Assembly: GCA_964016885.1 (NCBI GenBank)
Contig: OZ024740.1
Location: 169,632,001 to 169,696,000 of the forward strand
DNA length: 64,000 nucleotides
Origin: Eledone cirrhosa
Lineage: Eukaryota
Direction: 5' to 3'
In this document: one piece after another, positions 1-64,000 of the stretch
Position numbering within the stretch: the stretch's first letter is position 1
Layout: the number at the start of each line of letters is the position of its first letter
Program-made: the position numbers and the translations under genes
Notes under the pieces: generated by a model
Told to the model about the DNA's origin: nothing
Databases searched by the model: none
Seen by the model: the letters and a program-made list of their open reading frames with translations, nothing else

Positions 1-374
1 AATACACTTTTGTCTAATCAGACATTTCTACAAATATCACCAGCTATTTTAATCTTATTTGTAGGTATTTGCCTTTAGTTCAAATCCCCTATTCATCAGC
101 TGCCATCACTGCCGTATCACATGGTTGTCATCTCTATATTTTCTTTTTGAGTTACAAAGTCCTGTTTTGTTTTGTTATGATATCGTCTCACGTACAACTC
201 ATCAACAGACCGGTCATCCAATCTGTTGCTCAAACTGTCATCAAATGTGCAGTGCCACCTAATTGCACGAAAGTGTACTGCCAGCAAGGTGGCTGATGAG
301 GTAGAGATGCATCTGTTGTGTTACATAACTGTGTGCACTTTCTGCTGATACTGATATACTTATATCCACATCTG

Positions 375-428
<54 letters not shown>

Positions 429-446
429 TATATGTATATACACACG

Positions 447-539
<93 letters not shown>

Positions 540-559
540 ATATACATATATATATATGT

Positions 560-611
<52 letters not shown>

Positions 612-1036
612 CACTCAGCGGATCTTCAACCCTCTACTAGATGAAGCATCAGTATCTATTCTGGTTACTTTGGCTTATTTGTCATCATTGGCGATGTGCA
701 GAGTAGACAAGGAAGAGAATTTGAATGCAGGATGTAAAGCACCAGGGCAGATACCACAAAGTATCTTGTCGTAGGCACTGACAATTCTGCTAATCCACCG
801 CCTTGGGTGGTACTTTATTTATCGATCATGAAAGGGTGACAGGAAAAGGTGACCTCAATGAGATGTGTAGTCATAGCACAGAGACCCGCAAAAAATGACT
901 TAGAGCAATTAATACTACTTTCTAATACAACGACATACAGTAGAAGCAAGGTAAAATTTAGACAAAGTTGTTTTAGGGTCTGGAACTCATTGGTCAGCTT
1001 GACGATGTAAATCAATTCTAAAATATTTCAACTTAC

Positions 1037-1222
1037 AAGAACCATTGGTTTTAGCACTGATCTGTGCACTGTCATCACTAACACCAATTTTATTGAAGGA
1101 GTTGACCATGAAACGGTATCCTGTTCCACATTTCAGTTCCTTGAACATGTATGTACGGCTTATAGGGTCAGTTTCCAAAGTCTGCCATTCTCCATGTTCC
1201 TTCTTGAATTTAACATAAAATC
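1037..1222 (-). CDS. Dscam: Dscam exon, FNIII-5 C-half (GFYVKFKKEHGEWQTL...LKCGTGYRFMVNSFNKIGVS...KTNGS)
   Basis: tttcag acceptor, T|GTAAGT donor, LxCGTxY motif typical of Dscam FN5. Confidence 0.93.
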
Positions 1223-1564
1223 CTGAAATATCATTGACAGTTATTTAATAATATACATGTTAATATACAATGCACGCGCCAAACATTTTAATGACGCTTT
1301 GTTCACTAAAGCTGAAGATAGATTTGGGGTACAATGAGACACTACATACTTTTTGAGGTAATGTTTTATAGGCGAATGCTATTCCCAGCACCAACCCATT
1401 AAGTCACCTCTCACGACATGCAGGAATGCGAGTGCACCTATTCTACACAGAATACATACAGGACGTTGTTTAATAAAGATTAACATGAAGTTGAGAATAT
1501 CGTTACGATTGAAATAACATTAGAGAATCTAGAATATATGAAACAATAGACATTTAAATTTTAC

Positions 1565-1663
1565 CTGTTATTTTACTTCCACCATTGTGTCGAGATTTCC
1601 AATTGATCTGTATCGTAGATGCTGTTGTTGAAGCCATCTCTAATATTGGTTCTCGGGGTATAA
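1565..1663 (-). CDS. Dscam: Dscam exon, FNIII-5 N-half ([33 protein letters not shown])
   Basis: cttctag acceptor, G|GTAAAA donor. Confidence 0.92.
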
Positions 1664-1693
1664 CTAGAAGAAACCACCGTACATGTTATTATG

Positions 1694-1767
<74 letters not shown>

Positions 1768-1773
1768 ACACAC

Positions 1774-1830
<57 letters not shown>

Positions 1831-1836
1831 ACACAC

Positions 1837-1886
<50 letters not shown>

Positions 1887-2219
1887 ATATAAACGACCTC
1901 CTCACCAAGCTCATAGTTAATACAAAAACAATGGTTGTTGTTATTAATTTGTGATTGCATAACACACGGCGATTTCGAATAATGGCGTATATAAACTTAT
2001 TTAGAGTATGTTTTCATATAACATACATACTTTTAAACTATTATATACATGTTTATATGCACCTTTATTCTTAATAATGGTGCATTATTGCTATCGTTAC
2101 TTAGCACTAGTCGACTTACCTTGCGCTATATGTAAATGAATCTTCACCAAGAAAAGTATGTTTGTGTATAAAGATGATATGCACCTTTAATACCAATATA
2201 TCTTAGCATAAGATTGCTC

Positions 2220-2658
2220 GGTTGTTAATGTAGCTGCGCAGTAAAAACCTGTTAGACCATTACTCAATAGAGTACTCGATACTTGGGGTAGAGAATGGGT
2301 AATATGAAGGATTCGGGAACCCGACAGCTGAGTCTCGACAGCTGCCGTTTTAATAGCTAGTTCCGAACTGGCTGTTGAAACGACATGAGTTCAGCCGTCG
2401 GCGTTCCGAATCATTCGTATGTGTCATAACCATAGCTTAATATACGCATAGCGTGACTGACTACGTGTTTTTTTTTATTCGTGAACCTATTGCATATGGC
2501 TTAATGTATGAATTTAGTATAATTATAAAGGTAATTACGTTTAAAACAAAGAAGTACAGATTTGTGAAATAACTCAAACAACAACAACACAAATTTGTTA
2601 AAGAATGCGAAACATTCTTTAACGTGAGTTGATAGAAGTAAGTTATGAAAAACAACCT
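2220..2658. mobile_element. Putative degenerate MITE with internal inverted repeat
   Basis: Termini ggttgtt...aacaacc; internal IR atatgaaggattcgggaacccgacagctga / ttcagccgtcggcgttccgaatcattcgtat. Confidence 0.35.
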
Positions 2659-2744
2659 ACATACCTGGCGTGCGCGGTTTCACTGTAAGTAAAAATAAGA
2701 AAATATAAGAGTACTTATTTACAGAAGGCAATACTACTAATAAT

Positions 2745-3156
2745 AAAGGTTTCTGATTTAGTCACAAGGCCAGCAATTATCCCAGTGCATTACTCGTTCT
2801 TCATTTTTTCTACCCCGTAAGGATGAAAGGCAAAGTTACCCTCGGTTGGAACTCAGACCGTAGAGGGCCGTAAGTCTATGCTGCAAAGCATGGCGTCCGA
2901 CCCTCTACCGTTACTGTCAATCCACTACTAATGATCATGGTTTCTGATTTAGACACAAGGTCAACAATTTTGGGGGAAGAGAAAGTCAATTAAATCGATC
3001 CCAGTGCTTTATTGGTATTTTTTTTTTATCGACCCCGTAAGGATGAAAGGAAAAGCTAACCTCGGCGATACTTGAACTCAGAACGTAAAGGGCTGTAACT
3101 CTATGCCGTGAAGAATGTTGTCCGACGCTCTACCGATACTGCCAATCCACCGCCCT
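2745..3156 (-). mobile_element. Two tandem tRNA-derived SINE copies (MetaSINE-like central domain)
   Basis: Reverse complement of the consensus ggattggcagtatcggtagag...gagttcaaatcc...gcctttcatccttacggggtcgataaaataaagtaccag. Confidence 0.8.
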
Positions 3157-3284
3157 TATATCTATGTATTTAATAATAATTAAATACATAGATAGATATA
3201 TACGTAAATAAAGCCACACTCATACGAATACAGACACACATAATTCATTTTATTCGAAATTAACTTAATTGTATAGTATGACAT

Positions 3285-3832
3285 TATTAAAATAAAGTAC
3301 CAGTAATGCACTGGGTTTTTGCTGGCCTTGTGCCAAAAGTAGAAACAATTAAAATATGCGGTGGATTGGCAGTATCGGTAGAGAGTCGGACGCCATGCTT
3401 TGCAGCAAAGAGTTACGGCCCTTGCCATTCTGAGTTCACATCCCGGCGAGGTTAACTTTGCCTTTCATCCTTACGGGGTCGATAAAATAAAGTACCAGTA
3501 ATGTACTGAGGTATTTGCTGGCCTTGTGCCTAAAGTAGAAACAATTATTAAAATATTGACCATATTAGAATATTAAAAATGATTATTAGTTGTCTATATA
3601 TACATGTATTTTAAGTTATGTAACTTTAAAGATACAAACCATTATTTCAGTTTGCATCGGACCGTGGATTGTCAGTATCGGTAGAGAGCCGGACAACCTG
3701 CTTGGCAGCATATAGTTACGGCCCTTTGCGTTCTGAGTTCAAATCCCGCTGAGGTTAACTTTGCCTTTCATCCTTACGATAAAATAAAGTACCAGTAATG
3801 CACTGGAATCGATTTAATAAAGTAGAAACAAA
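3285..3832 (+). mobile_element. One partial and two near-full tRNA-derived SINE copies
   Basis: B-box-like GTTCAAATCC, gcctttcatccttacggggtcgataaa domain, ggccttgtgcc...agtagaaacaatta tail. Confidence 0.82.
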
Positions 3833-4059
3833 CATTTCAGTTTGCATATAGCTTTTGAAAGCAGGTTGGCACAAAGCAGCAATTTGAATAAAGGGGAAAG
3901 CCTATTATATTAACCCCAGTATGTAACTCGTGCTTTGTTATTGACACCGGTAGAAGTTGACCATGGCAGGATTTGAACTCAGAGTGCAGACAGCGAGAAC
4001 GAATTCTGTGAAGCATAGTCCCTGACACCCTGAAAAATATACCAATCCACTGCACTGTA

Positions 4060-4258
4060 ATAATTGTTTCTTCATTTGGCACAAGGTTAGCAATCCGAGT
4101 AAATCAACCTCAGTGTGTTACTGCTACTTTATCTTATCGACCCTGTAACGATGAAATGAAAAGCTAACTCGGCGGGAATTAAACTGAGAACATAAAGGGC
4201 CGTAACTATATGCCGCAATTTATGTTGTCCGATGCTCTATCGATACTGCCAATAATAA
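4060..4258 (-). mobile_element. tRNA-derived SINE copy
   Basis: Same family as 2745-3832, diverged. Confidence 0.7.
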
Positions 4259-4294
4259 TATTCAATAAAATGAAATAAATCACTTTCTGCTTAC

Positions 4295-4449
4295 CAGTAA
4301 CTTTAACAGAAATAATAATTTCGTCGACGCCATATAAATTTTCTGCTCGACATGTATAATTAGCCGCATCTTTGAATTGGGCACGCCTCAAGTTTAAAGA
4401 ACCAGACTGAAGAATTTGCACGGTTTTACTGGATACAAGTGGTTTGCCA
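4295..4449 (-). CDS. Dscam: Dscam exon, Ig10 C-half (GKPLVSSKTVQILQSGSLNL...DAANYTCRAENLYGVDEI...VT)
   Basis: aacttag acceptor, G|GTAAGC donor, phase 2 to 1. Confidence 0.93.
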
Positions 4450-4690
4450 CTAAGTTAAAAAAAAAAAAAATGTAGGTTAATAACAATACATATTTGCAGG
4501 TATTAAAAAAAAAAATGGTAATTTATTTGAATAATCAACTATCATTTTTTCAGCAATTTCAAATGTTTAAACTTCAGGCCTCTTACTTCGAAACATTTGG
4601 CATGAAAGGAAAATAAAAAAATTAAAAGAAGGCGAATTCCTTATAGTATTATATCACAGAAGAATTATACAAATAAAATGTATATCCTAC

Positions 4691-4805
4691 TTGATTATCC
4701 ATGAAATCTCTGGGAGAGGATTTCCAAGCGCGTTACATTTCAGAAAAGTGTTAGTTTTCCAGTAGAGAGTTTTCTCCCCTGCGAAGTTCATAATACGTGC
4801 AGGAA
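4691..4805 (-). CDS. Dscam: Dscam exon, Ig10 N-half (VPARIMNFAGEKTLYWKTNTFLKCNALGNPLPEISWII)
   Basis: ttgtag acceptor, AA|GTAGGA donor, phase 1 to 2. Confidence 0.92.
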
Positions 4806-5144
4806 CTACAAAGACCAGACAATAAATTGACAGAGGATTAGAACATTTAAAAATGAATATATAAAAGGAAAGGAGTCAATCGTTACATCCGACCAAAGAA
4901 TCTGTTTTCGTTGGTCATACTTTTGCTGCTACTAACTGTTGAACTCACAGTACCTGATCAAGTATCGCAAAACATCCCGTCCGACACTGAGAGTGAAAGC
5001 AATGTTGACTTAGAGTGGATTTGAATTCAGAACGCAAAGTGCTGGAACTAGTAATGAGGCGTTTAATTCGACGCTCCCCCGCCTATAAACCTAAAGGTCT
5101 CACAGTAAAAACCATGTTTGGTAGCGTTACAAATTGTGTGAGCA

Positions 5145-5291
5145 TAGGATGCTTTGCTAATTTGTTGTGGAACTAACTTTATACTTTATACCCAACTCAC
5201 CCTATGGACTGAGTGCTCTACTTACTATGTATATAACCTCCCGGTATAAAGTATAAAGTTAGTGCAACAACAAATTAGCAAAGCACCCTAT
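5145..5291. repeat. Inverted repeat (~48-bp arms) next to (TA)n
   Basis: ataggatgctttgctaatttgttg...tttatacc versus ggtataaagtataaagttag...caaattagcaaagcaccctat. Confidence 0.85.
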
Positions 5292-6099
5292 ATATATATA
5301 TTTATATATATATAGGGGAGAATGCATTTCATTATTATCTCCTATATATTTTGAAGAGCTCGGAAAAATTTCCTTGAGCTCGTTATATTACAGGGACTAA
5401 CGCGAGTCCTTTCCTCCGTTGTTTCATTTGATATATATGTATGGTAAACATTTAGAATAGCGAACCAATATGTAAGGGACGTAATTTGAAAATAAGAATT
5501 ATTTCGAAATGAGTATCTATGTTAACTATATATGTGTGTGTGGTATACATATAGGTATTAACTCTATATGTGTGTATATATATATAATAACCATACCATG
5601 CATCATTATATATGTATGTATAGGCGTGTATTATATATATATATATATGATGGCTGCAAACTCTGCTAAGAATATTGCAATCGCTTGTCAGATTATAGAG
5701 TTTGGTGCACTTTTAAGCTACGGCCAGCCACACGAACCTGTAACACACCCCGAACAAGCAATTCCTGTGCTTTGAAGGTTTTTAAAGTAGGGCAATGCCT
5801 TGCACTTGACTTGAAAATATCGCCTTCAATATCAGCATAATATAGCTAAAACTACATTATCTAATGTTCCTTTTATATTCCTAGATATGACGGCTGTGAT
5901 TTGATGATGGTTTGGCTCTTATTTCTAGCATGTAAAATTTCTTTTACGGTTCATTAAAAAGTTATATGTTAGTTCTCCAATATTTAGAAAATAATATGAC
6001 TTATTATAAGGGAAGTCACTCTTTCATTAGATGTATGAAATACTATGGGTTAATTCCCTTGAAATAAGTGTCTATGAATGTTTATAAAATATAAAAATG

Positions 6100-6163
<64 letters not shown>

Positions 6164-6312
6164 GTGTATAATATAGAAATGGCTTCTACAGGACTAGAAC
6201 TGTTTCATTCAAAAGAAATCACTGTTCTATATTATATATGATGGTTGTACTCTACTAATATATTGAGTACCTAACTAAATGTTACCCGGGACTCACACAC
6301 AGACACACACAC

Positions 6313-6386
<74 letters not shown>

Positions 6387-7022
6387 TATACAGTATATAA
6401 ACTCTTTATATACATATTCACTTCATGGAAGCTGCTACATAAAGACACATTTTGGTGAACATGCACAACACGCGTGGATACTTTTATTTTAGAATGTTTT
6501 CTTCTTCGCCCACTTATTTTTGAGAGGGTCGTGGGAACAGAGTCCTCAACCCCTTCTTCCTGTCAGAAGCAACCGTCTCCGACTGAGCTGGTTGGATCCC
6601 CAAACGTGTCCAGACAAACTCATGGATGTTACCCAACCATCTTGCTCGAGGTCTATCCCTGGGCTCTTGCCATGTGTTTTTGCCCGTAAAATCTGTCCAT
6701 CTCCCATACTATAGACAGGAAAGAATCCCGGAACAGATTCTAGAAAATGTGTAACAATAATCATTACACAATGAAATTAGTGCTAAGCATGGAATCTGGC
6801 GTCACTGTGCTTCTTCAAAAGAACCTTCAGTTTTCTATTTGTTTTTAAATTCCTTGGATTGCAAGGGTTTTCAGATCGGTCTCTCCCGATGAAGTGTCCA
6901 TCTCATAGAAATCTTACAGAAATATATTCCATTACACAATAATACTATTTATGTGATACATACATTTCCGAAAGCCCAGGCATTTTAAGATGTGATGTAG
7001 AAGTTATGATGCGGTAAACACA

Positions 7023-7172
7023 GCAGACCTGCCAACCTCTAAAAACCCAAGCAGAGAGTACCATGAAAAATAGTGCCCCCTAACAGGGAGAAATGATGCA
7101 GCATGGGAGATTTTACATAATGAAACCTAGACCCATTTTCACAAGAGAAGACATCTCTCACCCACCCCAAAG
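7023..7172 (+). mobile_element. Dispersed DNA-transposon/MITE end fragment (also ~9054-9120 and ~49450-49600)
   Basis: Three copies starting agacctgccaa...aaacccaa...gagtaccatgaaaa...gtgcccc; the terminus resembles hAT-type MITE ends. Confidence 0.55.
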
Positions 7173-7563
7173 TGTCAATATAGTTCCCCAGTTGCAATAG
7201 AATAGGGAATCCTCGTCGCAGACTTATTTCGCAGAGAATTTACTCGTTATCCGTAGCAGATAACAAGTATCATCTCGTGTAAAACGATTTGGGCTTCTAA
7301 GTTAATAGTTACAAAGTCAAATTTTAAAAAAGATGAATGTATCAATTATAGTAAATTAACAGTATATATTTTATCTTTATTTAAGCGGCGGGGATTAAGG
7401 CAACGCTGGACAAAGGAATATTTTAAACTTAGAAGATAGAGTTTAATAATCTCAGTTACATATGTATGTTTTATCTTGTACACCTTTGCTACCACATGCA
7501 TTGTAAATTACAACATAAAGGTCTGAGAGAAAAATGATTAAAACATGAATATACCCCAAATAC

Positions 7564-7723
7564 CTTTGTCAGTAGGCGTTGCCCGAACCGTTTTACTTGG
7601 AATACTCTCACCAACGGATGTGCATGCACTCACTGTAAACATGTATTCCTGCCCTTCCAGCAAACGGCTTATCATATAACTTGTTCTTCGAACTTTAATT
7701 TCCAGTTTCGGGCTCTTGTTATT
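7564..7723 (-). CDS. Dscam: Dscam exon, FNIII-4 C-half (NNKSPKLEIK...LLEGQEYMFTVSACTSVGES...TDK)
   Basis: tattcag acceptor, G|GTATTT donor. Confidence 0.92.
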
Positions 7724-9174
7724 CTGAATAAATAAAAATAAACACTCGAATAACAGCTTGGATATTACGATAGCTGCTACATCAAAAGTGCCTAAACATT
7801 CAGTTTGCGTTTTGTTATTAAATTCCTTGGAATGCAAGCTGATTTAGATCAGTTTCTCCAGACAAAATGTCCAGCTCATAGAAATCTGACAAATATACCC
7901 CATTATTATATTTAATAAAACGTAACATTTATCCATATCTGAAATAATATATCGGACAATGTTTTTCGGACAATGTTTTCTTACCCTATTTGAAACTGCA
8001 TCACAAGGACTGAGTTTTCCCTACAGGAATCAGAACATACATCAGCGCTCATTATTTGCAAACAATTCACATGGGTCGTTCTCTATACGCACACAAGTAT
8101 CTACACAAACATATATGCTCTGGTATGCAGCGAAGATAAAAGCATGACCGTATACTTATTTGTTCACTAACGAAAGTACGTCTAATACCTTTCTCAAGGA
8201 TTACATTTTACTGACTATTTAACACCACGCCACCGTAATAACCTACCTGTTGAATCGGGTTTGTTTTTCTGTTACAACTATGTTACATGCGACACAATCA
8301 ATCCTCAATCATTTGCTGAATTGCCCTATCTCAGAATGGCTACAACAACATTTAGCCATAGTCTATCGCTTTCCTGGCCATGCTCATTAGTTTTGTCTTC
8401 GGAATATTTTTTGGTAAATTATTTTTTTCAATATTCATATAAGAATATAGGAAAGCAATCGTCACAGTATGCTAGAATTTTATGGCACCCACACATTATA
8501 GTTAAATATAAATATAGTAACAATAATAATGGACTGTGATGCATGCCATTAGACTTGGTTGTACAAGTAGAGGAACTGTCATACGCTCACTACCAAAGAT
8601 TACAGACACACAAGGAGGACTGAAGGGTGGAAGAAATAATAAATATTCAGCTTGACACACTGCACATATTTTATTATAAGATTTGAAGCCGTCGTAGTAT
8701 ATATTAGAATCAGTCGAATATATAGTTCACTGGATTTTCGACACAGAGAATGATGAAACGCAAAGTCGAACTCAGAATGCAATGTTTCGTAGCTAAATAT
8801 CGACAGGTAATTTTTCTGCCACTCAAAAAAACCTCAGCTAATCCCCCAACAATCAAATGAGTGGCTGATAAATGTGCTAGTTATAGTAGCCAGATCTTTG
8901 TCATGCAATATCTCATCGTTTTAAATAAAGAAGAACACTTTAAGAGATATATAGCCGTAGATAATCTTAAAACTCGACCTTGACCATTAGAAAGGTTTTG
9001 TTCAAAAGTGAAGAACAACAAACAATATAATCTATATAATATCCGACATGTATCCAGACCTGCAAACTCCTAAAAACCAAAGCGGGGAGTACCACGAAAA
9101 AAAGTGCCCCAAAACGGGGACGGTGACTACTGCATTAAATAATAAAAAAAATAAGGGAAGATTCATTTACTGAC

Positions 9175-9314
9175 CGGGGGGCCTCTTGAGCTGTTTGAGT
9201 AGCGGATTATATATTTAACGAGAATTCCATTCTGATTGATCGGAGCTTGCCACAGAAGCAAGACTGTATTTTGATTTTTAGCAATAACTTTCACATTGGG
9301 TGGCTGTGATGGTA
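9175..9314 (-). CDS. Dscam: Dscam exon, FNIII-4 N-half (VPSQPPNVKVIAKNQNTVLLLWQAPINQNGILVKYIIRYSNSSRGPP)
   Basis: tttcag acceptor, CCG|GTCAGT donor, phase 1 to 0. Confidence 0.92.
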
Positions 9315-9374
9315 CTGAAATAGAAACAAATACATTTGTAATGAAAATGTTTCATATAGTTGATTATATAGTAA

Positions 9375-9467
<93 letters not shown>

Positions 9468-9781
9468 AACACACACATACATACACAGAAGTTGTGTGTT
9501 GTTAGCGCTTGAGATAAAATACTTTGAGGTACGGATAGCGGAATTGTCAGAGCATCGGACGAAATGTCTTGCTAAATCTGTTCAGGCTCTTTCACGCAAA
9601 GTCCTTCAGTAAATAGACTTAATCCGCTGTTAGATTAAACATCAAAAGCCAGTCCATGACAGGCTTTAGCAGAGTTCTTTCTGTTACACATATTTGGGTT
9701 AGGTCTTCGGGTTTGAAGATAACTTTTTCCTTTCCCTCCACCAGGTACAGAAGTCCTGAACATGCTCACTAATCTGTGCGT

Positions 9782-9833
<52 letters not shown>

Positions 9834-9951
9834 GCACACACACACAGACACACATATATATAAATGCACACACACACATACAAGCACGGTATGTATACAT
9901 CTATCATGAGATGTTTATCTTTGTAAATGGTATTTGTCAAAAATATCTTAC

Positions 9952-10107
9952 CATCTTCACTGGTCTTCATATAGATAGGTTCACTTCTGACACCTTCTCC
10001 CATCAGAGTGTAAGCTAACACTTGGATGCTGTAGTTCGTAAATTTCTTAAGATTAGGAACGACAGTCTCCAATCTGGTACTTGTTACATAGCTGGCTTCT
10101 GTTTCAT
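9952..10107 (-). CDS. Dscam: Dscam exon, FNIII-3 C-half (DETEASYV...LKKFTNYSIQVLAYTLMGEGVRSEP...TSED)
   Basis: ttcacag acceptor, G|GTAAGA donor. Confidence 0.94.
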
Positions 10108-10984
10108 CTGTGAATAAGTATATGAGACTAACGATAGAAATACCTTATGTATACAATGAGAATATTAAGGTAATTTTAGTTCCAATTCAGTCCTATTATC
10201 AAAACCATCCCAGCTCCGTCGTTCCAGATATAATGTATTTAAGACTTAATTATTCAAAATGTTCTTGTTTAAAGTCTGATTTTAAATATGTTGCTCCGAT
10301 CCTTAGTACGTCGAGTGACTATGTACAGTATTTTCCGTATAAAGAAATCTTTCACATAGTCGATTAAGCTACTGGAAATAACATCCAAATCTACAGCAAA
10401 TCACACCATCGCGTTTTAAATATATACATCAGATAAGGGAATAGTTGAAAGGTTGTGCCTGAAATGAAAGAGGGAATAATCATGTCTGACAACCCTTTTT
10501 AAAAATGTCTTTGCTGTATCAACGTTGTTCTGGAGCTAAACAATAACCACTATTTCCTTCAGTGGTTTGAGTTAATAAACGTGAGTCAAATTAGTATGGA
10601 TCGACCTATCGTTTGCTGTCAATTCAGCGAAAATTCCTAGTTGAAAGTAAGGTCCTAAATCGAAATAAAAAGTATATATTTATCTTTAGTTAAATAATCG
10701 CCTTTCCCCAGGGACTAGCTGCATGTTCAGAGTGAGAAACGATATAACAATAGATACGGAAAAATAATTTCTATCGTATTCTCAGAAAAACAAACGACTA
10801 GCTACAATTCAAGAATGGTTGACCCCACACCCGCGTTCAAATCCGACACCACGTGATGTCCACATTTCTAAAAACCTATAATTTGCAATATTTATTTGGT
10901 TGCTGTTACGCAAACGAAATAGTATGGAAACAAGAGGTTGTCAAGAAATATGAGAAACAGTAGAAAACCTTAACCCTTAGCTCA

Positions 10985-11190
10985 GGTTTTCCCGCGCCTT
11001 GAAGCACACAAGGCAGTAAGCGTCTGCCAGCCACGTTGACATGCCACGTGTGTCTTTCCACCAATCCAACTAATTTCTGTGCGTCTGAGGTCTTCCTGGA
11101 ATGTTCGGCACCAGGTATTCCTGGATCGACCCCTCAGATTCATTTCCTGTCGAATTGATATCAAGTGAAACATTGACCCGCCAAGCGAAA
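10985..11190 (-). mobile_element. RTE-type LINE 3' remnant
   Basis: RGRSRNTWCRTFQEDL resembles the RTE C-terminal RGRPxxxW motif. Confidence 0.55.
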
Positions 11191-11509
11191 TGAGTGGAAA
11201 ATAAAGTGTTTATCATATTGTCGCTACTGGCACATAGGGAAATAATAATTAAGATTGAACCAATTACAATGAATTTATGTTGAAATAAGAGACACCATGC
11301 TGCTTTAAACAGTAAGAGAAATAGAGATAATCTTTATATACTGTTAAATAACGATGGCAAGCAAATACATATTTCGCAGTATTATGATTATTGTGATAAA
11401 GAATCTTCTGAAATGATAACTAGATGCAAACGTGTTTTAAAAATGAACATTATTAAACAAAAAATATGAATGATCAACAAAATAGAAAAAAAAAAAAATG
11501 AAGCCATAC

Positions 11510-11656
11510 CTTCATCAGCTCTAACTTCTTTATAAAGGACTTTGTAGCCTTGAAGCACACCTTGGACGGTGTAATACGGTGGTTCAGCCCAAGATATTCG
11601 GAGACTGTCGGACTTTACATCACGTATGCGGACGTTTTGAGGTGGCAAACTGGGAA
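11510..11656 (-). CDS. Dscam: Dscam exon, FNIII-3 N-half (VPSLPPQNVRI...SWAEPP...GVLQGYKVLY...ADE)
   Basis: tttttcag acceptor, G|GTATGG donor. Confidence 0.93.
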
Positions 11657-12054
11657 CTGAAAAAATACATACTGGACTACTGAATTTCTATTTCTGGGAG
11701 TTGTACATGAACATTTCAAGAGAGGTTAAAATATTTGACAGGAAAATATTTAACTTTGGGTATATACATGGAAATCCGTCTTCATATTAAGGCATACATA
11801 TTCATCTCTAAATCGCCTTCAGCCCACCATCCCGTAAGCCATGCAAACCGGTAATGAGCATTGCCTTTCTTCCTCTAACTATCCATGTGTTTAAAAGGTA
11901 GATTTGATATAATTTTTTAACATGTTATGTCACCACGTAAAAGTTCTTTTGTTCACTCGTTAAAATACATATTTTACGCCTCTGCAAACTGAATATTCAA
12001 GCGAACTATAACATTTTGTACTAGATATTTATTTGTAACACGATTCATACTGAC

Positions 12055-12292
12055 CATCCTCTAAAGTAAAAGCTGTGACATCATCCGTTATTGGTCCTAA
12101 ACCTTTAGAATTGTACGCACGGACATGTAGGTCGTATCGAGTGTATTTCGAAAGATCTGTAACCTGTTGTTCCAAGTCACTGTTATTTTCAGTCAGCTTT
12201 TTTAGATAAGTGTAGGATTCACTGGAATTGTGTTGTTTGTATCCAATGTAGTAACCCAAGATTTTGCCATTTTGTTGATCGTAGAGTGGAGC
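12055..12292 (-). CDS. Dscam: Dscam exon, FNIII-2 C-part (APLYDQQNGKILGYYIGYK...LSKYTRYDLHVRAYNSKGLGP...TLED)
   Basis: tcttacag acceptor, G|GTCAGT donor. Confidence 0.94.
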
Positions 12293-13033
12293 CTGTAAGA
12301 GTTAAGTGCATTGGTATTTGAGAAAAATTTAGTACAAACATTTAATCAACAATAATTTAGACGTAAAATTAGAACTAGGCATAATTAATTAAAATTTGGC
12401 AGGGGAAGATAGCATAAGAAAGGTATATGGCATTTATTCGTCCACCATCTGATGTTGAAAAGAACATTGAGGAGTGTGTTTGGAAAACAAACAGAAATTT
12501 ATTCCTTGAGGACTACAGGTAGAGAAAAACTAACCAGCTCGTGAAGACATAGGTTAGTTTAACTTTAGAACAATAAACATACGAGCGTATTCTGCAATAC
12601 ATGTCGACAAACGAACGAATAAAATAACAATGAAAATCAAAATAATAATAATCGCGTGTTGTTTGGGAGGGAAGGAATAACTTTGAGATCAATGAAGGAA
12701 GAAATCCCAAAACTACCGAACATAAAGGTCATCTGGAATGTTTGTTGGTAAAATCATAAACTTGTAAAAAAGTTTAAATTGATTATAATCCGGCTTATAG
12801 TGATCGATCAATGTTTAACATGTAAGGGAGGAAAAATTGAATACTACAAACAAAATCAATTGCTATACGTTACAATACAAAAAAAAAAACACAAAGTAAA
12901 AATCTAAACCATGAATGACATACAACTCATTCTTAAAAAAACAAATATATTCCACCAATCCCCAACACTATAGACTACCCATATCTTGAACAACAATTAT
13001 TAGTAGTATAAGAGTAACAGAATGTCTCCCTAC

Positions 13034-13104
13034 CTGCCAAGTGACTTTCAAGGAAGTTGATCCACTTGCTTGTACTCTAACATCTGTTGGGGACCCTGAA
13101 GGCA
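13034..13104 (-). CDS. Dscam: Dscam exon, FNIII-2 N-part (VPSGSPTDVRVQASGSTSLKVTWQ)
   Basis: 71-nt exon, ttatag acceptor, CAG|GTAGGG donor, phase 1 to 0. Confidence 0.92.
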
Positions 13105-13719
13105 CTATAAGACGATTGAAATACGAATAAAATTCGAAAGAAAATGTAACATCACAAATATTAAGGTTAAATGCGTCCGTACCATACCTAAATAGTCAGT
13201 ATATTTATAGATGTGTACAACAATATACCACAAAGTGTACTGAACATTATTTTGAAGTAGAGAAAACTCTTGGATAGATTTCCAGAAATTATTGGTTTCT
13301 AATTTTGTGAAGGCACTATTTAGTTCAGGTACAATCGAATGAATTAATGATAGTTATTGTATTTTAACCTTAGGTTAACTTTGAAAGATAGTGTCTATCT
13401 ATTTCACGAGTTACCTGCAAAGTTTCTATTCGCTAAATTTCATTCATAAGGCTTCGGTGAACCTGAAGCAATAGCAAAAGACATTGTCAATGGCTGCGCA
13501 CAATGGTTGAATGTTCTTCCCTTTTCAAAACAGGAAAGTATCTTTTGAGAGGGATTTAGTTACTAGAGACTTCTACATTAAGTCGAATCAATACCAATAT
13601 ATATTATATGTGTCGTTGTCAAAGCCGTGAAAAAAATCTGGTCCAATTTGAACTGGGAACTGAAATGATGAAACATAAAACGTTGTTATATAGTCTATTT
13701 TAGTGATTTGTATCGTCTA

Positions 13720-13915
13720 TCACACGTACAAGGAGGGAGGAAGAGAGACAGACAGAAAAAGAGATGGAAACACAACATCCCGGAATGGACAGACAAGAAG
13801 CTGGGTGCAGCCATGAGGAGGGCGGAGAGGCGAGAGGAATGGAAGGTGCTGGTTGTCAGGTCATCTGTGGTGATTCAAAGGCCCACCAGACTACGGGACA
13901 GTTGAGAGATGATGA
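13720..13915 (+). mobile_element. RTE-type LINE 3' end
   Basis: GGRKRDRQKKRWKHNIPEWT...AERREEWK...PTRLRD followed by a short gat tail. Confidence 0.7.
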
Positions 13916-14029
13916 GATCACATTTTCACACAATTTGTAGTGGTATTGTTTAGTTGTTGAAGAAAACAGATTAAGTTTCAGGAAATTTCCAATTTTGAGC
14001 ATATTTTGAAGCGTAAAATTCATATGTAC

Positions 14030-14203
14030 CTTCTTCGTCAGTTGACACAGTTATGACCGTGCTGGGTGACCCGATTCCAATTGCATTGATAGCCAAGGCG
14101 CGAATATGGTATTTATAGGACGGATGTAAACCTGCAATACTACCTGCCAATATAGCTTCCGTTGCTATTACAGTCACATTGGACGGAACGCGTTTCCAAA
14201 TAT
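14030..14203 (-). CDS. Dscam: Dscam exon, FNIII-1 C-half (DIWKR...LHPSYKYHIRALAINAIGIGSPS...TDEE)
   Basis: tttccag acceptor, G|GTACAT donor, LxPxxxY motif. Confidence 0.92.
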
Positions 14204-14444
14204 CTGGAAAGAAAGACAAAATCAATTGTAATCGATGTATGGTTCCCTCTCGCTCTCTCTCTCTCATAATGCAGGAAATATGACAATTCATTTGATCATA
14301 AGGAAAAAATGTATTTTGTATGGGTTATTTAATAGGTAAATGGATGCATATGTCTGTTGATGCGTTGAAGGTATTCCTTTTTACTAAGTGAAAGAATCTA
14401 TAGAAAAGTGTTATATATAATATAACATAACATAATATATACAT

Positions 14445-14561
<117 letters not shown>

Positions 14562-15379
14562 TTGTGTGTGTGCTCGCGCGTGTGTGTGTGCGTATGTGTG
14601 TGTGACTGTGTGTGAGCTTGTGTATTATGTATCTGTGTATGTGTGTGTGTGGAGGTGTTTGAAAAATGTGTGGAAGAGACAACAAATAGGAAAGATGACA
14701 GTCATCTTGTAGTTGGTTGGTGTTTACTTCAATAGACTCTCAAAAGTAAAAATAAACTATTAAGAGATGAAGATAAAATAAATCTCTATAAAATCAATAC
14801 ATTTTAAAAATGCAACACCATCAGTGAATGCATAAAATGTCCTTTTATAAGCCATATTATATTTTAATTTCCTCGTTCTATGAAGAGCACAAATTGGCTG
14901 AATGATTAAGGTCTCAGACATCTATGATTTATTCATGTTCTATAGCCGATATTGAACATGCAATGGTGTAAACCACACAGGTGAAACAATAACAGACTTT
15001 GATATAACACCTAGATCTAAGCAACGGTAGATGTGTAACATTGCGACGTTTTGAATTAGTTTGTTTTAAATCAACCTGTGGTAATGGAGAATCAATTGTC
15101 CGTATGTAGCATTCTGATTAATGACCAAGACTAGAGACCCTCCATTGCCACACTGTCGAGTAAATGCATTTTTATTGTGGTTCTAATTAAAGACACAAAT
15201 CTGACACTAACCACCGTTCGCAATCCTTCCTTTGAAGAACGTAAACCTTCTGAATTTTCATGTACGTCCTCATTTTCTCCTACAACCATTGTCTAGTAGT
15301 TTTTACTCGCCCCAGAAGGTCTACGGATGCAGTCATTTAGTTTCGACTAAAATCCTAAAACATTAAGCCCATTACTCAC

Positions 15380-15511
15380 CTGATTGATTCTTGAACTGCA
15401 GCACGTAGGAAGTAATGTAACTGTTACCATTGTAAGGTTCTTCCCAGGATACGTTTACTGAGCGACTGGACCGACTGTCAAGTCTCAAACTGAGTGGAGG
15501 CTCAGGAGGTT
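15380..15511 (-). CDS. Dscam: Dscam exon, FNIII-1 N-half (EPPEPPLSL...VSWEEPYNGNSYITSYVLQFKNQS)
   Basis: ttttcag acceptor, G|GTGAGT donor. Confidence 0.93.
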
Positions 15512-15552
15512 CTGAAAAAGAGAATAAACACAAATATGTAAACATAAGAATA

Positions 15553-15845
15553 TAATAATTGTTTCTACTTTTGGCAACTACCCAGTGCATTACTGGTACT
15601 TTATTTTATCGACCCCGTAAGGATGAAAGGCAAAGTTAACCTCAGCGGGATTTGAACTCAGAATGGAAAGGGCCGTAACTCTATGCGTCAAAGCATGACG
15701 TCCGACCCTCTAATAATTGTTTCGACTTTTGGCACAAGGCCAGCAATTACCCAGAGCATTACTGGTACTTTATTTTATCGACCCCGTAAGGATGAAAGGC
15801 AAAGTAAACCTCGGCGGGATTTGAACTCAAAATGGCAAGGGCCGT
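15553..15845 (-). mobile_element. Two tandem tRNA-derived SINE copies
   Basis: Near-consensus copies of the 3357 family starting ~40 bp upstream of the FN1 acceptor. Confidence 0.82.
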
Positions 15846-16088
15846 TGACAATATAATATAAATGGTTTTGAGTGCGTGTATATATATATGTGTGTGTGTA
15901 TGTGTGTGCGCGTGTGCGTGTGTGCGTGCGTGTGTGTGTGTGGAAGAGGACTAGAATGAATCGACCTCAGTATTTGACTGATACTTTATTTTATCAACCA
16001 TGGAAGGACAAAAAGCAAAACTGAACTCAGTACAACAAGATATTTTACCAATGCTATGCGTAAATACATACGTACATACATACATAAA

Positions 16089-16693
16089 TGGTGGCTGCCA
16101 ACTCGTTTCCGAGTACGGCCACTACTTCATATCCATGTAGGAGAACCCCTACTGATGCGCTGAACGAGTGTGACTTTTTAGTCCAGCCAGCGACTTGAAA
16201 ACTCCGGTACAAACACTGCACTTGTAACAATTATTGACACATAGTGCCAGGCCCATCGTACCATGTGACGACAAGTGCAGAGAGATCTCCAGATATAAAG
16301 CAATGCCTGTGCCGTGAAGCTTTTATAGTGAGCAAAGGCACTGCCCAAAGCCAGTCCCACTCTCTTAACCAAGATGATATTTACCAAAAAGAAGAAAAAG
16401 TCAACATCATTGGATACCATCAGGGTTGCAGGTGTTATATCAGAGTTTTCCTTCTCCTAGAATTCTGCCTTGACAAAGGCTAAGGGGTCATCTCTCCCGG
16501 TGATTTTGGATGGCCATTGACTCTTAAGAGCTCCTTTGCCCTTTGACAGGTTTTGTTTTTAGTCCTGCAGGATGTCCAAAGTCACCCTCCTCACCAAGGA
16601 ACCTTGGTGGGGTTGCCAGTTTAGTCGCCAATGACCATGAGACAGGTTGTACTGGGATACATGTTACCAGTAGCACCAACTGGTGACCTGACA
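16089..16693 (-). mobile_element. ~600-bp non-coding interspersed element, copy 1 (RTE 5'UTR-like)
   Basis: Very similar to 37003-37559 and 41830-42426; contains ctaaactggcaacccc and ctaggagaaggaaaactctga, which resemble RTE 5' regions. Confidence 0.75.
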
Positions 16694-17135
16694 TGAACAT
16701 ACATAAATACATACATACATACATAGACACATACATACATGCATACATAAATGCATACATAGATATATACGTACATACATATATATGTATTTTGCACGGA
16801 TAAAAGCATATAGACTTGAAGTCAACCTGTAGATGGGAAAATATATCCATATTATTTAAAGCATTCACTCTACAAACTCATTGTTCTAATTCGCATTAAT
16901 TAAGTATATTAATTGTTGTTTAAAAAAATTCACCCACAAAAGTAAATAAATAAAAGTATGAAAACTAATCTTCTGTTCCCTAAAGCTCTTAAATCTGTCT
17001 TAGCCTGTTCCTTCTATATATATTTGTTCTAATCTTATAAATATCAGTCTTCAACAGTCTTAGTCCTGAAACAGAAGTTGGATTGGCAGAACACGGTAAT
17101 ATGCTTGATTTTAATAAATGTAACATTGCACTCAC

Positions 17136-17272
17136 CAACGACAATAAGGCGACGTGTTGTTTCTCCATAACCGTATTTATTTTCGGCATTACAAACATAG
17201 ATACCACTGTCTTCTCGTACCGCACTAGTCACGTGCAGACGCGAAATGGTGCCAATATTCTCCACTTTTAGT
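17136..17272 (-). CDS. Dscam: Dscam exon, Ig9 C-half (LKVENIGTISRLHVTSAVREDSGIYVCNAENKYGYGETTRRLIVV)
   Basis: tactttag acceptor, G|GTGAGT donor, phase 2 to 1. Confidence 0.93.
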
Positions 17273-18642
17273 CTAAAGTAACAAGAGACAAAATAGAAAA
17301 GAAATAGCAAAGGATAATAAGAAAGAACAAATAAATTACTTAAACAAAATGAAATTCACATACAACTCATTCTGTAAACGAATGCAGAATTAATTAATAT
17401 TTCATAATTAGATATTATTCAGCAGGGAACAGTAGAAATACATCACTGACGTATCATCAACGCAATCCGGTCTCGAATTTCAAAGTTATTTTTTTGTGTT
17501 TAGCAGATAAAAAAATTGATATTGTGTTCATCTCTTTTCCTGGGTTAACTACTCTATAAATGTACCCAGAAAATGTGCAATTTAGTTAAAATATTGTGTG
17601 ATCTAGGAGGCTTTCAACCGTTTGTATTCTGTTTAGGACCATACTGGTAGGGATTTAGGAGCCCCTAGTGACAATAAATATGTATAAAAGACAAGCTATC
17701 AATAATGATTTTGAAATTGCCCTACCTGGAAGAAATAGGTTTCATATCTCCCTTAAATCACACTTCCGTCTTTCAAGAGGAAAGATACAATAGCTAATCT
17801 AGTCAATGTCTATTTTTATAAGCTTTCAAAGTAGGAAGTGTAGGTTTATATATCCCTCGAGAGTTATAGATACACTATGTCTATTTTTATAGGTTTGTGA
17901 AAAGAAGGATGCCAGCGATTGTTAACTATTTTTTTCTTGTGGGAGAAACTGAGGAATATCTTGATAACCTAAGACCGGTGTCCTGGTTCAAATGAAAAAA
18001 AGATAAATGCAAATTCGATGGGAGCGCACTTTGAAGTAAAGTCAAACAGTGGAAAGTACTTTTTTAAGTGATCTATCGATTCGGCTGCTTACCGTCCTAT
18101 ATTTGAGAAATTATCTTCTTTTGGCAAAAAAAGAGATAAATCTAACAAGTTTAATGCTGGGTGAACTGAAATATAACTCATTGTATCTTTCCTTTTATAA
18201 TATTTAATTCAACAAGGGAACTATTGAGTTCTAATGTAATACCTGAGACTTTCAGCTTTATGACGAGGCACGAGAGCTTATATGTGATCTCTGCTCTGCC
18301 TGCTAAAACTAGCAAACAAATCTCTCTACAAATCGTGATAGTCATGAGCCTTTGATGATAGTTATCAATCAGGGTTGAACTTGGTTTAGGCGACATATAT
18401 CATGATTGAGTGATATAACGAAAGAAGAAAAAGCACATAGCTGACAGTATGTTTGCATCTAGACTCCCGTGTGACTTGAAAGAGAGTTATGTTCTCATTA
18501 TTTAGCAGTAAATAGGGCTGATCTCCCACTGATGGATATCTGTAATCATAAAAATGTCAAGTAATTGATTCAAAAGCTAGATACAAATGCATTAATAAAG
18601 AATGCGCTGTATTTAGTACGAGATATTAGGTAACATACTAAC

Positions 18643-18793
18643 CTTGAGTTGGTTTGACTGTTTATAGTGTCTGACCCAAAACGCCATGTCACAAAAATTG
18701 GTTCGTCTCCGCTCGCTCCACATTCCATAGTGCTATTTTCTGATTTCCTAACAGTATAATTTTTCTGACTATCGTCTTCATACGTTGCAGGAA
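18643..18793 (-). CDS. Dscam: Dscam exon, Ig9 N-half (IPATYEDDSQKNYTVRKSENSTMECGASGDEPIFVTWRFGS...)
   Basis: tgatcag acceptor, AG|GTTAGT donor, phase 1 to 2, CxAxGxxPIxxxW motif. Confidence 0.92.
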
Positions 18794-19377
18794 CTGATCA
18801 ATAAAACGGATTGATTTGGAAAGAGGAATTGCTTAGACTAGTATTTAGAATAATAATTAATAGTTATTTCTTAATAATAGTTTCATAATAATGGTAATTA
18901 GCATTGAAGTATTGAACATTTCTGTAAAAGAAACATATAGAGAAGTTTGCAATAATTTTACTCGTTGCATACAGATTATTGAATAACTGTAAGCTAAGGA
19001 AACAGTCGTAAATTATTCAGTGCTCCAACTGACTACTTTATTATTTATGGTGGCCTGCAATTATAACTGGTATATATTTACAAGGTGGACCTAGACTAGC
19101 AAAAGTTGTCTTCAACCTAGACGTTAGTACATTTTCCAACTGCATACTAATCTGCTGAAAAATATTAGCAACGTAAATGAAAACACTTCGTTGGAAACAA
19201 GGTTGTGCAAAATATTTGTTATATAAAGATGTTTTACATTAGCAAAAAGCCGCAACATTTTATCAATTCCGCAAAGATAAAAAGTAAAATCAATATAAGC
19301 GGGATTTGAATTCAGGACAGAAAAGGACATAATAAATTTCCTAACTCTTCAATTTTATTAATAGAAACATTTAGAGT

Positions 19378-19935
19378 AGCTGGTTGGCAGAATCATTAAA
19401 GCGTCAGATAAAATACATTGCAGCATTTAGTTACGGCCCTTTACTTTCTGAATGTAAATCCCACCGATGACAGCTTCGTTATTGATTCATCTGGGGTCGA
19501 TAAAAATGAAGTACTCGTCAAGTACTGTTTCAGCCCCTTTAAATCGTTGGCTTGGTGCCTTAATTTGAAATTATCAATAAAAAAAGAATACAATATATTA
19601 CATTTAAATAGTTGCTCTTTTATCTCTCTATAACCTAGAGGGACTAAATATTCCAATTCTTTTAATTCCCCGGGCTACAGAATATTTAATTGTTTAGTAT
19701 GTTTTCATAATAATAATTGTTTCTAATTTAAACTCAAGGCCAGCGATTTGAGGAAAAGGGAAAAATCGATCTAATTGACCTCTGTAATTTATTCGTACTA
19801 CATTTTATCAACTCCAGAAGGATGAAAGACAAAGTTGACCTCCGCAGATTTTGAAGTCAAAACGTAAAGCGCCAGAACAAATACCTTCAAACATTTCCCC
19901 CGATGCTCTAACGATTCTACCCATTCACCGCTTTT
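19378..19935. mobile_element. Two diverged tRNA-SINE copies in opposite orientation (+ ~19378-19580, - ~19712-19935)
   Basis: ggggtcgataaaaatgaagtac on plus; gaaggatgaaagacaaagttgacc indicates the minus copy. Confidence 0.65.
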
Positions 19936-20595
19936 TTATTAATAATAATTTTTAACGGAAATAAGAGTGCACATTTCAGGAAGAGCTTAATCAATTATAT
20001 CGGCCTGTGTTCTTGACTAGTACTTATTTTATAGATCCCGAAATAAATCAAAGGAGGCTACCCCAGCAAGATTCGAACTAAGAAAAGTAAAAATATTTAA
20101 CTAAATATTCTAAGGACTTTAGTTCCCGGTTTGCTACTAATCTTTTCTTAATGACAGACACCAAAGAGTATTACCAGCATCAATTTATATAAGATATTGT
20201 ATTATGCAATACATCTATACTTATTTTAATTTACTGAGTTTGGCGTGCGACATACATTAGATGTGCTATGGTGTATCAAGCTCAAGGGTTGGATTCAATT
20301 ACAAATCGGAACCCTTTCGTTTCATTTATGTCGGTCAACAGGTTATGATAAACATAAAACTGTCAAAATCCCATTTCCAACTTTCCTAAAACATATTAGC
20401 TTATATTCAGTCGAGATTCTAATCGACATTCATGGCTTATTAAATCTCGTTGAAAGCTTTGATTCCGTTGGGAAAGGCATAATCGTTAACATTAAATATT
20501 CCCTGCTTTCTCTTTCAAATTTCAATTTCAAGTATTACATTGATTTAGTTGAGTGAGTCAAAAAAATTGAAGATAAGCAATGTTTCTCTACTTAC

Positions 20596-20802
20596 TGTGC
20601 ACTGTCAATTGAGCAACTCTACTTAAAGGATAACCGATGCCATTGCTAGCACGACACAGATAGTAGCCGTGGTCGGTTTCCTTGGCTGAAGTAATCAACA
20701 ATGTTCCGTTTTCCAATAGTTGCATCCGTTGGACATTCGTTTGTGAAGACCTAGGTGTAGTTTTAGTATAGTTCATATCAACATAGTTTCCCAGAATGTT
20801 TC
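20596..20802 (-). CDS. Dscam: Dscam exon, Ig8 C-half (GNILGNYVDM...LENGTLLITSAKETDHGYYLCRASNGIGYPLSRVAQLTVH)
   Basis: tctttcag acceptor, A|GTAAGT donor, DxGxYxC motif. Confidence 0.93.
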
Positions 20803-21789
20803 CTGAAAGAACATAATTACTTATATAAAACTTGATAGATAATGGCAGATGTCAGGTATTATGGTCTGGGGTTGTTTGTGCATTGAATTTACCATAATAA
20901 ATGACTTACAATTTTACTCAAGCTTGACGTGATAGATAGTGAAGACAATGTTAAGCATAATTGATCGTAGAAATTTGTAGTTATATATAGTTATAATATA
21001 AGATTAAACGTTCTATAGAAGGGTATATCTGTGGGGCTCCAAGGTTGTCGATGTGCCTACTTTGGGAGTCGATTGCAACCTTGAGTTAAACCTTTGTATT
21101 AAAAACGAAAATACATAAATTCTATAATATAATATATGCGGATTTCTGTGCGCCAACCAGTATGTCTTTCTGGCTTAAGTAAATATAAGTATTAAAGTGA
21201 TTAACACTTATATTCATGTCCAATATGCTATTTCATGTTCATATCGTTTTCATGTCACGAAAGAAAATTTGCATCTTAATTATAAGCGACTCGCTGTTCT
21301 CGCTCCATGAGTTGAGGCTGTGGAGTAGCCGGAAGTCGATGGAAAAAACGTTTTCGATACGATTTTGAATCTCATCAAATGTGCTGCGCTGAGCTCTTTC
21401 AATCTTCCATGTTTGCTTTATTGAGATGGTATGGGATTATGTGGGCATAATTGTAAAGAGAATCAACGCTATTGTAGTAAATTATATAAACCGCACAACA
21501 AAATATCTCGGTGCGATTCCCTATCATTTGCAAGAGAAATGTACTTTTCCCTTTTCAATCAAACGTATATCTTGATAGATACCACATGAACCAAACACTG
21601 AAGAAAAGAACAAAAAATCCAATCATAATAAATAATCCATTGTTTTTTTTTTATTTTATCATGGCTGAACAGCAAACAGTTATTTGAACACGTCAGATCG
21701 ACAAGCTAATAAAACAGTTCCTACTTTCTCTTCGACCTATGTATGTAGTCATAGTTTGTGTTATTAATAGATTAAATCCAGTGATCTCA

Positions 21790-22140
21790 GCATAACTGAA
21801 TAGTTAAGATGTTTTTCTCGCAATAATAAAGTCTCCCGTTCGATCCCACTACCTGGAATCATTGACAAGTGTCACTTACCATATATTTGGGTGGACCCAA
21901 ACATGAGTGAAAATATATAAACGGAAATATTTTGAAAGTTTGTCGGATGGATTATAATTGTAATTCAGATAGTCAGCTTTGTCACATGATGTGTTATATC
22001 GAATCTCCTTGAGAATTTCGCTAAGGATACACATGTCTGTGGAATGCTCAACGAAGTGCACGTTAGTTTCATGAGCTGATTGTTCAATAGATCGAACAAC
22101 TGGGACAGTTATTGTCGAAACCGACAGAATTACATTTCAC
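21790..22140 (+). mobile_element. Degenerate tRNA-derived SINE of a second family (similar remnant on minus ~49195-49730)
   Basis: gttcgatccc B-box, CORE-like ttgacaagtgtcactt, tail ttgttcaatagatcgaacaactggga...gaaaccgacaga. Confidence 0.5.
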
Positions 22141-24467
22141 AGTAAAACCACAAACTATCAAACAAATGTTTATGCATATCTTTCTGTTCAAATATCATTT
22201 AATATTGTAATGAGCTTCACAAATGTATTTGCAAGTTTTTGTTTATTCATCAAATTCTAGTACTGATATGTACTTAAACGTTTCAAGGGAGGCAACTCGC
22301 CAAATATCCTATTTTAGCTGACTATCAGCAAATAATAAGTTAATGTAAATAAGAATATTTACAAACAAATAAACAACAACAGGGTGTTTATGATAATGAT
22401 GGCGATTCTTTTCATTTATTAACCATAACGACTCGCACATAAAATATGATTAACTTTATCAACTTAGAAGTTACAAAGTATGTGCGGCTGGACAAACATA
22501 TTACATAAAAATAAGCGCAGGGATGCTATACAAAAGATGGATTGGATTAAGATTTCCTAAACCATGAGAGAAATATAAAAACATTATGAAACATCTAATA
22601 ATTAGAACAAGATATGATATTAAAAATATTGATACAATTTAGAAATAAAGGCCAGAATCCACTAGCTGTGACGAGTTAGAATTCACAAGATTTCTACTCG
22701 CCCAAAACATATATTTTAGCGGATTACTGAAATGGCATGTGAGCATTAATCAGAACAATATATTGTATTTCTACATATATATCTAAATTATTACAAGCAC
22801 TCTTGAAACAGGGAAATCTTTTAACGAGATAAGTCAATTCTTTGTTTTATCAATTAGACACTACATAACTAACGTGTTAAATGTTTATGATGCATTCTAA
22901 ATATTGACAAACGATTTTCCTTCAAATCATTTGGTCTTACACTATGTATGGGATTGTGAAAGCACATTTAAGGCATAAATACGTTTTGTAAGGTTATCCT
23001 CAGATTGGAGATCTCATCCGAATCCTTGCAAAAGAATGAACATCTCACGAGATATGAAAAGGGCAGTTGTAGCATTAAAGCGGCCTGGATAGTTGTAAAG
23101 ATATTTAGAAAAGGACATGAGGGTGCACTGAAAAGACGGATAGATAACAGTTTTAGGCGACTCCCTTGATAATGGAGTGTGTATGCGGTCTATTAATGAG
23201 GGGAATATACCTAAAAATATGACCTACAACTATATTCTTTTCGCTTTGTTAGTTTACATTCATACATCCTTGATATATTCTCCAATCTTCCATGCTTAAT
23301 ATTACCGTAAACATTTAAAGTATTTTCGTCTGTCCTAGGAAGAGCTTTCTGTCAAATACCAATACACTCGTTTCTTTACGATAATTGAAAACATTCAAAT
23401 TTATTCAAATCATATTTGCAGATACAGACTTCTACTAGGTACCTAGCATACTAGTTTGCCCACGACTACGAATGAGAGATCAAACGTTCAAAGGGGGAAA
23501 TATTTTAGATGGAAAAGAAGGGGTACATATAAAACTAAGCATATGAAATGAAGCAATTAAAGGCAGAGGAAATGTTTGTGTTGTCGAAGTAAGAACACAA
23601 AAAGAGAAAAAGTCGAAAGGGGTGAATAAATGCAGAGGAATTTGGTAAAAAATAGAAGTCTGCAGGTTGCTGGAATATATAAAATCAGCAAAGAATTTTC
23701 TTTTGTTATTTAATTATATAGCTCATGATCATAGCTTGGGTTTTTATTTGTACTACATTATTCCTATTCTTTTCTGCACATTTACATTTAAAAGGGGTTG
23801 CCACATGAATGTATTTTACTATAAACTTGATCTGTTGGTTGAAATAACAATGCAGTGCTTACTTCCGTTTTAATTTCCCAGCAACTTTCACTTAGCTAAC
23901 AAAATTAGAAATATATTTATATCTGCCGGTTTTACACAGCTAATTGCTTCTCTGACTTAAATCATTTTTTTTAGTCCCCATGGATACCATCCATAACAAT
24001 CATGCTGGTTACCTTCAAAGCAACCGCAGCATTTCCTTTTAGTCTCATTCAAAACGAAACACTCAAATTATCTCGCAAAATTCAATACTCTACTTTCCAC
24101 TAAATATGTCTCACCTCTTCTGAAGCGTTAAAGCCATATTACTGAGAAGGTAATTTGTGCCAGTCATTTAACATGTATGCGGTTTATTTATTTGTGTATT
24201 ATATTTATTATTTCTATTGTTTATTTTATTGATAAGATTTATTTTTCATCTACGCTCAGTTAGTTTAAGGACTGCAAATGGCTAATGTCCTTCCATAGTG
24301 GAATATATGAACCAGTGATTAGGGGATATAAAGGGATGGCAAAGGATTGGACTATTCTAGAAGCACCGATTCAAAGACAACTTGCTAAATTAATTGTTTT
24401 TTTATTGTTGTTGTAGTAAAATAGGAGGCATACGTAATTCCCGTATCAACTTCTCTTTCTCACAATC

Positions 24468-24557
<90 letters not shown>

Positions 24558-26059
24558 TGGGGTGTGTTTGAGTGTAAAGAGAGGGTGAGAGACAGTGAGA
24601 AAGAGTCTGTGATGTCTTCTGTACGCGTTTGCGCTTTACCCGTATAGTTCATTGTGATGCCATCTGGTTGAGTGAATGTAGCTGTACATAGCACAAAGAA
24701 AGGAAATTGCGAATAGCTTGTTAGGGTGTAGGTAGATCAGCCATTTATTTTAGGTTGTAGCATACAATTGCAGAGTTGACGTTATCTAGACAGGAATACC
24801 TGGGCCGAGAATTACGTATATTGAAACGGTTGCAACTTTTAGGTGCAATCGGGAGGTGGTATTTGATTTGAGGTAAGCATTCATAACGAAATTAGTGGTA
24901 ACCTTTAAGCTATTGGGTGTATTAAACTATTTTTCTTTCCACTGCCACCAAGTGCCTTGTTATAGATGAGTGAGGCTCTATCTCATATTTGTCTATCAGA
25001 GGATAGATAAGAGGCTCGCCTGTTTATGCCTGCTACCATGTTACTAATACTCATTTTTTTTTTTTTTTTCTTCTTCAAAATGATGGAGGCGTTTTATCTC
25101 CTCATGAAACTGACATTACTTAATGATGTTCGTCATCTATGGCTTATTCATATGTATTATTTCATAACTCTATTGAACTATTAGAATGTTTGTGCAGTGT
25201 TCTGTGTCCAGCCAGGTTTGTACAACAGGTAAGAATTATGATGATTCGGTGACGGTTTCTTCTGATAGGAGCCTCTTCCACGTCGGAAGATCGAAGTGTG
25301 TTTTCTTGTCTTCTTCAATACTTTCATAAACGGCTTCGGAGATTTAAAACTTATGTTTCAATTGGTGCTTCCATTTCCACACGGTTCTATTGTCATATTT
25401 ACAAAAATATATATTTCTATATATCTTTATTTATTTCTCTTCTTTTGGTATAATATAGCGAGTTGTCACCAGTGATGTTTGAAGTTCCTTGGAGTTGGTC
25501 AGAGTATCGCTTAAAGCTTTCTTTGTAGGGCCCATCCTTTAATTTATCTTTTTCAAAACAATTAGATTTGACAGCGTTTAAATTAAACATTTTGAGAGAG
25601 TTTAGAGATACAACAACATAATTATTTTGGTGTTGTTGTTGTTGTTGTTAGCTGTTTGACCGAGTCACTAACCAGTCTATTTATATCTTTTGATACCTTG
25701 CTCGCTTCCCTTCATGCATAGCGGCATCACCACCCCTCTCTCAAGCAGTGAGGGAACAGTGGCGGCAGCGACGATGCAGCGGCGGCGGTGGTGATGGGAC
25801 AGCAGTGCCATAGAGATGGTGCTGGTCTGTATTTGGCTAGATTTTTTGTGGTAGTGGTGATGGTGATGGTGCTGATGGTGAAGTTATTTGGCTGTTATTT
25901 TCTAGCCATTTTTTTTCTGACTATAAGATTTCTGGTACAAAATTAAATATTAAATTAAATATTACATATGCCCTATGCCGCAATGTGATGCGTTGCCACT
26001 TCCTGAGAGTTAAGACTGATATCTTACGTTTCATTTGTAATAAGAATTATTCTATCACA

Positions 26060-26560
26060 ATTGTTTTAAATATGTAAAAAATCAAAAACTTACGGGAGCG
26101 ATTCCATAATACCCTATCCACCTCGCCGGGATATGGTTGCAGTTCTTATGGATATAAACTATTCCCTCCTTCAAGTTTGTGCCAAGGTTTCTAGTGTTTG
26201 ATTTAGCCTCTCCCAGTAACTTATCCGTTGTACTGAGGCGATAGTATTAGCAGGATAGCAGTGTTGTTTTGTTTCGAGTATCTCAGTTCTTTTAAAATTA
26301 TGTGGTGACCATATCTGAGAACAATCGTCTAGGCGGCTGAGAAGAAAATGTCCTTTCCAGAAGCAATATATTTTTTTTATTTTCTCAAAAATCCACCCTG
26401 TTAGTTTTCGCCATCTTAGTAACGTACGCGTGACAAAATGTTCCTTTACTGTTGTGATTCTAGGATTGCAATCCAGCCTAGCTCTGTGTATCCTGATTGC
26501 AATGTGATTGTGGGCCGGTAACCAAGTATTTAACAATAAATTGTATGCTGTTTTTTTGGT
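26060..26560 (-). mobile_element. CR1/L2-like LINE RT C-terminal remnant
   Basis: SRLDDCSQIWSPH...ILE...SYWERL matches the CR1-group LDYCxxVWSP...YxERL pattern. Confidence 0.6.
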
Positions 26561-27877
26561 TCACCTTTATTTTATATTTAGGCTCGGCTATGGGTTTGTG
26601 ATATCACTGGGCTTTAATACATGTAATACAAGTTATCATTAGCATTACAAATGAGAGTGTACACTTGTATAACTTGCAGTATATATGACTGAGTTACTGC
26701 AAATAGAAATGTCACCAAGATGCCATTACTAACGCCAGCCACATTTACTGCGTATACAGGGCGCTTTTACCGTAGCACCAAAACGACCATTTTACACTGT
26801 GGGCTGGGTGCTTTTTGTCGTGACACCACAAGACCACTTTACAATGTGCACTTAGGGCTGGAATGGCGGCGGTGCGTGTATGTAGGGTGGGGTTCGGAGA
26901 GGTAGGTCTAGGTTGGGGCACTTAGCTGATGAAGGTTGGAGTGTCAGGACGGCGGAGGTGTATGGAAGGGGTAATTAGATTTGGTACGTTTTTGTATATT
27001 TTGGTACTGTTTAAACAGAGTGTTTGGTACTATTTAGAAAAAGGTTTCGGCAGCCCTGGTCTGAAGTCAGGAGGGTAATTTCCTGATATAATGACCGTAT
27101 TATGTAACATATTCTTTTATAAATTTATAGAAAGTTTTAAGGCTTCATTTCATATTTCATACAACATTGGATTCTCTTTTTGGTTTCACGGTTTTTTAAG
27201 TCTATTCTCAATTTCTAGCACATATATATGTATATGTGCGTGTATTAGGGAGACCGGGTGGTAAGTTTGTAAGTGTATAAAATTAAATTATGTTAATAAA
27301 ACAAACAAAAATAAATAGGTTACACACACACACAAAAAGCATAAACATAAGTGAAAAACCTATTAAAAAGATATAAATGAAAATAGAAAATATAATAAAA
27401 AAGATAAGCAAACTACTTAAAGAAAAGCTTCTATCACACATACACAGGCGTTTAGTATAAGTCGATAAATGCATTTCATGCGACTGAAAAAATGCTGGTA
27501 AAATGAATGTTGGAAATGTTGATAGAGGTAAAACCAAAGTTATCTGTAAAATTATCTTTTAGGATGTATTCCACACAGCAAGGACTCGTTTTAATTTTCC
27601 TTTTTTTTTTAATTTTATTTTATTTTATTTTTTACAGTTTTCATACTTCTGTCCGTCTGTACTATGTCTGTCTTTCACTACTCCCTCTCTCTAACACCCC
27701 CAACACGTTTTGATTCACTATACTTTTATACACATTCGTTTACCTCTTATATCACAACACTTCAGTGAAACTTTATTTGATATGCATTATTTATCTTATT
27801 TGGAAACGAGATTGCAGTATTTCTAATCAATTCGACCTTCAAGAAAACGTGGAATTAATATATATATGTATGTATGT

Positions 27878-28997
27878 TCTAGTTTTATAATTTATGGATG
27901 TTATTGTATGTTGAGTTATGTGTGCATGTGCCCATGCTTTGTATCTGTACATGTGTACATGCAGTTATTATATGCAGAATGTTTGGAATATTTTACATAT
28001 TTTTACTGTTCCATTAATGGATTGTACTTGTAATTTCCTAACTAGTCGTGTTATTTCTGTCTCTGTGAATCCCAGGCAGTTACTAACATATCCCAGTTCC
28101 TCAATAATCACAGGCATAAATCTGAAGGTATAGTCAGGGTGGAGTATCTGTAGATTTCTCATTAGTTCTGCATAGATATTCTCCTTTTCGCTAGTCTTTA
28201 ATATTATATTGGAATCTGCTGGGCAGCTAACTTCCACTATTGTGCGTGCCTTGTTTTCCCTGTCCCATATCATTATATCTGGTCTGTTATGCCTGCATTT
28301 TATTGGGGTTTTTAATGGAACATTCTACTAGTACTCTTTCATATTAATGTGTTTATTGTCGGGGCTATCTTTTCTACAGATTGGATTGTACAGTGTTTTG
28401 GCCACTACATCATGCCTGATAAGTAAATAGTACCGTGATGACATCTTTGGACAGCTGCTTATGACATAGGTGACATCTTCCATGTTAATTCTGCAGAGTC
28501 TGCACTTGTCACATCTAGGTGCACCCCTATCGTTTTTGTGAATCGGGTATTTCGAATTGATTTCCTTTTCTTGAATTGCAAAGCGTATCCTTCAAAGTGG
28601 GAGCCAATATAGCGGTTGTTGGTCCAAGATAGACTACTTTGCTTATCTATATTACTCTCAATCTGGAGCTACCTGGCAACATACCCATGCATGGTTATTA
28701 GCTGATAAGCATGCAGTTTTTCATCCATGGATTCACTGCAGTACTGCTGGGCAATTTCCCTGGGTGTGAGATTTTGATTATCATGTAGGGAGAATCTTTC
28801 AAGAAACTCCTTCCCAACTCTCATAATGTTATCTGTCTCATGCAGATAGACTTGCTCAATAGATGGGCTCTTATGCTTTGAGGTTCGTAAAAGTTGTCGG
28901 AGGGCTACGATGGGACCCTCAAATGCTGTTTGTACAGATGTTAGGCCTCTGCCTCCCTGCTTAAGTTTCAAGTAGAGGTGGTCTATGTCACTCTTGA
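27878..28997 (-). mobile_element. R4/Dong-clade non-LTR retrotransposon, 5'-truncated copy A
   Basis: LYLKLKQGGRGL, CRLC zinc knuckle, RPDIMIWD...VEVSCP...K..EKENIY restriction-like endonuclease; frameshifts; bounded by (GTAT)n. Confidence 0.85.
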
Positions 28998-29177
28998 TGT
29001 GTGTATGTATGTATGTATGTATGTATGTATGTATGTATGTATGTATGTATGTATGTATGTATGTATGTATGTATGTATGTATGTATGTATGCATGTATGT
29101 ATGTATGTACACATATTTATATACAGTTATGTATGTATAATCATATATGTATGCATGTATGTATGTATGTATGTATG

Positions 29178-31936
29178 TTATTCTGGTTTTATAATTTCAC
29201 AAAGTTTTACCAATAGAGAGAGTCGGTTTCTAACATAGACACAATACTCTCTCATTGGAATTTACACAACATCAACTAGGTAGATATGTATGTATGCATG
29301 CATGTGTATATGCTTTGCATCTGTACATGTGTATATGCAGTTATTAGATGCAAAATGTTTGGAATGTTTTACATATTTTTACTGTTCCATTAATGGATTG
29401 TAGTTGTAATTTTCTAACTAGTTGTGTTCTTTATGTTCTTAACAAGCCTAGCTCCTCAAGATTTGTATTGAGACAGTTACTAACATACCCCAGTGCCCCA
29501 ATAATCACAGGCATAAATCTGAAGGTGTAATCAGGGTGGTGTATCTGCAGATTTCTCATCAGTTCTGCATAAATATTCTCCTTTTCACTAATCTTTGATA
29601 TTATATTGGCATCTGCTGGGCAGCTAATTTCCACTACTGTGCAAGCTTTCTTCTTCCTGTCCCATATCATAATATCTGGTCTGTTATGCCTGCATTTTAT
29701 TGGGGTTTTTACTGGAAAATTCCACCAGTACTCTTTCATATTATGTACATGGATGTCTTCCACATTGATGTAGCTTTTAATGTGTTTATTATCGGGGCTA
29801 TCTTTTTTACGAACTGCATTGTACAGAGTTTTGGCCACTACATCATGCCTCATCAGTAGATAGTACCGCGATGACATCTTTGGACAGCTGCCGATGACAT
29901 GGGTGATATCCTCGATGTTAGTTCTGCAGAGTCTGCACTTGTTATCACATCTAGGTGTTTTGCCTGCATCCCTATCTCTATTGTGAATCAGGTATTTCGT
30001 GTTAATCTCCTTTTCTTGGATTGCAAAAGCGTATCCTTCACAGTGGGAGCCAATATAGCGGTTGTTGGTACAAGATAGACTACTTTCCTTATCTATATTA
30101 CTCTCAATCTGGAGCTTCCTGGCAACATATCAATGCATGATTTTTTGTTGATAAGTATGCAGTTTTTCATCCATGGATTCACTGCAATACTGCTGAGCGA
30201 CTTCCCTGGGTGTGAGTTTTTGATTATCACACAGGGAATATCTTTCGAGGAGTTCCTTCCCAACTCTCATGATCTTATCTGTTTCATGCAGATAGATTTG
30301 CTCGAGAAACGGGCTCCTACGCTTCGAGGTTCGTAGATGTTGTCGGAGAGATATGATGCGACATTCAAATGTTGTCTGGACTGATGTTAGGCCTCTGCCT
30401 CCCTGCTTACGTTTCAAGTAAAGGCGGTCTATGTCACTGTTGATGTGGAAGTTTCCGGTGTTGTTTAGTATTTTTCGAGTTCCGACATCAACTGCTCGGA
30501 TTTCGTCTATCGTCCAATTGAGTATTCCAAACGTTGGTGTTAGGACAGGCACAGCAAACACATTGTGAGCCATTGTTTTGTTTTGCGCAGCGAGTTCCGA
30601 TGACCAGATCTTTCTAAATCGGGTTACGCGTTCTTTATTACAGATACCATTATAGGATATGTTCTCATCGATCCCAGGTATCTGTAGCAGTCCTCATCAG
30701 ATATCGGTGAAACAGTTAGGCCATTGATGACAATGTTGCTAGATTGGGTTGTTGTTTTTCCCTGCTTTACAGTCATGTATGAGCCTTTATCTTGGCCAAA
30801 CTCCACTCCTATATCCTTTGAGAACGTTGTAACCAGGTCAAGATTTTTCTTCATCCCATCCATCTTCTTGGCATAGAGTTTCAGATCGTCCACAAAGAAA
30901 TTATGGGTTAGGTTCGTATTTCTGTCCTCCTGTGAGCCAATGATGTATCCCTCACATTTCTTGAGCAGAAAGAACAAAGGGTTTAATGACAAGATGAATA
31001 ATATCACAGAGAGACTGTACCCCTGAAAGATAGCCCTGCAATATTTTATTTTATCAGTGAAAATAGAGTCCTCCCTCTCTGTCTTTAACCTTAGGATAGT
31101 AGCCCAAGAAGAAGACAGCCTCTCTATGGCTCTGACAATAATGTCTGAGACTTTAGCAAGTTGGAGGGCCTCTATCATCCAAGAGTGGGGAACAGAATCA
31201 AAAGCTTTCCTGTAGTCCAGCCAGACTGTAGTCATATTCCTCTTAAGTTGTCGCACCTCCGACATCGCAGTTTTGTTGATTAGGAGTTGTTCAGCACATC
31301 CCAAACCCCTTTCTTTCTAGCTGCTTGTTGATCTGTGATGATGTTATTATTTTCACAGTGATCTTGGAGGAATAGATTCAGGCAGGCTGTATACATCTTA
31401 TACATCAGGTTCTGGCATGCAATGGGTCGGTAGTTTTTTGCCAAGTGGGTGTCTTTGTTCTTGGGGGATCAGTAATGTTTGTGCTAATGTCAACCATTCT
31501 GGTATAAGTGTATCTCCCTTAAGAACTTGTTGGTAGAGGTCAGTGAGATATCTCCGATAGAATATCAGTTTCTTTGTACCAGTAGCCGGCAATCATGTCT
31601 CTTCCTGGTGTTTTCTTATCTTGGAGTTTTCCTATCACAGTCTCAAGGTTACCCTCACTTATTTCGTATGTTTTTTTGTTGTAGTGTAGGAGCAATAGTT
31701 CTTTCAGATTTCTCTTAGCCACACTGCATCTTGGTTGAAATTCTTCTTTTCACCCCATATTTTGCTCCAAAAGGAATCTATGTCTTTCTGGGATGGGGCC
31801 TCAGTGACACTTATTATTTTGCCCTTCATATCTCTATAGACTGATGTTTGCTTTCGTCTGAATCTTTTATTAAACACTTTTCTCTCATCTACCTTCTTCA
31901 GGTATCGGCGTTTTTCGCTAACAGCTCTCAATTCTT
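29178..31936 (-). mobile_element. R4/Dong-clade non-LTR retrotransposon, 5'-truncated copy B (RT + CCHC + RLE, disrupted)
   Basis: WLDYRKAFDSVPH, IFQGxSLS, HNFFVDDLKLY, YRYLG, LYLKRKQGGRGL, RHDVVA, RPDIMIWD, VEISCP; several frameshifts; ~170-bp 3'UTR. Confidence 0.9.
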
Positions 31937-32087
31937 GTATGTATGTATGTATGTATGTATGTATGTATGTATGTATGTATGTATGTATGTATGTATGTAT
32001 GCATGCATGTATGTATGTGTGCGCGCATGTGCGTGAGTCATTTTCTATACCCTGAACGAAATGGAACGTGGAAAATATATGAAGTTA

Positions 32088-32964
32088 TCTATATATATAA
32101 AACTGAGGTTGTGTGTCTGTCTGACTGTCTGTCTATTAAAACGGTCGGCACACATCTCCTTCTAAACCGTAGGTTCAAATTTCGGTGAAAATGCTACACA
32201 AATCGACCCACGTCAAGTGCAAAAATCGAATTTGTAATGTATTGATTTTTCAGTTAAAATGTATAAATAGAGATGAGAGACCAGTTATTTCCTTTTTATG
32301 GCGTCATTATGTCTATCTATTTACTTTACGAATACTGATGCGTGCAAAACTACAAAATTACACGAACAGTTTTCGGGGTAGTAAAATTTTCACCTGCAAA
32401 ATTCATGAGTTCGAAGTTTCAGCATTAAGAATCCATTTTGCTGCATTTCCATTAAAAAGTCTTTTAAAATAATATTTTTACATGAAAACAATCCTATTTG
32501 AATACACTGTAAAACAAGCAAATATTTTGTAAAAAAAGCATTCATCTCGAATAAAACCTTATGAGATTTTCATTTAGAATCAATTGTTTTAAACGACAGA
32601 CACATAACGCATTTTGTTTTTGTTTTTGATGTCCATCCAATTTCTTTGTTTCAAAATAACTGATAGTTTGGTTACGCTATGTTTTTCTATGAGACAAGTG
32701 TTGCAGTGTTTACATTTTCGATTTTGTTAATAGATTACCAATGCAGTTTTTATCCCCAGCTTCCTCTTTTGTTTTAACATTCGGGTTATGGTTATGTTTT
32801 CTTAACGTCATAAGGCATACTGTTGGTTGAGGGAATATTAGTCAAAAGTACCACAAAAATACTACACTGTAGACTCTACAGTTTTTAAGCCAAGAAAGGA
32901 CTTAACATTGTAACTTTTAGACAGCTACTGAGCAACCCCTAGCAACGCCGGGCTTTACTTCTAG
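32088..32964 (+). mobile_element. Non-autonomous Helitron
   Basis: Inserted between A and T; 5' TCTATATATATAAAA followed by (tgtc)n; 3' ccc..gcaacgccggg hairpin then CTAG; no TSD. Confidence 0.75.
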
Positions 32965-33188
32965 TATATATTAAAATTAAGTATACATATTCTATAAGCA
33001 TTTGCTGTATCTTTCTCAGAGAAAAGGTATATAGAGTATGGTTTGTTTGTTTTTAATGCATATACTTTTTGTATTGTTCTACAAAGCATTCCTATCTATC
33101 TATTGCTATAAAAGTTAAGATTTTCCTATTTCATTGGACACTTTCAACGAAGAGATATTCACTTTATATCTGTTAATTATTAATTCTT

Positions 33189-33252
<64 letters not shown>

Positions 33253-33307
33253 CGTTTTTGAATTTGTTTAGCAAGATTCTTTATCTGAAAACGTGTGTTG
33301 AAACCGA

Positions 33308-33835
33308 TATTGTTATACTTTGGGAGGGTCATGTTGCCAATAAGAAACACACGCACCAGTTGCGTTCACTTCAATTTATTATAATAAATTTATAAATTTA
33401 GGAATTTATAAATTTCCGGTTGGTTGGTTGGATGGTTGTTTATATATTGTCAAAGTTCTTTCGTCACATATTCTATGAGCTCTTCGGTGACTGGGGATTC
33501 TTTTCTTTGTTTTTTGTTTTTGTTTTTTTTTGCCTCTCCTTTGTTCTGTCCTACACCATCTTGTTTTTGTGTGTCACACAAAAACAAGATGGCGTAGGAC
33601 AGAACAAAGGAGAGGCACAAAAAACAAAGAAAAAAATCCCCAGTCACTGAAGAGGTCACATAATGTGTGATGAAAGAACTTTGACAATATATAAACAACC
33701 ATCTGGTTGTGGAACCAACCAACCGGAAATTTATAAATTCCTAAATTTATAAATTTATTATAATAAATTGAAGTGAAAGCAACTGGTGCGTGTGTTTCTT
33801 ATTGGCAACATGACCCTCCCAAAGTATAACAATAT
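33308..33835. repeat. ~530-bp near-perfect palindrome
   Basis: Arms are reverse complements around tgtgt-gt-cacaca at ~33573; (TA)n on the right and ~60 bp to the left. Confidence 0.92.
33643..33685 (+). ncRNA. Minimal type I hammerhead ribozyme-like motif
   Basis: gtca-CTGAAGA-g-gtcaca/tgtgat-GAAA-gaac-TT-tgac; stem I 4 bp, stem II 6 bp, 1-bp stem III with a tetraloop. Confidence 0.55.
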
Positions 33836-33836
33836 A

Positions 33837-33913
<77 letters not shown>

Positions 33914-34083
33914 ATATAAATACCACCATGTTTACTTAGACAGTCAGATTCTTGATGATTTCGCATGAATGAAACAGTTCTAGTCCTGTAGAAGCTTTTC
34001 TATATTAAACATTTATACTCTGTTATGTATTGAATACCTTACTTACTGTGGTTACCTACGATTGAACGCGGATTAACATATCG

Positions 34084-34149
<66 letters not shown>

Positions 34150-34277
34150 ATGTGTGTGTATGTGTGTGTGTCAGGTGATTCCGAAGAAAACGCAAAGGAA
34201 AAAAGAGTGATCTATGTATAGAACGGAGCTATTTAATAGAAAATATGAAATATTTCATATTTTCTATATATAACAGG

Positions 34278-34343
34278 TTTGTCTGATGAACGATCCAGAT
34301 GTATATTAATATTGTCTAGGATCCAGAAACCTTTGGTAATGGA
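34278..34343 (+). ncRNA. Degenerate type I hammerhead-like motif
   Basis: CTGATGA (34283), gatcc-aga/tct-a-ggatc-type imperfect stem II, GAAA-CC-TTT-GG-TA; stem I mostly G-U pairs. Confidence 0.4.
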
Positions 34344-34378
34344 GTAGTTAAAGTTAACTATGGTGTTGTTCACTTTCT

Positions 34379-34450
<72 letters not shown>

Positions 34451-34510
34451 GTATATATATATATATACGCACACACATATATATATATATACATATATAC
34501 ATATATATAC

Positions 34511-34541
<31 letters not shown>

Positions 34542-34936
34542 GTTATGTAATAAACAACATAAGGCAATTATTTCATTTACCAGTGGTTTCTTAAAAGCAA
34601 AAAAATTTTGCTTTCAATCTTCAGAATGAAAAAATCATGGTCTGTTTATTGACGTTGGATTTTAAAAACAAAAATGCAATCTATATGAAAGTGAGGCTTG
34701 AAAAGGAAGAAGGAAAGGAAAAGTAAAATAAAAACACACATACACACACACACACAATTATATACATACACAAATATATATATATATATACATACACACA
34801 TACATACACACACACATACACACACACACACACACATATATATATGTGTATATATATACATACACATAGATATACACATACATACATACACACAGAAATA
34901 TCAACATATCCATACATACACATACATAAATACAAC

Positions 34937-34993
<57 letters not shown>

Positions 34994-35729
34994 ACATACA
35001 TATACATACAAATATACATACACATACATACATACATACATACACATAATCATACGTATATACACGCGTACATACATACACATACATACACACATATATA
35101 CACGCATACATACGCATGCACAAAAATAGAAATATATACACACACAAATAAATATAAGAAAAAATATCTAATAATAAAAAATAAAAATGAATATAAAGAC
35201 TATTATAATATTGACAGCGATACAGGCAACAAATAAATGAACAAACACACGTGGTAAGCAATACACACAAATGCACGTACACATACATACGTAAAAATAA
35301 ATACATACACACACTCTCACACATAAATATACATATACAAATACATAACACATACATACGCATACACAATTACATACACACACACATATACATATATACA
35401 CACACATTAGCTACCTGACAGATACGTCAGGCACAGAAAGTGATTATCGCTAAATGCTGATATTGGTTAGATTATCAATATTAGTATTACTGGGGCACCC
35501 ACTGATGAATTATAGGAGCCCACTCGAATATATATCTATTGATGGTATACAAGCTCCTACATAAATTGGTATAATTTCACCCAAATTGTAGGAGTCCTAT
35601 AATGAAACGATAGCGTCCGAACACATAATTGGGAATATAATCACTTATTTACTAATGTTTGTTGAGTGAGTTGGAATTTGGCCGGAGTATCGCTAAAAAG
35701 CTTTCCCCGATATTGTATTTATTGTATAT

Positions 35730-35832
<103 letters not shown>

Positions 35833-36202
35833 ACCATACAAATATACACATACATATACATACATATCACAAAAACATACAAACAAATACAAACAAACAC
35901 ATATATATGTGTGTAAAACTCATTCTTAGATAATTCATATAAACCTTATTTAACTCTAAAATATATATATATATATATATACATACACATATATACACAT
36001 ACATACATACTCACATACACATATATACCTACATACACATATATACATACACATACGTATGCATACGTACATACACACACACACACACACACACATACAT
36101 ATATAACTAAATATATATATATATGAGAAAGAACATAAATGTTATATATATATATAAAATAAAAATATTGTATAAAAAAATATAAAAAAATATTGTATAT
36201 AT

Positions 36203-36450
36203 GAAAATAAAAATAAAAATAAAAATAAAAATAAAAATAAAAATAAAAATAAAAATAAAAATAAAAATAAAAATAAAAATAAAAATAAAAATAAAAATAA
36301 AAATAAAAATAAAAATAAAAATAAAAATAAAAATAAAAATAAAAATAAAAATAAAAATAAAAATAAAAATAAAAATAAAAATAAAAATAAAAATAAAAAT
36401 AAAAATAAAAATAAAAATAAAATAAAAATAAAAATAAAAATGAAAATAAA
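36203..36450. repeat. (AAAATA)n hexamer array
   Basis: About 40 near-perfect units. Confidence 0.95.
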
Positions 36451-36644
36451 AAGTTGTGAATAAGACAAATAATAAATAAAAAAAATATATATTTAGAAAA
36501 GGGTATAAATCCTTATAGCAGATTTAGAGCACTCAACAAATTCCTGGAGCAAAAGATCAATGAAAATAATCATTAAATCACTATATGTAATGATGCATAT
36601 ACATACACCCTTATACATATATACATATACACATATATATACAC

Positions 36645-36719
<75 letters not shown>

Positions 36720-36972
36720 CACAACCACAGAAATGCACACACACATACAATTACGTATATATATATATATACACACACACACACATAGGAAAAAGTTTGA
36801 CCCCACGGCAGAGCTCAAACCGTTTCTGAGGATATTATACATATACACACAAAACCATTATATAAAAAAATACATATACACGCACAAATATAACACGCCC
36901 ATACACACACATTAAATCTACATATACACACATACATACATACACATATATACATACATATATATATATATA

Positions 36973-37002
<30 letters not shown>

Positions 37003-37003
<1 letters not shown>

Positions 37004-37555
37004 GGTGGCTGCCAACTCGTTTTCGAGTACGGCCACTACTTTATATCCATGTAGGAGAACCCCTACCGATGCGCTGAACGAGTGGGACTTTTTAGTCCAG
37101 CCAGCGACTTGAAAACTCTGGTACAAACACTACACTTGTGACAATTATTGACACATAGTGCAGGGCCCATGGTACCATGTGACGACAAGTGCAGAGAGAT
37201 CTCCAGATATAAAGCAATGCCTGTGCCGTGAAGCTTTTATAGTGAGCAAAGGCACTGCACAAAGCCAGTTCCACTCTCTTAACCAAGATGATATTTACCA
37301 AAAAGAAGAACAAGTCAACATCATTGGATACCATCAGGGTTGCAGGTGTTATATCAGAGTTTTCCTTCTCCTAGAATTCTGCCTTGACAAAGGCTAAGGG
37401 GTCATCTCTCCCGGTGATTTTGGATGGCCATTGACTCTTAAGAGCTCCTTTGCCCTTTGACAGGTTTTGTTTTTAGTCCTGCAGGATGTCCAAAGTCACC
37501 CTCCTCACCAAGAAACCTTGGTGGGGTTGCCAGTTTAGTCGCCAACTGGTGACCT

Positions 37556-37559
<4 letters not shown>
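37003..37559 (-). mobile_element. ~600-bp interspersed element, copy 2 (~50-bp internal deletion near its 5' end)
   Basis: Same ends as copy 1 (plus strand tggtggctgcc...gacctgaca); inserted in (TA)n. Confidence 0.8.
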
Positions 37560-37609
<50 letters not shown>

Positions 37610-38075
37610 TACATTAAAAGATGTATATACTATATATATATATATTCAATTGAAAGTTGGTTGATTGAAAATTTGCTGACATTTTTTTAACAGAAGTTAA
37701 GTACTCCACGGTTTTAGCTCATGCGGAGTTTATTATAATATATAATATATATATAATAGATATGTACATATACACATATATATATATAGTTTACAAAAGT
37801 CACCAAAATTATTTCAGTGACCCCCAGGCCATGATATACTCATTCAATCAGACAATAAGCTTGCGGTTGTGAAACTGCATTCCAAGGTTCAGAGTGGACA
37901 CATTATAGTTATTCCGTGAGTACAGTGGCAGTGTTTTGCCAAAGATAGCTCACGTATATATGTATGTATATAACAATACCCTTAATTATTAACTGTGGGT
38001 TTTTTCAGTAGGAAGAACGATTTGGGAATATGTGTGTACATGTGTGTGTAATATATATATATAATATTTGATGTG

Positions 38076-38182
38076 GAGGTGGCTTCTGCCGGACTGCAGC
38101 TGTTTCATTCGAAGAAAATCGTCAGGAAAGCCCTGATGATTTCCTTCGAATGAAACAGTTCTGGTCCTGTGGGGGCCATTTC
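38076..38182. repeat. Imperfect hairpin made of two back-to-back hammerhead-like cores
   Basis: Plus: CTGATGA-tttccttcgaat-GAAA-cagttctg-GTC. Minus: CTGACGA-ttttcttcgaat-GAAA-cagctgca-GTC. Family fragments also at ~6178-6222, ~33950-34010, ~62505-62532. Confidence 0.65.
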
Positions 38183-38503
38183 TATATTAAATATTATTTA
38201 TAGTCTGCTATGTATTGAGTACCTTACTTACTGTGGTTATATATATATATATATATCCCATGCTAGAATGGAAGATGGACGTTAAATATATATATATATA
38301 TACATATACACACATATATACACACATTCATACATACATATAAATATATACACACACGCGCACAAATACAACAGAAATATATAATATATACGATTATATA
38401 TACATATACATATACATACAGATAGATATAAACATACATACACACACATATATACATACACATATACATATACACACACATATACATACACATATATATA
38501 TAC

Positions 38504-38534
<31 letters not shown>

Positions 38535-38792
38535 CATATATATATATACATACATATACATATATACACACATACATACATATACGCAACACAAAAAAGA
38601 AAATTTTAATATCTAAAAATAAAAAAAATATTTGGTATGCAAAAAAATAGGGGGGAAAAGAGGGGGGAAATAAATGACATAGGAAAAGGTTTAAATATAA
38701 GGGGAGATAAGGGAGAAAGAGAATGCAAGAGTACAGAATGTGGATTCAGCAGGTAAAAAACCCGTAGTGGAAGTAAAGAGCAGGAAAGGAGT

Positions 38793-39006
38793 TCAAGGTG
38801 GTTGAGTTATCATAGCAATGTCAATCCATTTACAGATCAAATGTGATTTCAGATGAGGACAACATCTGAAGATCTCGGTCTTTGAGTTCAGGCAAGCAGA
38901 AGTGGCTTTCAAGTTTAGCAAAATCCTATATTTTTCTGTGGTACACAAAGTACAATTATTGTGCCCCTTTGGTACTCCCTCGAATGGTCTAAAATAGACC
39001 AATCGA
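38793..39006 (-). mobile_element. Inverted duplicate of the Penelope endonuclease 3' end
   Basis: Translation CTLCTTEKYRILLNLKATSACLNSKTE...ITQPP mirrors 39353-39567. Confidence 0.9.
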
Positions 39007-39567
39007 AATAGAAATGTAGTTAAGATCAGTTACTCTTGTTGCCCATCAATGAAGTCCAAGATCACTAATTCAAATCATACGAGAACAAATCCAGGATGCA
39101 GTTGCAGGAAGCCGGATGAAAGCCCATTACAGGGCAAATGTAACACCAAATCTGTTGTTTATGAGGCTAAAGTGACACCTTTAATCAACAACCAGCCACC
39201 CAGAAGTGAGCGATATGTTGGCATGACACAGGACAGGTTTAAAACCATGTTTTATGCACATGTCGCTTCTTTTAAGCACTCCGATAAACGAACAGCAACG
39301 GCCCTCGCAAGTAAGGTGTGGGAATTCAAGGATAAAAACATCCCGTACTCTATCGATTGGTCTATTTTAGACCATTCGAGGGAGTACCAAAGGGGCACAA
39401 AGAACTGTTCTTTGTGTACCACAGAAAAATATAGGATTTTGCTAAACTTGAAAGCCACTTCTGCTTGCCTGAACTCAAAGACCGAGATGTTCAGATGTTG
39501 TCCTCATCTGAAATCACATCTGATCTGTAACTGGATTGACATTCCTATGATAACTCAACCACCTTGA
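39007..39567 (+). mobile_element. Penelope-like element (Neptune-type) C-terminal GIY-YIG endonuclease fragment
   Basis: NRNVVKISYSCCPSMK...CSCR...PLQGKC..KSVVYEA...YVGMT..RFK..FYAH..SF...TALASKVW...IDWSIL...CSLCTTEK...LNSKTE...CPH-stop. Confidence 0.9.
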
Positions 39568-39824
39568 ACTCCTCTCTGCTCTTTACTTCCACTACGGTTT
39601 TTTCACCTGCTGAATCCACGTTCTGTACTCTTGTATTCTCTTTCTCCCTTATCTCCCCTTATATGTAAACTTTTACCTATGTCATTTATTTCCCCCCTCT
39701 TTTTCCCTCCTATTTTTTTGCCTTACCCTTCACATACCAAACATATTTTTATTTTTAGATATTAAAATTTTCTTTTTTTTGTGTTGCGTATATGTATGTA
39801 TGTGTGCATATATGTATATGTATG

Positions 39825-39855
<31 letters not shown>

Positions 39856-40233
39856 GTATATATATATGTGTATGTATATGTGTGTATATGTATATGTGTA
39901 TGTATATATGTGTGTATGTATGTTTATATCTATCTGTATGTATATGTATATATAATCGTATATATTATATATTTCTGTTGTATTTGTCCGCGTGTGTGTA
40001 TATATATATATATAATTATATATATATATATATATATGTATGTATATATGTGTATGTATGTATGTATGTATGTATATGTAGATTTAATGTGTGTGTATGG
40101 GCGTGTGTATATTTGTGCGTGTATATGTATTTTTTTATATAATGGTTTTGTGTGTATATATATAATAGCCTCAGAAACGGTTTGAGCTCTGCCGTGGGGT
40201 CAGACTTTTTCCTATGTATGTGTGTGTATATAT

Positions 40234-40264
<31 letters not shown>

Positions 40265-40749
40265 CGCAATTGTATGTGTGTGTGCATTTCTGTGGTTGTG
40301 TTTGTGTGCGTGTATATGTGTGTATGTATATATATGTGTATATATATGTGTATATGTATATATGTATAAGGGTGTATGTATATGCATCATTACATATAGT
40401 GATTTACTGATTATTTTCACTGATCTTTTGTTCCAGGAACTTGTAGAGTACTCTAAATCTGCTATAAGCATTTATACCCTTTTCTAAATATATATATTTT
40501 TTTATTTATTTGTCGTATTCCCAACTTTTTATTTTCATTTTTATTTTTATTTTTATTTTTATATATACAATATTTTTTTATATTACAATATTTATGTTTT
40601 ATATATATATGATATAATATTTATGTTCTTGCTCATATATATATATTTAGTTATATATGTTTATGTGTGTGTGTGTGTATGTACGTATGCATACGTATGT
40701 GTATGTATATATGTGTGTGTAGTTATATATCTGTATGTAAGTATGTATG

Positions 40750-40790
<41 letters not shown>

Positions 40791-40916
40791 TAGAGTTAAA
40801 TAAAGTTCATATGAATAATCTAAGAATGAGTTTTACACACATATATGTGTGTGTTTGTATTTGTATGTATGTGTTTGTGATATGTATGTATGTGTATATT
40901 TGTATGGTTATGTATG

Positions 40917-40953
<37 letters not shown>

Positions 40954-40959
<6 letters not shown>

Positions 40960-41139
40960 GGATTTAAATGGATACAGTTCAGTAAAAGGAATTTATTGAC
41001 ACGTGTTTCAATAACAGTTATATAACCTGAAAACAGCTGCTATCTGTAGATAGCAGCTGTTTTCAGGTTTATTAACTGTTATTGAAACACGTGTCAATAA
41101 ATTCCTTTTACTGAACTGTATCCATTTAAATCCTTCTAT
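40954..41139. repeat. 186-bp near-perfect palindrome nested in the giant IR arm
   Basis: atagaaggatttaaatgg...tatct-gt-agata...ccatttaaatccttctat; unpaired extension to ~41250 then (TA)n. Confidence 0.92.
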
Positions 41140-41243
41140 TTTCTCCGGATTACTTTTGAAACTACAACTGGAACCGTCGAGCAAACCTTATGTGAGCTGT
41201 CCATCTACTGTGTATGATATTCATATTACAACACTACGGATAA

Positions 41244-41311
<68 letters not shown>

Positions 41312-41829
41312 ATATATGTATATGTGTGTGTGTATGTAATTGTGTATGCGTATGTACGTGTTTATGTATTTGTATATGTATATTTATGTGTGAGAGTGTG
41401 TGTATGTATTTATTTTTACTTATGTATGTGTACGTGCATTTGTGTGTATTGCTTACCACGTGTGTTTGTTCAGTTATTTGTTGCCTGTATCGCTGTCAAC
41501 ATTATAATAGTCTTTATATTCATTTTTATTTTTATTATTATATATTTCTTCTTATATTTATTTGTGTGAGTATGTAGAGGCGTTTGTATATATTTCTATT
41601 TTTGTGCATGCGTATGTATGCGTGTATATATGTGTGTATGTATGTGTATGTATGTACGTGTGTATATACGTATGATTGTGTGTATGTATGTATGTGTATG
41701 TATATGTGTATGTATATGTATGTGTATGTGTGTATATATATATATATATATGTGTGTGGTTGTATATATGTATGTGTATGTATGGACATGTTGATATTTA
41801 TGTGTGTATGTAGGTATGTGTATATGTAT

Positions 41830-42426
41830 GTTGGTGCTACTGGTAACATGTATCCCAGTACAACCTGTCTCATGGTCGAGTCGTTGGCGACTAAACTGGC
41901 AACCCCACCAAGGTTTCTTGGTGAGGAGGGTGACTTTGGACATCCTGCAGGACTAAAAACAAAACCTGTCAAAGGGCAAAGGAGCTCTTAAGAGTCAATG
42001 GCCATCCAAAATCACCGGGAGAGATGACCCCTTAGCCTTTGTCAAGGCAGAATTCTAGGAGAAGGAAAACTCTGATATAACACCTGCAACCCTGATGGTA
42101 TCCAATGATGTTGACTTGTTCTTCTTTTTGGTAAATATCATATAGGTTAAGAGAGTGGGACTGGCTTTGTGCAGTGCCTTTCCTCACTATAAAAGCTTCA
42201 CGGCACAGGCATTGCTTTATATCTGGAGATCTCTCTGCACTTGTCATCACATGGTACCATGCACCCAGCACTATGTGTCAATAATTGTCACAAGTGTAGC
42301 GTTTGTACCTACCAGAGTTTTCAAGTCGCTGGCTGGACTAAAAATTCACACTCGTTCAGCGCATCGGTAGGGGTTCTCCTACATATAAAGTAGTGACCGT
42401 ACTCGAAAACGAGTTGGCAGCCACCA
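41830..42426 (+). mobile_element. ~600-bp interspersed element, copy 3
   Basis: Reverse orientation relative to copies 1 and 2; ends gagttggcagccacca; lacks the first ~13 nt. Confidence 0.8.
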
Positions 42427-42806
42427 TGTGTATGTATATATATACACATATATGTGTGTGTGTGTATATGTGTGTGTGTATGTATGTGTGTATGTATATA
42501 TATATATATGTGTATGTATATAATTGTGTGTGTGTGTTTGCATGTGTGTTTTTATTTTATTTTTCCTTTCCTCCTTCCTTTTCCAGCCTCACTTTCATAT
42601 AGATTGCATTTTTGTTTTTAAAATCCAACGTCAATAAATATACCAGGATTTTTTCATTCTGATGATTGAAAGCAACATTTTTTTTCCTTTTAAGAAACCA
42701 CGGGTAAATGAAATAATTGCCTTATGTTGTTTATTACATAACTATTAAGCTCTGTTACCTACATAGAGCACTCTTTTTTCCTGGACTTTTCCGACGGAAT
42801 TACTTC

Positions 42807-42940
<134 letters not shown>

Positions 42941-43636
42941 TTAATTACAACAGCGACATACGCGGGTACTTAAGTTTCGTTCTGCCTGTTATATACAAAA
43001 TGATGGTTACTCCGACGGTCACAGTATCATGTCTTAACAATGGCACCACATAAATTCGTATTACGGGTAAATACGTAATAAAAGCAATTATCGAAATATA
43101 ACCATATTTTTTAGTATTACCGTGTATAAACACCATTGTGTTTTACCCATGCTATTCAAATTACGAATTAAAAAGTTACATAAAACGTTAAGTGCTTTTC
43201 TCTTATTACACTGTGATTTGCTGATTGAAGTGTCGCAATATAATCCCAATTAGCAGTTAGCAAACATTCTATGGAACGAATAAAATATTTGTTCAGCAAA
43301 ACAGCATAACAACCGGCAATTGTATAAAGAATCTTTGTAAACAACGCTTCAATCTCCTACTGGCACTTTGTAGGAGATACGATTAACAGTGATATTATTT
43401 GGCCACTTTTTGTCTCTGTCTGCTTGTCTCATGCTTCTACAGATATTTATACGAAAATACGGAAATAACATACGGAAGTATCATTCCGTGCTTTATACCA
43501 ATACCAAGTCCATCCTATATTAATGCTGACCAATCAGAATATATGGTCTTCACCATGTAGTTTGTTATTACATGTCTTCAAACAAAATAACTGACGGAAG
43601 ATTTAAACTTGTTAAACAATTTGGGCTCCGGTTCAC

Positions 43637-44029
<393 letters not shown>

Positions 44030-45172
44030 AATACATCAAGCTGCTCAAATATGGGAAATCATCAACTCGATTTAGTATTCCGCCATCCAGTGTGACAAGA
44101 TTTCCATCTTCTTTGTTTAGTGACATGTACTCTGTCTTGGTGACATTTATATGCCGAACAATTCCCCCGACGGAGAATTCGAATTTATGAAGAGGTTCAT
44201 GAACTTGATCAATGGAATTTGATATAAGAGCTGTGTCATCAGCGATATCTATATCACACATAACAGTTTGTGGGTTTAGCTTCTCTTTTGTATCAATATA
44301 AAGCCGAGATCTTCTACATTAATGATGGCTCCCCTCATAGCATATTCCAGATAGATTCCGCTATGATTAAAAAAATTTCGGTATTACCATCAGAAAAAAA
44401 AAACTTGAGCCTCCGCAGTGTATATTTATAGCAGAAACTATGGCATTAGGTATGCCACATGCAAATACGATTGACATAATCTTTCCTCTATAGATGAAGA
44501 CAAAAGCCTTTTTGAAATCAATGAAAGTTAGTACAGCTTTCAGCGTCTTTCATCTAACGCCTTCTAGTAACCGCCACAGTTTCAATATTTGTAAGACATT
44601 CGATCTATTCTGCGTGAAACCATTTTGATTTATTCTGAGTTTAGCGGTCTAGATGTGGTCGTATTGTTTAGTAGCATTAACATTCCAAACTCTGGGCTGC
44701 AATGATCACAATAGAAATGATATTGAACGCAGATCTACCATGAAAATCTAAATATCATTCTTCAGGTCATATGTTGAGACAATATTGTTGTATGAATCAG
44801 GCACATGAACTCTGACACAAGGAGTTGTAAAGAAAACAGATGGTGCATGCACTAAAATGCTTAGTGTTGTGCAAGACATAAACTGGTTTCAACGTATGAC
44901 AAATGAAATTTTATACAGAAACTTGCCCAAGATAACTACTGTTGCCCAAAGACGGTTACAATTTGAGGACATTTCTGGAAAAGTAAGCAGGAGGTTATAC
45001 ACAAGCTACTACTTTGGGATCCAACTCATTGACACGCAGTAGAGGAAAACCTGCATGAGCCTTCATCCATCAACTCTCAGACGATACAAACCGCAGTAGC
45101 GAGCAGTTGCCAGGAGCAATGGAAAACTGTGGATTGGGGAGAGACTTGGTCACAATGAACAATGATGATGAT
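44030..45172. mobile_element. Degenerate RTE-clade LINE with 5' inversion (RT on minus 44030-44680, C-terminus on plus ~44685-45172)
   Basis: Minus: QNGF...FIDFKKAF...IADDTALIS...VDDFPYLSS. Plus: FFRSYVETILLY...RRLQF...RGKP, ending in a (gat)n tail. Confidence 0.72.
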
Positions 45173-45182
45173 ATAATATAAT

Positions 45183-45256
<74 letters not shown>

Positions 45257-45559
45257 AAATTATTTCATACTTTTCGTTCTGCCTTGTTTTCGTTCGTTTA
45301 ATGGGAAGCCATTAAAAATATTTTTTGAAAGTAAAAGACATTTTCATAAAGTAACAAACGAAAGACACAGAACTTTAAAATCCTTATCCGTTGTGATAGA
45401 TTTAGGGAGTTCCGACCACTACCAAAGGCATAGCTAATCTACCACGTACTTTCCCTGGAGTGAAATACAAGACAAACAATGACTTACAACAATAACAGGT
45501 ACACACACACACACACACACATATATATGCTTATGTGTATATATATATATATATATACG

Positions 45560-45591
<32 letters not shown>

Positions 45592-46972
45592 CATACACAC
45601 ATATATATATATATACACACACACTTATATATATATATGTAAAACACTTATATCCATCCAAAAATTTAGAATGTCTCGTACAAAATATATGGTTAAGCTA
45701 TCATCCAATCTGCCAAGCATGGCCACCAGTGAACGAAGGAAATAAAAGAGAAGTATTTTAAGCGGAAAAATTCATTATATATCATTTCTTAGATAAGAAT
45801 GTATATATAACAAATTTGTCCTTTAAGTGAACTTTTCTTGAATCTCGCATAGTTTTCTATAGAAATATCTAAATCTTTGGAAGCGTGCCATCTCCAACAA
45901 ATTCAAGTGGTATGCATAATAGCATTACTCACCGTTACTATTGAAATTAACTCTGTATGTTATGTGTTCCCTTTATTTTGTTAGCTAAGTCTGTTATATG
46001 TACGTTTTCATTGTTAAACATTTATAACTATGCTGGATAGAGATTATTAAATAGAAGATGATGGCTAAGTAACGATTGGTGTTAAAATTCAGTATGATCT
46101 TGTTATGTGCCATAAGTGGAAAATAAAAAGAGTGGTTTTATGTGTTGTATCTAAATCGTTTCTGTTAAGTTGGCGGAAATCTCGTAGTAAACGACTAGAA
46201 ACACCATTAACGATTATGCTAGTTTTGTTCAAGGATTGGGTATTTTATATCAAAGAAGAAATAAGAATGTATCACTCATTTTATATTCCAAAGATTTCAG
46301 GTCCGAAAAGAAATTATCAGATAATCTTATAAAATGGTTTATGTGTCAAGAGACATCTTAAATAGAATTTACAAAAAATATTTTTTATTGAAGCTAATTC
46401 GAGTAGAGCTTTTGCAATTGTAAGTATGTGTACCTCAGTGTACGTTATCAGTACCTCAGTGTGCGTATTTGTACGTACACCACAGCCCATTAATTTGGAA
46501 TATGAACTTTCGTATTTATTGAGAACCGATTCATTTATTGAAGAAGTATATAGGATCTTAGGATAATTTGAACATGATTTCAACTTAGTTAGTTTCTTCT
46601 TTTAATCTTATCAATAAACATGTACTTGAAATTTAATTTTCCAATTGCATTCTTTCAACAGCCATAATCTTAAACTGAATTCAATATCATGAATTTAAAT
46701 TGTTGTTTTATGTAGAAAAAATATTTCAGTTTGAATTCAGTGGGAAAAATTCCATAAAAGAAAATTCTCCATTATTTAACCAAGCTTTATTTAGGATATC
46801 GTTGTGAGAAAGAAGACATAACTTATAGCCAACGGTGATATTTTATAAAAGAGATACGTAATGGCGCTTCCCACAAATTCACTAATTTATAAAATAACAC
46901 ATTTTTAATAGAATTAATTTTGAATATAAATATAAAAATCAATATTGAAAAATATAAAATATAATGACTTGC

Positions 46973-47092
46973 CTTTTGCCTTTTGCCAAATCACGGATGG
47001 GGTAGGCGTTCCTGTAGTTTTACAATTTAGTCGAACAGATTTTCCAAGAACAACAAATGAATCTTCAGGTTCTACAACCCATCGTGGTGGCA
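46973..47092 (-). CDS. Dscam: Dscam exon, Ig8 N-half (VPPRWVVEPEDSFVVLGKSVRLNCKTTGTPTPSVIWQKAK)
   Basis: tcataaag acceptor; AAG|GCAAGT non-canonical GC donor gives the phase 1 required by the next exon. Confidence 0.9.
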
Positions 47093-47535
47093 CTTTATGA
47101 AAAGCAACTCATTTATTCAAGTAAAAGTATGTAAGAGGTTATACATTATTTAAAGAAAAATTACTAATATACAACAATTAATATATAAAGATTCAACGTC
47201 CTTTTGCTAATCATTGGGCTTATTATTACAACATACAAGTAATATATCATACGTATTTTCTGAGTTTGTATAAACAAAATAATATGAAATTAGGCAAAGA
47301 TTTCATAAAATATCTATAGATCAGTTATATACTGATGCATTGCACTTCCCTAGATGTACTCCAATTCAACAAGCTACTGGCTACAAGAACCACAACCTCC
47401 GTAAAGATTTCCATCCACAATCAAGAGCACAATGAACGAGGGGCAGCTTTCTATCATCTGCTTAATAACACCAGCTGGTTTTGAAACATTTAAAATATAC
47501 TTATTACTTAAATAATAAAAAAAATCTGAACCTAC

Positions 47536-47662
47536 CATAGACCACTAGACTGGCAGTATAACTATCGTATCCAACCGAGTTGTTAGCATAGCAAGTGTAG
47601 TTACCATTATGTCGGGGGCTGACTTCCTTGATAGACAGCAAACTACTATATTGACCACTTTG
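47536..47662 (-). CDS. Dscam: Dscam exon, Ig7 C-half (QSGQYSSLLSIKEVSPRHNGNYTCYANNSVGYDSYTASLVVY)
   Basis: tgttctag acceptor, G|GTAGGT donor, phase 0 to 1, HNGNYTC motif; not in the ORF track. Confidence 0.93.
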
Positions 47663-48040
47663 CTAGAACAAAACGGAGAAAGAAACAGATTAAATTAGGT
47701 TTTTGTTTTAGTGCAAAAACAAAAGTAATAATAATTTGGATTTATTTCAATGAAGAAGGCAACAAAGAAAGAACACTATAAACATGAAATCGCTTCTCTT
47801 ATTTTCATAATTGTTACACTAAACCTTATATTCATATTCACAGTAAATATTTGAGTTCATAATTTATTCATCAATGTGATTAATTGATTTTGTTTTCACA
47901 AAGTACAGTTTCGTCTTTGAAATATAGTGTAGCATATTCGATTGTCCTTGATCAAGGAGTGTTTAATAAATAACATATATAATATATAATAAATATGCAA
48001 TATATATATAATACATAATAACTATACAATGTATATATAT

Positions 48041-48900
48041 AGTAGACGTCCCTCCTCCTTCTCCCCTGTTGACGTCAAGTCCCCCCAACACACTTGGGAT
48101 GCAATCCAGTGCAGCCTGGCCTCAGACAGGCTCACACGCCAGCTCGACCAGCACCGCCTTGCTTGTTTTCGTGCGGCCTCCAAACCCCACAGTGGTGCCT
48201 GGCTCCATGCCCTGCCCTCCTTCTCCACTGGCACGCAGCTAGACAACCATAGCCTGCGAATCGGCGTTTCTCTGAGGCTCGGCCTCCGGATCTGCCAGCC
48301 ACACCAATGTCGCTGCGGTTCCACCGTGGACTCTTTCGGCTTCCACCCGCGTTCCTGTCGCCACAGTGCCGGCCGCATTCCACACCATGCTGCCCTCAAC
48401 GAGGTCATTAAGCATGGGTTAGACGCTGCAGGCTTCCCTTCCCAGTTCGAGCCGGTGGGGATGGATCGAGGGGACGCAAAAGGCCAGATGGCATGACCAT
48501 CTCCCTGTTCTGCGGTGGCAAACCCCTCGTCTGGGATGCCATTTGCACCGATACTTTCTGCAGTCGCAACCTGGTGCAGTCTGCGACTGACCCAGGTTCT
48601 GCTGCACGTCGGGCTGAGGGGGCCAAACTCCTCAAATACCGGTCACTCTCCGACAGGTTTGCGGTCGTTCCTCTGGCAGTGGAGACTTCTGGTGTCCTCG
48701 GCCCCAGGGCTACTTCCTTACTCACCACCATAGGCGCTGAGCTGGCCAGCCGCAAGTGTGAGCCCCGCGAGTTGGAGTGGCTTTTCCAGCGCGTCTCCCT
48801 TACCATCCTCCGGGGAAACGCCTTCTCCATTCTGTCCGCCGGAGCTGTGGGTGGGCCCCATCGCGTACTAATACATTAGTTAAATACCATTCTTTCATCT
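48041..48900 (+). mobile_element. CRE-like RLE non-LTR retrotransposon 3' fragment (one frameshift near 48480)
   Basis: GAWLHALP...LRLG...CRCG..VD..G.H..SC...H..LN...EP...RPDG...VWD...AE..K..KY...PLAVET.G.LG; sharply GC-rich compared with the flanks. Confidence 0.8.
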
Positions 48901-51096
48901 GATCTATATATAATAAATAATTCAGAGACGGCCTCCGTTAGAAAAATATTAGTTAATTTATTGCTTAATGTCCAGACAACCGTCTCCCAATTTTTCTTAT
49001 CTAGCTTGCTCAAGTCTAATATTATTTACATTTCTTCCTATTTATGTAGTTCCTGTAAGGCCTTTTTACAGTTTCTGTGATAAATTCACACATTCAGCCT
49101 TAATTCGCCAGTCATTTTCCACCATCAATTGTTATTAATTCGCACCGCACTCTTATGTGACGTGGATTCTGAAATGTGAAAAACTGAACGCCGAACATTG
49201 ATGGAACTTCCTCCGGTTTCGATAATAAGATATTCGGTCGTTCGATCAATGGAACACCTAACTCCTGTATTGACATGTAATTGGTAGATTATTTCTCAAA
49301 TACATGTACCCTTAATGTAATTATCATGCGGAATCAACATGACTAGATAGGACCTTGTAATTTCAAGTGGAACATATTTTACGGCTTCACAGAGTTTCCG
49401 TCTATCCAATTTCTTTTACCCTATAGTTTGGGTTGATCCGAGGCTATGGTAGACCTGCCAATCTCTAATAACCCAAACGGGGAGTACCATGAAAAGAACT
49501 GCCCCAAAACGAGGATAAATGAGGCAAAATGGGGAGTTTTGACATAATAAAAACTAAATCCATTTTCACAATAGAAGACATCTTTCACCCACCCCAAAGT
49601 AGCTGGCAGATCTCCCCGTCCGACGAGTAGAGTTGACAAATCAGCTATGGTACATGAAACTGTCTCACCCACTGTGAGGTGAAATCAGTAATCATGATTA
49701 CGAAGCGAACTTCTTAACTACATAGTCCAGTCTTTGTCTACATCATCCTTACGGGTTAGGTAAACTAAAGCACCGGTAATGCACTGGGATAATTGTTGGC
49801 CTTGTGCCCAAAGTAGAAACAATTATTTATGCTGCAACCACACCACTACCATTGACACCAGAACTATAATACACATCGTTTATGAATTAAATATGTTTGT
49901 AGTAGTAGTAGTAGTTGGATTAGTAGTAGTAGTAGTAGTAGTTTATGATGATTCTCATGAGTAGCCGGAGCAGGGCGGTGGAATCGCTGAATCGGCAGAA
50001 TCTCGGAATTAATACTTTATGGTATTTGCTTCGGCTATATACGTACTGGATCGATATTATACAGTATCAGTAAAATACTGGAGGTGATACATACGACATT
50101 CCCCACCCCTCAAAATTGCTGGCTTTGTGCCAAAAATTAAAAATCTTTATATTTAGTAGTAGTCTTCGTATTATTATTATTGTATTAGTCTATTTACAGT
50201 CCGATTGCAAATCCTTCCTAGTTTAGCAAAATACAGTGTCGGTCAAAAACTGAGGTTATTGTAACCAGCTTTACCGCTTCCACACATTTGTTGAACTTGT
50301 GCCTAAATTAGACATAATAATTATCATAAGTAAGGGCGGTGAATTGTTAGAATTATGTTTTGCAGTACATGCTTCGATCATTAAATTAAAACCTCTCCGA
50401 AATCAGCTCTGTCTTCCATCTTTCTGGTGTCGATAATGAAAGTACCAGTCAAATATTGAGGTCTATATTTTCAATCTCTTCCCTTAACGCCTTGGAGCCT
50501 ATGTAAGATATATTCATCATCGTACTTAAACACCAATGAAATATCTGGCAACCATCAAGACTAGATTGCATGATAATTTGCAATAGATGATGTTACACCC
50601 CCATATATATATATATATATATATATAAATTAATAAAAACAATGAATAAAAACAAAGAAACAGTTCCTTATATTAAAAAAATTCATCATTTTACGATCGT
50701 TTCTAGGATATATATGTGTGTGTTGGTATGTATATCATATAGATCTATGTAAAAGTTTTACAAACTATCAGAGGGAATATACATACCTACACATATATAT
50801 GCTGTCTTCAGAAAACAATCTTATTATCCATCTATATATATATATACTATAGAGTAAAGCATGTCCAGAGAATTATTTGATAATATATATACATCATCTC
50901 TACTCCCAATCAGCATAATTAACCACACAAAAAATCAATTAGACCAGGCTATACGAATAAAAGGCATCTGCAAAAAACAGTAAATAAATACGCCACTGCG
51001 GCGTCTTCGCGCACAACCGCTATAGAATATTTACCCAACATTTCAACAGCACGTGGAAATTAATTACATATACGGTCAACCATACATAATTAGGTA

Positions 51097-51149
<53 letters not shown>

Positions 51150-51156
<7 letters not shown>

Positions 51157-52450
51157 GATGTAAATTAAAAAAATTATAAAAATTAACTTACTTACTAAAA
51201 TTTCACTCCAACTAATTAGTTTCTGAAAGGGAATAAACATGCTTTCCGAATGGAACTCATGGAGAATGCCTTTCGTCATCAGGAAGTCAATTCTCAGCTA
51301 AGTTCACAGGCGATGCGTGGACACAGGGAACTTATACAAAAATAATTCAGCGGATGGAAAAAAGCAAGCGTGGACTAAATTCCAAGACACTGAAAAATTT
51401 CACTGCCTACTTGGTCGGTGGCAAATTCAAAAGAATCAATCACGTGACATCGAGGTTAATCAGTGAGGAGTGGGGTGTTAAGAAGACAGTAGCCGAACTA
51501 TTACTATGAACTATTGTAGCAGTTTTGACAAATTTTTGCTCAACAAAATAATTTGGAGATAATTATAAAGAATTAGCATATCTACCAACATATATATACA
51601 GATGCATACCTATGCTAGCAAATATATAGGTTTTGACTTAGTAACTTTGTGGTTCAATGCAAGGGGATGCAGAACAATAATATGAAAGACGTAAAATAAG
51701 AAAATTATAAAAATTAACTTACTTACAAAAATTTCACTCCAACTAATTAGTTTCTGAAAGGGAATAAACATGGTTTCCGAGTGGAACACATGAAGAATGC
51801 CTTTCGTCATCAGGAAGTCAATTCTTAGCTAAGTTTCCAGGCGATGCGTGGACACAGGGAACTTATGCAAAAATAATTCAGTGGATGGGCAAAAGCAAGC
51901 GTGGACTAAATTCCAAGACACTGAAAAAATCATTATTTTGTTGAGCAAAAGTTTGCCAAAACTGCTACTATATTTCATAGTAATAGTTCGGCTACTTTCT
52001 TCTTAACACCCCACTTCTCACTGATTAACCTCGATGTCACGTGATTGATTCTTTTGAATTTGCCACCGACCAAGTAGGCAGTGATTTTTTCAGTGTCTTG
52101 GAATTTAGTCCACGTTTGCTTTTTTCCATCCACTGAATTATTTTTGTATAAGTTCCCTGTGTCCACCCATCGCCTGGGAACTTAGCTGAGAATTGACTTC
52201 CTGATGACGAAATGCATTCTCCATGTGTTCCATTCGGAAAGCATGTTTATTCCCTTTCAGAAACTAATTAGTTGGAGTGAAAATTTAGTAAGTAAGTTAA
52301 TTTTTATAATTTTCTTATTTTACGTCTTTCATATAATTGTTCTGCATCTCCTTGCATTGAACCACAACGTTACTAAGACAAAACCTATATATTTGCTAGC
52401 ATAGGTATGCATCTGTATATATATGTTGATAGATATACTAATTCTTTATA
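51150..52450. repeat. ~531-bp unit present ~1.5x in tandem (51150-51932) then once inverted (51933-52450)
   Basis: tttcgtcatcagg recurs at 51271 and 51802, with the reverse complement at ~52200; (TA)n on both flanks. Confidence 0.92.
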
Positions 52451-52582
52451 TATATATAATATAATATATATATATATATAATATATAGTAATAATAATAA
52501 ATTTGAAGACTAAAATCCAAAGGGTGAAAGCACCGATTCTTTGCTTAAACTGTAATCTGTTATTTTAATAAATATATATATA

Positions 52583-52659
<77 letters not shown>

Positions 52660-52721
52660 GTAGCACACTGGTGAGTTATATCCGTAGTGGTAGAGCACTC
52701 AATCCTTGGGACGAGTTTGGT

Positions 52722-52842
52722 AGAAGTAGTTCCACAACAGTTAGTTCACCATAGCGAGAACAATTGTTTCACCTTATGCCGATCAGCTCGGAATAAGGTG
52801 AAACAATTGTTCTCGGTATGGTGAACTAACTGTTGTGGAACT

Positions 52843-52848
<6 letters not shown>
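52722..52848. repeat. 127-bp palindrome
   Basis: agaagtagttccacaacag...ccga-tcagc-tcgg...ctgttgtggaactacttct. Confidence 0.92.
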
Positions 52849-52941
<93 letters not shown>

Positions 52942-53029
52942 ATAATAATAAATTTGATGACTAAAATCCAAAGAGGGATCGATAAGGATAAATATATATC
53001 AAATATGTAAGAACTGTAGAGCAAATATT

Positions 53030-53273
53030 TATTAAAATAACAGATTAAAGTTTAAGCAAAGAATCGCTGCTTTCACCCTTAACGGGATCTTCTGAAACTA
53101 AAAAAAATCAATCTGTGAACGCAGCAGTAAACCAAAGTCTTCCTGACTTCCTTAGGTTGCAACGCTTTTCGAAATATTTACTTCTGTGTTCACTGATTTT
53201 TTTAGTTTCAGAAAATCCCGTTAAGGGTGAAAGCAACGATTCTTTGCTTAAATTTTAATCTGTTATTTTAATA
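53030..53273. repeat. Inverted repeat (~100-bp arms); deleted sibling at ~52490-52572
   Basis: tattaaaataacagatt...gctttcacccttaacggga versus tcccgttaagggtgaaagc...aatctgttattttaata. Confidence 0.88.
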
Positions 53274-53421
53274 TATATATATATATATAAATGTAATCTG
53301 AGTTTTTCGAATATTAACAGTAACATTCGATTCGTTTGCAATTATGCAAACAAGCCTAATTTTTATAGCCATGTCAGTAGAATGAACACTTCATTCTTGC
53401 TCTTGTGTTGTCATGCAAACA

Positions 53422-53471
53422 GAACTGCAGACACTAATGTTTCTTGGTATCACCCTTCATCAGTACAGCTC
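53422..53471 (-). ncRNA. Type I hammerhead ribozyme candidate on the Dscam pre-mRNA strand
   Basis: gagctgta-CTGATGA-agggtgataccaa-GAAA-cattagtg-TC-tgcagttc; core intact, stem II weaker. Confidence 0.6.
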
Positions 53472-53648
53472 ACTGTTCACCTGCCAAACTGTCAGAGCTA
53501 GTGAAAATATAAGCTATTTTCAAAAATACACAGTGACTAATCGGCCTAATTTGCATATTAGCAGACTGGCTGATCAGTCAGATCTGCAGATTAGCAGATC
53601 CACAGATCAGCCAGATTTGCATATCAGCAGACTGGCCAGGTGAACAGT

Positions 53649-53698
53649 GAGCTGTACTGATGAAGGGTGATTCCCAGAAACATTAGTGTCTGCAGTTT
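53649..53698 (+). ncRNA. Type I hammerhead ribozyme candidate
   Basis: gagctgta-CTGATGA-a-ggg-tgatt-ccc-a-GAAA-cattagtg-TC-tgcagttt: 8-bp stem I including G-U pairs, full core, GUC triplet, near-palindromic stem III. Confidence 0.7.
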
Positions 53699-54804
53699 TG
53701 TTCGCATGCCAACACAAGAGCAAGAATGAAGTGTTCATTCTACTGACATGGCTATAAAATTGAGGCTTGTTTGCAAAATTCGAAAAACTCAGAATAGATT
53801 TATTGTATTCAGCCATGTAGAGCGAAATCTTCTTTTTTATATATATATATTATAGAAATTGCTTCTATATTATACTCTGTATTGAGTACCTTACTTACTG
53901 AGGTTACTCCTGATTGGACCCGGGATAAACTTACACACACACACACTCACACACACACACACACATATATATATATGTATACACGTGACTTATTTTCTAA
54001 ATTAAAAGGGGCTGGAGGGTTTCAAGAATTGCACATTGACTCTTACATTTAAAGGAAAAAACGATCAGTAATACCATTTTAAAATGACCAAGAAATGTAT
54101 CGCCAAATATCAGGATAACATTTTCATCGACTTGTCTGTAGTGGTTAACGCAATGGTTAATGTAGAAGGAATGCAGAGATGTTAACTTTACGAGCGCTTA
54201 ATTGCAGCCATGGAATTATATTCTTACACAAGCAACGCACTTGGGGATTGAATATCTCATATATCACCATAAATACGATAGTATCAGTTACATACTTTTA
54301 AACGTCAAGCTTCTGCTAATGGAGCAGAGATGGCAGCAATAGTTACATATGATGAGAATATATTTGTTTGTTGTTGCTGTTTTAGCCCCAGGTCCGCTTG
54401 ATCAAACCTATGTATTATCAAAGTTATTCAAGGCGTGCCCATAAATGATATCCTAACTGCATTACGGGAGAGATCGATATGATTGCATTATTCAATGTGT
54501 TATTTTTTTCTCTGGACAATACAGTGTGACCTAAGAGATATTTGGTTGCTATTTCTAGCATTTCGCGTGGCTCTATAGAGGCTCTTTCATTGATTTGTCT
54601 GAACGTGCGCATAATGCGTGTCCTATACATTAAGGCACAGAGCATAATTATTTTATAGCACCTTTTTCATCATTATGTTCATGGATATTTTCATTATATA
54701 TTCATCGAGTTATACATCATCAAAAGCTTGATTTTTTATCATGATCAATTTATTCAATGTTATATTTTGTTCACATCATCCTTCACTTTCATCATTACAA
54801 TAAC

Positions 54805-55430
54805 AATAATTGTTTCTACTTTTGGCACAAGGCCAGCAATAACCCCAGTGCATTACTGGTACTTTATTTTATCCACCCTGTAAGTATGAAATGCAAAGTT
54901 AACCTCGGCGGGATTTGAACTCAGATCGTAAAGGGACGTAACTATGCTGGAAAGCATGGCATCCGACTCTCTACCGATACTTGCCAATCCGCTAATAATA
55001 ATGGTTTCTGATTTAGGCACGAGGAAAAAGATGAAATCGATCCCAGTTACTTATTTATCGACCCCGTAAGAGTGAAAATCAAAGACAACTGCGCCTGGAT
55101 TTGAACTCAGAACCTAACAAACCGGAATAAATACTGCTAAGCATATCCCTGCCAAAACACCTCCCTTATATATTAGTAGGTAGGTAGCAGTAGTTGTTTC
55201 TTTATCTAAATATTTATATTCTGATTTAGGCAGAAGGCGAACAATTGGTGGGGGCGGAGGGGGGGGGGGATGTCGATTAAATCGAGCCCAGCGCGTTACT
55301 GGTACTTTATTCTATCGGTCACGGAGGAATGAAAGTTGACCCTAGCGGGATGTGAACGCAGAATATAAAGAGCAAGGGAAATGTTATAATATATTTTTTC
55401 GGACACTCAAACGATTCAACCAAATCCAAC
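54805..55430 (-). mobile_element. Three tRNA-derived SINE copies
   Basis: Same family as 3357 (tttggcacaaggccagcaat...ggatttgaactcaga...gccaatccgc). Confidence 0.75.
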
Positions 55431-55435
55431 TCCCT

Positions 55436-55504
55436 AGTAGTAGTAATAGTAGTAGTAGTAGTAGCAGCAGCAGTATCAGCAGCAGCAGCAGTAGCAACAG
55501 CAGC

Positions 55505-55558
<54 letters not shown>

Positions 55559-55559
55559 T
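55436..55559. repeat. (AGT/AGC)n trinucleotide microsatellite
   Basis: Direct reading. Confidence 0.95.
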
Positions 55560-56747
55560 TCTGATTTTGGCACAAATGATTTAAATCAAGGTAGGTTTAT
55601 GGCATGCCAGTCCAGAAGTTGCTCTAGAACGAGGCATATAATGGAGAAGCAAATCCCTATATAGCTTGGCACCACAGATATCGCTACTCATTTCTGCAGA
55701 TGAGTTAACAGATGCAACCTCTAATAAAGTGTCTTTTTCAAGGGAACAACTCAGCAGTAATATAAGAACAAGAAATCACCCCATAGTGGGTACGATAAAT
55801 CGTATAAGGGAATTCGGATTACCCATCCGCAACCCCAAATTACCTCGACATAAAAAAGACAAATGCCTTTTCACAGTCCTTTCCACCAACCTACATCCAC
55901 AGAGTAGACCTCTTTAATAAAGTCAATTTCGTCACTCCCACCTTATCTTTCATAACATTTTAAAGGGTGCAAAGAACAGGGCTACTGAACTAGATATGTA
56001 GCGCTTTAATTAGACCCTCAGTCCATCGACAAAATATAACATCATGTGTGGACTTCCTTTTCCAAGTGCCGGGTTGAAAAACCATAGTTATTTCTATGGT
56101 AACACCCCTCGTACTAGTTCACGGTACTCTTCCAAACCCCTATTTCCGACGCATCCGAAAAGCAAAGTCTCTAGCATAAAAAGAAACACAAGTCATGAGA
56201 CCTAGTGTGTGATGCGAAATGGTTCAGATAGGTAGCCGTTTAGTTTGAGTACTGAATAGATGTCGCTGTAGATTGTAACTATCTGGCCTATTAAAACGAA
56301 ATTCACAGCGGCTATACTTACGACAACCGTCAGGTATCGATACCGTACGCTTTAAATTAATCTAAATAGATCGATCAAACCTCTACTGAAGACAAACTTA
56401 ATGAAATTTGTATATTCCGTTGTGGCTTCATGATGATATTCGTAACTTTTTGCTTCCTTTTGAAAACAACCATTAATTGTTCTTGACGAAGTATCTCTTA
56501 ATTCCGCCATTTCATTTATTTGGTGGCGGAATGACGAAAACATCATTCACTATTTTACTAAGTATGGAAAAAGGCCAAGTAGTATCCTATAGTAAGTAAG
56601 ATACTATGCCTAATATCGATTTATTTACTGCTTTTATGTGCTTATGTATTTATCTTTTTTTTTGTCATTATCAAGACGATCTAATCGAAGCTATATAGAT
56701 ATTCACCGAGAAACGATTTCTTTTTTTTGTCTCCAGGTTATTTTTGT

Positions 56748-57125
<378 letters not shown>

Positions 57126-57216
57126 ATTTATTTCATCAGTTCTTTCCATAGAATTCTGTTATCAGTCAAACCGAGCTTTACCTTTAGTTTTTTTATGCTG
57201 CTGATTATCACTAGTG

Positions 57217-57257
<41 letters not shown>

Positions 57258-57643
57258 GCTAGTTTTACAGTTGCCAGTAAAAAAAAATTACATTCGTCCA
57301 AATCAATGTTGGAAATGTGGTTGTTGTTCTGATGTTGTTTTACTTCACTATTTCATTCTATTTCTATTTTCATGATCTCATTCTCGATGTTGTTGTTTAT
57401 GTTAATTTTGTTTCTTATGTAGTTTTTTTTTTCTGGTTTTCGTTGCTAATAGTTGTATGTTTTTAAGTTTAATTTTTCTCGTTTCTTCTTTTTTTTTATC
57501 AGTAAATATAATCCATCACGTCGCTGCTCCCAACCTATATCTCCCAATCTTTCAATTAATCTATCTATTTCTCTCTCTGTCTATCTATGTATATGTATGT
57601 CTTCCTGCCTCTCTGCATGCATGTATGTCCGTTAGTCCATCCG

Positions 57644-57710
<67 letters not shown>

Positions 57711-58215
57711 ATCTATCTACCCATCTATCCATCAATCTTCCTCAATCTTTCAAACAATAATTGATCAAGGGAATATTATTGATAAACATCGCTTCGTTGG
57801 TAATGGATATAATCATTATGATGACAAAATCTGCAATCATATAGATGAAAGTAATGATGATAGCGCTCATGAAGATGATGATGAGAATGGTGTGAATGAC
57901 AAAGTTACACACCTTAAGAAAATCAAGTTATATCTGGTGGCGCAGAAGAAACTGTTAAAACATGACGATAAGTAATTATATTATTTATAATGGTAACAAT
58001 GATAATGATAACGATAAACTGTACGATTTCTATCCTGGACATAACATTCTAATCATATTAGAAGCCAACATTATAACTTAAGTAAAAGATCTGAGTTTAA
58101 TTATAGTGTGTAAATAGGAGGACAATATTGTGCATTCTAATTGGTAGGTAAGATCGATCAATTCGTGCAGTTCTGGAAAAGGTGGATGGTTGGCTTAAAA
58201 ACAAAATCAATTCTA

Positions 58216-58260
<45 letters not shown>

Positions 58261-59163
58261 GAATAAAAAAATAAATAAACTGAAAATATGAAGAATGAAA
58301 AACAAAACAACTGCTAAAAGAATACATGGTAGAATAAATATGACTATAAACATATAAAGAATATAAGAATATAGCAGGGAGCAAATAAATAAACAAAACG
58401 AATAAATCAAACCTTTAAACGTGAATATAATGAAATTGGACACAGGGATAGAGAGTTAGAGAGCAAGAGATAATAAATGAGGTTGGAGCAGTGTGTTAAA
58501 TATGTGGTTGGGGGACGGACGCGTTTTAGGGTAAGAAAAGGATGTTCAGAGACTTGATGTGGTAAAGTAGGTTTAAATAAAGGAGTTAGAAGTATATCAA
58601 AATTATACATTAAAGGGATTGTGTCTACAAAAGAGAACTGAAGCAAAACTAGCTAATCTAAACAGCATATTTAAGTTACTAAATGAATAAAATCGTTTAT
58701 AATGTCATATATCACGTGATTTTGACATAGTTACATTCTGAGTTCGCATTGTAAGTGCGTTAACAAAATCAATGATAATCGATTCCTTGATTTCCGTATC
58801 AGAAATCGTCTTAACGAAAACCTAAATGAATACAGTCATGATCTGGCACACGATCTACAATCTAGCTAACTCATTTACATTCTATTACGTGCAATTCATT
58901 TCATTCACCCTACCTACGATCTGTTGAGTTTCCAGGACAGAACAGAAATTATATTCCCCAAAATATTCGCAACGAATATTTCAGCATTTTACAAATAAAA
59001 AAAAAAAACCCATTCAAATATACGGTTTCAGAAAGACAGTGTGATTAACCACATATTTTTTAATAAAATTTAATTATTTAATATTTTGCAAATTTTGTGT
59101 CAAGTCATGTTAAAATAACATTTAAATTAAATATACTGTAAAGGAAATTTAAACGAAATTTAC

Positions 59164-59321
59164 CTGTATGTTGATGCCAAGCTGTGAAGGTATCACCTGG
59201 CCGTTCTTCAGCCAACCGACGGATATGGGCAGTTCTCCACTGCTAATCACACATATTACTGTTACTCTTTGACCTGCTTTTGTTTGCTTTTGGAAAGTAA
59301 ATGGTGTTATAGTAGGTGGTT
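59164..59321 (-). CDS. Dscam: Dscam exon, Ig7 N-half (EPPTITPFTF...VICVISSGELPISVGWLKNG...INIQ)
   Basis: tcttacag acceptor, CAG|GTAAAT donor, phase 1 to 0. Confidence 0.93.
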
Positions 59322-60465
59322 CTGTAAGATAAGAATACAAAAATATGTGAATCATCGGCTTTCACTTATCATCTGAAAAAATATGTAATAATTTTAACAT
59401 TCTATTTAATAGCAACGTTTATGAAATATATGAGACTTAAATACGTAATAGTAAAGTAAATGGGAAATTGAAGTACTTGGCTTTTTAAATGGTTGTTGAC
59501 AGTTAGAACTATTGACACCATAGGAATAAAAAATTCATGAGAAACCCGGCATGCCATTATTACTGTATTCAATATAAATTTTCCTTCGTTGGATGCTCAG
59601 GATTAGAATGCTTTTGCGCTAATTTCGATTATAGAATGTTTTGTACATAAAAGTATACAAAAGTTCTTGCAAAGAGACACAAACTAAATTACATAGTACC
59701 GTAACATTTCAACTTTCAAAAATATAATCAGAATTTAAATACTGTCTAATGCATGAACATCCAGCCAAACTTTACTTACATTTATATAAACCACAATTTT
59801 ATAAATTATAAACTAAGAAACAAAAGAAATATTCTCATATATTTTCTAAATCTATTAAATGTTTAAACATTATATAAAATGATACATATTGCTTATGTCT
59901 TATATTACAGATAGAATGGATGGTCACAGTTGAAGAACTTTTATGCTATTTTGTATTATTGAAATTCTTGAAACGCAAGTAAAACTTCAAAATTATTTTT
60001 TTATAGCAGACTATACATTCCTATTAATGTACGCTGCAGTATCTAAAATTAAACACTGTACATTTTATTATTTTGCCGACTGCGATTTAGTTTTACATTT
60101 TACATCTGAAACACTCCAGACCGGTACAAAATTAATCAACCAGATCATTCAACGTTCTGTAAACAATATTGTAACACTTTTTAAATAGACTATCATCATT
60201 TTAATTGAGATTTTGCACCTAACATTAACATTTGATGTCTCATGTGAAGATATGCAAATATACTGCTTTGAGTGTTTTCGGTGGGCGCCATGTTCGATCC
60301 CATTTACAAATGATATATTTCAGTATTTAGGTGAGATCAAAGCGTAATATTTTACTATTAACTACGAAATACCAAGCGAGAAATTATCAATCGTATCATC
60401 ATGCGTTTTGAACTCCTTCATTAATAGAAATTTCATCATGTCAGGCGATATTGGTACACTTACAT

Positions 60466-60529
<64 letters not shown>

Positions 60530-60978
60530 CTCTCAATCTCTCACTCTCTCCCGCTCTCTCACTCTCTCTCTCACTCACTCTCACTCTCTCTCTCACTCTC
60601 ACTCTCTCTTTTTCTCTCTCTCTCTATATATATATACATACATATATTATATATACACTTATATATATATATAAATACATACATATATTATATATGTGTG
60701 TGTGTATACATGCATACATACATACACACTTATATGGTATGTATGTTTGCGTGTAAGTTATTTATTTTTTCATTAGAGACTTAAACTAATAGCAGTCGCC
60801 GGACTGTGTTGCCCGTGCATATATTTACTGATATTCGACTGTTGTTGACTCGGCACTGCATAATATACATATCGTATGTATATGCATATTGTTTGTTTGC
60901 ATGTGGGTGTAAATATGTACATATTTAACATATGTACATATTTACTCCTACATACAAACAAACACACACACACATACA

Positions 60979-61070
<92 letters not shown>

Positions 61071-61143
61071 CATGCCCACATAAACACGAAAGTATACTCG
61101 GTATAAAAAAATATTCCCAAAGTACAAAAGAAAAATCACTGAC

Positions 61144-61302
61144 CTACTATTCGGACCAACACATTTCTACTCATCCCTTCTCCTTTTGAATTAGCTGCAG
61201 TGCATGTATAGTCACCGTCATCATAGGCGCTTTGCACATCTTCTACTCTCAACGTTCCGTTCACCACAGTTTGTCGATGGTTTATTGGTAATGCCTGTGC
61301 AG
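61144..61302 (-). CDS. Dscam: Dscam exon, Ig6 C-half (AQALPINHRQTVVNGTLRVEDVQSAYDDGDYTCTAANSKGEGMSRNVLVRIV)
   Basis: Acceptor tttgatag, donor G|GTCAGT, DxGxYxC motif. A second acceptor (exon start 61294, phase 0) is possible because the upstream exon was not found in the window. Confidence 0.88.
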
Positions 61303-61405
61303 CTATCAAAGAGAGAAAGATTTAAAAAATATATTAAGTATTTACATATGAAATTTGTGTGTACAAATATATTCAGGAGTGTGGGTATCTGTGCTGAAAA
61401 TATTA

Positions 61406-61453
<48 letters not shown>

Positions 61454-62453
61454 GAACAGGTCAGCCCCGCGTTATAAATATTCGCCAAGTAAAAGTCATC
61501 TTGTAAGACCACTCACACCTCATAGTAGAACTGACTAAGAAAAGGAACGTAAATTCGATTAATCCAACATATAGTCTATATGTCACCACGACATAGCTAG
61601 GAGTTGTTCACCTCTAATAATACATTACCTAATAAGGCATGCGAATACTCTATTCTATTCAAATTACACATCGTTAACGTCCGGTATTGATATACGGACA
61701 TAATAGATCCCATACCACAAGTTGTCTTTGTATTCTCCTCACTCAAATCAAAGATGCCAATACATATATAAATTCGTTTCAGATACCCGAATAAAAGGAA
61801 TAGCACTAATTTGGCGAACTCGATATGGTAACTCAAGGGGATGAAGAGAAACGTCTCTATTCAATGTAAGATAGTAAAATTATCATTATTATATATAAAT
61901 AGTCTCAAAGTTTGCAAATTATGTAACGATGAAAAGTTTTGGATACGTAATAATCTTAAACATCATCAATAGATCCTTCAACAGCCACCTAGAATTCTTC
62001 TCTCGCTGTTCCCACGCCACGCAGCACCAGCTAAATAAATGGCCTCCATAGCAACTAACTCTAATCATTTATTAATTTTAGTCCTCAGTTATCTCCCCTC
62101 TCTAATCTATTGTTATGGCTTATATAGCAATTAACTCTCTAATTCATTTATTTCAATTCTAACTGTCAGAGTTATCCCTCTCTGTTGTTTTTGTTAATTA
62201 CTTTCTATATTTTTTTCCTTTTCTATATATTGCCCGCATTTTGGTCACTCTCTTATCTCCCTCCCTTATATAAGTTACTTCCAGGGACTTTTCCCCAGCA
62301 CAGGTTGAAAGTTTTCCAGCGAACGAAATGCGTATTCCATTGCTGTTATATCTTCGTTGTAACATTGGTCTTAATAATAACGGGCTTGACGTATATTTAC
62401 CATTTGATATCTCTACCAAGCTATCACTACAACACACACACACACACATATAT

Positions 62454-62503
<50 letters not shown>

Positions 62504-62530
62504 TGATGATGATTTCCTTCGAATGGAACA

Positions 62531-62570
<40 letters not shown>

Positions 62571-64000
62571 TGTTTAAAATATGAATTATTCTGATGCAAT
62601 ATTTCCGGTCAATGATACTAACTCCTTCGTTTAAATTCGTTTTAAATGCTATTATAGCTTTATCACAATTCAATTGGGATACTATTATGCATGTTTATAT
62701 CTGAAATAAATTGTAATTTACGAATGTAATGCATAGATTCATATGAACATATAAGAATACAAAACAATGTTTGCAATGTCAAGTGATAACATTAATAAAA
62801 CACAAAAATGACAAAAAGAAACTGAAAGTTAATATCAAAATATGAAAACAAAGTTTTGCTGCAGAAATTATCAGTGCTTTTTCTGTATAACTTTCTATAT
62901 GTTTATACAATAGACGACTACGAATGTGTTTTCGTATTAATTACTGAATTTTCATTGATTCAGTATGATCTGTAAAATGAATGAAATCATAATATAGCAA
63001 TAGCTGTATGTGTACAATTACTCCAAACAGATTAATAATTATTCATGTCTTTCAGCTATAAACTATCTCAAAATTAATTTTGTTCTTTGAAATTATACCA
63101 TAATTTTAATGATGTATAGATTTGATCTTAATGACTGTGAATATATAATGTATACCATATCGTCAATAAGATTTGAAAAGGTGCGATATTATTCACCGAC
63201 TCTAGGAAGTGCAAGCCCACTTGGGTGTTACATATATATGGCAATGTTGTTGTGTGTACTTGGCGATTTGAAAGTAGATGATTCTAGACGACGTGGGGTG
63301 GGGGGATCCTTTAAGCACGGAGTCCAATTAGGAAACATTGATCCGGTCTCACATGTACAGTTTCTATCGGCCTGTGAAAAGTTAGTAGACCGATCTCATG
63401 TAGTTCATCTTGTGAGGTATATCAGTCAAATTTCTCACAAATGACATCTTGAATAGAGAAAGGATGCATAATATGTTCTGTTGATACACTGTTTCTGAAT
63501 AAAAGATAGAATGATCACAACTGGTCATCAATTCATATAGTTAGTGCTTACATGAGGTGTGTCAACAGAACATTTCTTTTATCTTCGTGCATTTCAGTAA
63601 TAATCATATACACCTCATTATAAATTGTACATTATTAAATATATTATATGACAACTGCCATTGTACAGATTATATATAAAACAAACATTAACAGAGAAAT
63701 TTTAGGTTTTCTTCATTGATGAAAAATGATGGTTTGATATAACTATTATGTGACATTTGAACACAAGTTCACAGCTTCTGTTTTCGTTGCAAGGCTGAGC
63801 ATGTAACACAAACTGTATTAAAAATAAGAAAGTAAGTAAATAGATTCTTCAAAATTTGTTCTTGGCGAATCACTATTAACTAACACAGTATCTGAAAGCA
63901 GTTGCTGCTGAAGCAGTTATTCAAGAAATTCATATTAGATTCATTGACCAGGTAGCCTTTAAGTTCAAGTATTCACAGTACTCTATTTTATCGATCTTTC

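Follow-up and report, generated by a model that had tools for sequence, protein, structure and literature searches.

Paired hammerhead cores in a Dscam intron of Eledone cirrhosa form one head-to-head insertion of an abundant non-coding repeat

Overview

The two hammerhead cores that lie within the Dscam gene of Eledone cirrhosa are parts of one head-to-head insertion of a non-coding repeat and are no device of Dscam. The original prediction, which had described the cores themselves, overlooked the family of thousands of copies that stands behind both of them. It is highly probable that the locus carries a single insertion of an abundant non-coding hammerhead repeat of ~437 nt, which a reverse transcriptase (RT), likely of the Penelope type, placed into (TA)n as head-to-head arms, and that its ribozymes are, as predicted, catalytically silent here. 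The family, the unit length, the two-armed head-to-head build, the two fixed 3' ends with a tail on one arm and the (TA)n targets can be read directly from the genomic copies.

The host gene and its intron

The whole stretch of DNA that was analysed, termed the window, is 64 kb long. Dscam is encoded on its minus strand, and the Ig7 domain is split over two exons. The first half, with its exon end at 59164, matches residues 619-668 of Drosophila Dscam as well as human DSCAM Ig7, and the second half, with its exon start at 47662, matches Dscam 673-712. The identity of these exons was established by a PDB sequence search, in which the best matches of both half-exons were Dscam Ig7. A protein homologue search with the 55-aa exon as the query gave no match, and a motif scan of the 64-kb window found no duplicated Ig7 exon.

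47663-59163, minus strand: host intron between the Ig7 halves; 11,501 nt, GT-AG, phase 0

The hammerhead site on the minus strand is mid-intronic: the donor is 5,733 nt away and the acceptor 5,767 nt. As had been proposed, this copy is part of the Dscam pre-mRNA, the gene being on the minus strand and the copy in sense orientation.

Dscam Ig domains in general seem to be split into half-domain exons with very long, repeat-rich introns between them (4209-61321, minus strand), the candidate minus-strand exons lying at 61321, 59325, 47662, 20851, 17355, 4875 and 4454. Another retroelement ORF fragment is present at 47993-48879, 330 nt upstream of the Ig7b acceptor, and has relatives in loci L246 and L251. 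Pfam gave no match for this fragment and nothing informative for nine ORFs, three from the loci and six from the window.

Two hammerhead cores on opposite strands

53649-53698, plus strand: type I hammerhead, antisense to Dscam; predicted cut after 53690; 3-bp G-C stem II retained
53422-53471, minus strand: type I hammerhead, Dscam-sense; predicted cut after 53430; stem II reduced, core-proximal G-C pair lost

Complete cores on both strands of the Ig7 intron, as originally described, were found again at the same positions. In the plus core, the 5' strand of stem I (GAGCTGTA, 53649-53656) pairs with the 3' strand at 53691-53698. In between follow CTGATGA (53657-53663), a 13-nt stem II region, GAAA (53677-53680), CATTAGTG and a GUC ending at 53690. 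The minus core has a matching layout at 53471-53422, with CTGATGA at 53463, CATTAGTG and a GUC ending at 53430. The CUGAUGA, GAAA, GUC triplet and 8-bp stem I that had been claimed for both arms are thus all present, and the CUGANGA, GAAA and NUH core is found in both copies and in the family consensus.

The 8-bp stem I holds in both cores, with three G-U pairs in the plus and two in the minus copy. It is extended by 7 bp beyond a 2-nt bulge and closes the open end; in isolation, its pair probabilities are 0.5-0.98, and that of the core-proximal pair is 0.2. Stem III (ACATTAGTGT) is near-palindromic and fit for a dimeric fold, as suggested earlier: it self-pairs over 10 bp at -8.8 kcal/mol, it is absent from the monomer fold (P=0.00), and a dimer is predicted to be favoured over monomers. 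The unpaired bases that had been noted beside the core in stem II are also real. An A is inserted on either side of this stem, so that G10.1-C11.1 is not stacked directly on the core.

Searched with a complete type I descriptor, the window yields these two sites only, whereas 150 Markov-resampled windows yielded a single hit. As arms of one inverted repeat (53335-53483 and 53637-53785, 149 nt, 93% complementary), the cores do not count as independent. The Rfam hammerhead families gave no match in the window, nor in 53380-53760 (381 nt) at E<=10.

Structure of the insertion

53271-53288: (TA)n target tract, left
53287-53639, minus strand: left arm, a 5'-truncated ~437-nt unit that starts at consensus 270, includes the hammerhead and finishes in the short 3' end at ~185; Dscam sense
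53637-53639: head-to-head junction of both 5' ends, with a 3-nt overlap, CAG
53637-53840, plus strand: right arm, 5'-truncated, from consensus 426 to ~220, interrupted by a 30-nt deletion; finishes in the long 3' end
53803-53839, plus strand: ~35-nt Penelope-type tail, right arm only, from consensus alignment; such a tail is a hallmark in PMC8557442 and PMC11167929
53838-53852: (TA)n target tract, right

The left arm carries 12 substitutions in 353 nt, and the arms are ~3% diverged, similar to other family copies. Two consecutive units on the same strand are absent from the Dscam locus; they are present at other loci, e.g. L024 and L049/L050.

Other repeats lie close by. Directly to the left of the element, a small head-to-head inverted repeat (53025-53278 and 52500-52582) ends in (TA)n and also abuts a family copy in locus L005; no hammerhead core was found in it. 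An unrelated palindromic repeat at 51106-52455, with arms 94-96% complementary, also occurs in locus L080. It holds three hammerhead-like cores, at 52201 (plus), 51813 (minus) and 51282 (minus), with a long stem II and a short palindromic stem III. At 38103-38155, a third family shows overlapping opposite-strand CTGA(T/C)GA...GAAA motifs, and a similar motif is seen in locus L093.

An abundant family with Penelope-type marks

In the 3.0-Gb genome, 760 exact matches to a 44-nt consensus core, 1,283 to a 35-nt body motif and 2,042 to a looser core pattern were found, with 0 for the reversed controls. The repeat is abundant in one of two contig runs of undefined kind. Tandem copies give a unit length of 436-438 nt (~437) at 38% GC, and the unit RNA is strongly self-paired (folding z = -6.65). 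The unit has no long ORF, its longest ATG frame being 83 aa, and no RT plus GIY-YIG ORF. It is best described as a non-autonomous element of the retrozyme type, and its genomic copies, through which it is known here, place it as an additional member of the non-LTR retrozymes.

The architecture was read from 79 loci, selected by a motif that lies outside the hammerhead. They come from the first 100 of the 1,283 body-motif places, all on chromosome C1; 10 places already known from searches that select on the hammerhead were set aside, as were 3 overlapping loci. Two arms were seen at 53 of the 79 loci, and all 53 pairs were head-to-head, as were 9/9 opposite-strand hammerhead pairs in a separate set. 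A tail was present on one arm at 41 of the two-armed loci, on both at 0 and on neither at 2, with 10 unassignable. The 3' ends of the family fall at two fixed sites, one near consensus 184 and the other near 217 (~35 nt apart), and most of them, judged by eye, run into (TA)n. The intact GUC is crossed by 68 of the 179 segments in this sample, and 11 segments are longer than one unit. Insertion by Penelope-type enzymes is likely, because head-to-head 5'-truncated arms, a one-arm tail and (TA)n ends match the marks of Penelope elements.

An older subfamily (L243-L253) has 80-90% identity to the unit and a 4-nt loop II, with ends and tail as in the main family. The copies show no strand bias that would point to A-to-I editing scars (A>G 101 vs T>C 87, P = 0.56). 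Selection on the core was considered from its divergence (2.2% vs 4.2%) and discarded, the core being A-rich and stem II standing at 8%.

Two Penelope-like families were sampled in the same genome, which we take, by motifs such as YRDD/YIDD, a Cys linker and a GIY-YIG-like domain, to be Hydra-like and Neptune-like. One of them, seen in L063 and L065, is young and very abundant, with 743-aa open RT-endonuclease frames; it gave 128 scored matches at 91-100% identity and 91,643 first-look candidates, and it carries its own, different hammerhead-like motif upstream of the ORF. The Neptune-like family (L082-L099) has a hammerhead in its 3' region with an extra A after A9 and none before G12, and copies of the 437-nt family lie near 2/19 of its ORF loci. 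No homology of the unit to the pseudo-LTR (pLTR) of a Penelope-like partner was found in the 20 + 20 loci of the two families, and further families exist.

The family ribozyme

Stem II of the consensus reads GGGU-GAU-ACCC and is flanked by one A at either end. The A-flanked stem is the family consensus and not decay, as the two flanking As are found in 66/68 and 69/69 unbiased copies; in the older subfamily they are conserved by construction of the search pattern and are not evidence. The A inserted between C11.1 and G12 disrupts the canonical geometry of the core. Reportedly, Penelope-associated dimeric hammerheads were the subject of a 2017 paper. No second extra A, between 11.1 and 12, was found in the consulted passages on Penelope hammerheads; the supplementary alignments of PMC4209133 may hold one.

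When a unit stands alone, its CUGAUG box pairs with the palindrome of stem III, and folding the hammerhead in place of this core-palindrome hairpin takes ~7 kcal/mol. For tandem units, the double hammerhead comes out ~12 kcal/mol more favourable than two monomers (9.2 vs 21.1) but still 9 kcal/mol above the free ensemble, in energy models that take no account of tertiary contacts in the core, of proteins or of ADAR editing. One compensatory pair (G431-C55 to A-U) was observed in the extended stem I between the older and the main subfamily. Twelve fixed differences between the subfamilies are at paired positions; nine keep pairing and three break a pair.

A probable cleavage footprint in genomic 5' ends

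Were cut RNA the template for insertion, the 5' ends of copies would be expected to stop at position 43, the first base after the GUC. Among 133 family 5' ends, position 43 is indeed the mode, with 7 ends; positions 56 and 57 have 5 each. By zone, 34 ends fall at 43-58 as compared to 2 at 27-42 and 8 at 59-74 (P about 1-2e-6), and the test is unchanged when the 10 left-out places are added as read-through (P about 1e-6). The edge is sharp, with 12 ends at 43-46 vs 1 at 39-42.

The genome-wide count used patterns in which the three consensus bases just upstream were disallowed, and every hit was inspected. It gave 24 true 5' ends at position 43 (two from one locus, and one shared with the 133-end sample) against 5 at 41, 4 at 39, 9 at 35, 6 at 66 and 3 at 321 (P = 7e-4), the control position 321 also beginning with TGCAG. 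Per at-risk copy, the values are 0.56 at 43, 0.33 at 66 and 0.23 at 35, and the excess over position 66 is less than twofold.

The zone from 43 to ~57/58 coincides with the 3' strand of stem I, and several 5' junctions show 1-3 nt of microhomology. Part of the pile-up is accounted for by RT fall-off at the hairpin and by TG/TGC microhomology. The edge at the GUC site is nonetheless probably caused by cleavage, and the distribution of ends suggests that the family ribozyme, despite the additional A that flanks stem II on both sides, likely cuts in vivo.

Proposed mechanism

On the preferred explanation, transcripts with tandem units would form a double hammerhead through the ACAUUAGUGU palindrome and be cut after the GUC, whereas in a lone unit CUGAUG would pair with the same palindrome and the RNA would remain uncut. 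A Penelope-like RT/endonuclease may then start at either of two internal sites, working from both sides of a (TA)n break. Its templates would be cut linear units, giving ends at 43-58, along with uncut or re-joined units, giving read-through, and the two cDNAs would be joined head-to-head. In the Dscam copy, the antisense arm would be transcribed first, locking the core in a ~150-bp duplex and leaving Dscam splicing unaffected. A fuller version is somewhat favoured by the genomic copies: the A-flanked hammerhead would cleave in the germline as a dimer, and the 5' ends would be an in vivo read-out of ribozyme cleavage in a Penelope-driven retrozyme cycle, in which both cut linear templates ending at the scissile bond and uncut or re-joined (circular) ones are copied from both sides of (TA)n breaks, giving rise to thousands of insertions.

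Predicted silence at the Dscam locus and alternative explanations

Since the two arms each extend past the hammerhead, transcription in either direction produces the antisense arm before the core. The hammerhead stems have P=0.00 in the nascent as well as the full-length transcript, and forcing the hammerhead fold costs 76.9 kcal/mol for the minus, Dscam-sense copy and 82.6 kcal/mol for the plus copy. No second core on the same strand is present in the 64-kb window, and as the only other core lies on the opposite strand, no dimer can form in cis. Moreover, a C-to-A change in the minus copy breaks the G-C pair nearest the core and leaves a stem II hairpin of -1.9 kcal/mol vs -4.4 for the consensus; this change is seen in 0/69 unbiased copies, but occurs in locus L029. 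The hammerheads here are predicted to be silent because of the antisense masking, the missing same-strand partner and the lost stem II pair. It had been supposed that the minus copy would cut the intron between the Ig7 halves unless the upstream antisense arm masked it. The masking is supported by the fold models, which predict it to be complete in either direction, whereas the cutting is not supported, given the penalty of 77-83 kcal/mol, the lack of a cis partner and the broken pair.

Conserved intronic hammerheads of amniotes are single-copy, conserved ribozymes of their introns. An active or regulated Dscam ribozyme in the manner of CPEB3, cutting between the Ig7 half-exons and perhaps unmasked by editing or helicases, might be imagined here too, since all core bases and the GUC are intact, the copy is in sense, and an intronic ribozyme can affect its host mRNA, as described in part of PMC10919898. 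Yet the masking described above extends to the nascent transcript, the stem II closing pair is lost and the partner is missing, while the divergence and the 30-nt deletion are typical of a decaying copy; models of the fold make cleavage of Dscam pre-mRNA by the minus copy, regulated or not, extremely improbable. A quite unlikely reading, though less so than the former, takes the arms as pseudo-LTR fragments of an autonomous Penelope-like element and not as a stand-alone non-coding unit. It draws on the fact that all the structural marks are Penelope-like (as set out in the relevant part of PMC8557442), that Penelope ORFs adjoin some copies (L014, L019, L023 and L047) and that family copies lie near two other, Neptune-like ORF loci of the 19 mentioned. 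Upstream of the hammerhead, however, copies enter the previous unit at a 436-438-nt period and never a shared ORF, and the two sampled Penelope families have different hammerheads.

A more serious, though still doubtful, alternative leaves the element and its silent copy unchanged and takes the family hammerhead as dead or as a purely structural relic, the pile-up of ends arising from RT stalling at the stem I hairpin together with microhomology. The A on both sides of stem II, the missing Rfam match and the 5' end peak at 56-58, which falls at the hairpin base, speak for it. So does the part of PMC11167929 on its own hammerhead, which was dispensable for insertion in vitro and had no RNA-seq ends at its site, as well as the cleavage assays in 10.64898/2026.07.22.740005, where 8/9 Xenopus dimers were uncleaved in vitro. 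Against it, the edge of the pile-up is sharp exactly at the predicted site, yet the uncut hairpin extends to position 33, and the second TGCAG site collected far fewer ends than position 43. Cleavage within the family together with silence at Dscam remains the preferred explanation.

Relation to known elements

Metazoan non-LTR retrozymes (PMC7229834, 10.64898/2026.07.22.740005) are, in the parts that describe them, short, non-coding, self-paired and below 50% in GC, with one type I hammerhead and both dispersed and tandem copies, and the 437-nt family resembles them in all of this. With the axolotl retrozymes it shares a short palindromic stem III favouring the dimeric fold. It differs in length, since the RNAs reported by Cervera and de la Pena in 2020 (PMC7229834) span 170-400 nt, and in that most of its copies are short two-armed head-to-head insertions, unlike the retrozymes as described in these sources. 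The words 'inverted', 'microsatellite', 'octopus' and 'cephalopod' are all absent from the main text of PMC7229834. Two consecutive same-strand units serve as the 'active' criterion in the portion of Li et al. 2026 (10.64898/2026.07.22.740005) on this point, and, unlike such retrozyme tandems, the Dscam locus lacks them.

Penelope-like insertions are described in PMC8557442 as having an inverted 5'-truncated copy, a 30-40-bp tail at one end and a microsatellite bias, and in PMC11167929 the tail is the stretch between two internal RT start sites. Accordingly described elements (PMC4209133, PMC8557442, PMC11167929) and the present family have in common the inverted 5'-truncated copy at the 5' end, the 30-40-nt tail and the microsatellite target. 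Penelope hammerheads typically carry one additional nucleotide between 9 and 10.1 (PMC4209133), and it recurs here along with the palindromic stem III and the paired hammerheads on opposite strands 100-700 bp apart that mark Penelope pseudo-LTRs. In contrast to these elements as there described, the 437-nt unit has no RT/GIY-YIG ORF, its stem I is long (8+7 bp), and its hammerhead has, as a second insertion, the A that separates 11.1 from 12. In this family the predicted cleavage site is marked by the 5' ends of genomic copies, whereas Frangieh et al. (PMC11167929), in the section concerned, found no RNA ends at theirs.

The intronic HDV-like ribozyme of CPEB3 (PMC10919898) offers a likeness as well, being a ribozyme motif in sense orientation within an intron of a neural gene. 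The CPEB3 ribozyme is single-copy and conserved, whereas the Dscam element belongs to a family of thousands, is decaying and is predicted to be masked by its inverted arm.

Significance

The origin of the hammerhead pair is an ordinary one: the hammerheads are real, the insertion has Penelope marks, and the fold predictions leave it silent at the Dscam site. For Dscam itself, the locus is a predicted silent passenger, contributing at most a ~150-bp intronic duplex. Two features deserve a bench test. One is the cleavage footprint seen at the level of the family, and the other is the stem II with its flanking As, a natural core variant which is missed by Rfam and is easy to assay. The relevant parts of PMC4209133 and PMC11167929 leave unsettled whether hammerheads associated with Penelope cut in vivo, and the 5' end distribution seen here points to cut RNA as a template. 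The family may thus serve as a usable test case for retroelement biology.
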